A stretch of DNA of 64,000 bases from an uncultured Alphaproteobacteria bacterium (GCA_951801825.1 CATOOF010000002.1:100441-164440); one strand, 5' to 3'; shown: positions 1-64,000, counted from the first letter of the stretch. Program-made: numbers and translations. The notes: a model not told the origin generated them from the letters alone.

Positions 1-32
1 GCGCTTATTTATAGTGATGTTAGAAGCTGTAT

Positions 33-219
33 AAAAAAACCACATGAAGTAAGTTCAGGTGGTTGGAGGCAGAAAACAATACAAGATCGATTGCTCTGCT
101 TATTCAATATATTCGCAGACCTCCAACCAAAGGGTTGGACGTGTTTTACGCCCACGCGGGCGATCTTGTATTATGGAGTTTCTAGCCCCAATTAGTAACA
201 GGATTGAATACCGGTTATG
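33..219 (-). promoter_or_regulatory. Structured leader/attenuator RNA, copy E1B; the gene it controls lies beyond the left window edge
   Basis: Minus strand. TGaTATAAT -10 box at 226-234; HP4 at 122-139; conserved loop at 97-117, 21/21 nt identical to 28148-28168; antiterminator 120-128 pairs with 61-69; long-range pair 161-172/78-89; terminator stem 38-64 with U7 at 33-39. Confidence 0.7.
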
Positions 220-276
220 CGTTCCATTATATCATCGCAGCACGTGATTTCCAGCGAAAATGCCGCAATAAAATAT

Positions 277-442
277 AAAAACCCATCATAGGAAAGACGG
301 GCTGGAGGTTAACACTTTTGCACACTAGGTTGCTCACCGTTTATTTATGTATATCACGGCCCCCAACCCAAAAGGATTGGTCGCCCGCGTGGGCGCCTAG
401 TGAGCGAGGTGTTAAACTCGCATAACGGTCTTTTCCGTTACG
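277..442 (-). promoter_or_regulatory. Structured leader/attenuator RNA, copy E1A (no ORF directly downstream; possible sRNA)
   Basis: HP1 421-442, HP2 404-421, HP3 382-395, HP4 363-380, AU-rich loop hairpin 337-359; long-range pairs 409-415/309-315 and 396-402/323-329; antiterminator 360-369/299-308; terminator 282-301 with U5 at 277-281. Confidence 0.65.
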
Positions 443-448
443 ATATGT

Positions 449-477
449 ACTATATCCTAAAAAAGCGCTAAATGCAA
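449..477 (-). promoter_or_regulatory. sigma70-type promoter for E1A
   Basis: TTGCAT (477-472), 17 bp spacer, TATAGT (454-449); predicted TSS about 442, at the start of HP1. Confidence 0.65.
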
Positions 478-482
478 TCTAG

Positions 483-505
483 AAAAAACGCCCCGTTTGG
501 GGCGT
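483..505 (-). terminator. Intrinsic terminator of ssb
   Basis: acgcccc-aaac-ggggcgt followed by a T-tract on the minus strand, 20 bp after the ssb stop. Confidence 0.8.
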
Positions 506-525
506 CTGGGATAAATTGATTTCCA

Positions 526-990
526 TTAAAACGGAATATCGTCGCCAATTTCTGCAACAGATATTTCTTCGCGCGGGGCGGCGGGGGCGCTTGACGGGGC
601 CGGGCCATATTCGCCGGGCATTGCGCCGTCCATCGATTTTACACCGCTTAAGATTACCATTTGACCCATGAACGGATTCAAAACAACCTCGGTCGTGTAA
701 ACGTCCATTCCCTGCTGATTCTGCCATTTGCGGGTTTTCAGCGCACCTTCTAGATACAGCTTGGTTCCCTTTTGCAGCATGCGTTCGGCAACATCAACCA
801 AATTCGGGTTAAATATTACAACGCGATGCCATTCTGTCTGCTCTTTCTGTTCGCCTGTCTGGCGGTCGCGCCAGCGCTCTGACGTGGCCAGCGAAAAGCT
901 GACTACTTTTTGGCCGCTGTTCATTGTGCGAACCTGTGGGTCTTGACCCACGTTTCCAACCAGTATTACCTTGTTTATGCTGCCTGCCAT
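526..990 (-). CDS. ssb: Single-stranded DNA-binding protein
   Basis: MAGSINKVILVGNVG OB-fold start and acidic C-terminus DDIPF. Start moved to ATG 990 (purine-rich RBS upstream); the 1200 start in the ORF track overlaps rho. Confidence 0.97.
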   Translation of the reverse strand: MAGSINKVILVGNVGQDPQVRTMNSGQKVVSFSLATSERWRDRQTGEQKEQTEWHRVVIFNPNLVDVAERMLQKGTKLYLEGALKTRKWQNQQGMDVYTTEVVLNPFMGQMVILSGVKSMDGAMPGEYGPAPSSAPAAPREEISVAEIGDDIPF

Positions 991-1161
991 ATCTTCTTCC
1001 TTTGTTATTTTTTCTATGATTGATTTGAGCAAGAAAACGGACAAAAAGCAAGGGAAAAGGTAAGGGGGAAGGCGAACTTGACTTTTTGGGCGTTTTGTGC
1101 TATAATATGTCTTGTCATGGCGCGTGGTTCCACGCAGCCTTTTTCCAAAAAAGGATTTTAT

Positions 1162-2430
1162 ATGCATATCAACGAACTGAAGGCGAAATCGCCAAAGCAA
1201 CTATTGAAAATGGCCGAGGATATGGGAATTGAAAACCCGGCACAGCTTAATGTGCAGCAACTGCGCTTTGCCGTTATGCGCGCACATGCCGCCGATAACA
1301 AGGTTACGCTGATAGGGGACGGTGTGCTGGAACGCATGCAGGACGGATTTGGTTTCCTGCGCGCACCGGAAAGCAACTATCTGGCCGGGCCGGATGATTT
1401 GTATGTATCGCCCGCGCTGATTAAAAAATATGGGCTAAAGACCGGCGACTATGTCGAGGGCCAGATTCAAGCCCCGCAGAACGAATCGGAACGCTATTTC
1501 GCGCTGGAAACGATAGAGCGTGTTAACGGCGGTAATCCGGAGCAACTGCGCCACCGCGTGTCGTTCGATGATATGACACCGCTGTACCCGGACGAACAGC
1601 TAAAGATGGAGGTAGAGGGCGACAAAGACAAAGGACGCAGTCTGTCCGCGCGTGTTATCGACCTGATTTCCCCCACAGGTAAGGGGCAGCGTTCGCTAAT
1701 CGTTGCGCCGCCGCGTACCGGTAAAACAGTTATGTTGCAGAATATTGCGCATTCCATTGCGACGAACTATCCGGATGTAAAGCTGATTGTATTACTGATT
1801 GACGAGCGCCCCGAGGAAGTTACCGACATGCAACGTAGCGTCAAAGGCGAAGTTATATCATCTACATTTGACGAGCCGGCCGCCCGTCATATTCAGGTTG
1901 CCGAAATGGTAATCGAAAAGGCAAAGCGCCTGGTTGAGGCGGGTCAGGATGTCGTTATCCTGCTGGATTCCATTACACGTCTGGGGCGTGCATATAATAC
2001 TGTTGTGCCAAGCAGCGGCAAGGTTTTAACCGGTGGTGTTGATGCGTATGCGTTGCAACGGCCAAAGCGCTTTTTCGGTGCGGCCCGTAATATAGAAGGC
2101 GGGGGCAGTCTGACTATTATCGCGACGGCGTTGGTTGATACCGGCTCTAAGATGGACGAAGTTATTTTTGAAGAGTTCAAAGGTACCGGTAACAGCGAAA
2201 TTATTCTGGACCGCAAGCTGTCGGACAAGCGCGTATATCCCGCGATTGACATTACTAAATCCGGCACGCGCAAGGAAGATTTGTTGGTGGGCAAGGATAT
2301 GCTGTCGAAAATGTATGTTTTGCGCCGCATAATCAATCCTATGGGGACGCTGGAGGCGATGGAGTTCCTGTTGGATAAGTTGCGTATGACAAAAACAAAC
2401 GCGGATTTCTTTAGCGCGATGAACCAGTAA
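1162..2430 (+). CDS. rho: Transcription termination factor Rho
   Basis: DGFGFLR RNA-binding motif, APPRTGKT Walker [15 protein letters not shown]; start at ATG 1162 (MHINELK). Confidence 0.98.
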
Positions 2431-2432
2431 AC

Positions 2433-2458
2433 AAAACGCCCCAAACGGGGCGTTTTTT
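2433..2458 (+). terminator. Intrinsic terminator of rho
   Basis: aaaacgcccc-aaac-ggggcgtttttt immediately after the stop codon. Confidence 0.85.
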
Positions 2459-2476
2459 ATAAAGGGCTGTTATATC

Positions 2477-2713
2477 ATGCGTTTTTATTTTTTTGCGCTG
2501 GCCTGTGCGGGGGCGGGCGCTTTTTATTTTATTGGACGCGGTGTCGGTGATGCCGAATGCCGGGCACGGGTTGCCGCACAAAATGCGGATGCCGCCGTCG
2601 CGGCCCAGATGGTTGTAATTCAAAAACAAAGGAGCGCTGATGAGGCTGCTGTTAATACCGGTATTGGCGATATTCGTCGTATCTTGCGCGAAAAATACAC
2701 AATTGCCGAATAA
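2477..2713 (+). CDS. Inner-membrane spanin-like (Rz-like) protein
   Basis: Single N-terminal TM segment then an Ala-rich helical domain; 3' end overlaps a lipoprotein ORF in another frame. Confidence 0.55.
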   Translation: MRFYFFALACAGAGAFYFIGRGVGDAECRARVAAQNADAAVAAQMVVIQKQRSADEAAVNTGIGDIRRILREKYTIAE

Positions 2714-2834
2714 TGTGTGCGTACCGGTGTCATGTGTGCCGATATATGGTCGGGCGGGGGACTGGGGCGTGATTAGTGATGAATTGGCGCGTAATATTTA
2801 CCGACATAATAAAATGTGTGAGGAAATGCAATAA
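2640..2834 (+). CDS. Outer-membrane spanin-like (Rz1-like) lipoprotein
   Basis: Signal peptide with lipobox VVSC (Cys16), Pro/Cys region, C-terminal DELARNIYRHNKMC resembling phage o-spanin ends; overlaps the previous ORF by 74 nt. Confidence 0.6.
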   Translation: MRLLLIPVLAIFVVSCAKNTQLPNNVCVPVSCVPIYGRAGDWGVISDELARNIYRHNKMCEEMQ

Positions 2835-2873
2835 GGCTATTGACAAAAGAATAGTTTTGTCTATAGTATTAGT

Positions 2874-3812
2874 ATGAAACCTCAGGAACAAAATTCTTCA
2901 TCAGTTGACACACGGCAAAAGCATTCGGCGCTGACCAAACTGGTCCGGCGCAAATGGTGGCGTTTTCCTGAATTGGTGTACTCGATTTTATCAAACTGTG
3001 ATGTTGCACCTTATTTCGGCTGTATGCCGCCGGAGTTGCGGGCGCGCGTACCAAAGGAGCGGCTGGGGGATATCACATATAAATTTCATGTTTATTTAGA
3101 GAATTTTTTAACCAACAATGTTTGTGATATCTTGAATTCTTTCGAAGGGCTGACATACTATATGGATGAAATAGGCCGTATGTTTGGTTCGTCCTGTACG
3201 ATAGAGGTGGGGGCCATAAACTATGCGGGTGTGCGCATATGGGCCGGTAAGTTTGGTGTTGTCTGTCAGATGTCTTTTCCGGAAATAGGTGCCAAATATG
3301 CGTTGAAAATATTTGTTCCCATAAAGAAAGAGGATGATTATGGCGCACATGGTGCGGATTATGAGATTACAACAGCATTTGCCGCCGCCTGTGCCGAGCC
3401 GCGTGATAATGCACGCGTATATATGGGATCATTGCTCAATCAGCCTTATATTCTCTCACTGTGGGAGGGCGACGTCATAGATGGCAAATACCGTAAAAAC
3501 GAGAACGAAATATTTGTTACTGATGCATCAGAGGTAGCGCCCAGAAATTATCGCAAAGGGCGCCGTATAGATTTTGGTGATACATATCAGACGACATATG
3601 GTGCGGCCAGCTATCGGGTTCGCAAATTATATCGTCAAATAAAAAACTTCGCCCACAGTCAAGATTACAATTCGCTGTGCCGTCTGGCACAGTTGGCGGT
3701 CGGCGCCGCGCCGACCGCCACAGATATTAGCCGGGCATTTGAACTGGTTCGGCATAATTCCGACCAAAATATTCGGGATTTTATTGACCGCGCCCATGGC
3801 CGCGCTTATTGA
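2874..3812 (+). CDS. Protein-kinase-like fold protein with atypical catalytic loop
   Basis: WAGKFGVV (Gly loop), YALKIF (Lys), YEI (alphaC Glu), SEVAPRN (catalytic loop with Glu at the Asp position), RIDFG. Confidence 0.55.
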   Translation: MKPQEQNSSSVDTRQKHSALTKLVRRKWWRFPELVYSILSNCDVAPYFGCMPPELRARVPKERLGDITYKFHVYLENFLTNNVCDILNSFEGLTYYMDEIGRMFGSSCTIEVGAINYAGVRIWAGKFGVVCQMSFPEIGAKYALKIFVPIKKEDDYGAHGADYEITTAFAAACAEPRDNARVYMGSLLNQPYILSLWEGDVIDGKYRKNENEIFVTDASEVAPRNYRKGRRIDFGDTYQTTYGAASYRVRKLYRQIKNFAHSQDYNSLCRLAQLAVGAAPTATDISRAFELVRHNSDQNIRDFIDRAHGRAY

Positions 3813-4642
3813 TTCGCAACAATCCCGACAAGTTCGCGAACGGCGGCCTGGGCCGCGGCGTCGCCTGTGGGGGCGTATTCTACGAATTCAAAACTGTGCG
3901 CATCTGAAAATTCACGGGTCAGGCGGCGTGCGGCATACATGCTGATACCGTCTGGTTCCGGAACCAGCACATCTTTAAAATATTTTGGATCAATTGCATC
4001 AAAATCAAAAGATACTATAAACGGCCGGCCGTCCAAGCGGCGGCGAATTTCCATAATTGCATCATCCAGGTCGCCGTCGGTCTGCAGACTGTCGGCGGTG
4101 CGCATAAATATACCATTGTCACGAACAAAAGCGATTTCAGACGGCTCATATGAGCGCGACCCCAAATAAAACAGATTTTCCGGACGCAGGGCAGGGAACT
4201 TTGTCTGCAGTGACAGCCAGCGCGTGTCGCCTTCGCCCAGGTTGGCGCGCACGTTTGTTCCATGCGGTGCACCGGATGCCTCTGCCTGAGAGCTTTCTGG
4301 TGTATGTATATCCAAATGTGCATCAATATATATCAGGCACAGGTCTTCGTCGGGCATTTTATCCGCCATGGCGGCAAAATGGCCAAAGTTAACGCTGTGG
4401 TCGCCGCCAATCAAAATATGGCGATCGGTCGGCGTTGCCGAATAAACCTTTTTATGTATTTCAAATGCATCGCCAAAACGGTCCGCCATGCATTGTGCCG
4501 CATCAACCGGCGCGGATGATATCATTGTCCAGTTCGCGTCTGGAAACATTTCCTGTACCGCGGCGGGGCCACGGGCGGGGCCTCCCTCTACTATATTTGC
4601 GGTTGCACCGCGGCTGTATTCTACACCAATAAAACTAGTCAC
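3806..4642 (-). CDS. Arginase/agmatinase (ureohydrolase) family protein
   Basis: GGDHS, DAHLD, PHG and SFDFD Mn-binding motifs all intact; GTG start. Confidence 0.9.
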   Translation of the reverse strand: MTSFIGVEYSRGATANIVEGGPARGPAAVQEMFPDANWTMISSAPVDAAQCMADRFGDAFEIHKKVYSATPTDRHILIGGDHSVNFGHFAAMADKMPDEDLCLIYIDAHLDIHTPESSQAEASGAPHGTNVRANLGEGDTRWLSLQTKFPALRPENLFYLGSRSYEPSEIAFVRDNGIFMRTADSLQTDGDLDDAIMEIRRRLDGRPFIVSFDFDAIDPKYFKDVLVPEPDGISMYAARRLTREFSDAHSFEFVEYAPTGDAAAQAAVRELVGIVANQ

Positions 4643-5606
4643 TGTAACTCTCCACTATGCTTTCGGCGGCATTTTTGATTTTTGCCAAACCTGATTCGTA
4701 TGTTGCGCAGTCGCGCGATATTTCTGAGCGATATGCATCGCGCATGTTTGACGCCATGTATGCGCATCCGCGCAGATGCTGGACGCAATAGTCGTGGCCT
4801 GTTGCAAATGCCTGTTGGCCGCGTACGCGGCTTTCCGTGCCGGCCCAGTTTATGTTCAGGGCATTATCCAAATTAACCCATGAATTATCGCCGGTATATT
4901 TACCGATAGTGTCCATCCAGTATTGGTTCATTTCGGCATCCGTCCATGCATTATTACTGCGCAGGCTTAGAATCTGTTTTATCAGACTGTCGATTGCAGG
5001 CTGGTATTGTGCGTCTATTTGCGCCAGCTTAGAACTGCAGTAACAGCGGTTATATGCGGTCTTTTCCCGCTGGCAGTATCGGTTCATACATTCGGTATAG
5101 TCGGCCAAACAGCGTGTTGACGGCAGGCTGGTTCCAGTGTTTAGCGCCGCGGCCGCGGTGGCATTTGCCGCCGCATTGACGGTCTGGGATGCGTAGCCGC
5201 GACTCGAGCGCATGGTTGATGTTTTTGTTCCGGAACGCGCGACAACGCGTCGTGTCGTGTTTGTGTTCTGGCCGGCGACAGGTGCCGTGCGTACAGAGTT
5301 TGTGGTTCCCGCCCGCGCCGCCGGTGTGGCGCTGCGCGCGGCACTGCGGGAAACGACCCGCCGCGGGGCGGACAGTTCTTCGGTTTTTGTTATGACGTTT
5401 ATCGGGTTGGAGCCCTGGTTTGGTGTGACGCCCGGGTTCAGGTCCGTTCGCATCTGGTTGTTTAAGTAAGGGTACATGTAATTATAGTTATATGCCGCAT
5501 TGGGTGATGCGGTCGCGGCGCGTGCCCCAGTGTTGCGCGTGGTAATGGCCGCCCCAGGGCCCGTTGCCCCCAGCAATAATAAAAATACAGAAAATATATA
5601 CCGCAT
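4635..5606 (-). CDS. Secreted Cys-containing hypothetical protein (paralog of the N-terminus of 46431-49073)
   Basis: Signal peptide MRYIFSVFLLLLG, R/A/T/S-rich linker, C-x6-CM-x2-YC...RCYCS motif. Confidence 0.75.
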   Translation of the reverse strand: MRYIFSVFLLLLGATGPGAAITTRNTGARAATASPNAAYNYNYMYPYLNNQMRTDLNPGVTPNQGSNPINVITKTEELSAPRRVVSRSAARSATPAARAGTTNSVRTAPVAGQNTNTTRRVVARSGTKTSTMRSSRGYASQTVNAAANATAAAALNTGTSLPSTRCLADYTECMNRYCQREKTAYNRCYCSSKLAQIDAQYQPAIDSLIKQILSLRSNNAWTDAEMNQYWMDTIGKYTGDNSWVNLDNALNINWAGTESRVRGQQAFATGHDYCVQHLRGCAYMASNMRDAYRSEISRDCATYESGLAKIKNAAESIVESYSD

Positions 5607-5703
5607 AACCATTGTATACATATTGTAGAATATTTTAAGAATACGAAACAAGTATAAAAATTTGCAATTCTAAAAAAGACTGGTATACTTTCATAACATA
5701 TAT

Positions 5704-5780
5704 CGGGGCGTAGCTCAGTCTGGTAGAGTGCTTGCTTTGGGAGCAAGATGTCGCATGTTCGAATCATGTCGCCCCGACCA
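5704..5780 (+). tRNA. tRNA-Pro(TGG)
   Basis: Cloverleaf; acceptor cggggcg/cgccccg; anticodon arm cttgc-tttggga-gcaag; encoded CCA. Confidence 0.97.
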
Positions 5781-5826
5781 CGCTTTAATAAAACGGGTGC
5801 CAACCGGCACCCGTTTTATTAAAGCG
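5781..5826. terminator. 21-bp perfect inverted repeat, likely bidirectional terminator
   Basis: cgctttaataaaacgggtgcc-aacc-ggcacccgttttattaaagcg directly after the tRNA CCA. Confidence 0.75.
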
Positions 5827-5956
5827 GTGTGCAAATTCAAGCGCTATGAGGATGCGAGTTTAGAATACATCCGCATTTTAATATGCGCTGTGGCGAAATA
5901 AATCAGCATGTTTATTATAGCTATTCCCCGTGACGATGCCGTGATAATGGGGATGT

Positions 5957-6065
5957 AAAAAAGCCCGACAAGCGGGCAATAGAGGATGTTGTTGCCAACA
6001 GAGCCCCACAGAGTATTTCTTTATTGTAGATTGCTTTCCAGTTCAGTCTTTAATTTAGAAATACA
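5957..6065 (-). ncRNA. tracrRNA of the type II-C system
   Basis: 6024-6039 (ttgtagattgctttcc) is identical to 16 nt of the crRNA-sense repeat, so the minus-strand transcript is the anti-repeat. It is followed by AAUAAAG, hairpins and a gcccg-cttgt-cgggc-tttt terminator. Promoter TTGACA (6099-6094), 16 bp, TACAAT (6077-6072). Ends approximate. Confidence 0.85.
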
Positions 6066-6115
6066 TTGTGTATTGTAGTTATACGAATTAAAATGTCAAG
6101 AAAAAGGCAAAAGAT

Positions 6116-9100
6116 ATGCGGATATTTGGTTTTGATTTAGGGGTTGCTAGTATTGGTTGGGCTGTTGTTGACATAGACAAGGAAAACGATAATCCAGAGG
6201 CGGGACGGGCCGCTATTGGAAAAATACAGCAATCCGGGGTGCGCATTTTTAGTAAAGCTGAAAGTACAGATGGTTCTTCGTTGGCGGCACCTCGTCGTGA
6301 AAAGCGACTGGTTCGGCGTGCCTTACGCAGAAAAGCGCTGCGAATGAAAGAAATTCGCGCATTGTTAGAAAATAGCGGACTAGGTAGCCAGAATATCGTT
6401 GTTAATGCTGATGATATTGATGTCTGGGCTTTGCGCGCGCAAGACGCTTTTTGCCGCAAGTTGTCGGCGCGTGAACTATCGCGTGTATTGATTCATATGG
6501 CGAAGCATCGCGGGTATAAGTCAATGCGTAAATCCGCAGAGGAAAACGATAAAGAAACAGGAAAAGTACTCGTTTCAATTGCTCGGAATCGCGAAAGTAT
6601 GGGCGAATATAAAACAATGGCTCAGATGATTTATAAGAGTAATTGTGATGGGGCGAGAAAATATCGTAATGGTGACGGAGTATATGATAATTCAATTCCG
6701 CGCGAAGAAATAGAACGAGAACTGAATTATATATTTGATGCCCAGCAGAAATATGGGGTTTTTACTGAAGATTTACTAGAACAATACAAAAAAATTGCAT
6801 TTCGTGTACGCCCAATACAGTCGGTTGGTAAAATGGTTGGTTTGTGTACGTTAGAGCCAAATTGTCTGCGTGCGCCAAAAGAATCCCCAACGGCGGAGTT
6901 ATTTGTGGCGTTGACTAAGATAAATAATATGAAAATTGTTATAGATGGTGAGGTGCGTTCTGTGGATGACGCAGAACGGGCAGCTATATTAGAATTGCTA
7001 AGCAAGACGCAAACGGTTAAATATAAGACACTACATAACAAAATATGGAAGGGGAAAGATGTTGTTTTTCGTGGTGTCAAAGAAGAATCTCAAGATTTTT
7101 ATTCCATGACGGGATGGCATAAACTAAAAAAAATCATGGATGAGGCCGATATGGCTGATACGCGAATGCTTGACCGGATTATGAAGGTTGTTGCCACCCA
7201 GAAAGATGACAGTGCCATAGAAAAAGAATTGCGCCGCAAGAAGGTACCAGAAAAGTATATTGTCGAATTAAAGAAACTATGTACGTCCAAGTTCATAAAT
7301 CTGTCGTTACAGGCACTGTATAAAATAGTTCCAGAAATGATGCGTGGGTTGACGTATGATAAGGCTTGCGATGGGGCGGGCTATGATTTTAAAAGTAAAG
7401 TCTCTGGAGAAGTAAAGGCTGACAATGGATGTATCGCAGAGATTTCAGAATGGACACATGTCCCGGTTGTAAATCGTACGGTCGCCCAATTTCGCAAGGT
7501 TTATAATGCGCTGGTGCGTAAATATGGTATACCAGACCAAGTAAATTTGGAAGTCGGTCGCGAATTAAAGAATAATTTTGACGACCGTAAGAAAATAGAA
7601 CGTAAACAAAACGAAAATCGCGATAAAACAGAAAAAGCCCGAGCAGAGTATGAAGCATTAATCAGCCGCAAAGTCACAACTAAAGAAGTTTTAAAATACA
7701 AACTTTACCAAGACCAAGGCGGAAAGTGTATGTATTCGGGTGAATCAATTGATTTAGAGCATCTGGATAACTATGAAGTTGACCATATTTTACCGTATTC
7801 GCGGTCATTGGATAATTCTTATATGAACAAAATTCTTGTTAAATATACAGAAAACCAGATCAAAGGCAACAAAACGCCATATGAATATTTTGGCAATACT
7901 CTACGATGGGATGATTTCGTTGTACGCGTATCTGCAACCAAGACCTTGGGGGCACGTAAGATTTATAATCTGCTGAATAAAGATTTTGAAACAACAGAAG
8001 ATGATTTTCGCAAACGTAATGCAAATGATAACGCCTATGCCGCCCGATATGTTAGACAGGTATTAAATACCGCATTTCCAGACCTGCGGGTTGACGTGCG
8101 TGCTGGGGCATTGACGCATTATTTACGTGGTCAATGGGGGTTGGAAAAATCACGTACAGAATCGGACAGGCATCATGCCCAGGATGCAATTGTTATTGCC
8201 TGTGCAACGCCGGGTATGGTTCGTTACTTATCAACGATATCCGGATTGTTTGAAAATAAACGTAATGAGAAAGGTAAGCCGTGGTGGAATAATTTGAAAC
8301 AAAATATTCAAGAGCCGTGGGCTGGTTTCCGCGCGGATGTTTTTCGGTCTGTTGATGACGTTTTTGTTTCGCGTACGGTGCGTGGCAAGGCAACTGGTTC
8401 GGTGCATAAAGATACGATTAATTCACCAAAATCTAGTAAGGGGAGTTTAATTTTACCGCGTGGGCGAGCTGATAAAGAAAACATGTTCCGTATGGATGTC
8501 TTTAAGAAAGACGGGAAATATGTGGTTGTGCCAATATTTGTAGCAGACACAGTTGATAAAAAGCGTCAAGATATATTTTATCCGCAACCGGCTAAGGCAG
8601 AACATTCGGTTGCAATTGATGGTACGTATGAATTTGTTATGACTCTGCACAAGGAGGATTATATTAAAATCGTAACAGTGGACGATAAAGTATATGAAGG
8701 ATATATTATTCAGTGTGATATGCCGCGCGGGAAGTTTGTTTTCAGAAATTCTGATAATTCTGCAGTATTTTCTGTTAAAACAGATACGTTTGAGCCAGGT
8801 GATTTTATTGTTATAGATGGTAATTTGTGCAAGGTTATGGATTATTTGGCAGGTAAATTGCGTGCTCTATCTCCGAACGGCATTGTTGAAGAAGTAGAGG
8901 CGGTAAAAAAGCAAACGCGTAAGGGTAAACAAATACAAACTATTGATAAATATGAAAAACGCAGTAAGCAGAAAACAATAAACATAGGTACGGTTAAGAA
9001 TCTGCAAAAATTTCAGATTGGCGTGTTAGGCGACATGTCAGAGGTAAAATCTGGGCATCGTGCACCTGTTTGTGCTATAAAATTGCAATCAGAAAAAAGA

Positions 9101-9169
9101 AAAGGAAGGAAACAGCCAAAAAGGAATAAAAATGGGTTGGCGAATCCTTCAACTAACGAAACCATGTAA
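6116..9169 (+). CDS. cas9: Type II-C Cas9, 1017 aa
   Basis: RuvC-I FGFDLGVASIGWA, Arg-rich bridge helix, RuvC-II NLEVGRE, HNH EVDHILPYSRS-DNSYMNK, RuvC-III RHHAQDA; no csn2 or cas4 in the locus. Confidence 0.98.
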   Translation: MRIFGFDLGVASIGWAVVDIDKENDNPEAGRAAIGKIQQSGVRIFSKAESTDGSSLAAPRREKRLVRRALRRKALRMKEIRALLENSGLGSQNIVVNADDIDVWALRAQDAFCRKLSARELSRVLIHMAKHRGYKSMRKSAEENDKETGKVLVSIARNRESMGEYKTMAQMIYKSNCDGARKYRNGDGVYDNSIPREEIERELNYIFDAQQKYGVFTEDLLEQYKKIAFRVRPIQSVGKMVGLCTLEPNCLRAPKESPTAELFVALTKINNMKIVIDGEVRSVDDAERAAILELLSKTQTVKYKTLHNKIWKGKDVVFRGVKEESQDFYSMTGWHKLKKIMDEADMADTRMLDRIMKVVATQKDDSAIEKELRRKKVPEKYIVELKKLCTSKFINLSLQALYKIVPEMMRGLTYDKACDGAGYDFKSKVSGEVKADNGCIAEISEWTHVPVVNRTVAQFRKVYNALVRKYGIPDQVNLEVGRELKNNFDDRKKIERKQNENRDKTEKARAEYEALISRKVTTKEVLKYKLYQDQGGKCMYSGESIDLEHLDNYEVDHILPYSRSLDNSYMNKILVKYTENQIKGNKTPYEYFGNTLRWDDFVVRVSATKTLGARKIYNLLNKDFETTEDDFRKRNANDNAYAARYVRQVLNTAFPDLRVDVRAGALTHYLRGQWGLEKSRTESDRHHAQDAIVIACATPGMVRYLSTISGLFENKRNEKGKPWWNNLKQNIQEPWAGFRADVFRSVDDVFVSRTVRGKATGSVHKDTINSPKSSKGSLILPRGRADKENMFRMDVFKKDGKYVVVPIFVADTVDKKRQDIFYPQPAKAEHSVAIDGTYEFVMTLHKEDYIKIVTVDDKVYEGYIIQCDMPRGKFVFRNSDNSAVFSVKTDTFEPGDFIVIDGNLCKVMDYLAGKLRALSPNGIVEEVEAVKKQTRKGKQIQTIDKYEKRSKQKTINIGTVKNLQKFQIGVLGDMSEVKSGHRAPVCAIKLQSEKRKGRKQPKRNKNGLANPSTNETM

Positions 9170-10037
9170 ATTATCAGTAAAGCAAAAGCAATTATTTTAT
9201 GAATCAGATGATACCAAAATAACGATTCCGATAGAGGATTTATCGGCCGTTGTTTTGGAGACTGGATTTGTGCAACTAACAGGGCATGTTTTGGCAGAGT
9301 TTGCTACAAATGATGTAGTTCTGATTACGTGTGATGCGTACCATTTACCATCGGGAACGTTTTTCCCATTTCATGATAACTCACGTTATTCAGAAGTGGC
9401 ACATATTCAAATTTCTGCCAGTGAACCATTAAAAAAGCGCGTTTGGCAATCGGTGGTACAACAAAAGATTCTAAATCAATCTGCCGTATTGTGCGCATTA
9501 GGAATAGATAATGTGCTAAGTGAAATAGTCAAGCGAGTGCAAAGCGGTGATAGTGATAATCGCGAAGCTCACGCGGCGCAATTATATTGGCGGTTACTAT
9601 TTGGAGATTTTACGCGTCGCGATGATGCGAATATTATAAATAAGGCTTTAAATTATGGTTATGCCATTGTGCGTGGCTGTATGGCACGCAACATTGTTGC
9701 GTCGGGATTGTTGCCTTGTTTTGGTATTCATCATGATAATCAATTAAATCAGTTTAATCTGGTTGATGATATGATGGAGCCATTGCGTCCATTTGTAGAT
9801 TATTGTGTAGCGAAGTTAGATTTATCCGAGTGTTCGGATTTAACGCCAAAATTAAAAAGCAAACTAATATCAGTATTGTTGTGTAATGCAAATATGAATG
9901 GTGAGGCCATATCATTACTTAAATGTGTGGAAATAATGTCGGCATCATTGGCCAAGACATTAAGACAAAAGGATTATCGTTTATTATCTTTGCCTGTATT
10001 TGATTTTTCTATGTTGGATGTGGGAGATTTTAAGTAA
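9132..10037 (+). CDS. cas1: CRISPR-associated endonuclease Cas1 (type II)
   Basis: MGWRILQL start, NREAHAAQLYW, LNYGYAIVRG, GIHH-NQLN-FNLVDDMMEP. Confidence 0.97.
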   Translation: MGWRILQLTKPCKLSVKQKQLFYESDDTKITIPIEDLSAVVLETGFVQLTGHVLAEFATNDVVLITCDAYHLPSGTFFPFHDNSRYSEVAHIQISASEPLKKRVWQSVVQQKILNQSAVLCALGIDNVLSEIVKRVQSGDSDNREAHAAQLYWRLLFGDFTRRDDANIINKALNYGYAIVRGCMARNIVASGLLPCFGIHHDNQLNQFNLVDDMMEPLRPFVDYCVAKLDLSECSDLTPKLKSKLISVLLCNANMNGEAISLLKCVEIMSASLAKTLRQKDYRLLSLPVFDFSMLDVGDFK

Positions 10038-10366
10038 TGGCGCAATATGGGGAACGATTTATGAGAATGATAGTATTTTTTGATTTACCAACACTAACAA
10101 AACAAGATAGAAAGCGAGCATCTAAATTCCGTAACGCTTTATTAAAGGATGGATACTATATGATGCAATTGTCTGTTTATTCCAGAATTTGTAAGGGTAT
10201 GGCACAGGTTGAAAAACATGTCGGACGCCTAAAATGCTTGATTCCGCCAAGCGGAAGTGTTAGGCTAATGACAGTAACAGAAAAGCAGTTCGCTGATATG
10301 GAAATATTGGTTGGCGAATCGAAAAAACAAGAAAAAATAGGTGCAAAGCAGCTTGTTATGTTCTAG
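10037..10366 (+). CDS. cas2: CRISPR-associated endoribonuclease Cas2
   Basis: RFMRMIVFFDLP, FRNALLKDGYYMMQLSVYSR; start overlaps the cas1 stop. Confidence 0.96.
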   Translation: MAQYGERFMRMIVFFDLPTLTKQDRKRASKFRNALLKDGYYMMQLSVYSRICKGMAQVEKHVGRLKCLIPPSGSVRLMTVTEKQFADMEILVGESKKQEKIGAKQLVMF

Positions 10367-10384
10367 TTTTTCTTTAAATAATTG

Positions 10385-10418
10385 CGAAATAACCCGCTAT
10401 ATTCAGCGGGTTATTTCG
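10385..10418. terminator. 14-bp stem hairpin between cas2 and the array (probably bidirectional terminator)
   Basis: cgaaataacccgct-atattc-agcgggttatttcg. Confidence 0.7.
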
Positions 10419-10423
10419 TTTGT

Positions 10424-10723
10424 ATTATATCAATGCCAATTAGGAAAGCAATCTACAACGATAAAGCCAATGCCAAAGAATCAATTGATATTATATCAAT
10501 GCCAATTAGGAAAGCAATCTACAACAGTATCAGCGTACATAGACGAACAACATAAATTATATCAATGCCAATTAGGAAAGCAATCTACAACCTATTTTTA
10601 TTATAGAAACCATTAACAGCTATTATATCAATGCCAATTAGGAAAGCAATCTACAACGTTGAATCGTGAGATATTTACTACTGGTCAATTATATCAATGC
10701 CGATTAGGAAAGCAATCTACAAC
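10424..10723 (-). CRISPR. CRISPR array: 5 repeats of 36 bp and 4 spacers of 30 bp, plus a possible 5th spacer and degenerate repeat to about 10763
   Basis: Repeat (+ strand) attatatcaatgccaattaggaaagcaatctacaac at 10424, 10490, 10556, 10622 and 10688 (last copy has one A>G change). The minus sense GTTGTAG...TGATATAAT matches II-C repeat style and the tracr anti-repeat. Confidence 0.97.
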
Positions 10724-10785
10724 TAAAGGTTGTTTTTTATCGGCCATCGCCGAGTTGTATCAAAATTGAGTTTAATTTTTGTGCT

Positions 10786-11424
10786 TTATCTGATGCGTTT
10801 TGAAAGTAAGGTTGCACGAAAATCATTATTCAGGACCACGCTGTCCGCAAACCAGCTGGCGCTGCGCAGTACACAGTAGCTCTGTGCGCCGCAATTTTCA
10901 ACGCCAATCCATGCAGGAGACCATAGTTCTAGCCGGCCCCTGGATTTGTTGCGTACTATCAGGTTTCCAACTGTTGCGGTTCCCGTAGCGCAATGTTTTA
11001 CATTATGTGCCCATTTTTCATAGCCGGGGAAGTCGCGTTTGCTAACTATTAGTGTTATATTTGCAACCAGTTCATATTTCTTTGAAAATTGCGGTATTGT
11101 TTCCAAGGCTTGTTTAAGTTTTTTTGCGGTTGCTGTATCAACCTCTTGATCCATAATGAAACATCCGTTATAGAAATTACGGTTCCATTTTTCCGTGTCA
11201 TGATTGTAGTATACAACATTGTTATACAGGTCGCCCAATATACGATGACAAGATTCTGGCGTCAGCTGTTCTTTTTCGGTTTTTTTATATCGCGCCAGTA
11301 TTTCTTTTATTTTCTTAATATTTTGGTCGGCATTATCTGTGTATTTGTCTAATAAATTAAAATCATGTTGCGATATTATATAATCGGTGTACTTGGCAAT
11401 GTTTTGCGTATTTTTCTGATGCAT
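10786..11424 (-). CDS. Hypothetical protein (212 aa) next to the CRISPR array
   Basis: Long AT-rich ORF; ATG 11424 lies just downstream of a consensus promoter; no family recognised. Confidence 0.7.
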   Translation of the reverse strand: MHQKNTQNIAKYTDYIISQHDFNLLDKYTDNADQNIKKIKEILARYKKTEKEQLTPESCHRILGDLYNNVVYYNHDTEKWNRNFYNGCFIMDQEVDTATAKKLKQALETIPQFSKKYELVANITLIVSKRDFPGYEKWAHNVKHCATGTATVGNLIVRNKSRGRLELWSPAWIGVENCGAQSYCVLRSASWFADSVVLNNDFRATLLSKRIR

Positions 11425-11452
11425 AACAATTTCTTTTATAAGGTTGACAAAA

Positions 11453-11481
11453 ATTATAGTTGTGATTGTGGTTTGTGTCAA
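11453..11481 (-). promoter_or_regulatory. Perfect consensus sigma70 promoter
   Basis: TTGACA (11481-11476), 17 bp, TATAAT (11458-11453). Confidence 0.8.
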
Positions 11482-11711
11482 CTTTTTATTCATGGGAAAT
11501 ACATTATTTCGATAAAAAATCCGGTCCTGGTGGACCGGATTTTGCCTTCTCATCTCTTTAAAGAGTATTACATATTTTATGAATAAAATCCAGTGCTATT
11601 TTTAAGTAAGGGTATTTATTCTTGAATATAGAAGCTTGAATTTTTATTAAAAAATGTAATAATTATGAGACGACAATAATCCTAGTACTTAAAGCATTCA
11701 GGAGAGAGAAA

Positions 11712-12509
11712 ATGCCCAAGGTAAAAAAACAGAATACAAAATCTGAAACAACGCCCGCTGATGCGACAAAAAAGCGGCGGCGTGTTGTGTATATTGTTGC
11801 CGCCGTTGCCACATTGTGTGCCGGCGCGGTTGTGTTAAAGCATGTTTTGACATCGGGGCCATTTATGTATGCGGGTACGCTTGAAACGACCAAGGTTACA
11901 CTGGCGGCGCGCGTGGCGTCTGATATTTCCGATGTGTTTGTATCTGAGGGCGACTATGTCATTCGGGGCCAGCGCCTGATGGAGCTTAGCTGTGATACAT
12001 ACAAAATTCTGGCGACGCAGATAGATAATGATTATGGGCGTGCCCAGGCATTGTCAGAACGCGGACACATGTCCCAGGCGGAATTTGACGTGCTTAGCCG
12101 GAACAAGCAAGACAATGACTTGAAATTGCAGTGGTGTCGCATTACGGCGCCAATTGATGGAATTATAACAACCAAGTTTCGTGAGCCGGGAGAGGTTGTG
12201 GCACCCGGAACGGTGTTGATATCACTGGCAAATCCGTATGAAATATGGGCTTATTTTTATGTTCCGTATACAATGTTGCACAAGCTGCATGTGGGGCAGA
12301 TTGTTACAGGCATTTTGCCGGAGGCCGATGATAAACAGTTTCAAGGCAAGATAGTTAAAATCAGCGAAGAGGCCGAGTTTACCCCGAAAAACGTTCAAAC
12401 ACGCGAAGAGCGCACGCGTCTGGTATACGGGGTAAAGGTGCAGTTTGAAAATTCTGATTTGACGTTAAAATCAGGCATGACAATTGAAAGTGCGTTGGTC
12501 GATGAATAA
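11712..12509 (+). CDS. HlyD/membrane-fusion periplasmic adaptor (YbhG-like)
   Basis: N-terminal TM, lipoyl-like halves (V-EGD-V; ITAPIDG...PGEVV), C-terminal AEFTPKNVQT-EER--LVY. Confidence 0.9.
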   Translation: MPKVKKQNTKSETTPADATKKRRRVVYIVAAVATLCAGAVVLKHVLTSGPFMYAGTLETTKVTLAARVASDISDVFVSEGDYVIRGQRLMELSCDTYKILATQIDNDYGRAQALSERGHMSQAEFDVLSRNKQDNDLKLQWCRITAPIDGIITTKFREPGEVVAPGTVLISLANPYEIWAYFYVPYTMLHKLHVGQIVTGILPEADDKQFQGKIVKISEEAEFTPKNVQTREERTRLVYGVKVQFENSDLTLKSGMTIESALVDE

Positions 12510-13230
12510 AGTCGAGATAAATATTTCCAACGTATCGAAAAAGTTCAAGGCGGTATCCGCGCTGGACAATGTTTCCATGCGTTTTGAAACAGGAAAGCTG
12601 TATGGCATAATTGGTCCGGCCGGTGCGGGCAAGACCACGTTGTTTCGATTGATGCTGCGTCTGATGCAGCCCGCGGCGGGTAATATAGAATACCGCGCGG
12701 ATGGGCGTGTAATAAGCTTTTCGGATTTTTCAGAAAACATAGCATATATGCCGCAAAGCCAGAGTCTGTATGCAGATTTGTCTATAAACGAACATCTGGA
12801 TTTTTTTAAAAAGCTGTATGGAATAGGTGATTCGGAGTATGCGCAAAAAAAGCAAGAGCTGGTGCATTTGGCGCGACTGGAAAAATTTTTACATCGTCCG
12901 GCGGGGCACCTTTCTGGTGGGATGTACAAGAAACTGGGGCTGATGTGTGCACTGTTGCGATCGCCAAGGGTTATGCTGCTGGATGAGCCGACCAATGGGG
13001 TCGACCCAATCAGTCGGCGCGAGTTTTGGGGCCTGTTGCATGAATCGCTGGCGCAAGGAATTTTAGTGATTATGACCACCGCATACATGGACGAGGCCGA
13101 ACGCTGTAGCGAGGTTGTTTTGATGGAGGAGGGACGCGTCCTGGCCAGCGGCGAGCCGCGTGATTTGCTGACTCGGTATGGTTGTTCAAATTTTGACGAA
13201 TTCTTTTTGAAACGCGGGGGTGAAAAATGA
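12502..13230 (+). CDS. ABC transporter ATP-binding protein (YbhF N-half-like)
   Basis: GPAGAGKTT, LSGGMYKK, LLDEPT; start at ATG 12502 overlapping the upstream stop. Confidence 0.92.
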   Translation: MNKVEINISNVSKKFKAVSALDNVSMRFETGKLYGIIGPAGAGKTTLFRLMLRLMQPAAGNIEYRADGRVISFSDFSENIAYMPQSQSLYADLSINEHLDFFKKLYGIGDSEYAQKKQELVHLARLEKFLHRPAGHLSGGMYKKLGLMCALLRSPRVMLLDEPTNGVDPISRREFWGLLHESLAQGILVIMTTAYMDEAERCSEVVLMEEGRVLASGEPRDLLTRYGCSNFDEFFLKRGGEK

Positions 13231-14138
13231 CCGCCCCAATTGTTGATGTTCGTAATTTGTCGGTTATATTTGGTGATTTTTATGCCGTTCGCGATGTTTC
13301 TTTTCGCGTGGCGCCGGGGGAAATATTTGGATTTCTGGGCGCCAACGGTGCCGGCAAGACAACCACAATACGTGTGTTGTGTGGTTTGCTGCCCGGCAGT
13401 CGCGGGGATGTGATAATTGATGGCGAACACTTTACCGCCGGCCGTGAAAATATAATAAAGCAAAAGGTCGGTTATATGTCACAGCGTTTTACGTTGTATG
13501 ACGGGCTGTCGGTAAAAGAAAATTTTGATTTTGCGGCCGCACTGCGCGGACTGTCGCGCCAGGAATATCTGGCAAACAGAGAGCGCCTGTTGCGCTTTAT
13601 CGGTTTTAAGGAAAGCCTGGCAACAGTGGTAAAGAATTTGCCCGGCGGAATAAAGCAAGAGGTGGCACTGTGCGTGTCGCTGTTGCACAATCCAAAGATT
13701 GTCTTTCTGGACGAACCCACCGCAGGTGTCGCACCGGTGTCGCGCAATCGTTTTTGGCGGTTGATAAAAGATTTGGCCGCAGATGGAAAAACGGTTTTTG
13801 TTACGACCCATTACATGGACGAGGCGGAAAACTGTAACCGTATTGCGCTGATGCGGGCGGGGGAACTGATTGCGGTAGACTCGCCGGAAAACCTTAAGCG
13901 TCAGACATTCGGGGATTCGCTGTATAACTTTACGCCGCGCGGCCGTGTGACATCAATTGTGGCGGATTCCGATATGGACATATGCGAGCCGTACGGGCGG
14001 CACTGGCACGTAAAGTTCAAAGATGGCGTCAATGTCACGGCCGCGCTAAAGAAATACAAGGCTGATTTTGAAATTGAAAAAATACAGCCGTCACTGGAGG
14101 ATGTTTTTATCCGCCTGGTAGAGGGGCAGAACCGATGA
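13227..14138 (+). CDS. ABC transporter ATP-binding protein (YbhF C-half-like)
   Basis: GANGAGKTT, LPGGIKQ, FLDEPTAG, TTHYMDEA. Confidence 0.92.
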   Translation: MTAPIVDVRNLSVIFGDFYAVRDVSFRVAPGEIFGFLGANGAGKTTTIRVLCGLLPGSRGDVIIDGEHFTAGRENIIKQKVGYMSQRFTLYDGLSVKENFDFAAALRGLSRQEYLANRERLLRFIGFKESLATVVKNLPGGIKQEVALCVSLLHNPKIVFLDEPTAGVAPVSRNRFWRLIKDLAADGKTVFVTTHYMDEAENCNRIALMRAGELIAVDSPENLKRQTFGDSLYNFTPRGRVTSIVADSDMDICEPYGRHWHVKFKDGVNVTAALKKYKADFEIEKIQPSLEDVFIRLVEGQNR

Positions 14139-15259
14139 AGATGTTTTCAATGCGCCGCATGGGTGCAATATTTTCAAAAGAGTTCAAGCATATATTTCGT
14201 GACCCGTTTACGCTGTTGATGGCGCTGATGTTGCCGCTGGCAATTGTGCTGATACTGGGTAATTCCATAGAGTTCAATGTAAAGTCTATAAACATGGCAT
14301 ATCATGACGCGGACAGAACGGAAAGTTCGCGTAAGCTGATGGAAACGTTTGCCAGCTCGAATTATTTCAGGCCGTTTACCATAGAAAGTCCAGAAGACGG
14401 CTTTTCCAACATTGTCGACGAACGGGCGCGCGTTATGGTGTCTGTTGCGCCGAATTTCGAAAAAGATGTTTTGGGCGGCGGTACCGGACATGTTCAGATT
14501 TTGCTGGATGGGGCGGACAACTCTTCGGTTATGGCGGTTGTAAACTATTTGAATACAATAAACAGAAACGCCTATTTTAAAATAATGGACATGCCGCGCG
14601 ATATGGCAACGGAAAGCCTGTCTTTTAAGACGCGGTATATGTTTAACCCGGAATTAAATTCAAGATGGTTTTCGGTGCCGGGGCTGTCGGCGGTTATTAT
14701 TGCGCTGGTTGCGATTATGCTGACAACGCTTACCATATGTCGCGAGTGGGAGCGAGGCTCGATGGAAATGCTGTTGTCTACGCCTGCGACATCGCTGGAG
14801 ATTATACTGGGCAAGGTGCTGCCGTATGCCATTTTAAGCTTTGTCGGATTTATTTTGGTGTTTATTGTTGCTCGCGTGGTATTCGGTGTTCCGTTTGCGG
14901 GCCACTATTTGACTCTTGTTTTGGGGACACTGTTGTTTATATTGGGGTATTTGGCCATAGGCCTGTTTATATCAATATCCACACACAAGCAAGAAGTTGC
15001 AATTCAGTTCGCATGCATAATCGGTTTGTTGCCGACGGTTGTTCTGTCGGGTTTTGTGTTTCCGGTTGAATATATGAACCGCGGATACCAGCTGTTTTCG
15101 TCACTGTTTCCGGCCCGTTTTTACATGGATATAACGCGCGACCAGTTTCTAAAGGGCAGCTCTGTAATCGATTTATGGGTGCTGTTTGCCTTGTTGGGGT
15201 TGCAGGCGTTTGTTTTGCTGGTCGCATGTCTGGGGCGGTTCAAAAGGACGTTGGAATGA
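14135..15259 (+). CDS. ABC-2 type permease (YbhS-like)
   Basis: KEFKHIFRDP, YMFNPELNSRWFSVPG, REWERGSME, multiple TM segments. Confidence 0.92.
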   Translation: MKMFSMRRMGAIFSKEFKHIFRDPFTLLMALMLPLAIVLILGNSIEFNVKSINMAYHDADRTESSRKLMETFASSNYFRPFTIESPEDGFSNIVDERARVMVSVAPNFEKDVLGGGTGHVQILLDGADNSSVMAVVNYLNTINRNAYFKIMDMPRDMATESLSFKTRYMFNPELNSRWFSVPGLSAVIIALVAIMLTTLTICREWERGSMEMLLSTPATSLEIILGKVLPYAILSFVGFILVFIVARVVFGVPFAGHYLTLVLGTLLFILGYLAIGLFISISTHKQEVAIQFACIIGLLPTVVLSGFVFPVEYMNRGYQLFSSLFPARFYMDITRDQFLKGSSVIDLWVLFALLGLQAFVLLVACLGRFKRTLE

Positions 15260-16347
15260 AAAAGTTAATAGGCTTTTTTAAGAAAGAGATAATCGGCCTG
15301 TTGCGCGATCCTGTGCTGTTGGTGGCGGTTATGGTCATGCCTGCGGTTCAGCTGGTCGTGCTTAGCGGGGCGATAACGCTGGAGGCTAAAAATCTGCGTC
15401 TGGCGGTGGATGTCGGGACACATGACGTAATGATGGAAAAGATTTACAATCATGCCATCGGCTCTGGCTGGTTTGTGCGGGCGCCCAATACAGACAAGGA
15501 TGTTGTCGCCGCCGTGCAAAGCGGGCGTGCAGATGTTGCAATTGTTGCGCCCGATGGTGGTTTAACCCGGGCCGTTATGCGCGGCGAGGGCCAGGTTCAG
15601 ATTTTAATAGATTCCATGAATATTTTAAAAGCCCAGAGCATAGAGGCATATCTGCACGGGGTGGTTGCGCATGCGGCGGCGGAAATGGGGTATGCGCTGC
15701 CTGCGTCGCCGATTGCGTTTGATTTGCGTATTTTATTCAATCCCCAGCTGGATACGAAATGGTTTATGGTTCCGTCGCTGATTGCCGTACTGGTTTTTAT
15801 CGCGCTGTTGGTTTTGATAACGATTTCCATAGCCAAGGAAAAGGAAACCGGCACGATAGAAACACTGATTTCGTGTCCTGTGTCCAAGTACGACATAATT
15901 CTGGGCAAGGTTTTGCCGTATGTCATGGTTTCCTTTTTAATAATGCTCTCTATTTTGATAATAGGGCTTATTGTTTTCGGACTGCCGTTTGTTGGGTCGG
16001 GGTTGATGTTTGTGCTGGGGTTTTTAGTGTTTTGCATTCCGGGCAGTGCAATTGCAGTGTTGCTGGCAAACTTTACCAAGAACCAACAGCAGGCATTGCT
16101 GGGGATTGTAATTGTAGCGTTTTTGTCGCTGATGTTGTCCGGGGCGTTGATTCCTACGGAAAACATGCCCGCCGCGTTGCAATATATCAGTTATATAAAC
16201 CCGCTGAGTCATTATTCTTATATGGTTCGCAGCATAATATTAAAAGGGCCCGACTGGTCGTATTTCGCCCAGCACTCGTTTATAATGATTATAGTTGGAA
16301 TTTTGATTTGGGTTATCGCTATTAAAAAGTTTAAAACCACGCTATAG
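15256..16347 (+). CDS. ABC-2 type permease (YbhR-like)
   Basis: KEI--LLRDP, LFNPQLDTKWFMVP, KEKETGTIE; start at ATG 15256 (ATGA overlap). Confidence 0.92.
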   Translation: MKKLIGFFKKEIIGLLRDPVLLVAVMVMPAVQLVVLSGAITLEAKNLRLAVDVGTHDVMMEKIYNHAIGSGWFVRAPNTDKDVVAAVQSGRADVAIVAPDGGLTRAVMRGEGQVQILIDSMNILKAQSIEAYLHGVVAHAAAEMGYALPASPIAFDLRILFNPQLDTKWFMVPSLIAVLVFIALLVLITISIAKEKETGTIETLISCPVSKYDIILGKVLPYVMVSFLIMLSILIIGLIVFGLPFVGSGLMFVLGFLVFCIPGSAIAVLLANFTKNQQQALLGIVIVAFLSLMLSGALIPTENMPAALQYISYINPLSHYSYMVRSIILKGPDWSYFAQHSFIMIIVGILIWVIAIKKFKTTL

Positions 16348-16361
16348 GAGAGGCAAGAAAC

Positions 16362-17645
16362 ATGAAGGGTATATTGTATTTTAATTTGGCGGTTGTATTG
16401 TCTGCGACACCGGCGGCGGCGGATGTTTATTCCGCATTGCAGGGTGTATATGACACCAGCCCCGTTATTTCAGAGGCGCGTGCGGCCGTTGGTGTTGCCG
16501 ATAGCGAGCTGGCCGCGGCCCGGACTGAAACGAAGCCGTATTTGGGTATTTCTGCAAATGCCGGCGTGGCCCGGACTAAATTTTTTGACCAGACGTTTGA
16601 TACGACGCCCACTGAAATCGGCGCAACATTTCAGCAAAACGTGTTTCAGGGCTTTTCCACAATGGCGAAAATAAAGGGGGCCAAGGGAATCGTTGCCGCC
16701 CGCCAGGCATCGCTGTATGCAACGCAACAGCAGGTTTTTCTGGATGCAATAAACGCATATATAAATGTTTTAAACGCAGACGAGGTTTGGAACCTGAAAA
16801 AGAACAACCAGCATGTTTTACAGGAATATTATGACCTGTGCCGTCAAAAGCAAGAGGTTGGTGTTTTAACCGCAACCGATGTCGCCCAGGCGTCGGCACG
16901 TCTTGAGGGGGCGAAATATCAAACCATCGACGCGCGTGCGGAATATGACAATGCGCTGGAAACTTTTCGTCGCATATACGGTTGTGCGGATGAAAAATAT
17001 ACAGAAATCAGCCTGAAAAAAGTTCAGCATTTATTCCCTGAATCAGTCCAGGCGGCCGAGGAATACGCAATGCGCAACCATCCTGTTATAATGGCGCTGA
17101 ATGCGCAAGAGGCCGCCGCCCGGGAAAACATTACCGTTGCACGAAAATCGCGCTTGCCGTCAGTGGATATAAAAGCCTCTGCGATGCAGATAAACGATAT
17201 TCCTGTTGCCGACAAACTGCGAGACGGCCGTGTAGGAATATATTTAAGCATGCCGCTTTACGACAAGGGCAATGCCGCCGCAAATGTGGAAAAAGTGCGA
17301 TATACTGTTGCCGGAATCCAGGAGCAGGCAATTGATGCGCGCCGAACAATTGTAGAGCGCCTGCGCCAGGCATGGAATATGTACGATTCCCAGACATATG
17401 CAATAAACGCCGCCCAGGCCGCGGTCAGTGCTAACCAGCTGGCGCTGGATGGCACCCGCGAAGAACAGGCACGCGGTCGGCGAACGGTTCTGGATGTGCT
17501 GAATGCAGAACAGGAGTTGCTAAATTCTCGCGTGTCGCTGACACGTGCGCGTCATGGAAAGGTGGCCGCTTATTTTGCTGTTTTGGCGGCGACCGGAAAG
17601 CTTAGCCCAGAGAACCTGGGGCTGAAGATAAGCGACGGGCAATAG
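16362..17645 (+). CDS. TolC-family outer-membrane efflux protein
   Basis: Signal peptide; QQVFLDAINAYINV, GVLTATDVAQA and RGRRTVLDVLNAEQEL repeats. Confidence 0.92.
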   Translation: MKGILYFNLAVVLSATPAAADVYSALQGVYDTSPVISEARAAVGVADSELAAARTETKPYLGISANAGVARTKFFDQTFDTTPTEIGATFQQNVFQGFSTMAKIKGAKGIVAARQASLYATQQQVFLDAINAYINVLNADEVWNLKKNNQHVLQEYYDLCRQKQEVGVLTATDVAQASARLEGAKYQTIDARAEYDNALETFRRIYGCADEKYTEISLKKVQHLFPESVQAAEEYAMRNHPVIMALNAQEAAARENITVARKSRLPSVDIKASAMQINDIPVADKLRDGRVGIYLSMPLYDKGNAAANVEKVRYTVAGIQEQAIDARRTIVERLRQAWNMYDSQTYAINAAQAAVSANQLALDGTREEQARGRRTVLDVLNAEQELLNSRVSLTRARHGKVAAYFAVLAATGKLSPENLGLKISDGQ

Positions 17646-17653
17646 GCTTTGAC

Positions 17654-18592
17654 ATGAGCCGGGACGAAATACAGCGCTTTTTGGTGGAATGCTTTCCGGG
17701 CGAGGAAATAAATTTTGCAGGCTGTGGTACTGATTCAATGGCGTTTAAGGTTGGGGGCAATATATGTCGGTTCCCACATAAAAGCGTTGATGTTTATGCG
17801 GCAGAGGCGGCGGTTGTGGATGCCGTGCGTCATGGTGTTAGTGTTCCCATTCCGCGTATAGATATTGTTTCTGTGGGCGGGCATGAATTTGCCGTACACA
17901 AAATGATAACCGGCGGAAAATGGTCTTGGCACAAATATTCATGGGCGCCGCGTCGCCAGCGGAATTTGGCACGCTCGTACGCGCAATTCTTGGGAGAGTT
18001 GCATGCTCTGGATACCGGCACGCTGGTACGGCGTGTGCCAACATTGAGTGATACGGTGCCGTATTGTGACTGGGGCGAGATTTCACAATGGCTGGGACGT
18101 TTTATGACGCCGGGCCAGATGCGATGCTTTGCCCGAAACTATAGGCGCATTGTTAATGCGCCGGTGGATGCGGATGACATGGTGTTTGTGCATATGGGGA
18201 TGAAGGGCGCTAATTCCGTGGTGGACCAAGAGGGCAATATCTGCGGTGTGTTTGATTTTTGCAACGGTGGTATTTATGAACGCTGGCGTGATTTTGTGCT
18301 ACCGTATTTGGGGCGTAATGGGCGCTTGTTTCGCAGTATCTTACGCGAATATTATTCCAGAACGGGGCGGCGTCCGAATTCGGGCCGTATTGCAGACCTG
18401 GCGGCGATAGAGTTTTTATGGCGTCGCCGATTGTATGTAAACGGCGTTTTTGCGCCGCGCAGCGACCATTTTATAAAAAAGAATCTGGCGGTTGCGCTGG
18501 CGCGTTTTCACAGGTTGCCAAAACCGTTGTACTGGCTGATATATGCCCGAATGTCGATGTATCAAAAAAAACGTCGCGGAATAAACGCCTAA
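17654..18592 (+). CDS. Aminoglycoside-phosphotransferase/choline-kinase-like fold protein, catalytic Asp absent
   Basis: AGCGTDS-AFKVG-CRFP N-lobe; HMGMKGAN where HxDxxxxN is expected; GVFDF. Confidence 0.75.
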   Translation: MSRDEIQRFLVECFPGEEINFAGCGTDSMAFKVGGNICRFPHKSVDVYAAEAAVVDAVRHGVSVPIPRIDIVSVGGHEFAVHKMITGGKWSWHKYSWAPRRQRNLARSYAQFLGELHALDTGTLVRRVPTLSDTVPYCDWGEISQWLGRFMTPGQMRCFARNYRRIVNAPVDADDMVFVHMGMKGANSVVDQEGNICGVFDFCNGGIYERWRDFVLPYLGRNGRLFRSILREYYSRTGRRPNSGRIADLAAIEFLWRRRLYVNGVFAPRSDHFIKKNLAVALARFHRLPKPLYWLIYARMSMYQKKRRGINA

Positions 18593-18644
18593 GGGGTGTC
18601 GGCAATAAATATGATAAAATTATAACAAAAAACAGGAGGGCCAA

Positions 18645-19277
18645 ATGGCAAGAGAAAAACCAAAGCAAAAAAATAAATCATCCACGCAATCAGAGCGTCG
18701 TACGCGTAATCCGATGTTTGCGTATATTCAAAATTTGTATAACCGCAGTGCGCCGCTGTTGATATGCGAGGCGGCATTGCTGGGGTTTGCCGCTATTTTA
18801 ATCGTATTTCGTCCGATTGCAATGTTGTCGATGATGACATTTATTGTTGGGGTGGCGCTTATCCTGTTCGGGCTGTATCGCACGATTGCCGGATTTATGG
18901 TGTCACGTGCGCCCGGTGGTGGCTGGATAGATGTTATATTCGGTTTGGTAAACATTATTTTGGGTGTTTTGTTCTGTGCATACCCGGTTGATTCATTTAT
19001 GGGTGTGGTGTATGTGTTTATTGCGCTGTTGCTGTTCAAGGCGATAAAGGCACTGATATTTGCAATAAATATGGCACGCGCCCGCGTGGGGCATTATGCA
19101 ATGGATTTAACTGTTGCGGTGGTGCTGTTCTTGTTGGCGATTCTGCTGATGTTCTTTCCAATTGTTGGCGCAATTACAATGATATATACGCTGGCGATAA
19201 TATTACTGTTGTATGCTGCGTCGGATATATATATGTTTATTGAGCTGGTGCATTTGAAAAACAAGATAAAAGAATAA
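18645..19277 (+). CDS. HdeD/DUF308-like membrane protein
   Basis: About 6 TM segments in the duplicated G-ALILFG / GLVNIILG pattern. Confidence 0.7.
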   Translation: MAREKPKQKNKSSTQSERRTRNPMFAYIQNLYNRSAPLLICEAALLGFAAILIVFRPIAMLSMMTFIVGVALILFGLYRTIAGFMVSRAPGGGWIDVIFGLVNIILGVLFCAYPVDSFMGVVYVFIALLLFKAIKALIFAINMARARVGHYAMDLTVAVVLFLLAILLMFFPIVGAITMIYTLAIILLLYAASDIYMFIELVHLKNKIKE

Positions 19278-19307
19278 AAAAACGACCCCAAAAAGGGGTC
19301 GTTTTTT
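19276..19307. terminator. Bidirectional intrinsic terminator
   Basis: aaaaaaacgacccc-aaaaa-ggggtcgtttttt between convergent genes. Confidence 0.85.
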
Positions 19308-19331
19308 ATCTCTGTCCAGATTCAAATTCCA

Positions 19332-20177
19332 TCAGTCTCTGTTTCTGAAACTGGATTTGTCGAAAAAGTCTTTCTTTATTATCAGTATCAGGTTTGATGC
19401 ATTCCACAGCAACAGGCACATCGGTATCCATAACAACCAGGCCAAGCTGAAAATATATTCAGACTTTGTTGTCAGGCATGCCGCCTGGTGGCCCATATAA
19501 CCGCATAAAAACCAGTCACCAAACATAGAATAGGCCAATATGAATAATCCCATAATGAACAGCAGTACCGCACCGCACCGTGACGTGTTACGAATAGTTG
19601 TAATTCCGGCAATTTCTTGTTCTTCGCGAACCTCTTTTTTTGCCTCTGTTTTTATTGTTTCGATTACTTCCAGGCTGATTTGGTCATAAAGTTCGTCTTT
19701 TACCTCATCCGGCAGATTCTCGGACAGCTTGTTTTTTGCCATGACGGGTTTCCAGTTATATTTTGATATTTCATCACGGACATAGCTGATTATCTGCTCA
19801 AAAGACTTGTTGTGCAGATTGGGATATTTTTGTACATATTCGCGGGTAATTGATTCCACGCCTTCGGGTGACGGCCAGCCGGTCGACGCCTTTACGCACA
19901 GTACGGCCAGTGGCGGTAATCCATACGCCAGGCAGTAATAATGTATGGCATCCAAAATGCGTGCGGAAATTTTGCTTAACTGGTGGTGTACGATGTATTC
20001 TTGCGGGATGCCGGAATGCTGGGCCAGTATTTTATATGTTATGTTCTTTTTATTGCGTGCACAGTATACCAGATAATTTAAAGCCTTGACCGCCGCCTGG
20101 TATGTGTCAATTTGGCCATAATATTGCTTTACGGGTTTTTCTTCGTTCAAGAAATTTATCAAACTTTTAAGTGCCAT
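19332..20177 (-). CDS. Winged-helix domain + helical linker + two C-terminal TM helices
   Basis: LVYCARNKKNITYKILA...ILDAIHYYC--YGLPPLAVLCV--STGWPS motif; two hydrophobic segments at the C-terminus; strong RBS ggaggggg. Confidence 0.7.
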   Translation of the reverse strand: MALKSLINFLNEEKPVKQYYGQIDTYQAAVKALNYLVYCARNKKNITYKILAQHSGIPQEYIVHHQLSKISARILDAIHYYCLAYGLPPLAVLCVKASTGWPSPEGVESITREYVQKYPNLHNKSFEQIISYVRDEISKYNWKPVMAKNKLSENLPDEVKDELYDQISLEVIETIKTEAKKEVREEQEIAGITTIRNTSRCGAVLLFIMGLFILAYSMFGDWFLCGYMGHQAACLTTKSEYIFSLAWLLWIPMCLLLWNASNLILIIKKDFFDKSSFRNRD

Positions 20178-20201
20178 ATTACGCCCCCTCCGTTTTATTA
20201 T

Positions 20202-20278
20202 TGGCGCGCCCTGCAGGATTCGAACCTGCGACCTGCGGATTAGAAATCCGATGCTCTATCCAGCTGAGCTAAGGGCGC
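20202..20278 (-). tRNA. tRNA-Arg(TCT)
   Basis: gcgcccttagctcagctggatagagca...tttctaa...ggttcgaatcc...gggcgcgcca. Confidence 0.95.
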
Positions 20279-20512
20279 ATGTCCTATATTGTATATTAAA
20301 TTTTTGTCAATTTCAAGTATGTGCTTTATCTGCCGGAACTATTTTCAGGTCTTGTTTCTTAAAAATAGTTCTTGCGGGGTGTTTTTTTTGGGATTAGAAT
20401 AAATTAACTCATGTGATTTCCCGTAGGACGCTGTCAAATTGTTGAACGTGTCGTATGGCAAAAGCCGGGTTGCTGTGTCGTTTCTTATTTTAAAGGAAAA
20501 AAGGAGAAAATA

Positions 20513-20884
20513 ATGAAGAAAATTTTTGTTTTGCCCGTATTGTGTGGCGCACTGTTGGCTGGTTGCAACAGCAAGGATAACACTGTTGAAATTTTGGGCC
20601 AGAAATGCGAGAAAATCGCGGTTGGTGAACGTGGCGATTTCTTGGTAAAATGCCCGGTTGTTCCGGAATTGGATGCGGTTCGCAATGCGGACAAGAACGC
20701 GATGTTCCTGTCGGTTACCCCGAGCGAAGAAATCCTGGCGGATGTTGAAAATGTTTATATCGACGTTGTTCCGGCAAACACTATTGAGGGTGTCGGTGGA
20801 ACATGCTATCGCGTATTGGGTGTAAATCCGACCGTTGACGGCGAGGCTCTGTATGCAGTAGAGGTTTGCGAACAGCAGCAGTAA
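20513..20884 (+). CDS. Lipoprotein of unknown function
   Basis: Lipobox LAGC (Cys18), RBS aggag, followed by terminator aaaaaaggccgc-gtat-gcggccttttttt. Confidence 0.85.
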   Translation: MKKIFVLPVLCGALLAGCNSKDNTVEILGQKCEKIAVGERGDFLVKCPVVPELDAVRNADKNAMFLSVTPSEEILADVENVYIDVVPANTIEGVGGTCYRVLGVNPTVDGEALYAVEVCEQQQ

Positions 20885-21104
20885 TTCTGTAATCAAACTG
20901 TATTAAAAAAGGCCGCGTATGCGGCCTTTTTTTCAGCGTGGGCCCGAAATTCGGGCCCACGGGTGCGTCTTCTCAACTCCAGTGTATATTATTACAAATT
21001 TTATCTGAAATTTCTAATATTTTTTATACTTATTACACGAAAAGGTTCCTGTGTGAGATATGGCGGTGACAATGTTATAATAGAATTATAAAAAGGTGCG
21101 CTAT

Positions 21105-21578
21105 ATGAAAAAAATATTAAAGTTTATTTGTGCAATGTTTTTTGCGTTTCTGCCGGGCTTTTTCGGAATTATGTTCACGCCAAGTGGTGCGTCGGATGCA
21201 TGGTATAATGCACTTAACAAATCTGTGATAACACCTGATGGCTGGATTTTTGGTGTCGCGTGGACTATTTTGTATGCGCTGTTGGGGCTGGCACTGTTTT
21301 TGATTATGAACACCGCCCGCAGTGGTTCCGGCAAGACACGGGCATATACTCTCTTTGGCGCCCAGATGATATTAAACGGATTGTGGACTTATTTGTTCTT
21401 TGGCGCACATTTGATAGGTGTCGCATTTGCGGTCAGCGTTGCATTGCTGGTGATTTCAATATGGATGATGCGGTCATTTTACTCTATCAACCGTGGCGCG
21501 TCATACATGGTTGTTCCATATATATTGTGGCTGGGGTTTGCCACGTACTTAAATGGTGTGATATTATATCTAAACTGA
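21105..21578 (+). CDS. tspO: TspO/MBR family membrane protein
   Basis: WYNALNK---TPDGWIFG-AWTILY, LNGLWTYLFFG, PYILWLGFATYLN. Confidence 0.92.
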   Translation: MKKILKFICAMFFAFLPGFFGIMFTPSGASDAWYNALNKSVITPDGWIFGVAWTILYALLGLALFLIMNTARSGSGKTRAYTLFGAQMILNGLWTYLFFGAHLIGVAFAVSVALLVISIWMMRSFYSINRGASYMVVPYILWLGFATYLNGVILYLN

Positions 21579-21579
21579 C

Positions 21580-21906
21580 TTACAGTTTCAAAATTTTGAA
21601 ATTCGGATCGCCTATGTTCAGGTATCGCAGCCCCAGTTCCTGGACATAGTCGGGGCTGTAATTCTGAATCAGTTCTATATGGCGGGCCAGGGTGTCCATC
21701 TTTTTCTGTTCCGTGGCCAGCTGTTGCTGTTCCGCATTCAAACGCCATATGTTCATTATGAATTTTTGGACGTTGACCTCGCCCCAAAAGATGCGAATAA
21801 ACATAAATCCGGCAAATAGTGCGAACAAAACACCGATTTTGCCGCGAATGCTGCCCGACCATGCACGCCCGATAAAGCCAAATAAATTTTTGATTTTTTC
21901 CCACAT
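21580..21906 (-). CDS. ftsB: Septum formation initiator (FtsB/DivIC-like)
   Basis: Single TM, coiled coil, C-terminal DYVQELGLRYLNIGDP; start codon uncertain (21906, 21915 or 21936). Confidence 0.65.
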   Translation of the reverse strand: MWEKIKNLFGFIGRAWSGSIRGKIGVLFALFAGFMFIRIFWGEVNVQKFIMNIWRLNAEQQQLATEQKKMDTLARHIELIQNYSPDYVQELGLRYLNIGDPNFKILKL

Positions 21907-21925
21907 GTTTGTCATTATATCATAA

Positions 21926-22846
21926 ATGTTTACCAATAATCAAATTTTTGCAGCACCTCTGGCGGGCGTTACGGATCGGCCATTTCGACGCATTGTGCGC
22001 GAATTTGCACCCAACGCCCCGATTGTAACGGAAATGATTTCATGCCATTCGCTGGTTGGGGGACGCAAAAATTGTCTGCGTAATTTTGACAGATATGATG
22101 AAGAAGGACCCGTCGGTGCCCAAATTTTTGGCGCGGATGCCGGTCTGATGGCGGATGCGGCGCGAATTTTGCAGGATGCCGGCGCCAAATGGATTGATAT
22201 AAATATGGGCTGTCCCGTGCCAAAGGTTGCCACGCGTGCCGGTGCGGGCGCCTTTTTGATGCGCGACCATCGTCTGGCCGGGGATATTATGCGTGCGGTT
22301 GTAAATGCGGTGCAGATTCCTGTTTCTATAAAAACGCGCCTGGGGTGGGATGATGCGCATCGCGACTGGCGCGATATGATAAATGTTGCCGCCGACTGCG
22401 GGGTTAAATTTGTTGCATTGCACGGGCGTACGCGGGCCCAGTTGTATCTGGGACCCGCGGTGCTGCCGGATGTTCACGGGTGTCCTCTGCCGGTTATTGC
22501 AAATGGAGACATACGATGCGCTGATGATTTAAGCCGTGCGTCCGAACTGGGCTATGCGGGGGCCATGATTGGGCGTGCAATGCTGGGGCGGCCCTGGATT
22601 ATAGGGACCATTGGGGGTGGTGCGGCGCCAACAAATGTCGGCAATATCGTGCGTCGTCATTTAGAATATTCACTGGAATATTATGGTGCAAAAACAGCGG
22701 TGCCAATGTTTAGAAAGCATGTTGCATGGTATAGCGCAGGGATGCCAAATTCTGCCGAATTTCGTATCCGGGTGAATGGTATAATAGACCCAGACGAACT
22801 GCGGGTGGCAATTGATGAATTTTGGGGTTGCGATTTGGACATATAG
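21926..22846 (+). CDS. dusB: tRNA-dihydrouridine synthase (DusB-like)
   Basis: APLAGVTD, IDINMGCPVPKV, LHGRTRAQ, ANGDI, MIGRAMLGRPW. Confidence 0.92.
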   Translation: MFTNNQIFAAPLAGVTDRPFRRIVREFAPNAPIVTEMISCHSLVGGRKNCLRNFDRYDEEGPVGAQIFGADAGLMADAARILQDAGAKWIDINMGCPVPKVATRAGAGAFLMRDHRLAGDIMRAVVNAVQIPVSIKTRLGWDDAHRDWRDMINVAADCGVKFVALHGRTRAQLYLGPAVLPDVHGCPLPVIANGDIRCADDLSRASELGYAGAMIGRAMLGRPWIIGTIGGGAAPTNVGNIVRRHLEYSLEYYGAKTAVPMFRKHVAWYSAGMPNSAEFRIRVNGIIDPDELRVAIDEFWGCDLDI

Positions 22847-22885
22847 ATTCTATTATAAAAACAATCAGCAGGGGAATTAATCAAC

Positions 22886-23758
22886 ATGAATGAAAATATT
22901 GTAAATGATACAGAAGTACAAAATGTGGAAATGACCGCGGGGGAAATGTTGCGCAACGCCCGTACGACGGGGCGTCGCAAGCGTGAGATTCCGACAATTG
23001 CCAAACAATTATGCATCCGGGAAGAGTTTTTGCAGGCGTTAGAGGACGGTGATTATTCAGTAATCCCCGAACCTGTTTATATTTTGGGATTTGCCAGAAA
23101 TTATGCGATGGAGCTGGGGCTGAATCCGGATGATGTTGTCGCCAAGATAAAGCGTGAGATGGGGATGGCAACAGAATGTGCGGCGGATGCCGATGCGGCC
23201 GATTCTGGCTCTTGTGGTACGGGCGGGGTTCCCGGCGGGATTGTTGCGCGTGCGGCGATATTTGTACGCAAAAAATGGAAATGGTTTGCCGGTGCGGCGG
23301 TATTGCTGGGGGCGCTGGTTGTCGGGATTGTTATACTGGTTGCGTCGGGTCGCGGCGATGATGCGGCACAAACCCCGGATGTAGTGGTGGCGGAAACAGT
23401 TCAGGCCGTATCGGAGCCGGCGTATTCCAAAACCGTACGTGAGCGTTTTGGAACAGAAAACAGGGCGAATGCGCGTGTTATCCTGCAGGCGGCCCAGGAA
23501 TCGTGGGTAAAGGTTGAAGATGCACGCGGCAATACTGTTTTCAGTCGCGTTCTGGTCCCGGGCGATGTTTATTATGTTCCGGCGGCGGCGAATCACAAGG
23601 CAACGTTTGGCAACGCCGGTGGCATTGATATCTGGGTTGATGGTGTTGCGGCGGAAAAGGCCGGGCCTGCACATACAAGACAGTCGGGCATATCGTTGAA
23701 TCCGGAAAGCTTAAAGCCGGCGGCAAAATCTGCGCCGGATACAGAAACGGCGGAATAA
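22886..23758 (+). CDS. rodZ: RodZ-like protein (HTH, TM, DUF4115)
   Basis: GEMLRNAR...LEDGDY--IPEPVYILGFARNYA HTH, TM segment, SWVKVEDARG...FGNAGGI. Confidence 0.85.
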   Translation: MNENIVNDTEVQNVEMTAGEMLRNARTTGRRKREIPTIAKQLCIREEFLQALEDGDYSVIPEPVYILGFARNYAMELGLNPDDVVAKIKREMGMATECAADADAADSGSCGTGGVPGGIVARAAIFVRKKWKWFAGAAVLLGALVVGIVILVASGRGDDAAQTPDVVVAETVQAVSEPAYSKTVRERFGTENRANARVILQAAQESWVKVEDARGNTVFSRVLVPGDVYYVPAAANHKATFGNAGGIDIWVDGVAAEKAGPAHTRQSGISLNPESLKPAAKSAPDTETAE

Positions 23759-23890
23759 AACAATCCCCCAATATGGGGGATTTTTAATTAACCCCCAAAA
23801 TGTGCCGTGAATAAATACCGGCTGTTGTATATAAGAAAAATTGCCCTTTTCCTTGAAATTTTGAATATTTCAGCTATATTTTAAGATACT

Positions 23891-26767
23891 ATGGCAAATA
23901 TGATAAAAATTCGCGGCGCACGCGAAAATAATCTTAAAAATATTGATTTAGACCTGCCAAAAAACAAACTGGTGGTCTTTACGGGCGTTTCCGGGTCGGG
24001 GAAATCGTCGCTGGCGTTTAATACCATTTACGCAGAGGGCCAGCGCAGATATGTCGAATCCCTGTCTTCGTATGCGCGCCAGTTTTTGGATATGCAAAAA
24101 AAGCCAGATGTCGATTTAATAGAAGGCTTGGCGCCGGCGATATCAATTGAACAGAAAACCACATCAAAAAATCCGCGCTCTACCGTTGGAACGGTTACAG
24201 AAATTTATGATTATTTGCGATTGCTGTGGGCGCGTATCGGTGTGCCGCATTCGCCGGTGACGGGTTTGCCTATTAAGTCACAGTCAATATCTGAAATGGT
24301 TGACTGGACCATGAAAATACCAGCCGGGACCAAGATATTTGTTATGGCGCCGCTGGTTCGTGACCGCAAGGGCGAATATCGCAAGGAAATTGCGTTTCTT
24401 ATAAAGCAGGGCTATAGTCGGGCAATTATTGATGGCGAACTATATGACTTATCCGCGGTGGGGCCTCTGGACAAGAATAAAAAGCATAATATTCTGGTAA
24501 TTGTAGACCGCCTGGTCATGCCATCCGCATCAGATGACACTGAAGAGTTTCGTTCGCGCCTGTATGCCTCGTTTGAGGGGGCGTTGCGTCTGGTTCCGGG
24601 ATCTGTGCTGGTGCGGCGCCTGGATACCGACGAAGACATTTTATATTCTCAAAATTACGCATGTCCGGTCAGTGGTTTTACCGTACCCAAGATAGAACCG
24701 CGCCTGTTTTCGTTTAACGCGCCCGCGGGTGCGTGTCAGTCGTGCGACGGACTGGGGGTACAGCTGAAAATGTCGCCAGATTTGGTAATTCCGGATCCGT
24801 CTAAATCTATTTTGGATGGTGCAATTGCGCCGTGGTCGCGCGGTGGCATGCTTAGCCAGTTTGAGCATCTGCTGAGTGCTTTGCATAAAAAATACAAGAT
24901 TCCGATGACGCGGCCATGGCATGCATTGACCGAGGAGCAAAAAGACCTGATTCTGTACGGCAGCGGGGATGAGCCGATAAAAATAAACTGGAACGGTTTC
25001 GTGTATGAAAAGCCTTATGAGGGCGTTATTCCAAATATTGAACGACGCTGGCGCGAATCGGATTCAGAGGCGATGCGTACCGAATTGGCAAAATATCAGT
25101 CAGAAAAGCCATGCCCGATGTGTCATGGAAAACGTTTGAACATTCAGGCACTGTGCGTAAAAATCAACGGTGCAGACATTATGGATGTATGCGAAATGTC
25201 CGTCGAAGACGCATTGCGCTGGTTTAATGATTTGCCAGGTCATCTGACACAAAAAGAAAATGATATCGGCCGCATTGTTCTGCGCGAAATTACCAGTCGT
25301 CTGCAGTTCTTAAAGAATGTCGGGCTGGGGTATCTGACAATGTCGCGCATGGCCGGAACACTGTCCGGTGGCGAGGCCCAGCGAATACGTCTGGCGTCGC
25401 AGATAGGCAGTGGGTTGTCGGGCGTATTATATGTTTTGGACGAGCCGTCCATCGGTCTGCATCAAAGCGATAACGACAAACTGTTGGAAACGCTGAAAAT
25501 GTTGCGTGACAAGGATAATACGGTAATTGTTGTAGAGCATGACGAGGATGCCATGCGTGCCGCTGATTATCTGGTGGATATCGGGCGTGCGGCGGGTGTC
25601 AACGGCGGACGCGTTGTTGCGTGCGGTACGCCGGCCCAGGTTATTAAAAATCCGGATTCCCTTACGGGGCAATACCTGTCGGGTAAAAAGAAGATAGATG
25701 TGCCGAAAAAACGGCGTACTGGGAACGGCGGTGTGATTTCCGTTCACGGTGCGCGCGGCCATAACCTAAAGAATATCGATGTGGAATTTCCGCTGGGGAA
25801 ATTTATTGCGTTGACGGGTGTGTCCGGGTCCGGAAAATCAACGCTGCTTTTGGGGACGCTGTATCCGGCGCTGATGCGTGCGCTGTATAACTCTAAGATG
25901 GAGACGGCGGCACACGATATTATTCGCGGAATGGAAAACGTGGACAAGGTTGTAGACATAGACCAGTCGCCAATCGGACGTACGCCGCGCAGTAATCCCG
26001 CGACATATACTGGGGTGTTCTCAAACATTCGTGATTTTTTTGCCGGTCTGCCAGAGGCTAAGACGCGCGGATATACATCCGGCCGATTCTCTTTTAACGT
26101 TAAGGGCGGCCGGTGCGAGGCCTGTCAGGGCGACGGCCAGATAAAGATAGAGATGAATTTCCTGGCAGATGTGTATGTAGAGTGTGACAAATGCCATGGC
26201 GCACGCTATAACGAGGAAACGCTGGCGGTAAAGTATAAGGGAAAATCGATTGCAGATGTGCTGAACATGACTGTAGACGAAGCATATCGGTTCTTTATAA
26301 ATGTTCCCCAGATTGCGCGAAAACTGGAGCTACTGAAACGGGTTGGTTTGGATTATATCAAACTGGGGCAGAGTTCGCTGGACCTGTCGGGCGGCGAGGC
26401 CCAACGTATAAAGCTGTCAAAGGAATTGGCGGCGCGTAGCACTGGGCAGACGCTTTATATCCTGGACGAGCCGACAACAGGTCTGCATTTCGAGGATATC
26501 AAGATGCTGTTGTCTGTTCTGCATGAATTGGTAGAGCAGGGAAATACAGTCATTGTAATTGAACATAATCTGGAGGTTATAAAAACCGCAGACTGGATAA
26601 TTGATTTGGGGCCGGCTGGCGGTGCTGGCGGTGGTCGTGTTATTGCCACTGGCACGCCCGAGCAAGTTGCCGCAACAGACGCGTCATCCACGGGACGGTA
26701 TTTGAAAAAGTATCTGCCCGCGCCGCGAACGGTTAAATCAAGAGTTTTAAAAAAGGAGAAAGCATAA
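23891..26767 (+). CDS. uvrA: Excinuclease ABC subunit A
   Basis: Two GxSGSGKS Walker A motifs, two LSGGEAQRI signatures, Zn-finger CxxC pairs. Confidence 0.98.
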
Positions 26768-27282
26768 TGTTTGGTTTTGGAAAAAAGAAAGAAACGGCTA
26801 CAAACGGTGCCATGCCGTCAATTGACGATGCAAAAATCCCCAGCGGGATGAAGGAAACAGCCGCACGTATGATGTCGGGTGAGTTTAACCTGAATGATAT
26901 GCTGGCGCAGTTAAAGCAGATTAAAAAAATTGGTAATTTCAGCGGCCTGCTTAAAATGGTGCCGGGCATGTCCGGGGCGGTGTCTGCAATGAAGGAAAAG
27001 ATAAAGGACGGCAGTGTTGATGCCCAGATAAAAATTTTGGAGGCCATGACGCCCGAAGAGCGCGCCAATCCGGAGAAAATTTTTGCAAATGCAAAAACGC
27101 GTATTGCTGAAACGGCCGGGTGCACCGTGCGTGATGTTGAACATATTATCAAACAGCATGCAAAGATGAAACAGCAGATGGCAATGATTCAGCGCATGGG
27201 CGGAATGGAGGCCGTAATGCAAAAAATGCAGGCGGCCCAGGGTGCTGGTGGTGTTCCTGGTGCGCCGATTGGTGTAAAATAA
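26767..27282 (+). CDS. Stand-alone SRP54/Ffh M-domain-like protein
   Basis: GEFNLNDMLAQLKQIKKIG...MVPGM finger loop, AMTPEERANP, RIAETAG; Met-rich; no NG GTPase domain; coupled to uvrA by a TAATG overlap. Confidence 0.8.
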   Translation: MFGFGKKKETATNGAMPSIDDAKIPSGMKETAARMMSGEFNLNDMLAQLKQIKKIGNFSGLLKMVPGMSGAVSAMKEKIKDGSVDAQIKILEAMTPEERANPEKIFANAKTRIAETAGCTVRDVEHIIKQHAKMKQQMAMIQRMGGMEAVMQKMQAAQGAGGVPGAPIGVK

Positions 27283-27283
27283 T

Positions 27284-27943
27284 ATGAAGATATTAAACAA
27301 AAAAATTGCGTCGAAAAAGTCATCTGTTGCCTGGCTGCAGCGCCAGGCGGCGGATCCGTATGTCGCCCGTGCCCAGCGTGACGGGTATCGCGCGCGCGCG
27401 GCATACAAATTGATAGAAATGAACGAAAAATTTCATTTCTTAAAAAATGGCCAGGTTGTTGTTGACCTGGGGGCGGCGCCGGGTTCATGGACACAGTATG
27501 TAACGCGTGAATTTCCGCGTAGCAAGGTTTTTGCTATGGACCTGTTAGAGATAAAGCCTATTCCCGGCGTAGAATTCTATCAGGGCGACTTTACAGAGGA
27601 TGCGGCGCTGGGGTGGCTGGTTGAAAAATTAAATCTGTCCGCAGATGCCGCGGAAAACGGTACGGTGGATGTTGTAATGTCCGATATGGCACCCAATACG
27701 GTGGGGCATAAAAAAACCGACCATATCAGACAAATGGTGTTGCTGGAATATGCGTTTGATTTTGCGTTGCGCGCACTGAAGCCTGGCGGAACGTTTGTTG
27801 CAAAATCTTTTACAGGTGGCACTACAAACGAACTGTTAAAGCAGATAAAGGACAATTTTGACAAGGTTTATCATATAAAACCGCCATCATCTCGCAAGGA
27901 TAGTGTTGAAATGTTTATTGTTGCAATGGGATTTCGTGGATGA
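27284..27943 (+). CDS. rlmE: 23S rRNA Um2552 methyltransferase
   Basis: YRARAAYKL, VDLGAAPGSW, SDMAPN, KPPSSRKDSVE (K-D-K-E tetrad). Confidence 0.95.
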   Translation: MKILNKKIASKKSSVAWLQRQAADPYVARAQRDGYRARAAYKLIEMNEKFHFLKNGQVVVDLGAAPGSWTQYVTREFPRSKVFAMDLLEIKPIPGVEFYQGDFTEDAALGWLVEKLNLSADAAENGTVDVVMSDMAPNTVGHKKTDHIRQMVLLEYAFDFALRALKPGGTFVAKSFTGGTTNELLKQIKDNFDKVYHIKPPSSRKDSVEMFIVAMGFRG

Positions 27944-28014
27944 TGTTCGGCCGCTTTTATAGCGGCCATTTTTTATTTCTTGTTTTATCAACCGGTAATG
28001 TATATAATATCAAA

Positions 28015-28228
28015 TGTCACAAAGTGTTTTTGTGATGGGGTGTGAAGACCTCTGCGTAAGCGTCGGAATATTAAGTCTGTGGTGTTTTGTATACATCGGA
28101 CTTGGCCTTTCGATGACAAGTAATCTCCTGGCCTTGGTCAGGAGGGTTGCGAATATATTGAATAAGCACACGGTTCTTACGATTGTCTTCAACCTCCTGA
28201 CCACCACAAAGCTGGTGGTTTATTCTTT
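28015..28228 (+). promoter_or_regulatory. Structured leader/attenuator RNA, copy E2
   Basis: Promoter TTGTTT (27980), 17 bp, TATAAT (28003); HP1 28017-28035, HP2 28037-28052, HP4 28125-28144, conserved loop 28148-28168; long-range pairs 28043-49/28185-91 and 28055-60/28176-81; antiterminator strand 28190-28202; terminator accacca/tggtggt with T-rich tail. Confidence 0.8.
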
Positions 28229-28253
28229 GAAAAAAAGTGGGGGATTGAGCAAT

Positions 28254-28862
28254 ATGGTAAAAAGATATTTGGTGGCATGCATAATGTTGGGCGGGGTTTT
28301 GCATTGTATACCGGCCGCGGCATTGGTCCAGGGCCAGGCATGCCCCACGACCGGTTTTGGCAGTTGGTATGTATATCAATGCAATTGTGCAAATGATGGG
28401 CGTCACTGGATGTGTAATAACAGCCCAGATTATTTAGAGGTCAACGGGCAAACAACATGTTATATAACCAGGGCTGATGGTGGTGCAGATGATGAAGCGA
28501 CCTGGATTTGCGCCAAAGAGCGTAACGGCAGTCCGTGTACCGTGTGTAAGTGTCCGCAATCAACCGGCTGGGAAGTGTATCCTGGGGATGAAACCAGTGT
28601 TGTAAAATATACGTATAATAATGTAAGTTCTTCCTATTTATGCGATTTTATATCAAGAAAAGAGGAATATGGCTGTAATGTCGGATATTATGAAGATGGG
28701 AGTAATTGGTGTGTTGATTGTCCGTCTTATGGCGGGATTTCCGGGACCAACGAAATTGGAACAACGGCTAAGGCTACATGCTATATCCCGCCCAATGTCA
28801 CTGGTAACGACGGGGCCGGAACATTTACCTATGTGGCGAAATGTAACTGGTCGGGTTCATAA
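28254..28862 (+). CDS. Cys-rich secreted/surface protein
   Basis: Signal peptide MVKRYLVAC..AAA, many Cys, CNVGYY and C-terminal CYIPP...D-AGTFTY--KC-W; start moved from 28014 to ATG 28254, downstream of the terminator. Confidence 0.8.
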   Translation: MVKRYLVACIMLGGVLHCIPAAALVQGQACPTTGFGSWYVYQCNCANDGRHWMCNNSPDYLEVNGQTTCYITRADGGADDEATWICAKERNGSPCTVCKCPQSTGWEVYPGDETSVVKYTYNNVSSSYLCDFISRKEEYGCNVGYYEDGSNWCVDCPSYGGISGTNEIGTTAKATCYIPPNVTGNDGAGTFTYVAKCNWSGS

Positions 28863-28887
28863 AAAAACGCCCAAAGGGGCGTTTTTT

Positions 28888-29316
28888 TTATTTTAATGAT
28901 TCGGCCGCCGTGCGTGCCAGAATGTCACAACGCTCGTTCAGTTCTTCGCCGGCATGGCCCTTTACCCAGACCCAGTGAATTTTTGTTCGTGCCGACGCGG
29001 CGTCCAGTGCCTGCCACAGGTCCTGGTTCTTTACCGGCTTTTTATCCGCCGTGCGCCAGTTGTTGCGTTTCCAATTTTTCAGCCATGACTGCATGCCGTT
29101 TTTTACATACTGGCTGTCTGTGTGAATTTCCACCTCTGCGTGACGGTGTGCCGCCGTCAGTGCACGCAGTACCGCCATTAATTCCATGCGGTTGTTTGTT
29201 GTGTCGTTTTCGCAGCCGCAACGTTCGGCGGTATCTTTTCCGTTGGTTGCCACAAATGCCCAGCCGCCGGGGCCTGGGTTGCCAAGACAGCTGCCGTCGG
29301 TCCATATTTTTAACAT
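28888..29316 (-). CDS. rnhA: Ribonuclease HI
   Basis: IWTDGSCLGNPGPGGW, TTNNRMEL, TDSQY, WVKGHAG---NERCD. Confidence 0.96.
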   Translation of the reverse strand: MLKIWTDGSCLGNPGPGGWAFVATNGKDTAERCGCENDTTNNRMELMAVLRALTAAHRHAEVEIHTDSQYVKNGMQSWLKNWKRNNWRTADKKPVKNQDLWQALDAASARTKIHWVWVKGHAGEELNERCDILARTAAESLK

Positions 29317-29352
29317 TTTTTTCGTAATCCTTTTGTGATATAATATCATAAA

Positions 29353-31149
29353 ATGATATACGATTCCAAAAAATTACAAGAAATGTCTCGCGCGGTGCGC
29401 AGTGCCGCGCTTGCGTCAATAATTTCCGCACGCAGTGGGCATGTCGGTATCGTCCTGGGGGCGGCCGATGTTGTCACGGATATATTTGCCAACCACCTGC
29501 GACGTGGGACGGACCGGTTTGTTTTATCCGCCGGTCATGGCAGCGCGTTGTTGTATGCGGTATTAAAACTGGCCGGGTATGCATTGCCGCCGCTTGAATC
29601 TTTTAGAAAGATTGGCGGTCTGCCGGGGCATCCGGAATTTGGTATTCCCGGGGTGTTTGCAACCACCGGGCCGCTGGGCCAGGGTATTGGTAATGCGGCC
29701 GGGTTGGCGCTGGCGGATAAAATGGGTAAGGGTGATGGGCGTGTATACTGTTTGTGCAGTGACGGTGATTTGATGGAGGGTGTCGCCCAAGAGGCGATTG
29801 CGTTCGCAGGCCGATACAGATTAAATAATTTGATTGTCGTATGGGATGATAACGGTATCAGTATCGACGGGGCGGCGCTGACGGATATGGATGTGCCAAT
29901 GCGGATGGAGGCGGCCGGCTGGCACGTAATGTCCATAGACGGACACGATTTTGAACAGATTTCTGATGCCTTAGACGATGCGGCAAATTGTGATGGGCCG
30001 GTATTTATTCAGGCAAAAACAACACTTGGCCAGGGATCCAGTGTTGCCGGAACGCCCCGCGCGCATGGGCTCGGGGTTGATTTGGGGGAACTGGGGCGCC
30101 TGGCGGATGAATTGCATTCAGACAAGGGACTGGAACTGTGGGGCGAAGTGTCGTCGACATCGTCGCATGGTGACGATGTGGTTCCCGCATGGACAGTGCC
30201 TGATATGACGCCACTGAATATGACATGGGATGTTGGTGTGGATATTTCCACGCGCGAACTGTCGGGCATGTTTTTGGCGCGTCTGATGTCAAATGATAAT
30301 TGTATTGTTTTGGGCAGTGCCGATTTAGGCGGCAGTACAAATGTAAAAAGTGATGCGACGCATGCGATAAATCCGGGCGAATTTACGGGCAACTATGTAA
30401 ACTATGGTGTGCGCGAGCATGCGATGGGGGCGGTAATGAATGGTTTGGCCGCCGCCGGAATGCGCCCGATTGGTTCTACGTTTTTGGTTTTTTCAGATTA
30501 TATGCGGCCATCGATTCGGCTGGCCGCGCTGTCCGGTCTGCCGGTAATTTACGTGTTTACGCACGACAGTATTGCTGTTGGCGAAGACGGGCCCACGCAT
30601 CAGCCGATAGAACAGTTGCCGTCATTGCGGCTGATGCCTAATTTGAATGTGCTCAGACCGTGTAACGGGCCAGAGGTTGCGTTTTCATGGACGTATGCAC
30701 TGTCGGATACGGCGCGTCCGTCTTGCATTGTTTTGTCGCGCCAGAAGGTATGGCAGATGTCGGTTCCCGAATCGGCGGATATGTCGCGTGGTGCGTATAT
30801 TATAAAGCCGGCTGCATCGCGCCGCGTGCGCGCAACCTTAATCGCGACCGGGTCAGAGGTGCCGCTGGCCGCGGATGTTGCGGAAAAGCTGGGGGATGAT
30901 GTACAGGTTGTTTCCATGCCGTGTGTTTCTATGTTTCGCGGGCAAAGTGACGAGTTTAAAAAAGAAATACTGCGCGGTTATGTTGTCGCAATAGAGGCGG
31001 CGGCCGGTGCACCGTGGTTTGAATTTGCAGACGCCGTTGTCGGTATCGATGAATTCGGCGCATCAGGCGACGGTGCCGCGGTGTATAAGCAGTGCGGGTT
31101 TGATGCGGATGCAATTGCACGGCAAATAAAGAAATATTTAAACAAATAG
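29353..31149 (+). CDS. tkt: Transketolase (compact, 598 aa)
   Basis: SGH-G, TTGPLGQG, SDGDLMEG TPP motif, YGVREHAM, EDGPTHQP. Confidence 0.95.
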   Translation: MIYDSKKLQEMSRAVRSAALASIISARSGHVGIVLGAADVVTDIFANHLRRGTDRFVLSAGHGSALLYAVLKLAGYALPPLESFRKIGGLPGHPEFGIPGVFATTGPLGQGIGNAAGLALADKMGKGDGRVYCLCSDGDLMEGVAQEAIAFAGRYRLNNLIVVWDDNGISIDGAALTDMDVPMRMEAAGWHVMSIDGHDFEQISDALDDAANCDGPVFIQAKTTLGQGSSVAGTPRAHGLGVDLGELGRLADELHSDKGLELWGEVSSTSSHGDDVVPAWTVPDMTPLNMTWDVGVDISTRELSGMFLARLMSNDNCIVLGSADLGGSTNVKSDATHAINPGEFTGNYVNYGVREHAMGAVMNGLAAAGMRPIGSTFLVFSDYMRPSIRLAALSGLPVIYVFTHDSIAVGEDGPTHQPIEQLPSLRLMPNLNVLRPCNGPEVAFSWTYALSDTARPSCIVLSRQKVWQMSVPESADMSRGAYIIKPAASRRVRATLIATGSEVPLAADVAEKLGDDVQVVSMPCVSMFRGQSDEFKKEILRGYVVAIEAAAGAPWFEFADAVVGIDEFGASGDGAAVYKQCGFDADAIARQIKKYLNK

Positions 31150-31854
31150 ATGTCTCGTGCTGAATATGTTTTTAGATTATCGGATGGTAATGATATCCCG
31201 GTGTGTATTGCCACACGCCGGGGGTTGCGTAATATAACACTGCGGCCTAAGACGCATCCTGTTCGTGAAATACATATTTCCAAGCCGTGGCTGGTGCGTG
31301 ATGCGGCGGCGCTTAATTTTTTGGAATCTAAGCGAAAGTGGATAGAGCGCACGTTTGCACGCGGTCCCGCAAAGGAATGCGTCGTGCCCGGAATGTGTCT
31401 AGAGTATTTAGGGCGCAGGGTAACTGTGTTGCATGATCCGGCGCAATATTCAAACTGTGTCAGTCAGGATGGAATGCGGCTGGTTATAGGTGGTGCGCCG
31501 GATATGTTTGAACGGCGCCTGTGCGATGTAATAAAAAAAGAGCTGATGTCCGAGATAAAGCGTATCATACACACCGCGCCGCGCGATGTTTGGCCGCGGC
31601 GAATCGCGCTGCGTGATACGACCAGTCGCTGGGGCAGCTGTTCGTCTACCGGTACGATGTCTTTTTCATGGCGGCTGGCGTTTGCGCCGCATGATGTGAT
31701 GCGATATGTCGTTATGCATGAACTGGCGCATCGGCGGCATATGGATCATTCGGCCGAGTTTTGGGCAACGGTATCGGAATTGTATGGTTTCGGGGTAGAG
31801 CGGGCAAAACGCTGGCTGGTGGTTCATGGCGGCGAACTGCATAAATATTTTTAA
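31150..31854 (+). CDS. YgjP/DUF45 (M48-like) metal-dependent hydrolase
   Basis: RWGSCS, YVVMHELAH--HMDHSAEFW. Confidence 0.9.
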   Translation: MSRAEYVFRLSDGNDIPVCIATRRGLRNITLRPKTHPVREIHISKPWLVRDAAALNFLESKRKWIERTFARGPAKECVVPGMCLEYLGRRVTVLHDPAQYSNCVSQDGMRLVIGGAPDMFERRLCDVIKKELMSEIKRIIHTAPRDVWPRRIALRDTTSRWGSCSSTGTMSFSWRLAFAPHDVMRYVVMHELAHRRHMDHSAEFWATVSELYGFGVERAKRWLVVHGGELHKYF

Positions 31855-32068
31855 TAAACGTCATGGGGCGCCTGGTATTCTGGCGCCTTTTTTATTGCAA
31901 ATTCAAAAATATTCGCTAAAATTAAATGCATGTTTATATGTGGTTTTAATTTTTATAACCCGCATCACGCCCGTCGGGCGTCTTATTAGCTATTGCATTC
32001 TTTTTATGATATAATTACCAACAGCAAAACCGCGGGTGCGCCCGCAAAAAAATATATAGGATTTTATT

Positions 32069-33367
32069 ATGGACTTAAAGCCAACAAAACCATTGTCAGG
32101 ATTTGTAGAACTGTTGCCGGCACAACAACGGTGTTTTGATGCATGTGCGGGGCGCATGCTGAACGTGTTGCGCGGGGCGGGATTTTCGGTTTTGGATCTG
32201 CCCGCGATAGAGCGGGCAGAGGTTCTGACCGACAAAGACAACTGGGAAGAAATAGAAACTCAGATGTTTCTGTTTCAAAAAGGCGATACCAAAATGGGAT
32301 TGCGATATGATGGTACGGTGGGGTTGGCCCGATATGTTGCCGGGCATTTAAACGATTTGACATTCCCGTTTCGCGCGGCCCAGTTTTCTAAGCGATATCG
32401 TGGCGAACGTGCCCAGCGCGGTCGTTATCGCGAATTTTATCAGATGGATTTAGATATTTTGGGTATCAACAGTTTGTCTGTAAATTATGATGCAGAAATA
32501 ATTCAGGTTATTTCCCGTGCATTGGATACGGTGCGGGAATTTATTGGGCCTGCGTGTGTGCATGTTGGCAGTCGTCCGTTCTGGGATGCGCTGTTTGAGT
32601 ATCTGAAACTGACCGCGGACCAGAAAAAACAAGTCTTTGTATTAATTGATAAGAAAGACAAAATGGGGGACGAGGATTTCGCAGAAGGCCTGCATGATGC
32701 ACTCGACAACGGGGAGGTGGAAGGCAGGATAAAATCCGTATTCTCAAATGGGTATGAGGGGTTTGTCGGTGCCTCGCCTGCATTGGATGCCGCAATTGCG
32801 GAACTGACCGGGTTTATGGAAACGTTGCGGGCAATTGGTGTTGAAAAGGCGGAACTGGACTTGTCCATTACGCGCGGACTGGCTTATTACACCGGGCTGG
32901 TGTTCGAGTTCAAACTGACTGAACACCCAGAGCTGGGGACGGCGGCGGGTGGCGGTCGTTATGCGGACTTGGCGGGGAATTTCAGCAAAACAAAAATAAT
33001 CGGTGTTGGCGCCGCAATCGGTTTTTCGCGAATTTTCTGGGCGTTGCTGGAAAGTGGCAAGATAGATGTTACTCGTTTTTCGCGCCCTGTGGCGGTTGCG
33101 GTTTTGGTAATGGGCAATCAAAATGTTTCATATGCCATGCGCGTCGCAGATGATTTGCGTGCCGCCGGTATTGCAACAGTAACATATCTGGATACTGAAA
33201 AGAAATTCAAAAACCAGATAGAATATGCCGATAAAATTGCGGCACCATTCAGTGTCATTATTGGCGATGAAGAGGTGGGTAATAATTCCGTTGCACTAAA
33301 GGATATGACATCTGGGGGGCAACAACAGGTGTCTGTACAGGATTTAATAACAATTTTAAAGAAATAG
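32069..33367 (+). CDS. hisS: Histidine--tRNA ligase
   Basis: LRYDGTVGLAR, RGERAQRGRYREFYQMD, RGLAYYTG, GGGRY. Confidence 0.96.
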   Translation: MDLKPTKPLSGFVELLPAQQRCFDACAGRMLNVLRGAGFSVLDLPAIERAEVLTDKDNWEEIETQMFLFQKGDTKMGLRYDGTVGLARYVAGHLNDLTFPFRAAQFSKRYRGERAQRGRYREFYQMDLDILGINSLSVNYDAEIIQVISRALDTVREFIGPACVHVGSRPFWDALFEYLKLTADQKKQVFVLIDKKDKMGDEDFAEGLHDALDNGEVEGRIKSVFSNGYEGFVGASPALDAAIAELTGFMETLRAIGVEKAELDLSITRGLAYYTGLVFEFKLTEHPELGTAAGGGRYADLAGNFSKTKIIGVGAAIGFSRIFWALLESGKIDVTRFSRPVAVAVLVMGNQNVSYAMRVADDLRAAGIATVTYLDTEKKFKNQIEYADKIAAPFSVIIGDEEVGNNSVALKDMTSGGQQQVSVQDLITILKK

Positions 33368-33369
33368 TC

Positions 33370-34434
33370 ATGATAATAGAACAGAAACTAAAAGATATTC
33401 AGGCGCGTGCCGAAGATATTGCTGCCCAGATGAATTCGGGCTCGGCTTCGGGCGAAGAACTGACGCGGCTGTCAAAAGAATATTCTCGTCTGGGGGAAAT
33501 TTTGCCGCTGATTGACGAATATTTTCAGACAACGCGCGGCATAGCCGATGCGGGCGAGATGCTGCATGATGAAGAAATGCACGCTATCGCGGCAGAACAG
33601 CTGGCTGAGCTGAATCATGTTCTGCCTGAGATAGAGCGCAGATTGCAAATTGCGTTGTTGCCGCGTGACGATGCGGACGACAACAGTGTGATTATGGAAA
33701 TTCGTGCAGGCGTCGGTGGCGAGGAATCGGCGCTGTTTGCGGGCGATTTATTTAACCAATACAAATCATATGCATTGCGCCAGGGATGGAAGGTGGAGGT
33801 TGTAGAAGAAAATGCCACATCCCTGCGCGGGTATAAGGAAATTATTTTTAAGATAGACGGCGCCGGTGCGTATGGCCGGATGAAGTTTGAATCCGGTATA
33901 CATCGTGTTCAGCGAGTTCCCGAGACAGAGGCGGGCGGTCGTATTCATACCAGCGCGGCATCTGTCGCCGTAATGCCAGAGGCAAAAGATATTGATGTCG
34001 TGATTGATGACAAGGATATTCGTATAGATATCTTTCGTGCATCGGGTGCCGGCGGCCAGCACGTTAACAAAACCGATAGTGCGATACGCATTACGCATTT
34101 TCCGACAGGGATTGTAGTAACCTGTCAGAACGAGCGCTCACAGCTGCAAAATAAAATATCTGCAATGGCGGTGCTGCGGTCTAAATTGTATGAAAAACAG
34201 CGTATGGAGCAAATGAATGCATCGAATGCATCACGCAAATCAATGGTTGGCAGTGGTGATCGCAGTGAAAAAATTCGTACGTACAATTTCCCAGAGCAGC
34301 GTGTAACCGATCATAGAATTAAACTGACGCTGTACAAGCTGGATGACATTTTGGCCGGTGGTACCGGGCTTGATGAAATGATTGATGCGCTTATTGCGGC
34401 CGACCAGCTGGAACAATTGGCGGGAATGGAATGA
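33370..34434 (+). CDS. prfA: Peptide chain release factor 1
   Basis: PET anticodon mimic (RVPETE), GAGGQHVNKTDSA, RSEKIRTYN. Confidence 0.97.
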   Translation: MIIEQKLKDIQARAEDIAAQMNSGSASGEELTRLSKEYSRLGEILPLIDEYFQTTRGIADAGEMLHDEEMHAIAAEQLAELNHVLPEIERRLQIALLPRDDADDNSVIMEIRAGVGGEESALFAGDLFNQYKSYALRQGWKVEVVEENATSLRGYKEIIFKIDGAGAYGRMKFESGIHRVQRVPETEAGGRIHTSAASVAVMPEAKDIDVVIDDKDIRIDIFRASGAGGQHVNKTDSAIRITHFPTGIVVTCQNERSQLQNKISAMAVLRSKLYEKQRMEQMNASNASRKSMVGSGDRSEKIRTYNFPEQRVTDHRIKLTLYKLDDILAGGTGLDEMIDALIAADQLEQLAGME

Positions 34435-34645
34435 ATATTTATTTTTTGTGATTTATTAAAATAAGTATCGGGCCCCGGTTAAAACGGGGCCTTTTTATAG
34501 ATCGCATAATATATTTATTTAAAGAATTTTCTGTTGGTTATATTTATGTCTTAAAGTTGTTCGTTATGAACGGGGAAGAGTGTCTTTTGGGGCTGTATTG
34601 TTTTTTAATTGGAATTTTTATGCGTTTTTGTGTATTATATAAAGT

Positions 34646-35218
34646 ATGGAAAAATCCGATTTAAATTTTAAGCCCGACATGCCGATAGTTATGGTTGGTC
34701 TGATGGGTGCGGGCAAGACCAGTGTTGGGCGCGCATTGGCGCGGCGTCTGGGGGTGCCGTTTGTTGATTCTGATAAAGAGATAGAGGCGGCGGCCGGATG
34801 CAGTGTTGTTGATATCTTCGCCATGTATGGTGAAAAAGAGTTTCGGCGCGTAGAACAGCGGGTAATCGCCCGGTTGCTGGATACGCCGCCGTTGGTAAAG
34901 GTTATTTCGACGGGCGAAGGTGCGTTTATCACACCTGCGGTGCGCGAAATGCTGGCGGGCAGGGCGTTGACAATATGGTTAAAGGCAGAGCTGGAACTGC
35001 TTGTTAAAAGAACAAATTTTCGTGATACGCGCCCTCAGTTATTAAATGCGGATAGTAAAAAAATTTTAGCCCAGCTTATAGATGAGCGCTATAAAACATA
35101 TGCCTTGGCGGATGTTATGGTGCAGACACGCGACGAGAGTTTGCGAAAAACGCTGGGGAAGGTGCTGGATGCAATTCAAAATCATGAAAACAAAAGGAAA
35201 AGCAATGGCAAAAAATAA
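34646..35218 (+). CDS. aroK: Shikimate kinase
   Basis: GLMGAGKTSVG, FVDSD-EIE, GEKEFR, STGEG, RPQL. Confidence 0.92.
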   Translation: MEKSDLNFKPDMPIVMVGLMGAGKTSVGRALARRLGVPFVDSDKEIEAAAGCSVVDIFAMYGEKEFRRVEQRVIARLLDTPPLVKVISTGEGAFITPAVREMLAGRALTIWLKAELELLVKRTNFRDTRPQLLNADSKKILAQLIDERYKTYALADVMVQTRDESLRKTLGKVLDAIQNHENKRKSNGKK

Positions 35219-35762
35219 TTTGTTAAAGGATTTTCGCGCGTTTATAGAACGTGGAAATGCAATAGATATGGCTGTTGGTATAATTGTCGGCAGCGTTATG
35301 ACCGGTGTTGTTAATTCGCTGGTAAAAGATATAATAATGCCACCAATAGGGTTGCTGATAGGCGGTGTTGATTTTTCACAATTGTTTATCGTTCTGCGTG
35401 GTGGCCAGGCCGGCGTTGTATATCCTACGATAGAGGCGGCGCAGGCGGCGGGCGCGACCACTATGAATGTCGGGGTGTTTATGAATTCCGTGGTCAGCTT
35501 TTTGATTACTATGTTTGCGATATTTTTGTTTGTCCGCGTGGTTAATAAAATGCGCAGTAAACAGCCGGTTACGGTTCGTGATTGTCCTTATTGTAAAACA
35601 TCGATAAGCAAGGCGGCGACAAAATGTCCGAACTGTTGTTCGGCGGTTGTGCCGGAAGAAGTAGAGGCGCCAAAGGAAAGCGAATTGGTAAAAGGTATAA
35701 AGGGATTAAAGAAAGTTGCGGGCGGTAAGATCTCAAAAGCATCCAGGGTTGTAAAAAAATAA
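35205..35762 (+). CDS. mscL: Large-conductance mechanosensitive channel with C-terminal Zn-ribbon
   Basis: FRAFIERGNAIDMAVGIIVG, SLVKDIIMP, C-terminal CPYC...CPNC. Confidence 0.93.
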   Translation: MAKNNLLKDFRAFIERGNAIDMAVGIIVGSVMTGVVNSLVKDIIMPPIGLLIGGVDFSQLFIVLRGGQAGVVYPTIEAAQAAGATTMNVGVFMNSVVSFLITMFAIFLFVRVVNKMRSKQPVTVRDCPYCKTSISKAATKCPNCCSAVVPEEVEAPKESELVKGIKGLKKVAGGKISKASRVVKK

Positions 35763-35786
35763 GCCTGTGCCATGCGCTATGGTTTC

Positions 35787-35813
35787 GCGGACGCCTGTGT
35801 GGCGTCCGCTTTT
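35787..35813 (+). terminator. Intrinsic terminator of aroK-mscL
   Basis: gcggacgcc-tgtgt-ggcgtccgc-tttt. Confidence 0.8.
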
Positions 35814-35909
35814 ATGTTGTGGTGCTGTTTGGTTGTGAGGTGGCCGGGGTTGGGGCTGCTGGGGCGATTTTTTGTGGTCTTTATATTTGTTGCGGGGCGG
35901 TACACATAA

Positions 35910-35937
35910 AAGGCGCATAATGTATATTATGTATAGT
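35910..35937 (+). other. dif site (XerCD chromosome dimer resolution)
   Basis: aaggcgcataa-tgtata-ttatgtatagt versus E. coli dif ggtgcgcataa-tgtata-ttatgttaaat: 20 consecutive identical nt, in a long intergenic region. Confidence 0.85.
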
Positions 35938-36522
35938 TTTGTTTCGTGTGGTGGAGTAATGGGGTGTTTTATGATTTTTTGAATACTTGATGTGGGTGTG
36001 TTCTTGCGTGATTTGTAATGTTTTTTTGTCTGCTGATGTACGATTGTGGTTCTGGTTTGAATTATTTTATTTTTTTGTTGTTATGTTATATTAATAATAC
36101 TGTTTAGCTGTTTGTTTAAAGTTATTAAATGTTTATTGGTGTTTGTTTTGGTTTGTGTAGCCTGGCCAATGGTGTTTGTTTGTGGTTGAATATATTAATG
36201 TATTATATTAAAATATTAAATTAATTGATTGATTGTATTTTAATATAAAATATTTTTATATAGTCGCCCTATTTTTATTGTTTTTTAGAAAAAATGGCGG
36301 ATTTCTGCGGTTTTTTGGTATTTTTATTACTTTGTTGCGTGGTTTGTATGTTTTTTAGACGGTTGTTTGGGTGTTTGTGGTGGGTTTGGCTTAGGTTCTA
36401 TGGGTGTATGTAATATAAATATAAAATGTATAATCATATTAATATAAATAAGTATTAAAGTATATTATTTGGTATTTACTGTGTTTATAGTTGATTTTTG
36501 GTTTTTCTGGCCTTAATATCAT

Positions 36523-37242
36523 ATGGTAATGAGACTGGATGTGGCGCTGGTTGCGCAAAAAATTTATCCTACGCGTGCAAAGGCCCTGGCTGCGATAAAG
36601 GCGGGGTTGGTTTCCGTTAATGGAACTGTTGCTAAAAAGCCTAGTCTGGCGGTCGTGGAAACAGATTCATTGGTGGGGGGCGCGTTGCCGTATATTTCGG
36701 GGCGCGGCAGTTTGAAGCTGGAACATGCGCTTGATGTTTTTGGAATTAATCCGGCGGGCCTGGCGTGTCTGGACGTCGGGGCCAGTACGGGTGGCTTTAC
36801 AGAGGTTTTGCTGTCCCGTGGTGCCCGGCGTGTTATTGCCGTTGACGTGGGAACTAATCAGATGGTGGCTGAATTGCGTGCGGATTCGCGTGTAATGTCG
36901 CTGGAACAGACAGATATTCGTGATTTAATCCCGCCAATGCCGGTTGATTTGGTTGTGATTGATGTTTCTTTTGTTTCGTTGGCTGATATTGTTGCGTGTT
37001 TGCCGCAATGGGGGGCAAAAAATGTTGTTGCGCTTATAAAGCCACAGTTTGAGGTCCCGCGTGCGGTTGCCGCCGCCGCGCATGGTGTAATAAAATCAGA
37101 ACAATGGCACCAGTATTCGATAAATCGTGCGATAGAGGCATTTGCGCGTTGCGGATATGTATGTTCGATGACCGAGCAGTCCCCTGTTCGCGGCGGCAGT
37201 GGTAATATTGAGTATCTGGGGCATTTTGTATACCGCGGATAA
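36523..37242 (+). CDS. tlyA: TlyA-family RNA methyltransferase (S4 + FtsJ-like)
   Basis: MRLDVALV S4 domain, YISGRG-LKL--AL, LDVGASTGGFT, DVSFVSL, LIKPQFE. Confidence 0.92.
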   Translation: MVMRLDVALVAQKIYPTRAKALAAIKAGLVSVNGTVAKKPSLAVVETDSLVGGALPYISGRGSLKLEHALDVFGINPAGLACLDVGASTGGFTEVLLSRGARRVIAVDVGTNQMVAELRADSRVMSLEQTDIRDLIPPMPVDLVVIDVSFVSLADIVACLPQWGAKNVVALIKPQFEVPRAVAAAAHGVIKSEQWHQYSINRAIEAFARCGYVCSMTEQSPVRGGSGNIEYLGHFVYRG

Positions 37243-37318
37243 ATTGTATTTTTCCTTGAACGCGGTGTGTTTTGCGTATATTATTTTGCATACATTATAT
37301 AAACCCAAGGATTAGAAA

Positions 37319-39715
37319 ATGGCGGACGATATCAAAAAAATAGCAGAGCGTGATGCAAAATGGCAGGGACGCTGGGCGGCGGCCCGTGCATTTGTGCCAA
37401 AAAATGACGGGAAAAAGCCTAAATATTATAATTTGATAGAGTTCCCATTCCCCAGTGGTTCTGGGTTGCATGTGGGGCATATGCTGCCCTATACTGGCAT
37501 GGATGTTATGGCGCGATTCCGCCGCGCCCAGGGGTATGATGTTTTATTTCCAATTGGGTATGATTCAATGGGGATTTCGTCTGAAAAATATGCGACAAAA
37601 ATTGGAAAGCATCCCAGCGAATCTGTGGCGGAACTGATAAAGATTTTTGAGCGTGATATATCCGTAATGGGGTTGTCTTTTAATCCGGAATCAAAACTGG
37701 CAACATCCGACCCGGAGTTTATAAAGTGGACCCAGTGGATGTTTATTCAATTCTTTAAGGCGGGCCTGGCGTATAAGTCTGAGCTGCCGATGAACTGGTG
37801 TCCGAACTGTCGCACCAATCTTACCAACGAAGAGCTGGAAGATGGCAAGTGCGAGCGCTGTCATGGGCCCGTTGAAAAGAAGATGAAGATGCAATGGAAT
37901 TTGGCCATTACCAAATATGCCGATAGGTTGATTGATGATTTGGCATTGGTTGATTTCCCGGCACGCGTAAAGACAGAGCAGATTAATTGGATTGGGCGCT
38001 CGGTCGGGGCTGATGTGGATTTTCGTGTCGGCGATGATATAATGACGGTGTACACCACGCGTGTTGATACTATATTCGGGGTTACTTTTTGTGTAATTGC
38101 GCCCGAGCATGCACTGGTTCAGAAATGGATTGCCGACGGTCGTGTGAAAAATGCGGATGCGGTTCGCGAATATATCGCCGCCGCCAAGGCAAAGTCTGAG
38201 ATAGAGCGTACAGACATAACGCGTGAAAAAACGGGTGTGCGCCTGGACGGAATTGTTGCAACAAATCCATACAACGGTCGCGAGATTCCGGTATTTGTTG
38301 CGGATTACGTACTGGCGGATTACGGGTTTGGTGCGATTATGGCGGTGCCGGCGCATGATGGCCGCGACTGGGATTTTGCAAAGAAGTTCGGGCTGGATAT
38401 AATTCCGGTTTTGGCCGGTGGCGATGCCGATGCGGTTTGGGAGGGCGACGGCCCGCATATCAATTCAGAATTTATGAATGGTATGAACAAGCACGATGCG
38501 ATAGAGGCCGCAATCAAGTACGGCGCCGAAAAAGGAATTGCCCGCGCAACGAAAAAGTACAAGTTAAAAGACTGGGGATTTTCGCGCCAAATGTATTGGG
38601 GCGAGCCTATTCCGCTGGTTCACTGTGAAAAGTGCGGATGGGTTCCGGTGCCTGAATCCGAGCTGCCGCTGATGCAGCCGTTTATGTCTGACTACAGGCC
38701 AACTGATGAGGGCGAAAGCCCGCTGGCCCGTGCAACTGAATGGGTTAATGTGCCCTGCCCGTGCTGTGGTGCGCCGGCGCGGCGTGAAACAGATACGATG
38801 CCGCAATGGGCGGGGTCTTCGTGGTATTTTCTGCGCTATATAGATTCGAAAAATAACGATGAATTTTGCAATCGCGCATTAATGGATAAATGGATGCCGG
38901 TTGATCACTATAACGGCGGTATGGAGCATACAACGCGTCATCTGCTCTATTCCAGATTTTGGTACAAGGCGTTGGCCGACTTGGGGCTGGTTCCCGGAAC
39001 GGAGCCATATAAAAAGCGCACCAGCAGTGGTCTGCTGATGGCCGAAGATGGCCGCAAGATGTCCAAATCATTGGGCAACATGGTGCCCAGCAGTGATGTT
39101 GTTGCGCGTGCGGGGGCGGATGCCTGTCGCATGACTATATTGTCCCTGGGGCCGTGGGACCAGAATGTGAACTGGTCCGAAGGAACATTGGCCGGGGTTC
39201 AGCGCTTTTTGCGCCGTGTGGAAAACATGGCGGGTAATTTAACGGATGATGTCATGACGCCGGAACAGGAGCGCCTGATGAATCAGTTGGTTTCCGATGT
39301 TACAGAGCGCATTGACGGCATGCGGTTTAATACGGCCATATCTGCGATGATGGAGTATTTAAATGCGTTTTCCGGGACGATGCCGCGCGCCGCGTACACC
39401 GCCCTGTTGCGGGTTTTGAATCCGTTCGCGCCGCATCTGACAGAAGAGATGTGGCAGCGGTTGGGTAACGAAGAAATGCTGGCGTTTTCGTCATGGCCAA
39501 CGTTTGATGCGGGCAAGCTTGCAAAGACAGAAATGACACTGGTTGCGTCTGTAAATGGAAAGCGTGCGGCGGAATTTAAAATGCCGGTGGGTGCGCCAGA
39601 GGCGGATATAATATCCGCGGCACAAAATGCCGCCGGTGCAAAGCTGGCCGGGGCGGATATAATAAAGACGATTGTCGTTCCGAACCGAATGGTAAATTTT
39701 GTTGTGAAAAAATAA
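37319..39715 (+). CDS. leuS: Leucine--tRNA ligase
   Basis: FPFPSGSGLHVGH, CP1 editing motifs YTTRVDT and GAIMAVPAHD-RD, KMSKS. Confidence 0.97.
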   Translation: MADDIKKIAERDAKWQGRWAAARAFVPKNDGKKPKYYNLIEFPFPSGSGLHVGHMLPYTGMDVMARFRRAQGYDVLFPIGYDSMGISSEKYATKIGKHPSESVAELIKIFERDISVMGLSFNPESKLATSDPEFIKWTQWMFIQFFKAGLAYKSELPMNWCPNCRTNLTNEELEDGKCERCHGPVEKKMKMQWNLAITKYADRLIDDLALVDFPARVKTEQINWIGRSVGADVDFRVGDDIMTVYTTRVDTIFGVTFCVIAPEHALVQKWIADGRVKNADAVREYIAAAKAKSEIERTDITREKTGVRLDGIVATNPYNGREIPVFVADYVLADYGFGAIMAVPAHDGRDWDFAKKFGLDIIPVLAGGDADAVWEGDGPHINSEFMNGMNKHDAIEAAIKYGAEKGIARATKKYKLKDWGFSRQMYWGEPIPLVHCEKCGWVPVPESELPLMQPFMSDYRPTDEGESPLARATEWVNVPCPCCGAPARRETDTMPQWAGSSWYFLRYIDSKNNDEFCNRALMDKWMPVDHYNGGMEHTTRHLLYSRFWYKALADLGLVPGTEPYKKRTSSGLLMAEDGRKMSKSLGNMVPSSDVVARAGADACRMTILSLGPWDQNVNWSEGTLAGVQRFLRRVENMAGNLTDDVMTPEQERLMNQLVSDVTERIDGMRFNTAISAMMEYLNAFSGTMPRAAYTALLRVLNPFAPHLTEEMWQRLGNEEMLAFSSWPTFDAGKLAKTEMTLVASVNGKRAAEFKMPVGAPEADIISAAQNAAGAKLAGADIIKTIVVPNRMVNFVVKK

Positions 39716-39739
39716 AAAAATCCCCCAACTGGGGGATTT

Positions 39740-40225
39740 TTACCATGGGCAAATATCTGCATACGTGCCGTTTCCCGATGTGTCGGAAAAGCTGAATCCT
39801 TTTGGTATATAGCATTCTTCCTGCTGGGTGGCGCCTGGGCCAGATGTTGTTCCAGGCGATGTGCATGCGGTGCATCCCGTGCATTGGGTTTTAAGGTTGT
39901 TTAATTTGGCGGTGCCGTAATAGCCCTGCCGACAGCGTGCCGTTATTGTTACAGAGCAATAATTGTTAACGCAGCCCTTGGTGCTGACCTTGTTGCATCC
40001 ATTGCCCATATTGCTAACAGTTTCGCCCGAACATGTTGAAGGGGAGCATTCCATTGGGTTTGGCGGCTCGAATTCGCATGGCGGACAGCATGTTGCGCCG
40101 TAATTCAGGCATTTCGTATTGTCTGTTTCGAGGGTGCACTTTATGCATGTAATCCCCAGTGCCACTGCGTTTTGCGTTAACATAAGGGTTGCGCCGATTG
40201 TGGCGATTGTTATACCGGTTTTCAT
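39740..40225 (-). CDS. Cys-rich secreted/surface protein (paralog of 28254-28862)
   Basis: Signal peptide, CRQGYYG, C-terminal CYIPKG---SD-SGNGTY---CPW; RBS aggag; start ATG 40225. Confidence 0.85.
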   Translation of the reverse strand: MKTGITIATIGATLMLTQNAVALGITCIKCTLETDNTKCLNYGATCCPPCEFEPPNPMECSPSTCSGETVSNMGNGCNKVSTKGCVNNYCSVTITARCRQGYYGTAKLNNLKTQCTGCTACTSPGTTSGPGATQQEECYIPKGFSFSDTSGNGTYADICPW

Positions 40226-40261
40226 TTGTTCTTGTCTCCTGCTCTGTTCTTTCTGCGAACG

Positions 40262-40472
40262 AAAAAACCACCAAAACATTTGGTGGTCAGGAGGTTGAGA
40301 ACAATCCTTAGAATTGTGCTGTTTATTCTATATACTCACAGCCCTCCTGACCCGGGCCAGGAGTTTGTTTATCGTCGTAATACTAAAACGGGCGCACAAC
40401 GGCGCGCCTTAAGATTCTATTCCGACGCTAAGGCAGAGGTTCTCACACCTCATTCGCGGAACACCCGCGAAC
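40262..40472 (-). promoter_or_regulatory. Structured leader/attenuator RNA, copy E3
   Basis: Promoter TTGTAT (40507-02), 17 bp, TATACT (40484-79); HP1 40453-71; HP4 40344-63; loop hairpin 40319-41; long-range pairs 40439-45/40296-302 and 40428-33/40306-11; terminator accaccaaa/tttggtggt + U5. Confidence 0.8.
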
Positions 40473-40543
40473 AAGATAAGTATAGCCTGTATGCGGTAAA
40501 AATACAAACGAAAAAATCCCGCCGTCGCGGGATTGTGATTTGA

Positions 40544-40990
40544 TTAGGATATTTGCTCTATTCTGCGAATGCGTCGCTCTATGTTATCAAACGGGCTTTC
40601 CAGGAATGTCTGAACGCAAAGATATGCCATTTCGATATCTATATCGTCCGCCGCCAGTGCCAAAACATTTATGTCATCGTGAAAGCGATCATCACGTGCC
40701 TGTTCCGGGCGGTCGCATCGCGAGGCTCTCAGATTACGGTAACGGTTTGCCGCAATCATAACGCCGGCGCCCGTGCCGCATATTGCGATTCCGCGTGCGT
40801 TTTTATCGTCGCCGATTGCATCGGCCAGACGTTCGGCCACATCGGGATAGTCGGCGGAAACACCGGGGTCATCAACGCCCAGGTTTACAACCATGTATCC
40901 GGCCGCGGTCAGCATTTCAATCAAATATAGCTTCAGGCCAACCCCACGATGGTCGGCGGCAATATATACTTTTGAAACGGTTTTATTCAT
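40544..40990 (-). CDS. rpiB: Ribose-5-phosphate isomerase B
   Basis: IAADHRG, ADYPD, ICGTGAG, ANRY---RA, HDDINVL. Confidence 0.92.
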   Translation of the reverse strand: MNKTVSKVYIAADHRGVGLKLYLIEMLTAAGYMVVNLGVDDPGVSADYPDVAERLADAIGDDKNARGIAICGTGAGVMIAANRYRNLRASRCDRPEQARDDRFHDDINVLALAADDIDIEMAYLCVQTFLESPFDNIERRIRRIEQIS

Positions 40991-41336
40991 CCTTTTTGTC
41001 CTTTCTTTTTGCCAGTTTGCATTCCAGGCCGGTATTGCCGGTAATGTTTATGGTTCTGTATGACAGTGTGCCGGACATTTTAGCCGCGCTGAACATGTTG
41101 GCGGTGCTGACGGTTGCTGGCCCGTCCAGTTCGCCATGTAGGAACAAGTTTTCGGCTGTAATCCGCCCAACAACGCGTCCGCCGCGCCCTATTACAACCG
41201 TGTCTGCCGTTATGTTGCCGTGCACAATTCCGTGAATTTGAACAATATGGTCGGTCTTGATGTCGCCGGTCAGGCTGCATCCCGCACCGATAATTGTAGG
41301 TGAATTTTTTTCCAAAGAGTTAGTAAATGCCAGCAT
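40983..41336 (-). CDS. Bactofilin (polymer-forming cytoskeletal protein)
   Basis: TIIGAGC-LTGDI...V-IHG-V-GNI-A beta-helix repeats. Confidence 0.9.
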   Translation of the reverse strand: MLAFTNSLEKNSPTIIGAGCSLTGDIKTDHIVQIHGIVHGNITADTVVIGRGGRVVGRITAENLFLHGELDGPATVSTANMFSAAKMSGTLSYRTINITGNTGLECKLAKRKDKKDE

Positions 41337-41339
41337 CTT

Positions 41340-42647
41340 TTATTCCTTTACAAATTTTGCCGGGTCGAATTGAGCGCCCTTGTATCTGATTTCGTAGTGC
41401 AGGTGTGGCCCCGTACTGCGTCCGGACGAACCGCCCAATCCCACAACCGTTCCCGGGCGGACCCAGTCGCCGCGCGACACTGTTATCTGGGACAGGTGCG
41501 CGTAAAGAGTTGTAAATCCAAGGCCGTGGTCTATTTCCACTGTTGTTCCGTATCCAACGCGTTCCCCGGCCGATACAACACGGCCCGGCGCCACCGCCAT
41601 CAGTTCGGTTCCGATCTTGCCTGCGAAGTCAATGCCGCGGTGACGTTTTTGCTTGCCGTCAAACGGGTCTTTGCGCATGCCATAGTTGGATGTAATGCGC
41701 ATTTGCTTTACCGGTGCGCCGATGGGCAGTATTGTATGCAGGCGTGCCAGACCATGCCACAATTCCAAATCATCGGCCAGTTTTTGATATTTTGGATCCA
41801 ATGATTTGTCTATTTCCAGCGGGCTGAACGCGGCCCCGACCAGCGGGTTTGTATATTTGTTGGCTTTTGCGACCAGGGCGCGCTCGCTAAGGCCCAGTGT
41901 TGCAATCGTGGCGTTTATTTTCTTTAAATCGCGGCGTAATTCTTCTGTTTTGTCGGCGGCCAGGGCGCTGACCGTGTCAATTATTTCAGTGTCGGCCGCG
42001 ACAACAGCCTGCATCGATTCCACAATTGCCGCATTGCGCTTTTTCAGCTCTTCATTTTCAGAGCGGGTCAATTCATATTCGGCCGACAGCTCAGATAATT
42101 TTGCATATTCCGGCGTATACTCGTCATCGGTAAAGATTTCAGATACGCGCGTGCGCAAAAAGTCCAGTTCGCCCCACGTTTTTAAGCGTGCGTTTATAAG
42201 GTTTTCTTTTTCTTCGTCGCTTAACTTTTTGGCGTTTAGTATTTTGTCATCGGTTACGTTCAAACTGCGCGTCAAATCGTTAAATTTTGCCAGATATACC
42301 TGTAAATCTGTCATTTGGCGGGCATGCTGGGCACGGGCCTGCTCCAGTTGCTGGGTGCGCTTTTGCAACAGCGGGCGGTGGTATATGAATACATATGTAG
42401 ACCATGCGGCCCAAATGAACAGGCCTATTTTGCCGCAGAATTTGGTAAAGCGCCAAAAGCTGCTCTGCTTAAATGTATAAACGTTCCCGCGCGGGGTGTC
42501 CATTACCGTAAATTCGCGCGGTGGGAAAATACGTGAAATGATGCGCCAAATTGCCCGGAATGGCGATGTTATCAACGCCCAAAGAGATGTAAAATGTCTT
42601 GTAATAAAGTTTATCATTTCAACCAAGTGTAGACAATGCGGCATCAA
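41340..42647 (-). CDS. M23 family peptidase with TM and coiled coil
   Basis: HRGIDF, TTLYAHL, GRSTGPHLHYE; directly upstream of the bactofilin gene. Confidence 0.93.
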   Translation of the reverse strand: MMPHCLHLVEMINFITRHFTSLWALITSPFRAIWRIISRIFPPREFTVMDTPRGNVYTFKQSSFWRFTKFCGKIGLFIWAAWSTYVFIYHRPLLQKRTQQLEQARAQHARQMTDLQVYLAKFNDLTRSLNVTDDKILNAKKLSDEEKENLINARLKTWGELDFLRTRVSEIFTDDEYTPEYAKLSELSAEYELTRSENEELKKRNAAIVESMQAVVAADTEIIDTVSALAADKTEELRRDLKKINATIATLGLSERALVAKANKYTNPLVGAAFSPLEIDKSLDPKYQKLADDLELWHGLARLHTILPIGAPVKQMRITSNYGMRKDPFDGKQKRHRGIDFAGKIGTELMAVAPGRVVSAGERVGYGTTVEIDHGLGFTTLYAHLSQITVSRGDWVRPGTVVGLGGSSGRSTGPHLHYEIRYKGAQFDPAKFVKE

Positions 42648-43299
42648 TAGTCAAGCCGTCGCGTAAAATGTCCGGGTTGTTCATTGGCATACCGTGATGA
42701 ATAATTGTCGGGCCGCGGGTGCCGACGCGGCCGCGAATAATTACGCGTTCGGCCGTGTTTTTTGCCCCGAACAGTGGAAAAATCTCTATATCGCCACATT
42801 TTTGCGCCATTTGGGCAATAACGGTGGCGGCCGTCGCGGCGTCTGTTATTATCGCGAATGTTCCGCGGGGCCTGACCCGGGCCAGGCATTTTTTTGTCCA
42901 CAGGTCTAAATCTGTATTGTGGTGGGCGTTGTGTCGTGCCGGTGTGCCTTTAAAATAAGGGGGATTGGTTATAACCAGGTCGAATGTGCTATCCGTGCGC
43001 CATTTTGTTATGTCGGCGTTTATCAGTTCTATGTCACAGCCGTTAAGGGCCGCGTTTTCCGCGCACTGGGCCAGCATTTGCGGTGATATGTCAATTCCTG
43101 TTATATGTGCGTTGGGCATATGGGCGCCCAGGCACAGTGCGGCGCCCCCGGTGCCGATTCCGACGTCCAGTACGGTTTTTGCGTTTCGCCCCGCCCCGTA
43201 TGCCGCCAGCCACACCGCATCGGATGTGGGATTATAGGTGCCGCGGCGAATGCGTACGCGTCCGCCCATCAGGGTAAAAATATCTTGTTTTTGCGCCAT
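42619..43299 (-). CDS. Class I SAM methyltransferase (tRNA1Val A37 N6-methyltransferase-like)
   Basis: PTSDAVWLA, LDVGIGTG, ITNPPYF; start near ATG 43299/43305. Confidence 0.85.
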   Translation of the reverse strand: MAQKQDIFTLMGGRVRIRRGTYNPTSDAVWLAAYGAGRNAKTVLDVGIGTGGAALCLGAHMPNAHITGIDISPQMLAQCAENAALNGCDIELINADITKWRTDSTFDLVITNPPYFKGTPARHNAHHNTDLDLWTKKCLARVRPRGTFAIITDAATAATVIAQMAQKCGDIEIFPLFGAKNTAERVIIRGRVGTRGPTIIHHGMPMNNPDILRDGLTIDAALSTLG

Positions 43300-43339
43300 T
43301 GGCATATATAATAATTCATCAAAAATAAAAGGCAAGATT

Positions 43340-44347
43340 ATGTTTGATGAAACATTGGTTGTACAAAGTGCGGTCAGCGCGTTTAATAACGCCGCGCTGG
43401 TGGCGCCCACTTTCTTTTGGACGGGCCTGCTGGCGGCGCCGCTGATGGTGCTGGCGTATTTTTACGGGGCAGATTTTTTGCGGCGCATGGGATGGCGTGA
43501 CGATAATGTTGTTACAAATTCTTGCACCTTGACGGTTGCGTTAACGCTGGTGTGGCTGATTATGTTTGGTGGAAATTATGGTGTTCTGCGGGATGCCGCA
43601 TCTGTGTTGCCTTATTGTATTGCCGGTGTTGTGTTTGTATGCAGTGGCCTGATTGGGGCTGTGTCGCGCTCTGTGCCGATGCCGCGTTTGCGCGATATGT
43701 CCTGGCGGTGGCGCGGAATCTGGATGATTTGTTTGGCCTTTGTGGCGTTTGCGGTTGGAATGTCCGGGAATCACACCTGGTGGGGTACTGTGATGCAGAT
43801 AGGTGCATTTGCCGGTGGCGCGCTGATTGGACGCCTGTTTGGGCGTGCCTCTTGGACGGTGCCGGGATGTTTGGCTGTTGTGTGTGCTGTTTCAACGCTG
43901 ATGCTGATGCAACCGGAATTTTTTAGGTTTGGGCAACTGGGGGCGTTGTCGGCGGTGCATCTGGGGGCGCTGGTAATTACCGGCGGCGCCGTTGCCGCAT
44001 TTGCCGCATTATGCTGGGCGCGTCCGGCCGGCCGCATACATCACAGCGCGTATGTTAAGCTGAAATGGATGATGCGATTTGTGACGGCGCTGGCGGTTGT
44101 GCTGTTCATGCTGACGGAATCTGTGCCGGTATTTCTGGGTGCGCTGGGGATGATGTTTTTCATGTTTTTAATGTCTATATGGCATTCCAAGAATATCACA
44201 TGTGGAATTGCGCCGCGAATGTTGGCGGTTGCGCTGGGGCTGTTTGGCCTGATAACCACCATGCCTGTAATAAGCGCGCTGGGGGTTATTATATGGGCGG
44301 CCGCCCCCAAGGATGCGCATTTGCGGGATGCCGGGTTCTTGTTATAA
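43340..44347 (+). CDS. Multi-pass membrane protein of unknown function
   Basis: About 10 hydrophobic segments; start moved to ATG 43340. Confidence 0.75.
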   Translation: MFDETLVVQSAVSAFNNAALVAPTFFWTGLLAAPLMVLAYFYGADFLRRMGWRDDNVVTNSCTLTVALTLVWLIMFGGNYGVLRDAASVLPYCIAGVVFVCSGLIGAVSRSVPMPRLRDMSWRWRGIWMICLAFVAFAVGMSGNHTWWGTVMQIGAFAGGALIGRLFGRASWTVPGCLAVVCAVSTLMLMQPEFFRFGQLGALSAVHLGALVITGGAVAAFAALCWARPAGRIHHSAYVKLKWMMRFVTALAVVLFMLTESVPVFLGALGMMFFMFLMSIWHSKNITCGIAPRMLAVALGLFGLITTMPVISALGVIIWAAAPKDAHLRDAGFLL

Positions 44348-44433
44348 TTTGTTATATTTATTTAATACCAATTATATGCTTGATAATGTATTATTTTAGG
44401 CGAAATAATTACTAAAATAAAGCGAGCAAGCAG

Positions 44434-45234
44434 ATGAGCATACATCCGACCGCCATTATTCATGAAGGCGCAGTGTTGGGCGCCGACTGTAAAATTGGGC
44501 CAAACTGTATTATCGGGCCCAATGTTGTACTGGGTGACCGTGTAGAGTTAATATCAAATGTTATAATTGATGGGCATACGTCCGTCGGGGACGATTCCAT
44601 TGTTTATCCGTTTGCTGTTCTGGGCGTAATGAGCCAGGATTTAAAATGGCAGGACGAGGCGGCCATGACCGGACTGCGTATTGGAAAGCGGTGCCGTATT
44701 CGCGAGTATGTTACAATTCATTCCGGAACACCGGCATCTGATGGTACGGTAATTGGTGATGATTGTCAGATTATGGTAAACGCCCATGTGGGGCATGACT
44801 GCAAAATCGGAAACAGTGTTGTAATGTCCAATTTGGTCCAGGTTGCCGGTCATGTGGAAATAGAAGATTTTGCAATTTTGTCCGGTGGCGTAATGGTGTT
44901 ACAGTTTGCGCGTATTGGACGAAACGCGTTTATCGGCGGGATGTCGGGTGTTGGCAACGATATATTGCCATATGCGATATACGATGGAAATCCGCGTGCT
45001 GTTTATCGTACTATTAATCGCGTCGGATTGATGCGTCACGGATTTACAAACGAAGACATGCATGCGATTCACAGTGTTTATTCGGCTGTTTTCCGTGGCA
45101 CAGAGGGAACCGTGACCGAACGCTTAAACCGTATCCGCAAGGAAGTAAAAAATAATAAATATGCGATGGATGCGATTGATTTTATAGAAAACCGGTCGAA
45201 ACGCGGCATCGGTACATCGAAAAATGCAGAATAA
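44434..45234 (+). CDS. lpxA: UDP-N-acetylglucosamine acyltransferase
   Basis: IHPTAII hexapeptide repeats, QDLK, IREYVTIH-GT, NAHVGHDC. Confidence 0.95.
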   Translation: MSIHPTAIIHEGAVLGADCKIGPNCIIGPNVVLGDRVELISNVIIDGHTSVGDDSIVYPFAVLGVMSQDLKWQDEAAMTGLRIGKRCRIREYVTIHSGTPASDGTVIGDDCQIMVNAHVGHDCKIGNSVVMSNLVQVAGHVEIEDFAILSGGVMVLQFARIGRNAFIGGMSGVGNDILPYAIYDGNPRAVYRTINRVGLMRHGFTNEDMHAIHSVYSAVFRGTEGTVTERLNRIRKEVKNNKYAMDAIDFIENRSKRGIGTSKNAE

Positions 45235-46375
45235 GCCAAAAGTATTTATTATCGCCGGCGAGGTTTCGGGGGATGTTTTGGGTTCTCGGATAATGGCGCA
45301 AATGCCGGATGTGGAATTTGCCGGTATTGGTGGCGAAAATATGACCGCCGCGGGATTGCGGTCATTGTTTCCAATGGCTGATTTGTCTGTTATGGGCGTG
45401 ATAGAGGTTTTGGCGCATGCGCGCACACTGACACGGCGTATAAAGGAAACCGTGGACCAGATAATTCGTATCCGGCCAGACATCGTTTTGACAATAGATT
45501 CACCCGGATTTGCCCGCAGTGTTATTGCGCGTCTGCGCAAAATTCCGGCCGGCCGCGAATTAATTGGCAATGGGTTGAAATTTCATCATGTCGTTGCCCC
45601 CCAGGTTTGGGCGTGGCGCGCGGGGCGTGCAAAAAAATATGCACGCACGTTTGATAAGCTGTATGCTTTTTTTGATTTTGAGGTGCCCTATTTTACGAAA
45701 TATGGACTGGATACTGTTGCGGTTGGGCATCCAATTGCGGATGCGATAATTGGTCAATATGGCAATCCAAAGAAAAATTCATCAGATGAAAAGCTGATAA
45801 CGTTTATCCCCGGCAGCAGAATGTCAGAGGTGCGCCGCCTGATGCCACTGATGCGTGATGTGGCGGAAATTATTGGGCGTTCTGGATATCGTGGGTACAA
45901 GTTTGCGATTCCGACGGTGGAAACCACTGCGGACTATGTTGCGGCCCAGACGGCAAAATGGGATGTGCCGGTGGAGCTGGTGCCGTCGTCTGAGCGGTAT
46001 CAGCTGTATTCGCGGACATATGTGGCCGTCGCCGCCAGCGGAACCGTATCCGCAGAGTTGGCGATGATGCATGTGCCGGCCATAATTGTTTATAAGATGA
46101 ATCCTGTAACGACATGGCTGGTTCGACAGGTCATAAAAATCCGCTGGGTGTCGTTGGTTAATATTTTATTGAACAAGGGCGTTTATCCTGAGTTTTTGGG
46201 TCCGTCGGCGCGTTCTGAATGTGTTATGGATGCATTTGGACAGCTGATTATTCCGTCTGTTCGTGACAAGATGACGGCGGCGCTGCGCTCTGCTGACAAA
46301 CTGTGGCGGCGCGACGGTAATGGGGCGGCGGCGCTGATTGCGGCGGGTGTGCGTGCGGCGATAAAAAATAGCTAA
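45224..46375 (+). CDS. lpxB: Lipid-A-disaccharide synthase
   Basis: IAGEVSGD-LG, IDSPGF, VAPQVWAWR, PGSR-SE, ASGT-SAE. Confidence 0.96.
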   Translation: MQNKPKVFIIAGEVSGDVLGSRIMAQMPDVEFAGIGGENMTAAGLRSLFPMADLSVMGVIEVLAHARTLTRRIKETVDQIIRIRPDIVLTIDSPGFARSVIARLRKIPAGRELIGNGLKFHHVVAPQVWAWRAGRAKKYARTFDKLYAFFDFEVPYFTKYGLDTVAVGHPIADAIIGQYGNPKKNSSDEKLITFIPGSRMSEVRRLMPLMRDVAEIIGRSGYRGYKFAIPTVETTADYVAAQTAKWDVPVELVPSSERYQLYSRTYVAVAASGTVSAELAMMHVPAIIVYKMNPVTTWLVRQVIKIRWVSLVNILLNKGVYPEFLGPSARSECVMDAFGQLIIPSVRDKMTAALRSADKLWRRDGNGAAALIAAGVRAAIKNS

Positions 46376-46430
46376 ATTGATTTGTGGCAAAATAAAAATA
46401 CCCGTAAGTTTTTACGGGCATTTTTTTATT

Positions 46431-49073
46431 TTAGTTCATTCCTTTTGGCAGGTCTGTTTTGCAATCATCCAGCCCCAGGCATACTTGTTGCTGGTTGTTT
46501 ATAAAGACCGGCGGTATCGTGCACCAATTATCAATGGAGTGGTCCTTGCTTTGCAGATGAATAATGTCAACTTTCAGGCCCTGGGTCGTGTCAAAATCAC
46601 ATGTTTCATCGGCTATTTTTGTGCTTGCCACCGGAACCTCTGCGACACATTTGGCGCTTTTGCCCCATTTACTGCGTCGGCCGCCATTTTCCCAGCACAG
46701 GCACGCGCCCCAAGATGCCGTGTCCACATTCAGGCTGTAATCGCGCGGGCACATGTTTTCGTGGTCGCCGATGCCGTATTCCGGAACAAATGGCGCGTAT
46801 ATCGTTTGGCTCGGGTTGGTGCATGTGCCGTCCGGTTTATAGGTGCAGAATGTTGCAAGGCATGCATCGTCGCCGGAGTATACGCCCGGACGTATAAACT
46901 GATATTCAACAAAACGGCCCTGGACGTTTGCGCACTGCGTGTTTAGCGTATCGACTATCTGATTGTAAATCTCGGTCGCAACGCCCGTTGGGCGCAGGTA
47001 TCTGTGCTTTATTGCAGAGTTGTAGGTTGTTTTGTTTTCGCCGTCATTAAGATCCTGGGTTGTCAACAGGCCGTATATGTTGCTTTTTTCGCCGGTCTGG
47101 CTGTCGTCTGTCGCCACCCAGGCCTGGCCGACTGTTTTGTCTTTTTTTGCCTGGGCCAGGAATTTATCAAATCCGCCAAAGGCCTGCTCTATAATTTGCT
47201 GGTCGTTGCATGCGGCAATTTCCGTCAGCTGTTTTGCACATTCTGATTTGTATGCGGCCGGACGTGTTTGGCCGTTGTCGTATGTTACGGTTAAGTCGCC
47301 GTCGACGGTTGTGTCATATAAAGTAAACCAGTCTGGGGCCGCGCCTGACCCGAACAGTCCGCTGTATGGATAATAGAAATTTTCATAACGACTGGCGCCG
47401 TATTTATCAAAGCACTGTTTTACAACCGCGCGGCATGCCGTCAGTGTGTCGGTTTCAGTGCGGTTGTTTATATAATCCTGGACGATGTTTTCATCAAACA
47501 TGTTGTTACAAGAGTTAACATAATCAGTACACAGTTTGTCTGTTAAGACAATGCGATGCGGCTGTACAATGACGCCGGTATCCCCGGTCAGCTCTTTCAT
47601 TGCGGCGGTTATGGATTTGTCGCCGTTCATATAGCATGCGGATACGAAATCAAAGCATCCTTGGCGAATTTCGGCAACTTTTGCCTGCTGGGCATAGAAT
47701 ATGTCCAGCATGGCCTTGTCCAGATAGTCGGCCCAGACGTCGTCTGCCATTTCTGTACATTTATCCAATGCCGGCTGGGCAAATTTTTTTACCCGTTTTT
47801 CAAAATTTTTAACGAACACGGTGTTGCTATGAATCCGGGTCAGCTTCTGGTCGGCGGCATCAACACCGCTGGGGAATGTCAGCAGTTCCCCCAGCTCATA
47901 GAAATTAGCCACGCCGGCGATAGGTGCGCCCGTACTGATGTCTATGAATTCGCCATTATCAAGACATTTGTGGTAATTTGCACCGCATACCTCTTCGCTG
48001 AGTACGGCGGCCTCTACACTGCTAAGACATGCGGCGGCATCGGCGGAGTTATGTTTTTGGCGATTTTCAACGCGTGCCAAATCCAGCATTGCACTGCCCT
48101 CGCGGACGGCTGATTTCATTTGTTTTTGCTTTTCAGAGATTGCAATTTCAACCGTGTTACAGTCTTGTTCTATCGCCATCAGGTATGCGGTAATTGCCCG
48201 CTGTAGCGATGCGTCATTACAGTCTGCCTTTACCGCACTGCGGCACTGGGGATAGACGGCGGAATAAAGGTTTTGGCCGTTATATGATGCGACCGCCTGG
48301 CCCGCATCGGTTACTCCAAATGCGTTTGCCGTGTCAAAAGAAATGTTAATGCTGTTTAAATCTGAATATTTGCCGCCGACGCTGCTGTCGGTGCCGCGTA
48401 TGGAATTCATTATTGCCTGTAACAGCGCCTTGGATGCGGATGTATCTGCGGTTAACGCGTTTTCGCCCTCTGACGGGTTTTTCATTGCGGACGCCTGGGC
48501 GGCAGTCATTCCGACAATGTCCAGATTTTCCGTAAATATGGTCAGTTTTTCGCCCGCCTGTTGTAATGTTTCGCGTTTCTTGGTCAAATCATATACACGA
48601 TTACTGCACGAGCATCTGCGATAGTCGTCATTTTTCAGCGTGCAAAACTGGTCCATGCAGGTAAAGAATGCAGTTTTGCATTGTTCGTACGCCGCACCGG
48701 TGCGGGTTTCAGACATGGATGTTGCGCCACCTGCCGCCGCCGCGCGCGCGACAACGGGCGCTGCGGCTGTGCGTGCAGATACGCCGGCCGCGGTGCGTGT
48801 GCTGACGCGCTGGGGGACATCAGATGCCGTGCCCGACCGGGCCGATATGGTTTGAGTTGTGCGCTGTACTGATGCGGCGCGCGATGTTGATGTCGTGTTG
48901 CGCGGCGTCAAAACAGATGTGCGCGTGGTAAGTGTTTTTTCTGTTGTGGTTGCGCGCTGGGCCGGGGCAGTGTTTGATTTTTGACGTGTCATAGAGTTGC
49001 CGTCGCGCACAGCCGCACGGGCACAGCCCATGGATACAAGGGCAGAAACCGCAAAAATCAGAATTCTTTTCAT
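46431..49073 (-). CDS. Large secreted Cys-rich protein (880 aa)
   Basis: Signal peptide, R/T/A/S-rich linker, repeated helical Cys-paired modules; N-terminal module homologous to 4635-5606. Confidence 0.85.
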   Translation of the reverse strand: MKRILIFAVSALVSMGCARAAVRDGNSMTRQKSNTAPAQRATTTEKTLTTRTSVLTPRNTTSTSRAASVQRTTQTISARSGTASDVPQRVSTRTAAGVSARTAAAPVVARAAAAGGATSMSETRTGAAYEQCKTAFFTCMDQFCTLKNDDYRRCSCSNRVYDLTKKRETLQQAGEKLTIFTENLDIVGMTAAQASAMKNPSEGENALTADTSASKALLQAIMNSIRGTDSSVGGKYSDLNSINISFDTANAFGVTDAGQAVASYNGQNLYSAVYPQCRSAVKADCNDASLQRAITAYLMAIEQDCNTVEIAISEKQKQMKSAVREGSAMLDLARVENRQKHNSADAAACLSSVEAAVLSEEVCGANYHKCLDNGEFIDISTGAPIAGVANFYELGELLTFPSGVDAADQKLTRIHSNTVFVKNFEKRVKKFAQPALDKCTEMADDVWADYLDKAMLDIFYAQQAKVAEIRQGCFDFVSACYMNGDKSITAAMKELTGDTGVIVQPHRIVLTDKLCTDYVNSCNNMFDENIVQDYINNRTETDTLTACRAVVKQCFDKYGASRYENFYYPYSGLFGSGAAPDWFTLYDTTVDGDLTVTYDNGQTRPAAYKSECAKQLTEIAACNDQQIIEQAFGGFDKFLAQAKKDKTVGQAWVATDDSQTGEKSNIYGLLTTQDLNDGENKTTYNSAIKHRYLRPTGVATEIYNQIVDTLNTQCANVQGRFVEYQFIRPGVYSGDDACLATFCTYKPDGTCTNPSQTIYAPFVPEYGIGDHENMCPRDYSLNVDTASWGACLCWENGGRRSKWGKSAKCVAEVPVASTKIADETCDFDTTQGLKVDIIHLQSKDHSIDNWCTIPPVFINNQQQVCLGLDDCKTDLPKGMN

Positions 49074-49195
49074 CTCTGTTAAAAATATTAGCAAAAAAAA
49101 GAATTTCAGGGCAAGCGATTTTATTTGCCAACATATCCGGAACGAGATTTGTTTCTCATGGAATCTGACGTATTGAACAATGTATAATTAATGAC

Positions 49196-49807
49196 ATGAA
49201 AAAATCAAGATTAGAAGCTTTCAGCGACGGCCTGTTTGCGGTTGCGATAACAATAATGGTTCTGGCACTGACGGTGCCGCATGGTGTGACACTGGGGGCG
49301 CTGCGCGGATTGATTCCGCTGTTCCTAAGTTATGTTTTAAGTTTTGTATATGTTGCCGTATTTTGGATAAATCATCATCATTTGCTGGCGGCGACCCGGC
49401 GCATAAACGGCCTTGTGTTGTGGGGAAATCTGCTTTTTTTATTCTGGGTGTCGCTGATTCCGTTCTTTACCGCGTGGGTTGATGAAAATCATGCCGCACC
49501 GGTACCAGTTGCCGCATATGGTATAGTGTTGATGATGTGCTTTATTACATATCGGGTGCTGGAAATACTGCTGATACGCGCACATGATTCCAATGCGGTA
49601 ATCGTTCGCGCACTGCGCCCCGGGCGTCGTGAGAATCCGACCATAGCGGCATTTGCTGTTGCAATACTGATGGCGGCGGTTCATCCGTTCGTTTCTCTTG
49701 GGATTTATATTTTGATTGCAATTGTGTGGATTCGGCCGCATCCCCGGCTGGAAAAAGTTTTGGGCTATGGCGATATTTGCGATACTGATACAGATGCGCA
49801 AAAATAA
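49196..49807 (+). CDS. TMEM175/DUF1211-family K+ channel
   Basis: RLEAFSDGLFAVAITIMVL signature, FW--HH, NLLFLFWVSLIPF. Confidence 0.92.
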   Translation: MKKSRLEAFSDGLFAVAITIMVLALTVPHGVTLGALRGLIPLFLSYVLSFVYVAVFWINHHHLLAATRRINGLVLWGNLLFLFWVSLIPFFTAWVDENHAAPVPVAAYGIVLMMCFITYRVLEILLIRAHDSNAVIVRALRPGRRENPTIAAFAVAILMAAVHPFVSLGIYILIAIVWIRPHPRLEKVLGYGDICDTDTDAQK

Positions 49808-49871
49808 TTTGCCCCGAATGATTTTTCTTGTTGCAAAACGTGGAAACATAAGATAATATATCGCTTACCGT

Positions 49872-49958
49872 GCGGATATGGCGGAATTGGTAGACGCGCT
49901 AGTTTCAGGTACTAGTGGCAGCAATGCCTTGGAAGTTCGAGTCTTCTTATCCGCACCA
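49872..49958 (+). tRNA. tRNA-Leu(CAG)
   Basis: Cloverleaf with long variable arm; anticodon loop ttcaggt; encoded CCA. Confidence 0.95.
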
Positions 49959-49967
49959 AGAAGTTTT

Positions 49968-50043
49968 GGGGTTGTAGCTCAGTTGATAGAGCGCTACGTT
50001 CGCATCGTAGAGGTCGTGGGTTTGAGTCCCATCAGCTCCACCA
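49968..50043 (+). tRNA. tRNA-Ala(CGC)
   Basis: Anticodon loop ttcgcat; G3:U70 identity pair; A73; CCA; non-canonical D and T loops. Confidence 0.9.
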
Positions 50044-50284
50044 ATATAAAGCATGTAAAATCAATAAGTTGCACAAAATAAGAAAGACGGCAGAAATGCC
50101 GTCTTTAATTTTTATCAACACTATATCAACAAATCGGAAGAAAAAATTTCTTGCACCAGAAAACAAAAGTAAATACATTTTGTGGATTTTATATCCCTGC
50201 CCCCCCCCCCAGTGACGTGCCATGGTACCTTTTGTTTGGTCTTTTGGTATTTACAATGGGGTAAATTCCTGATATAATACAAAT

Positions 50285-50480
50285 GAATCCAATGGGAATT
50301 GGGTTCGGGGTCTTTCAAAACCCATACGATACGGCGTGTGTTGCGTCGTAATCCGATTATGCCTGACCGCAAGGTCGGGTGTCTGTTGTTATATAACAGG
50401 CTTGTCCAAAAGCAACAGGGTCATTTATCGTATGATTTTGAAAACGCCCGACCGCCATTCCTTTGGCGGTTTAATTTTAT
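50285..50480 (+). promoter_or_regulatory. Structured leader/attenuator RNA, copy E4 (divergent sequence, same architecture)
   Basis: Promoter TTTACA (50250), 17 bp, TATAAT (50273); HP1 50285-306; HP4 cctgacc-gcaa-ggtcggg; long-range pairs 50313-20/50436-43 and 50324-31/50426-33; antiterminator 50373-82/50444-53; terminator accgcca/tggcggt + T-rich tail. Confidence 0.7.
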
Positions 50481-50494
50481 CTTGGGAGAATTTT

Positions 50495-50914
50495 ATGAAC
50501 TATGCAAATGTGCCCATAGACACACAGCTGGCTTTTGTTTTGCCTGGGTGGCTAATACTTGGACTATTCTCGTTTTCCGTTGTTGCATGTATCGCTTTTG
50601 CTTGTGCCACCAGAAAATATGTCCGAGAAATAAAAGAAAACTTTCCACGACTTAACATCAAAATAAACGTCATACTGTTTGGGTTGATGTTTTTAGCGTG
50701 GTTTGCGCAAATTGCTACATATGTAGAGCTTGCTGTTCGTGGACATGTAGGAATTGGGTGGTTGCATTTCTTTGCTGCAAAGTATTTTATCGCTAGGTCA
50801 ATCGTATTGAATTATTCCGAGCAAGGCTATATCCACAAAACAATTCTGATTTACGCAATAGTGTATATTATTCTATATGCTTGCGGTTTTATATTGGGAG
50901 GGCTGTTATGGTAA
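50495..50914 (+). CDS. Small membrane protein (AT-rich)
   Basis: 3-4 TM segments; RBS gggag; start moved to ATG 50495 after the E4 terminator. Confidence 0.7.
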   Translation: MNYANVPIDTQLAFVLPGWLILGLFSFSVVACIAFACATRKYVREIKENFPRLNIKINVILFGLMFLAWFAQIATYVELAVRGHVGIGWLHFFAAKYFIARSIVLNYSEQGYIHKTILIYAIVYIILYACGFILGGLLW

Positions 50915-51255
50915 TATTTATCTTTATCATGATATTGTTGGGTCTAGCTATGGTGGCGGCAATATTAGAAGACTATGGCGCAGATATATTGGACACAATA
51001 CAACGTACTTGGCGAGTTATATTACCGAAGAACAAAGGGGCTCAGCGGCTGTGCTTTGTTTTAAGTATAACATTATCGGTCGTAGCATTTATTGAAATCC
51101 CAAAACATTCCGGAATTAGTGATATTATTTGCGGCGGCAAAAGGTCTTGCCATATTTTTGGCGAACCGAGCTGGATAACCGCCGTTGGTGCGTTTTGTGT
51201 GCCATTCGTTGTGGCAAAAATTGTTGAATTTATTATCAATGGATTTAGAGAATAA
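50908..51255 (+). CDS. Small membrane protein (AT-rich)
   Basis: 3 hydrophobic segments; overlaps the upstream stop. Confidence 0.6.
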   Translation: MVIFIFIMILLGLAMVAAILEDYGADILDTIQRTWRVILPKNKGAQRLCFVLSITLSVVAFIEIPKHSGISDIICGGKRSCHIFGEPSWITAVGAFCVPFVVAKIVEFIINGFRE

Positions 51256-51257
51256 TA

Positions 51258-51674
51258 ATGAAAATATCTATATTTTTTATGTGCTTGTTTACAATTCCAG
51301 CATGTGGCGTAGAATACGAAAGAAAAGAACCAACAGTCAGAGTCGTATCTTCGTCTTATGGATTAAACGGCGACAGAATGTCAAATAATGTAGTGCAACA
51401 GCTGGATATAATTATTGAGAGTCTATTAGAACGGCCACCACAGGTACCTATTAGGCACTCCAGAATGGTTTGCTTATTAAAAAAATCAGAAACCGCCCTT
51501 TTTGGGCGGTTTAGTGTTTATTTGCTGATATACCATTCAACAGTTTTGACAATACCGGTGTCGAATGTTTCATCCGCGCGCCAGCCCAGCTCTGTTTCCA
51601 GTTTTGTTGCATCAATCGCATATCTGAAATCATGCCCGGCACGGTCCGCAACAAATGTAATTTGCTCTGCGTAA
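51258..51674 (+). CDS. Small secreted or lipoprotein-like ORF; 3' part probably not real
   Basis: Signal-like N-terminus (FTIPAC). The ORF reads through the hairpin at about 51490-51512 and overlaps rfbB antisense by 157 nt. Confidence 0.4.
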   Translation: MKISIFFMCLFTIPACGVEYERKEPTVRVVSSSYGLNGDRMSNNVVQQLDIIIESLLERPPQVPIRHSRMVCLLKKSETALFGRFSVYLLIYHSTVLTIPVSNVSSARQPSSVSSFVASIAYLKSCPARSATNVICSA

Positions 51675-52528
51675 CTGCGGCCGTCTGGACGCGGGCGCTT
51701 TTCGTCCAATATGTTACAGATTGTTTTTACAATGGTAATATTATTACGTTCGTTCCGTCCGCCGATATTATAAGTTTCGCCGGCACGGCCCTGGTGGAAT
51801 ATTAAATCAATTGCCTTGGCGTGGTCCAGAACGTATAGCCAGTCACGAATGTTTTCGCCGCGCCCGTATATAGGCAGGCTTTCGCCCGCCAGGGCCTTTG
51901 ATATAATATGTGGAATCAGTTTTTCATTATGCTGCTTGGGGCCATAGTTGTTCGAACAGTTAGATGTCGTGACATTCAACCCAAACGTGTGGTGGTATGC
52001 GCGAACTATAAAGTCCGAGCTGGCCTTGGATGCGGAATACGGACTGTTGGGGGCGTACGGCGTTGTTTCTGTAAACATCCCGTTTTCGCCCAGTGTTCCG
52101 TATACTTCGTCTGTGGATATGTGATGAAAGCGCGCGTCTTCATAGCCGGGCTTTACCCTGCCCGGCCCGTCCATCCAATGACGGAACGCAACATCAATAA
52201 GATTGAATGTTCCTTCGATGTTTGTTTTTATAAATGCGCCCGGATTTTTTATAGAGTTGTCAACATGGCTTTCGGCGGCAAAGTGAATTACGCCGCGGAT
52301 GTCGTGTTCGCGGAACAGCTGTTCTATTAGCTGGCGGTCACAGATGTCGCCGCGGATGAATGTATAGTTCGGCATATCTGCGCATTCGGCCAGGTTGTCC
52401 AGATTGCCTGCATATGTCAGCTTGTCCAGGTTTATAATGTGATAGTCGGGATATTTGGCCGCAAAATACGGAACAAAGTTGGCGCCGATAAATCCGGCGC
52501 CCCCGGTAACTAGAATTGTTTTAGGCAT
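51518..52528 (-). CDS. rfbB: dTDP-glucose 4,6-dehydratase
   Basis: VTGGAGFIG, HFAAESHVD, HISTDEVYG, YSASK. Confidence 0.97.
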   Translation of the reverse strand: MPKTILVTGGAGFIGANFVPYFAAKYPDYHIINLDKLTYAGNLDNLAECADMPNYTFIRGDICDRQLIEQLFREHDIRGVIHFAAESHVDNSIKNPGAFIKTNIEGTFNLIDVAFRHWMDGPGRVKPGYEDARFHHISTDEVYGTLGENGMFTETTPYAPNSPYSASKASSDFIVRAYHHTFGLNVTTSNCSNNYGPKQHNEKLIPHIISKALAGESLPIYGRGENIRDWLYVLDHAKAIDLIFHQGRAGETYNIGGRNERNNITIVKTICNILDEKRPRPDGRSYAEQITFVADRAGHDFRYAIDATKLETELGWRADETFDTGIVKTVEWYISK

Positions 52529-53331
52529 GTTTTTAAGGCCTCCCGCCAGTGTGGAATTGTTATATTGAAATCTTGCTTGATTTTATCTTTTGATAAAACG
52601 CTGTATGCGGGACGCGTGGCCCGTGTTGGGTATGCAGATGTAGGTATTGGATTTACCCGGCATGACAGTCCCGACAGTTCCATAATCGCACAGGCAAAAT
52701 CATACCAGCTGCATACGCCCTCGTTTGTAAAGTGGTATACTTCTTTCATGCCATTGCGCATTTGCGGCAATATTGTAACAATTGCCGCCGCCAGATCCGC
52801 GGCCGCGGTTGGGGTGCCTATTTGGTCGCATACAACATTTATTGATTCTTTTTCCGCGCCCAATCTGCGCATAGTTTTTACAAAGTTGTTGCCATATGGC
52901 GAATACAGCCACGCCGTGCGGATAACAACCGCCGCGCATGCGTTTTCCAGTACGGCGATTTCGCCGGCGCGCTTGGTTCGGCCGTATACGGATACCGGTG
53001 TGGTTTCGGCATCAGGCTCATATGGCGTGTGGGCGCATCCGTCAAATACATAATCGGTTGATACGTGTATTACCCGTGCACCCGATTTGGCCAGGTTTTC
53101 CGGACCGGTAACGTTTACGCGCCGGGCGGCGTCTTCATCGTCTTCGGCACGGTCTACGGCCGTGTATGCGGCACAGTTGATAATAGTGTCTATGTTGTTG
53201 GTGCGGACAAAATCGCGGACGGCGTCTGCATCTGTTATGTCCAATGTGTCAGAGTCTGTTAAAATAGCCTGGGGCAATAATTTTGCCAATTCCTGGCCCA
53301 GCTGGCCGCGACTACCGGTTATTAGGTACAT
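52510..53331 (-). CDS. rfbD: dTDP-4-dehydrorhamnose reductase
   Basis: ITGSRGQLG, NCAAYTAVD, STDYVFDG, YGRTK. Confidence 0.97.
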   Translation of the reverse strand: MYLITGSRGQLGQELAKLLPQAILTDSDTLDITDADAVRDFVRTNNIDTIINCAAYTAVDRAEDDEDAARRVNVTGPENLAKSGARVIHVSTDYVFDGCAHTPYEPDAETTPVSVYGRTKRAGEIAVLENACAAVVIRTAWLYSPYGNNFVKTMRRLGAEKESINVVCDQIGTPTAAADLAAAIVTILPQMRNGMKEVYHFTNEGVCSWYDFACAIMELSGLSCRVNPIPTSAYPTRATRPAYSVLSKDKIKQDFNITIPHWREALKTCLKQF

Positions 53332-53860
53332 CTTTTAATCCCTTTGCAATTCTGTCTTTTTCGGACGTGATAATTTTATCGGCCGGCACTTTCCAGTCGA
53401 TGCCGATTTCCGGATCGTCGAAACGAATTCCGAACTCTGATTCCGGATGGTACAGGTTGTCGCATTTATACGCGAAAACTGCCGTATCGCTTAACACGGA
53501 AAATCCGTGCAGGAATCCGCGCGGAATAAACAGCTGGCGCTGGTTTTCGTCCGATAGCTCGACTGCAACGTGTTTGCCGAATGTGGGTGAACCGGGGCGG
53601 ATATCCACCGCCACGTCCAAAACGCGCCCGTGCAGTACGCGCACCAGTTTTGCCTGGGCGTGCTCGCCGGTCTGGCAATGCAGGCCGCGCACAACACCAT
53701 AAGATGATTTGGACTGGTTGTCCTGAACAAACCTGTTGGTTATTCCGGCACGGTTAAACTCTGCCTCGTTATAACTTTCAAAAAAGTAACCGCGTGCATC
53801 TGAAAATATGCGTGGTTCTATGATAATAACCCCGTCGATATCCGTTTTAATAAAGTTCAT
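53312..53860 (-). CDS. rfbC: dTDP-4-dehydrorhamnose 3,5-epimerase
   Basis: D-RGYFFE, FVQDNQS, RGLH, PRGFLHGF. Confidence 0.97.
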   Translation of the reverse strand: MNFIKTDIDGVIIIEPRIFSDARGYFFESYNEAEFNRAGITNRFVQDNQSKSSYGVVRGLHCQTGEHAQAKLVRVLHGRVLDVAVDIRPGSPTFGKHVAVELSDENQRQLFIPRGFLHGFSVLSDTAVFAYKCDNLYHPESEFGIRFDDPEIGIDWKVPADKIITSEKDRIAKGLKDVPNNR

Positions 53861-54737
53861 GTTTGTCTTCTCCCGCTACTTTGATTAGATAAGATTTATA
53901 GTCGCTGTTTTTTAAGCCAGCAATAATTTTGTTTAATTGTGCGTTGTCAATAAATCCGCGGCGATATGCAATTTCCTCGATACAGGCGATTTTCAGGCCC
54001 TGGCGCTCTTCTATAATCTGAACGAAATTCCCGGATTCCATAAGGCTTTTTGGCGTGCCCGCATCCAGCCATGCATTCCCGCGACGCATTGGCACGACCG
54101 ACATTCTGTGTTCTGACAGATACATGTTGTTCAGGTCGGTTATTTCCAGTTCCCCGCGTGCCGACGGGACCAGTGTTTTTGCCTTGGCTACAACATCGCC
54201 TGGATAGAAGTACAGTCCAACTGAGGCAAAGTTTGATTTTGGGTTTTGAGGTTTTTCCTCAATCGATACCGCGTTTAAATTGTCATCAAATTCAACCACG
54301 CCGAAACGCTGGGGGTCGGATACGTGATATGCAAATATTGTTGCCCGATGACCGGCGTTTTTAACAACCTCTTGCTGAAACCAGCGGAATTGTTCGCCCA
54401 TATAGAAAATATTGTCGCCCAGTATCAGACAAACGTCATCGGTGCCTATAAAATCTGCACCAATTGTAAATGCCTGGGCGATGCCTTTTGGCTCTGGCTG
54501 AACGGCGTATTGTATGCGCAACCCCAGTGCACTGCCGTCGCCAAACAGGCGCTCTATATTTGGGGTGTCTTGGGGTGTGGATATGATTAAAATATCACGG
54601 ATATCAAACTGCATCAGGGTTGACAGCGGATAATAAATCATAGGCTTGTCATAAACCGGCAGCAATTGTTTAGACGTTGTCTTGGTCAGCGGGTAAAGGC
54701 GCGTTCCACTGCCGCCGGCCAGTATTATTCCTTTCAT
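53847..54737 (-). CDS. rfbA: Glucose-1-phosphate thymidylyltransferase
   Basis: GIILAGGSGTRLYP, SKQLLPVYDKPMIYYP, EKP, RGELEITD. Confidence 0.98.
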   Translation of the reverse strand: MKGIILAGGSGTRLYPLTKTTSKQLLPVYDKPMIYYPLSTLMQFDIRDILIISTPQDTPNIERLFGDGSALGLRIQYAVQPEPKGIAQAFTIGADFIGTDDVCLILGDNIFYMGEQFRWFQQEVVKNAGHRATIFAYHVSDPQRFGVVEFDDNLNAVSIEEKPQNPKSNFASVGLYFYPGDVVAKAKTLVPSARGELEITDLNNMYLSEHRMSVVPMRRGNAWLDAGTPKSLMESGNFVQIIEERQGLKIACIEEIAYRRGFIDNAQLNKIIAGLKNSDYKSYLIKVAGEDKHELY

Positions 54738-54872
54738 ATTCGGTGTTCTCCTAAGTTATTGTTATAATAATAGATTAAATTCAGCGCATTTTGCAAACAA
54801 CTTTTTCCGTGTTTTTTTACTTGCGCGGCCGGATGTATGCTGTTAAAATTTAGGCTACGCCTGTGCACCTGT

Positions 54873-54959
54873 GGGGATATGGCGGAATGGTAGACGCTGA
54901 GGACTTAAAATCCTTTGGTTATTGCAACCGTGTGGGTTCGAGTCCCACTATCCCCACCA
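54873..54959 (+). tRNA. tRNA-Leu(TAA)
   Basis: Anticodon loop cttaaaa; long variable arm; CCA. Confidence 0.95.
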
Positions 54960-54969
54960 GAAATCTGTC

Positions 54970-55046
54970 GGATGTGTAGCTCAGTTGGTTAGAGCGCTTC
55001 GTTCACATCGAAGAGGTCGTCGGTTCGAGTCCAATCACATCCACCA
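54970..55046 (+). tRNA. tRNA-Val(CAC)
   Basis: Acceptor ggatgtg/cacatcc; anticodon loop ttcacat; CCA. Confidence 0.95.
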
Positions 55047-55096
55047 TGTAAAATAAAAGAACCGCCAGCAATGGCGGTTCTTTTATCGTGTATCCT

Positions 55097-55414
55097 TTAT
55101 CGCAACCCTTTTGCGCGGCAGCATGCCGCCGCCGCCGTGCGCCAGTCGGAATATTGTTTCGACGGGTCGCGCAAATCTTTCCATGCCTGCCAGCCGTTGC
55201 ATTTTTTATTCGCGCCGGTTCCGGTGCATTTAGCATAGCGGCGCAATGAACATGTTTGGTTTGAAACCTTGCCTGTATCGGTTGTGCATTTTACAACAAC
55301 ATTCTGGTTTTTTGCGTCGTTTTTGCCTAATTCTTTGGATGACATTACCTGGTATGCGTTTGCCGTGGTCAGCGCTGTGCCACAGATTAAAATAGCAGTC
55401 AATATTTTTTTCAT
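55097..55414 (-). CDS. Small secreted basic Cys-rich protein
   Basis: Signal peptide (ANA|Y), 6 Cys in the mature part, RBS aggagg. Confidence 0.8.
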   Translation of the reverse strand: MKKILTAILICGTALTTANAYQVMSSKELGKNDAKNQNVVVKCTTDTGKVSNQTCSLRRYAKCTGTGANKKCNGWQAWKDLRDPSKQYSDWRTAAAACCRAKGLR

Positions 55415-55518
55415 GGCTGGTGTCCTCCTCTTTTTTAGTTGTTTATATGTAAATTATAAGAGAAAAACAAATGAAAAACAACGGGTATTTTGTCTGGTTT
55501 GCGGATTGGCCGCCGCGG

Positions 55519-57270
55519 CTAGTGCTGGGATGCGGATGCGGTTGACCATGGCTGGTCGTTCATAATCAGATAATATAGCGCGGCATCGGCCTCGCCCGGG
55601 TTGCGAATTACCGGACGTACCACGTAAATATCTATGTTACAGTGTTGGGTGCCCTGTTCTTGCTGGTGCTGGGTTAAATCTTGCCAGACTTTTTCTGCAA
55701 AATCCATTGCCTGGAGATATGCCGCATCATCATCCGCTGCACTGACCGAATCGCCCGCCCACATCAGCCACATGCCATAGTTAACGACGTTTTCCTGGCC
55801 CTGTAAATCATCCGCCGACAGCAGTAACAGCGGCTTGAAATCAATACCACTGGTATAGTCGCCGGTGCTGGTTTCCGTCCAATCGTAAGTTTCACCAGCC
55901 AGACTGATAGCGCCATATAACAGACCGCCGGCCTCTTCTAGTTTTGCAACCTTTCCGATGTTTTTCATTGTTGAGTGAAACAGCCAGTCCCGTACTTTTC
56001 CGGACTGGGTGCTGCTGCGTGCAACTTTTGCGCCGCGGTTTAACGTCTTTGCCCCAGTGTTTGCGGCCTTTAGGCTGCGCCAGGCGCGTGCGGCAATATT
56101 GCCACGCTGTGCCGGTTTCTTGATGGCACGCAGATTTCGTTTGTATTTGTTAAGGTCTGCGAATGTGTCCGCCGATGTTTTAAATTTTTTTACATTGTCG
56201 TCTGTGCGCTCCATCGTGCGCATCGCATCGCCCAGCTGTTTTAGTTCATCTGATTTGCGCGCATATGCGGCGGCATCCGTGGCTTTGTCTATTTTTTTTA
56301 ATTCTTCGGCTGCACGCGAATATTTACTGCCAATGCGTATGTATTTTTGCACGGATTCTGTTTGACGCAGGGTTCGCATTGATGCGCTCAGACCTTTTAG
56401 TGCACGCGATGCGCGGGCCGCCTTGGTCGCCCCCAGAACCACCGCGCCGCCCCCGAAAGTTACGGCGGTTATTACAATGTCCAGTGCAATTTCCGTATAT
56501 GATATCCACTGCAGATTGACATCGCCGGCGACATAGTAATCATTTGTGTCGTCTTCTATATTTACCGCTTTTGCGACGGCTTCGTTGATTTCGTCATTGT
56601 CCAGGGCCAGTGCGCTTTTGCTGGTACAGTGATATCCGCGGGGATAAAGGCTGTCGATGTTATCGTTTATATATTTCATCGATATCGTATTATTTTTCCC
56701 AGGGCCGGCAAAATCACGCAGTGCGCCCGCCTCTACCACCATGATACCGTACCAGGCCGGGTCTGTATTCGTCCATATTGCCGTATCGCCGATGGCGCCA
56801 ATGCGCGGGCTGGGGTTTTTATCTGGCAGTGTGCGCTTGTTCGCAATGGACATGCGTTGATTCAGAATGCGCGGCTGGGTTTCATAATTTATAACAATAT
56901 GACGGCCGGCCGGAAATGTATATTCAATCGGGATAAATCTTATATCGTCGCCGGGGGCCGCACTCGCGATTTCCGGGCAGGCCAAAACCTGTTCCAGAAC
57001 CGCCGGCTTAGAGAATGTGTTGTAAATCCACTGCTGAATTTCTGCCTCTGAAGATTGTTCTGTTACATCGGATACCGCCGCCGCCAATGCGTCTGCAAAA
57101 ACCTTGGTTGCGCATTGCGTGTTTGTTGTATCTGTTCGAATTAAATCGTCAATTGAAACCATGTCGGGCGTATCTGGCTCGGCCGCCGGCACCTCAATCC
57201 CGGCAACAGCATTCGCCCTATGCGTAGAAAAAATCAGGCATGTACATAATATCAGCCGGTATAATTTCAT
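55519..57270 (-). CDS. Secreted protein with hydrophobic hairpin and long basic helical region
   Basis: Signal peptide; IALDIVITAVTFGGGAVVLG segment followed by A/K/R-rich helices; ATGA-coupled to the upstream gene. Confidence 0.8.
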   Translation of the reverse strand: MKLYRLILCTCLIFSTHRANAVAGIEVPAAEPDTPDMVSIDDLIRTDTTNTQCATKVFADALAAAVSDVTEQSSEAEIQQWIYNTFSKPAVLEQVLACPEIASAAPGDDIRFIPIEYTFPAGRHIVINYETQPRILNQRMSIANKRTLPDKNPSPRIGAIGDTAIWTNTDPAWYGIMVVEAGALRDFAGPGKNNTISMKYINDNIDSLYPRGYHCTSKSALALDNDEINEAVAKAVNIEDDTNDYYVAGDVNLQWISYTEIALDIVITAVTFGGGAVVLGATKAARASRALKGLSASMRTLRQTESVQKYIRIGSKYSRAAEELKKIDKATDAAAYARKSDELKQLGDAMRTMERTDDNVKKFKTSADTFADLNKYKRNLRAIKKPAQRGNIAARAWRSLKAANTGAKTLNRGAKVARSSTQSGKVRDWLFHSTMKNIGKVAKLEEAGGLLYGAISLAGETYDWTETSTGDYTSGIDFKPLLLLSADDLQGQENVVNYGMWLMWAGDSVSAADDDAAYLQAMDFAEKVWQDLTQHQQEQGTQHCNIDIYVVRPVIRNPGEADAALYYLIMNDQPWSTASASQH

Positions 57271-58223
57271 AGCCCCGCCCCAATGCCGCATTCTTGTTGC
57301 ATTTGTTGACGTAATTGCTGAACCCGCTGTATCAGTCTGTCGTAGGGATTTTCTGTCGATGCGGTACCCGACTGGACCGCCGCGCCAGAGCTGGCCGAGC
57401 CGGATTGTGGTTGTGAATTAATCGATCGGCAGGTGTTGCCCTCCCGTACATAGCCCTGTTCTTGGTTGCAGTCCCATTTCCAGCAAACATTTTCCACATC
57501 AGGCAACCATACTATCGCGGCGCCGTCTGTTCCGGATTCCGGCTCGGATTGATTCGCGCACCATCTGGGTCTGCATTCTTTTTCCCATTCATCATCTTCC
57601 CACAGGCCATCCCACCATGAGGCCGCCTGGGCTTTGCCGCCCTGTAGGCACTGGCGCACGCCGGGGGGCATTGCCGTACCGTCTTTGCCACAGAACATAT
57701 ATCCGCCGATTGGAACCTGGCGTTGCCCTTGATTAAATACAGTGTTGCAGCATGTAAACTGGCCTGTTATTGGGTCATGCAGGCAGTCTGTTTCCGATAA
57801 TATCTGTGAGCCGCTAACAACGCCGCCAACCACAGCCCCTATGCCGGCCCCAAGTGCCGTTCCCAGGCCCGGTACGATTGAGCCAATAGATGTGCCCATA
57901 ATTGCACCGCTGGCCGTGCCGCCGGCAACATTCATCAGGCCATGTTCGTCCTGACCACTGGCAGATTCATATACACCGTATGCACCGGCCGCGGCACCCA
58001 GTACGCCCACCGCCGCATTTTTAATGCCCACCCCCTTTGGCTTTGGTAACGCGTTTGGATTAGGTGTCGTTTTCTGGTGTACTGTTTGAATATAGCCACC
58101 CGGATTAGATATATTGCCTAAATCAATCGTTTGTGCCGGGGCGACCGATACGGCACCATATGCCGACGGGTGCGCGGCAATTATGCATAACAACACTAAA
58201 AATCCAAGGATTCCTTTTTTCAT
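57267..58223 (-). CDS. Secreted glycine-zipper / Cys-rich protein
   Basis: GxxxG zippers (GTALGAGIGAVVGGVVSG) followed by a Cys-rich domain. Confidence 0.8.
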   Translation of the reverse strand: MKKGILGFLVLLCIIAAHPSAYGAVSVAPAQTIDLGNISNPGGYIQTVHQKTTPNPNALPKPKGVGIKNAAVGVLGAAAGAYGVYESASGQDEHGLMNVAGGTASGAIMGTSIGSIVPGLGTALGAGIGAVVGGVVSGSQILSETDCLHDPITGQFTCCNTVFNQGQRQVPIGGYMFCGKDGTAMPPGVRQCLQGGKAQAASWWDGLWEDDEWEKECRPRWCANQSEPESGTDGAAIVWLPDVENVCWKWDCNQEQGYVREGNTCRSINSQPQSGSASSGAAVQSGTASTENPYDRLIQRVQQLRQQMQQECGIGAGL

Positions 58224-58228
58224 CTATC

Positions 58229-59110
58229 TTAGTAATATGTTCCCTGGGTGTGACAGTCGGCGATAGGCGTCCCGGCCGCCTGGCAACGTTGCAACGTTGC
58301 CAGGTCCGCATCCAATACATTCATTGTTGTACCGTATCTTAGCTCACAGAATTGCTGTTTTAAGCGGGCCGTTTCCAACTGACGTGTTGCGGCGTCTTTT
58401 TTGCTTTCCAACTTGATTCCGTTATAGGCCTTGGCATCCTTGTACGGGGCATAACCGGCGGCCAGATTTTCCATACGGTCCGCAAACGGAATATCGTTTA
58501 TTGTCGTTGGAAAATCAGCCTTGGCTATATGTTCTGTTCCGGTGCCGTTTTGTGACTGTAACTGTTGTAGTTCTATTGTGCGCTCTTTTACATCTGTGGC
58601 CCAGTCCGGAATTTTGGGCGCATATGGATTTTTTATTTTAAAGTCATTGTTTTCAGATGTTGCCGCCGGTGCCGTCGCGGACGGGAACGTTGTCGGGCGC
58701 ACTGTATTTGCGTATTGGTTCACATATGTTTGAAATGCATCATCAATATATCCCGCACAGGCGGTTGCAAAATTATGTCCCGGCAGTCGCGACAGTTCCA
58801 GCATAATCGTCGGCCGAATATCTGACAGCTGTTTGCCAACGCATTTGTTCTGTGCGGTACATTGCGCGGCAACCAAATTTGCAACAATATTTTGGCATTC
58901 GTCCGTGGAAACATCCGGGCCGGTTGCATAAACCGGTGTCGGCATGACACGCTGATTATAAGGGGCATTAGGACTCCAAAACGGGTTGGAGGAATAGTTT
59001 TGGACATTTTGAATCTGGCCGTATTGGGACAGCGGCGCCACCGCATTGGCGCCACCCATGCCCAGCATGACAGATATGCCAGCAATAAAATATCGGATAC
59101 TTATTCTCAT
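58229..59110 (-). CDS. Secreted hypothetical protein
   Basis: Signal peptide (ANA|V), paired Cys residues. Confidence 0.8.
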   Translation of the reverse strand: MRISIRYFIAGISVMLGMGGANAVAPLSQYGQIQNVQNYSSNPFWSPNAPYNQRVMPTPVYATGPDVSTDECQNIVANLVAAQCTAQNKCVGKQLSDIRPTIMLELSRLPGHNFATACAGYIDDAFQTYVNQYANTVRPTTFPSATAPAATSENNDFKIKNPYAPKIPDWATDVKERTIELQQLQSQNGTGTEHIAKADFPTTINDIPFADRMENLAAGYAPYKDAKAYNGIKLESKKDAATRQLETARLKQQFCELRYGTTMNVLDADLATLQRCQAAGTPIADCHTQGTYY

Positions 59111-59137
59111 CCTTGTTAATCCCTATATGTTAATTAA

Positions 59138-59623
59138 TTATAACAAAAACAGGTTTCCAAGGAAAGATAAAATTCCACCAATTATAAAGAATGGCGCAAA
59201 GGGAATATATTTCTGTTTTTTACAGCGCCCCCAAATGATTCCGCCAATGCATGCAATAACCAGCGCCCATGCCAAACCGTCCGGCCCCAGCCATATTCCG
59301 CCGGTAAAAATTAGTTTTATATCGCCCATCCCGATTGGTGTTGCGGCGTCCGGATTTCTGCGGCGAATATAGTAATCAAATGCAAACCCTATCAGTGTCG
59401 CCAGCACGTATCCGAATGTTGCGCCAATAATTGCAATCCGTATTCCGTGGAGCCACGGGAAAAATGTGGTTACAATCAGGCCGATAATCATAAATGGGAA
59501 CAGATATGCGTCCGGAATTATCCGCCGGCGCCAGTCGGCCACCGCCATTTGATACATGCACCATATCGCAGTGACTAATAAAAAGCCGAAAAATCCGTAA
59601 TATACCAATGCATAATAATTCAT
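59138..59623 (-). CDS. Prepilin peptidase (A24, CpaA-like, no methylase domain)
   Basis: Two catalytic Asp motifs ADWRRRIIPD and IGMGDIKL, C-terminal IPFAPF. Confidence 0.88.
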   Translation of the reverse strand: MNYYALVYYGFFGFLLVTAIWCMYQMAVADWRRRIIPDAYLFPFMIIGLIVTTFFPWLHGIRIAIIGATFGYVLATLIGFAFDYYIRRRNPDAATPIGMGDIKLIFTGGIWLGPDGLAWALVIACIGGIIWGRCKKQKYIPFAPFFIIGGILSFLGNLFLL

Positions 59624-59698
59624 ATTTTTCCCCCTTGCCTTTCGATTCGGAACTATGCTACAATATTACATAATAAAGTATAACAGGGGTATATAAAA

Positions 59699-60289
59699 AT
59701 GAGCAAGGGTTGGGATAACGCAATGCTGAAAAAGTTAAAGGCATTGACGGGCAAAGGTTTGTCCACGGCCGAGATTGGCAAAAAACTGGGGATGTCGAAA
59801 AATGCCGTTGTTGGCAAACTGAACAGACTGGGCTGGAATTCCAAGGCCGGTGGCGCCCCCGTCGCCAAGAAAGAGGAACAGGTTTCAAAAAAAGAAACCA
59901 AGTCTGCGCCGCGTGCGGCAAAAAAGGTTGAGGCGCCCGCGGCCAAGGCACCGGCCAAGAAAGCGCCCGCCGTGGCGAAAAAGGCAGCCGCCGCCCCTAA
60001 GAAAGATGCGCCCGCAAAAAAAGAAACGGCGGCCGCACCAAAAAAAGAGGTAAAGGCGCCACGCGTTTCGTCGGGCAAGTCCATGAATAAAACACTGGCC
60101 ATGCACCAGCGGATAATTCAACATTCACTGGAAATGGCAAACCTGAAGCCAAACCAGTGTCGCTGGCCGATTGGTGATCCGGATTCAGAGCATTTTCATT
60201 TTTGCGGTGATCAGGTGTTTGTAGGAAAGCCATATTGTTATGAACACTGTAAACAGGCGTATCAGTTTACGGCGCCGAAAAAGAAATAA
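59699..60289 (+). CDS. gcrA: Cell-cycle regulator GcrA
   Basis: N-terminal HTH (GLSTAEIG--LG-SKNAVVGK--RLG), C-terminal L---QCRWPIGDP---FHFCG...PYC--HC--AY. Confidence 0.93.
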   Translation: MSKGWDNAMLKKLKALTGKGLSTAEIGKKLGMSKNAVVGKLNRLGWNSKAGGAPVAKKEEQVSKKETKSAPRAAKKVEAPAAKAPAKKAPAVAKKAAAAPKKDAPAKKETAAAPKKEVKAPRVSSGKSMNKTLAMHQRIIQHSLEMANLKPNQCRWPIGDPDSEHFHFCGDQVFVGKPYCYEHCKQAYQFTAPKKK

Positions 60290-60310
60290 TTCTGTGTGAG
60301 GGGACGGAAA

Positions 60311-62392
60311 ATGGCAGCCAAGAGAGAGAATGTTTCGAAAAGCAATGGTTTGGGCGCTCTGCGCATGCGTGCGTATAATATTGCCGGAAATAAAATACGC
60401 GCATTTTTTGATGCCTCTGATAAACTTGTTTTTGTTATCGATGATACGGTCACGCCGGACAAACCAAATGCATTACTGGTCATAAATTCTGATGATGACA
60501 GAAAATGGGATGAGATTTTGGCCAAGGATTACGGCGTTTCACTGGAAATGGTTCGGCCTAAAAAAGACAACAAGTATCAAAAGCTGGATATTGAATATAT
60601 TGGGCTGGACGAATATGGCGATTTGATTGCAGATTTTGAAGAAGGCGCGGATATCGAAGATTCGCTGGCGGCGCTGAATATCTTTCGTGAGGACGCATCG
60701 CGCCAGGCGGCCACGGATCGTCTGCGTGCGGCCGATGCGGCCGCAGAAAACGCCCGCGAGACAATAGCAAAGGCCCGTGATTCAATTTCGGAACTGGGGG
60801 GGCGAATAAAAACATTAAAAACCAGACTTGGTCAGCAGCGCAAGGACGTTGGACGTGAGCCGACCAAACAGTCGGCGGCAAAAATACTGCGTACGGAATC
60901 ACAAATAGATGCGCTAAAAGAAAAACAGCGCCGTGCAGAGCGGCGTCTGGAAAATGCCCGCCGCAGGCTGGTGTCGGCAGAGGAAGACGCGGGAATCGCG
61001 CGTGAGATACTGGCGCGCGGCGCCAATGCCGTCGCGGCGCCGGTTCCGGCGGTGGTTGGCGAACGCGCGGTCGCACCGGTTAGGAACACGTCTGATTTGC
61101 CCGTGGCGGTGGCGCCTGTACAAGACTTTGCGGATATGGAACCCAAACAAATTACTGCACAACAATCAGAACAAAAGGCAAAAAATATGGCCGAAGAAGT
61201 AAAACCCTTGTTTGAAAAAGACCCTGAAATTTTGGATGAAGAAATTGCATTCAAGCCCATAGATTTTAGTGTTACGCCCACTGTTGCACCCGCGGATAAT
61301 GCGATGCCGCGGTTTGATGATGCGGCGGAAACCGTTGCGCCGGCGCCGCTGTCGTTTGTGCCGCCAATCAATGCCGATATGGACAGTGATGCGACACAAA
61401 TGGCGCGGACGACGCCTGTTTTGGATACAATTACATCCGTGGAAATACCAGAGCAGTTTGTAGACCAGGCTGTTCCATCCCAGAATGTTGCGCCCCAGAA
61501 TATGGCCGAACCGTTTGTTATGCCGGCACCTACCCCCATTATTAGTGGTGCGGATGAAAACACGGCGCGGCCCGCACCGGTTAGTCCGGCGGTTCCAGGA
61601 GGGGCGCCCGCGGCCGCGGTGCGACCTGTGTCGCCTGTGACGGGCATGCCTGCATCTGATGTGGTTCGCGGTGGTGATACGGGCGGGCGTCGGCCGACAT
61701 TCATGTATTATGTATTGCTGATTGCGTTGATTGTGTTGTCAATATTTACATTGTGGCTGTACCAGAAAAAGAACAATGATACTGTGCCTGATTTGGCAGC
61801 AACCGTAACGACGCAACAAAAAGATGCGCCTGAAAAGACATCTGAAACAGAGGCGCCATCGGAAAGTCCTTTTATCGTGACACAACAAGAGTCCGTTGTT
61901 ATTGAAGAGCCTGTGGCCCCCGCCCCCGCCCCTGTTGTTCAGGAAATGCCGGAACCAGAGCCGATTGCGCAAGAGCCGGCCGCACCGGTAGTTGATGAGA
62001 CTGTTCCGGCAATACCGGTTGTGGCAGAGCCTGCGGTTGTTCAAATGCCAGAAGAAACACCGTTTTTGACAGAACCGGAACCAGAGCCGGAACCTGTAAA
62101 GCCGGTTGTTGTAAACAAGCCGGCATATAACGCGGGATCGCAGAATGAAAATATGTTTGTTGCGGATGCGGGGTATGACACTGAAAAGGTTTCGGCCCAG
62201 GAACCGGCGCCGGTGGTATACGAGGATACAACCATTGTTCAGGAAAGCGTCGGGTCAGGCCTGGTTTGCGATGATGGCGGCACGCCGGATGTAAACGGCT
62301 GTTGCGGTGATGAGCGATATACCGATACCGGCGACGGAACGTATGCATGTTGTTCCGCGTCCAGCGGCGAATGCTATGAACCCATGTTTTAA
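60311..62392 (+). CDS. Large bitopic membrane protein (coiled coil, Pro/Ala-rich region, TM, Pro/Glu-rich region, Cys-rich tip)
   Basis: TM FMYYVLLIALIVLSIFTLWLY; RBS gagggg before ATG 60311. Confidence 0.8.
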   Translation: MAAKRENVSKSNGLGALRMRAYNIAGNKIRAFFDASDKLVFVIDDTVTPDKPNALLVINSDDDRKWDEILAKDYGVSLEMVRPKKDNKYQKLDIEYIGLDEYGDLIADFEEGADIEDSLAALNIFREDASRQAATDRLRAADAAAENARETIAKARDSISELGGRIKTLKTRLGQQRKDVGREPTKQSAAKILRTESQIDALKEKQRRAERRLENARRRLVSAEEDAGIAREILARGANAVAAPVPAVVGERAVAPVRNTSDLPVAVAPVQDFADMEPKQITAQQSEQKAKNMAEEVKPLFEKDPEILDEEIAFKPIDFSVTPTVAPADNAMPRFDDAAETVAPAPLSFVPPINADMDSDATQMARTTPVLDTITSVEIPEQFVDQAVPSQNVAPQNMAEPFVMPAPTPIISGADENTARPAPVSPAVPGGAPAAAVRPVSPVTGMPASDVVRGGDTGGRRPTFMYYVLLIALIVLSIFTLWLYQKKNNDTVPDLAATVTTQQKDAPEKTSETEAPSESPFIVTQQESVVIEEPVAPAPAPVVQEMPEPEPIAQEPAAPVVDETVPAIPVVAEPAVVQMPEETPFLTEPEPEPEPVKPVVVNKPAYNAGSQNENMFVADAGYDTEKVSAQEPAPVVYEDTTIVQESVGSGLVCDDGGTPDVNGCCGDERYTDTGDGTYACCSASSGECYEPMF

Positions 62393-62419
62393 TAAAAAAA
62401 CGCCCCGAAAGGGGCTTTT

Positions 62420-63304
62420 TTAAACGATGCGTCGGCGTACGCCCGCATACATTGCGTATCCAATAAGCAGTGCCATTATCAGGACAAATATTACCCAGCC
62501 GATGCGGCCGTCTTCGGCAAATGGCAGCTTTACATTCATCCCATAGTATCCCACAACAATTGTTGGGGCAATCAGAATAATATTCCACATTGTTAAACGG
62601 TTAATATATGTATTTGAATCCATGTTAATAACACTCTCAAATGTTTCCTTTATGGATTTGAGCATCTTGCTATAGCTGGTAACAACCTCTGTTGCCTGGG
62701 CCAGCTCAATTCGTGCATCCTCGGCCAGTTCTTGGGCGTCTTCGGTTTTGACAAAGCCGCGCACTTTCTCTAGCTTGTCCAGCACGGCAACATTGCCCTT
62801 TATGCCCGCCATATACAGTGTATAGCTGTTTTCAACCTCAAGCAGGGCCATCAAATCTTTTTTTCGGATATGTTCCTGCAGGGCTTTTTTAGATTCAATA
62901 ACGCGCTTGTTCAGCTCTTTTAAGAACCGCAGATATGATTCCGCGATGTAATATATTATGTTTAGAATAAATTCCTCGCGAGATGTTTTTTCAGACTTTT
63001 TTATTTTATCCAGCAAATCACAGCGCTTGCGACAAACGGTTATTACACGGTTTGTCGAATAAATAATAGACAGCGGTTCTGTATGCCAGACGGTGTCAGT
63101 CTCGCGGTTAATAATTGGGAAACGTACGATTATAACCTTGTAATCGTCTTCGATTTCCAGGCGCGGCTGTTCGTCAGGGTCCAAAATGTCCAGGATGTTA
63201 TCTTCGTCTATTTTGTATTCCGTGCGCAGTTTTTCAAAATCATGATGATCGGGATTGCCCACATTAACCCAAGAGAATGTCTTTAACTTTTCTGTGACAA
63301 ACAT
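62420..63304 (-). CDS. corA: CorA-family Mg2+ transporter
   Basis: LDPDEQPRLE, C-terminal TMs with YYGMNV (GMN motif); start at ATG 63304. Confidence 0.9.
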   Translation of the reverse strand: MFVTEKLKTFSWVNVGNPDHHDFEKLRTEYKIDEDNILDILDPDEQPRLEIEDDYKVIIVRFPIINRETDTVWHTEPLSIIYSTNRVITVCRKRCDLLDKIKKSEKTSREEFILNIIYYIAESYLRFLKELNKRVIESKKALQEHIRKKDLMALLEVENSYTLYMAGIKGNVAVLDKLEKVRGFVKTEDAQELAEDARIELAQATEVVTSYSKMLKSIKETFESVINMDSNTYINRLTMWNIILIAPTIVVGYYGMNVKLPFAEDGRIGWVIFVLIMALLIGYAMYAGVRRRIV

Positions 63305-63440
63305 ATCGCACCCCCTTTTGGCTGAGCCAGTGTATTTTAATGCACAAAAAGGCAAAATGCAATAGCTCTGGGAATAAAAAAACATTCCCCCGAATTGTTA
63401 CTGATGATAAAATATATATAACAAAATCAGGAGAAAACAT

Positions 63441-63878
63441 ATGGCAAGTGAAACGAACTCTTTCTCTATTGCGCATTATATATTGCTTATCGCCATGGTT
63501 GCGGCATGCGGCGGTATCGTTGCATACGCCATAATTCATGACACCGGTGCATACCAAGACACCATTGCCGCCCCCGCCCCAGGCACAGACCAACAGCCCC
63601 AGGCGGACAATGAATGTGTAAAGCGCGTTGCGGACGCGGTTGCGCAAATGTGGGCATACAATCCCGAAAGCGTACCGGAAAAATACACAAATATTGCCAT
63701 GGCCCGTCTGACCACACCGGTAGAGGTAACCCAGCGTGGCGAATGCAATGGTGTGAAATTTGTGTGCGCCCCCGGCTCTCGGCCTGCCGACTGTGATCCG
63801 TGTGCCATTGGAAATGCACGCGACTATGCGATTGCCGCCCAGACGCGCGATATGATACAAAAGCACTGTACGCAATAA
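63441..63878 (+). CDS. Membrane-anchored hypothetical protein
   Basis: RBS aggag, N-terminal TM, Cys-containing periplasmic part. Confidence 0.7.
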   Translation: MASETNSFSIAHYILLIAMVAACGGIVAYAIIHDTGAYQDTIAAPAPGTDQQPQADNECVKRVADAVAQMWAYNPESVPEKYTNIAMARLTTPVEVTQRGECNGVKFVCAPGSRPADCDPCAIGNARDYAIAAQTRDMIQKHCTQ

Positions 63879-63925
63879 AAAAGTATTGTTTTTAATATTT
63901 TTATCGTTTATATTATTCGGCATGT

Positions 63926-64000
63926 CGGGGTGTAGCTCAGCCTGGTAGAGTACTTGCATGGGGTGCAAGGGGTCGCAAGTTCGATTCTTGTCATCCCGAC
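63926..64000 (+). tRNA. tRNA-Pro(GGG), cut by the window end
   Basis: Acceptor cggggtg/catcccg; anticodon loop atggggt; the last 'CA' lies beyond the window. Confidence 0.93.

Follow-up and report, generated by a model that had tools for sequence, protein, structure and literature searches.

The segment considered here, E3, occupies 222 nt on the minus strand (40257-40478) of the 64-kb window, by which we mean the whole stretch of DNA that was analysed, and its neighbours include leuS, rpiB and a gene for an M23 peptidase. On its 5' side stands the rpiB terminator (40534-40511) and on its 3' side the ribosome-binding site of a gene for a 161-aa protein. E3 is homologous to E2, an RNA of likewise ~220 nt on the plus strand (28010-28229). 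A first-pass annotation had already singled out the two as covariation partners, and the interval it gave for E3 (40262-40472) fits the covariance-model match.

Along the minus strand, the terminator of the upstream gene is followed by promoter-like boxes, the element itself, an intrinsic terminator and, ~20 nt further on, the ribosome-binding site (Table 1); between these last two there is no space for a second promoter. Since a strict sigma-70 consensus scan upstream of E3 called no promoter, the one listed is putative and is based on its conserved position in paralogues: TTGnnn and TATAAT-like boxes stand at an equal distance from the 5'-terminal hairpin HP1 in 7/7 long copies of the element. 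The predicted transcript start (~40472) falls at the foot of HP1. The 161-aa protein has a signal peptide and many cysteines, and its paralogues follow other long copies; a Pfam search with it returned no family at E <= 0.1. On the sequence, E3 is best read as the 5' leader of a single-gene transcript for a secreted cysteine-rich protein. A leader peptide starting from an AUG in HP2 (MRCENLCLSVGIES, followed by a stop) was also considered and rejected, as neither the AUG nor the frame is kept in other copies and no ribosome-binding site precedes it.

Table 1. Features of E3 and its surroundings, in 5' to 3' order on the minus strand; positions are those of the window.
Feature	Position	Strand	Remarks
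Putative sigma-70 promoter, -35 TTGTAT and -10 TATACT	40502-40507, 40479-40484	-	17-nt spacer
HP1, 5'-terminal hairpin GUUCGCGG-GUGUU-CCGCGAAU	40452-40472	-	double changes and pairing in 21 copies
HP2, local hairpin GAGGU-GUGAGA-ACCUC	40436-40451	-	loop and 3' arm carry a1-like UGAGAAC (40439-40445)
b1-like site CCUUAG	40428-40433	-	partner is CUAAGG in the H6 loop
P4 domain, long subfamily only	40373-40427	-	stem CGUCG/CGACG around GGAAUA... and an inner hairpin
HP4 CUCCUGGC-CCGG-GUCAGGAG	40344-40363	-	invariant in long copies; covaries across subfamilies
Closing stem, 5' strand GGUCAGGAGG	40343-40352	-	GGU start (40350-40352); pairs with 40285-40294
HP5 CUGU-GAGUAUAUAGAAUAA-ACAG	40319-40341	-	15-nt A/U-rich conserved loop
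H6 ACAAU-UCUAAGG-AUUGU	40301-40317	-	loop holds b'-like CUAAGG (40306-40311)
a'-like linker GUUCUCA	40296-40302	-	between H6 and the closing-stem 3' strand; complement of a1
Closing stem, 3' strand CCUCCUGACC	40285-40294	-	final GACC = first four bases of the terminator stem
Intrinsic terminator GACCACCAAA-UGU-UUUGGUGGUU, then UUUU	40262-40288	-	10 pairs (40288-40266), T-rich tail
Ribosome-binding site CAGGAGA and regulated gene	40235-40241; ATG 40225, stop 39740	-	161-aa protein

E2 and E3 had been described as RNAs in which the same loops sit on exchanged stems, and this description could be retraced stem by stem. HP1 carries the same loop on a different stem in the two RNAs (uucgcgg-GUGUU-ccgcgaa in E3, at 40452-40472 on the minus strand; ucacaaa-GUGUU-uuuguga in E2). 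HP2 is built on gaggu/accuc in E3 and ggggu/accuc in E2, and the stem that encloses the inner hairpin on cgucg/cgacg and cgucgga/uucgaug, respectively, with inner hairpins that differ. In this last respect E2 is atypical and E3 has the consensus form, a G+C-rich hairpin (GGCGCG-CCGU-UGUGCGCC, pairing GGCGCG...UGCGCC) that is followed by CGUUUU and called as terminator-like at 40408-40391. The HP4 stem, CUCCUGGC/GUCAGGAG, is identical in both under the loops ccgg (E3) and cuug (E2). RNAalifold keeps 50/50 pairs between the two RNAs, 11 of them by two-sided and 2 by one-sided changes, and the structure is likewise conserved in alignments that include homologues. The selection on RNA structure proposed in the first-pass annotation is thus strongly supported by the covariation of E2 with E3 and of the wider sets of copies described below. 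HP4 is identical in E2, E3 and all 21 long copies analysed, so that it shows no covariation among them and its support comes only from comparison across subfamilies.

The genome (897 kb in 4 contigs) belongs, according to the relatives of its LeuRS, to the Candidatus Enterousia group of uncultured gut Alphaproteobacteria, and E3 has many paralogues in it. Blastn within this genome found 7 full-length and ~10 partial copies. From the 7 long copies we made a covariance model (R1, used at E < 1e-3), which recovered ~35 copies, 7 of them long (~220 nt, >200 bits) and ~28 shorter (135-240 nt), or roughly one per 25 kb of a 0.9-Mb genome. Five lie inside the window: E2, E3, two further copies on the minus strand (30-205 and 272-448) and one on the plus strand (50279-50480). 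All copies have promoter-like boxes upstream and an intrinsic terminator at the 3' end, with a ribosome-binding site and an ORF 15-30 nt beyond. The genes that follow long copies encode paralogous secreted cysteine-rich proteins and those that follow short copies, from which the P4 domain is missing, encode mostly HTH proteins of 70-105 aa. This fixed position relative to promoter, terminator and start codon, together with the strong covariation, led us to reject a mobile repeat of the MITE or REP kind.

The family extends well beyond this genome. R1 matches were found in 24/25 genomes of the genus, and a model of the core (R2) identified copies in 100/121 genomes of the order, covering 14/20 genera, with many genomes carrying at least 31 copies; outside the order, R2 gave weak matches in only 7/199 genomes of the class. 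Orthologues of E3 at the same leuS-adjoining locus are present in at least 8 other species, and their pairings are kept or compensated. A full-text literature search for Enterousia together with such RNAs gave no paper combining both among the matches listed.

At minimum free energy (-86.9 kcal/mol; z = -6.75 relative to dinucleotide shuffles), E3 adopts a closed structure made of HP1, two long-range helices (P2, P3), the P4 domain, HP4, HP5 and the terminator. In P2, the a1 sequence UGAGAAC, drawn from the loop and the 3' arm of HP2, pairs with GUUCUCA (a'), and in P3 the linker CCUUAG (b1) pairs with CUAAGG (b'); both partners lie ~130 nt downstream. Comparison of 21 long copies from several species argues strongly for this structure: 97.7% of 1158 pair cells hold a standard pair and 29/56 pairs are double-changed, 0/500 shuffles did as well, and controls in which the structure was slid along the alignment reached at most 53% paired. 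HP1 contributes 7/8 double-changed pairs, with 98.8% of its cells paired. The variable positions of P2 are 100% paired, with up to 4 pair types each, and P3 is 100% paired with 5/6 pairs covarying; over 37 copies of this genome, 6/6 pairs of P3 covary and P2 and P3 together are 95.3% paired with 17/18 pairs double-changed, although both the 21- and the 37-copy counts lean towards the long-range helices, since the alignments were fitted to a model that holds them. Among the E3 orthologues, a1/a' reads GUGAGAAC/GUUCUCA, GUGGAAAC/GUUUCCA or GUGACUAC/GUAGUCA, and b1/b' reads CCUUAG/CUAAGG, CAUAGG/CCUAUG, CACAAG/CUUGUG or UACUGG/CCAGUA.

P2 has, for its outer part, a competitor in the local HP2 stem GAGGU/ACCUC. 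This stem takes different forms across subfamilies (GGGG/CCCC, CAGG/CCUG, GCGAG/CUCGC, UGGGA/UCCCA), and at 78.5-93% paired its support is weaker than that for the long-range pairing of the same nucleotides.

Beside the closed structure, a second fold is written into the same RNA. The 3' arm of HP4 overlaps the strand GGUCAGGAGG, which is also perfectly complementary to CCUCCUGACC (40294-40285), a segment that overlaps the terminator; the resulting closing stem, of 10 bp in E3, encloses HP5 and H6. In the long subfamily the three strands involved are invariant, as expected given that each of them serves two partners. Across subfamilies they vary jointly, as the triples CUCCUGr / GGUCAGGAGG / CCUCCUGACC, CUCCAAC / GGUUGGAGG / CCUCCAACC and CCCCGnC / GUCGGGG / CCCCGACC, and the HP4 3' arm types UCAGGAG, UUGGAG and UCGGGG covary with both of their partners. 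When 26 diverse copies were aligned with MAFFT, independently of any structural model, the closing stem was 94.2% paired with 5/10 pairs double-changed and HP4 was 93.6% paired with 4/6 pairs double-changed. In the same alignment HP5 is 93.9% paired, with 3/4 stem pairs covarying, and H6, whose stem occurs as ACAAU/AUUGU, ACUAU/AUAGU, GAUA/UAUC and CAUG/CAUG, is 77.3% paired, with 3/5 pairs covarying. The two folds are mutually exclusive, and both covary.

This arrangement has the features of an attenuator, namely a G+C hairpin with a U-tract between promoter and ribosome-binding site, a helix that overlaps it and a third helix that competes with the second. We therefore propose, with moderate confidence, that E3 is a c4/Xcc1-type RNA that acts in cis as a terminator/antiterminator switch, a leader of c4-like layout. 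In the closed fold, a1 and b1 would pair in cis with a' and b', a pairing that would run on into ACCUC of the closing-stem 3' strand; HP4 would hold the closing-stem 5' strand, the terminator would form and transcription would stop before the gene. In the c4-like fold, the closing stem would take away 4/10 terminator pairs and RNA polymerase would read into the gene. The closing stem would thus serve as antiterminator and the HP4 5' arm (40356-40363), by competing for the closing-stem 5' strand, as anti-antiterminator. What is seen directly are covarying helices, two folds that exclude each other, and where the putative promoter, the terminator and the ribosome-binding site lie. Since E3 ends in an intrinsic terminator only 20 nt before the ribosome-binding site, the first-pass suggestion that the element be considered in terms of read-through also fits.

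The choice of fold would control termination, with OFF as the predicted default. The terminator is also present in the minimum-free-energy fold, and in minimum-free-energy folds of growing 5' truncations of E3, b1:b' and then a1:a' appear before the closing-stem 3' strand exists. This order, which is thermodynamic and not kinetic evidence, points to an OFF default. The closed fold also has the lowest free energy in nearly all other copies, and forcing the closing stem in E3 costs ~6 kcal/mol relative to it. That practically every copy has this terminating fold as its predicted ground state weighs against the switch, as does the small overlap of the closing-stem 3' strand with the 5' arm of the terminator, only 3-4 nt in the subfamilies inspected by eye. 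The sub-threshold or missing matches to the Xcc1 and C4 models and the apparent lack of conserved a2/b2 sites, both described below, weigh against it too. Occupation of a1/b1 or opening of HP4 would be predicted to turn the gene on, and candidates for the trigger are an RNA that binds a1/b1 or a'/b', a protein that binds the conserved HP5 loop, and a small molecule.

The first-pass annotation had pointed to three recognition elements, the GUGUU loop, UGC..AGCGUCGGAAUA and the HP5 loop. By conservation, only the HP5 loop (GAAUAUAUUGAAUAA type) stays a candidate for such a role; it is kept across most subfamilies and is partly palindromic. GUGUU is found in 13/21 long copies, with the consensus GNNUU, and gives way to UGAUAC-type loops in the short subfamily; GCGUCGGAAUA is part of the inserted P4 domain and, like the GUGUU loop, a feature of the long subfamily. 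Nor are HP2 loop and adjoining linker freely available for recognition, since they pair with distal segments and show compensatory changes in nearly every copy.

The conserved HP5 loop, with conserved unpaired bases flanking HP4 and HP5, could also belong to a riboswitch or a protein-dependent attenuator, in which a small molecule, or a protein on the HP5 or HP1 loop, stabilises one of the folds and the resemblance to c4 reflects convergence or mere ancestry. The three-helix terminator platform is a classic one for such regulation, and so many copies in one genome would fit a regulon that answers to a single global signal. We nevertheless judge this explanation unlikely: there is no conserved multi-helix pocket, conservation across subfamilies being confined to the HP5 loop and the switch strands; the sole large extra domain, P4, is absent from most copies and the long-range helices differ in every copy. 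No Rfam riboswitch family matches, and the regulated genes encode secreted cysteine-rich and small HTH proteins, not metabolic or transport functions.

A second alternative gives the address pairs a role in trans, E3 being a self-addressed antisense RNA like P1 c4 or IsrK. Terminated transcripts, perhaps trimmed by RNase P at the GGU of the closing stem, would release a c4-like core whose a' and b' pair with a1 and b1 of nascent transcripts of the same locus; the closing stem would be freed, resulting in a locus-specific positive feedback, or in a negative one if the cis pairing instead favours read-through. The layout is the same as that of P1 immI, whose C4 is excised by RNase P at GGW and acts via a' and b' (PMC5320573, citing Hartmann 1995 and Citron & Schuster 1990), and in IsrK the short form targets in trans the read-through form of the same RNA (PMC4825925). 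Each copy, furthermore, has its own combination of a and b, and some copies, including E3, carry a weak a'-complementary site between ribosome-binding site and AUG (AGAACAA in E3), where E2 has nothing comparable. Several paralogues share a-addresses, however, and the diversity of addresses is not above that of HP1, an ordinary helix. A search for a2/b2-like sites in the 110 nt downstream gave a small cognate excess for a' complements (means 5.4 vs 5.0, p = 0.014), inflated by tandem copies, and none for b' (p = 0.29). Conservation does not extend to the RCCA-like tail that follows the closing stem (ACCA in 8/21 copies), and no Hfq gene was found in this 95.7%-complete genome, which also led us to reject a dependence on Hfq. 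Action in trans is therefore quite unlikely in our view. In its furthest form, it would make each copy an RNA-only self-addressed switch in which the private a'/b' of its own core flips nascent transcripts of the same locus to read-through, so that in this reduced genome secreted cysteine-rich surface proteins and small regulators would be expressed bistably, gene by gene, much as in phase variation; this idea is doubtful enough that we offer it as speculation.

Finally, a constitutive structured sRNA gene or a stabilising 5' UTR, with a leaky terminator and no switching, would fit the closed fold being the predicted ground state everywhere and the 5'-terminal hairpin being a common stabiliser, but is highly improbable, since the second covarying, terminator-overlapping partner of the HP4 3' arm would go unexplained if there were no alternative fold, and since the element keeps a constant distance from the downstream ribosome-binding site, which links it to the gene.

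Known antisense RNAs of the c4 type are either single regulators of phage immunity or sRNAs that stand alone. Here, a c4 layout is fused to a terminator and found as the leader of ~35 genes in a 0.9-Mb genome, and such c4-terminator leaders occur throughout an order of uncultured gut Alphaproteobacteria. If the cis-acting terminator/antiterminator switch is correct, the long-unexplained a1/b1 sites would gain a function as cis partners that gate the c4 fold, and a phage antisense module would have been domesticated into a genome-wide attenuation system. It would also explain the control of a large family of variable secreted proteins in a lineage with very few conventional regulators. Because each copy has its own sequence in the strongly covarying helices, the family could represent a natural set of near-orthogonal RNA switches.

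Several known systems resemble E3 in part. Riboswitch and T-box platforms likewise place three mutually exclusive helices upstream of a U-tract, directly before the ribosome-binding site, but E3 has no recognisable aptamer or specifier, and in it sensing appears to fall to an RNA-RNA address pair (a1/b1 and a'/b'). IsrK of Salmonella Gifsy-1 (RF01394) is also a conditional-terminator leader that yields a short RNA and a read-through mRNA and in which alternative structures decide on the expression of the downstream gene (PMC4825925). It differs from E3 in controlling orf45/anrP translation in trans (PMC4825925), and its model gave no match on E3 at E <= 10. In Acinetobacter baumannii, a large set of Group 1 C4-like sRNAs has been reported (PMC5320573). 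Like the E3 family, they form a large paralogous chromosomal set of c4 type with a 5' extension and a core that starts at GGW; in contrast, they match the Rfam C4 model directly, and they are described as processed trans-acting sRNAs and not as terminator-bearing leaders at a fixed distance upstream of genes.

The most extensive likeness is to phage P1, for which we relied on the annotated phage record and on the Rfam alignments (C4, RF01695; c4-a1b1, RF03163; clan CL00128). As in P1 immI, a -10 box and a hairpin at the 5' end of the transcript (HP1 in E3) are accompanied by a second hairpin with a1 in its loop and by a single-stranded b1 a few bases past this hairpin. As in P1 C4, a closing stem that starts with GGU surrounds two adjacent hairpins, with b' in the loop of the second and a' in a 6-8-nt linker before the closing-stem 3' strand. 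E3 thus combines a three-way junction, in which b' and a' are placed in this way, with complementary upstream a1 and b1 sites, a1 being in the second hairpin. Both systems have a terminator-like hairpin between b1 and the core, which is the P4 inner hairpin in E3 and an isrK-like hairpin in P1 (with the isrK model, the a1b1 region of P1 reaches 35 bits), and in both the regulated gene lies downstream on the same transcript.

The differences from P1 are also clear. The closing stem of P1, of ~18 bp, dominates the fold, whereas that of E3, of 10 bp, loses to the cis pairing of a1 and b1. The cis pairing a1:a' is absent from the minimum-free-energy fold of P1, and the closed fold is therefore specific to the E3 family. 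To the parts seen in P1, E3 adds the competitor arm HP4 and, overlapping the closing stem, an intrinsic terminator; P1 has no overlapping terminator. E3 also carries a long conserved A/U-rich loop in place of a UUCG hairpin. P1 has a2/b2 sites on the icd ribosome-binding site, and cognate sites of this type do not appear to be conserved in the E3 family, whose regulated genes are not icd or ant and which counts tens of chromosomal copies compared with one in phage P1. Direct homology to P1 c4 could not be detected, as RF01695 and RF03163 gave no match at E <= 10 on E3 or on 20 paralogues (P1 itself, as a positive control, scored 68.8 and 51 bits on the C4 and a1b1 models) and, conversely, R2 did not find c4 in P1.

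A gathering-threshold scan of the window with Rfam returned only tRNAs, and an E-value scan around E3 nothing relevant; the only Rfam family to score on the copies was sRNA-Xcc1 (RF02221), a Xanthomonas sRNA of integrons, prophages and genomic islands with 7 homologues in Xylella fastidiosa Temecula1 (PMC12189769). Its matches to 8/20 copies, at 28-35.6 bits, lie below the gathering score of 53, and a whole-genome search gave 10 matches at 28-41 bits, including the E2 core at 31.5 bits; E3 itself is not matched and no copy reaches 53 bits. In these alignments the closing stem, HP5, H6 and the linker are in register: the closing-stem 5' strand of the paralogues falls on the closing stem of sRNA-Xcc1, and the likeness takes in both hairpins, the UUUGA-type linker and the RCC tail. 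Like the E3 family, sRNA-Xcc1 occurs in several copies per genome. It has been described as a stand-alone trans-acting sRNA whereas E3 is a leader, and its model is without an a1/b1 leader, a competitor arm or a separate downstream terminator. Because it falls short of both on score, we keep E3 outside the C4 and Xcc1 families; it is probably a distant relative of c4/Xcc1-type RNAs and would work in a similar way.

The gene that follows E3, the c4-like leader RNA of this locus, encodes a secreted cysteine-rich protein of a family of 130-230 aa, each member of which has its own leader. The family has no Pfam match, and its members share the C-terminal motif YRC.GYYG...C..C...G...CY.P...G....C.YSGS. 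In the leuS neighbourhoods of relatives (loci L001-L080), an E3 orthologue adjoins leuS even where LeuRS identity is only 70-73% (L064, L065, L058, L049 and L043), yet none was detected in most species with LeuRS 76-82% identical; the leader-gene cassette is thus kept patchily among relatives.

Within the source genome, the leader family probably exceeds 35 copies, since two of three further sub-threshold sRNA-Xcc1 matches outside the window (29-41 bits; C2:338974-339069, C2:235671-235763 and C2:325330-325420) are absent from the hit list of the covariance model R1. At C1:472360-472732 the leader occurs in two tandem copies, ~200 nt apart, upstream of one small gene, with identical a1/a' addresses (the paired sites of the leader), UUCAGAAC/GUUCUGAA. 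This genome, 95.7% complete and carrying tens of c4/Xcc1-like RNAs, yielded no Hfq gene (PF17209).

Features of the E3 locus (window positions)
Feature	Position	Strand	Remark
Secreted cysteine-rich protein gene	39740-40225	-	Paralogues downstream of other long copies
Ribosome-binding site, regulated gene	40235-40241	-	Compared with 40356-40363 (HP4 5' arm) and 40285-40294 (closing-stem 3' strand)
HP5	40319-40341	-	Conserved loop with self-complementary A/U stretch
P4 inner hairpin	40385-40408	-	GGCGCG-loop-UGCGCC, then U-rich run

For the A/U stretch in the HP5 loop, most copies have AAUAUAUU, E3 has UAUAUA and some short copies (those without the P4 domain) have GAUAUAUC; judging from this sequence, copies could form loop-loop kissing dimers with one another. 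The ribosome-binding site is CAGGAG in long copies (the ~220-nt, P4-bearing subfamily) and UGGAGG in short ones, in each case matching the HP4 3' arm of its own subfamily, so that both partners of that arm, the HP4 5' arm and the closing-stem 3' strand, are complementary to it as well. This complementarity to the switch strands hints that translation may be subject to a further level of control.

By its sequence, the P4 inner hairpin looks like an intrinsic terminator within the leader. It is found at the same position in 17 of the 21 long copies of alignment A6, and the homologous leader E2 lacks such a terminator-like hairpin. Its relative place corresponds to that of the isrK-type terminator hairpin of phage P1, which lies between b1, the second upstream site, and c4.
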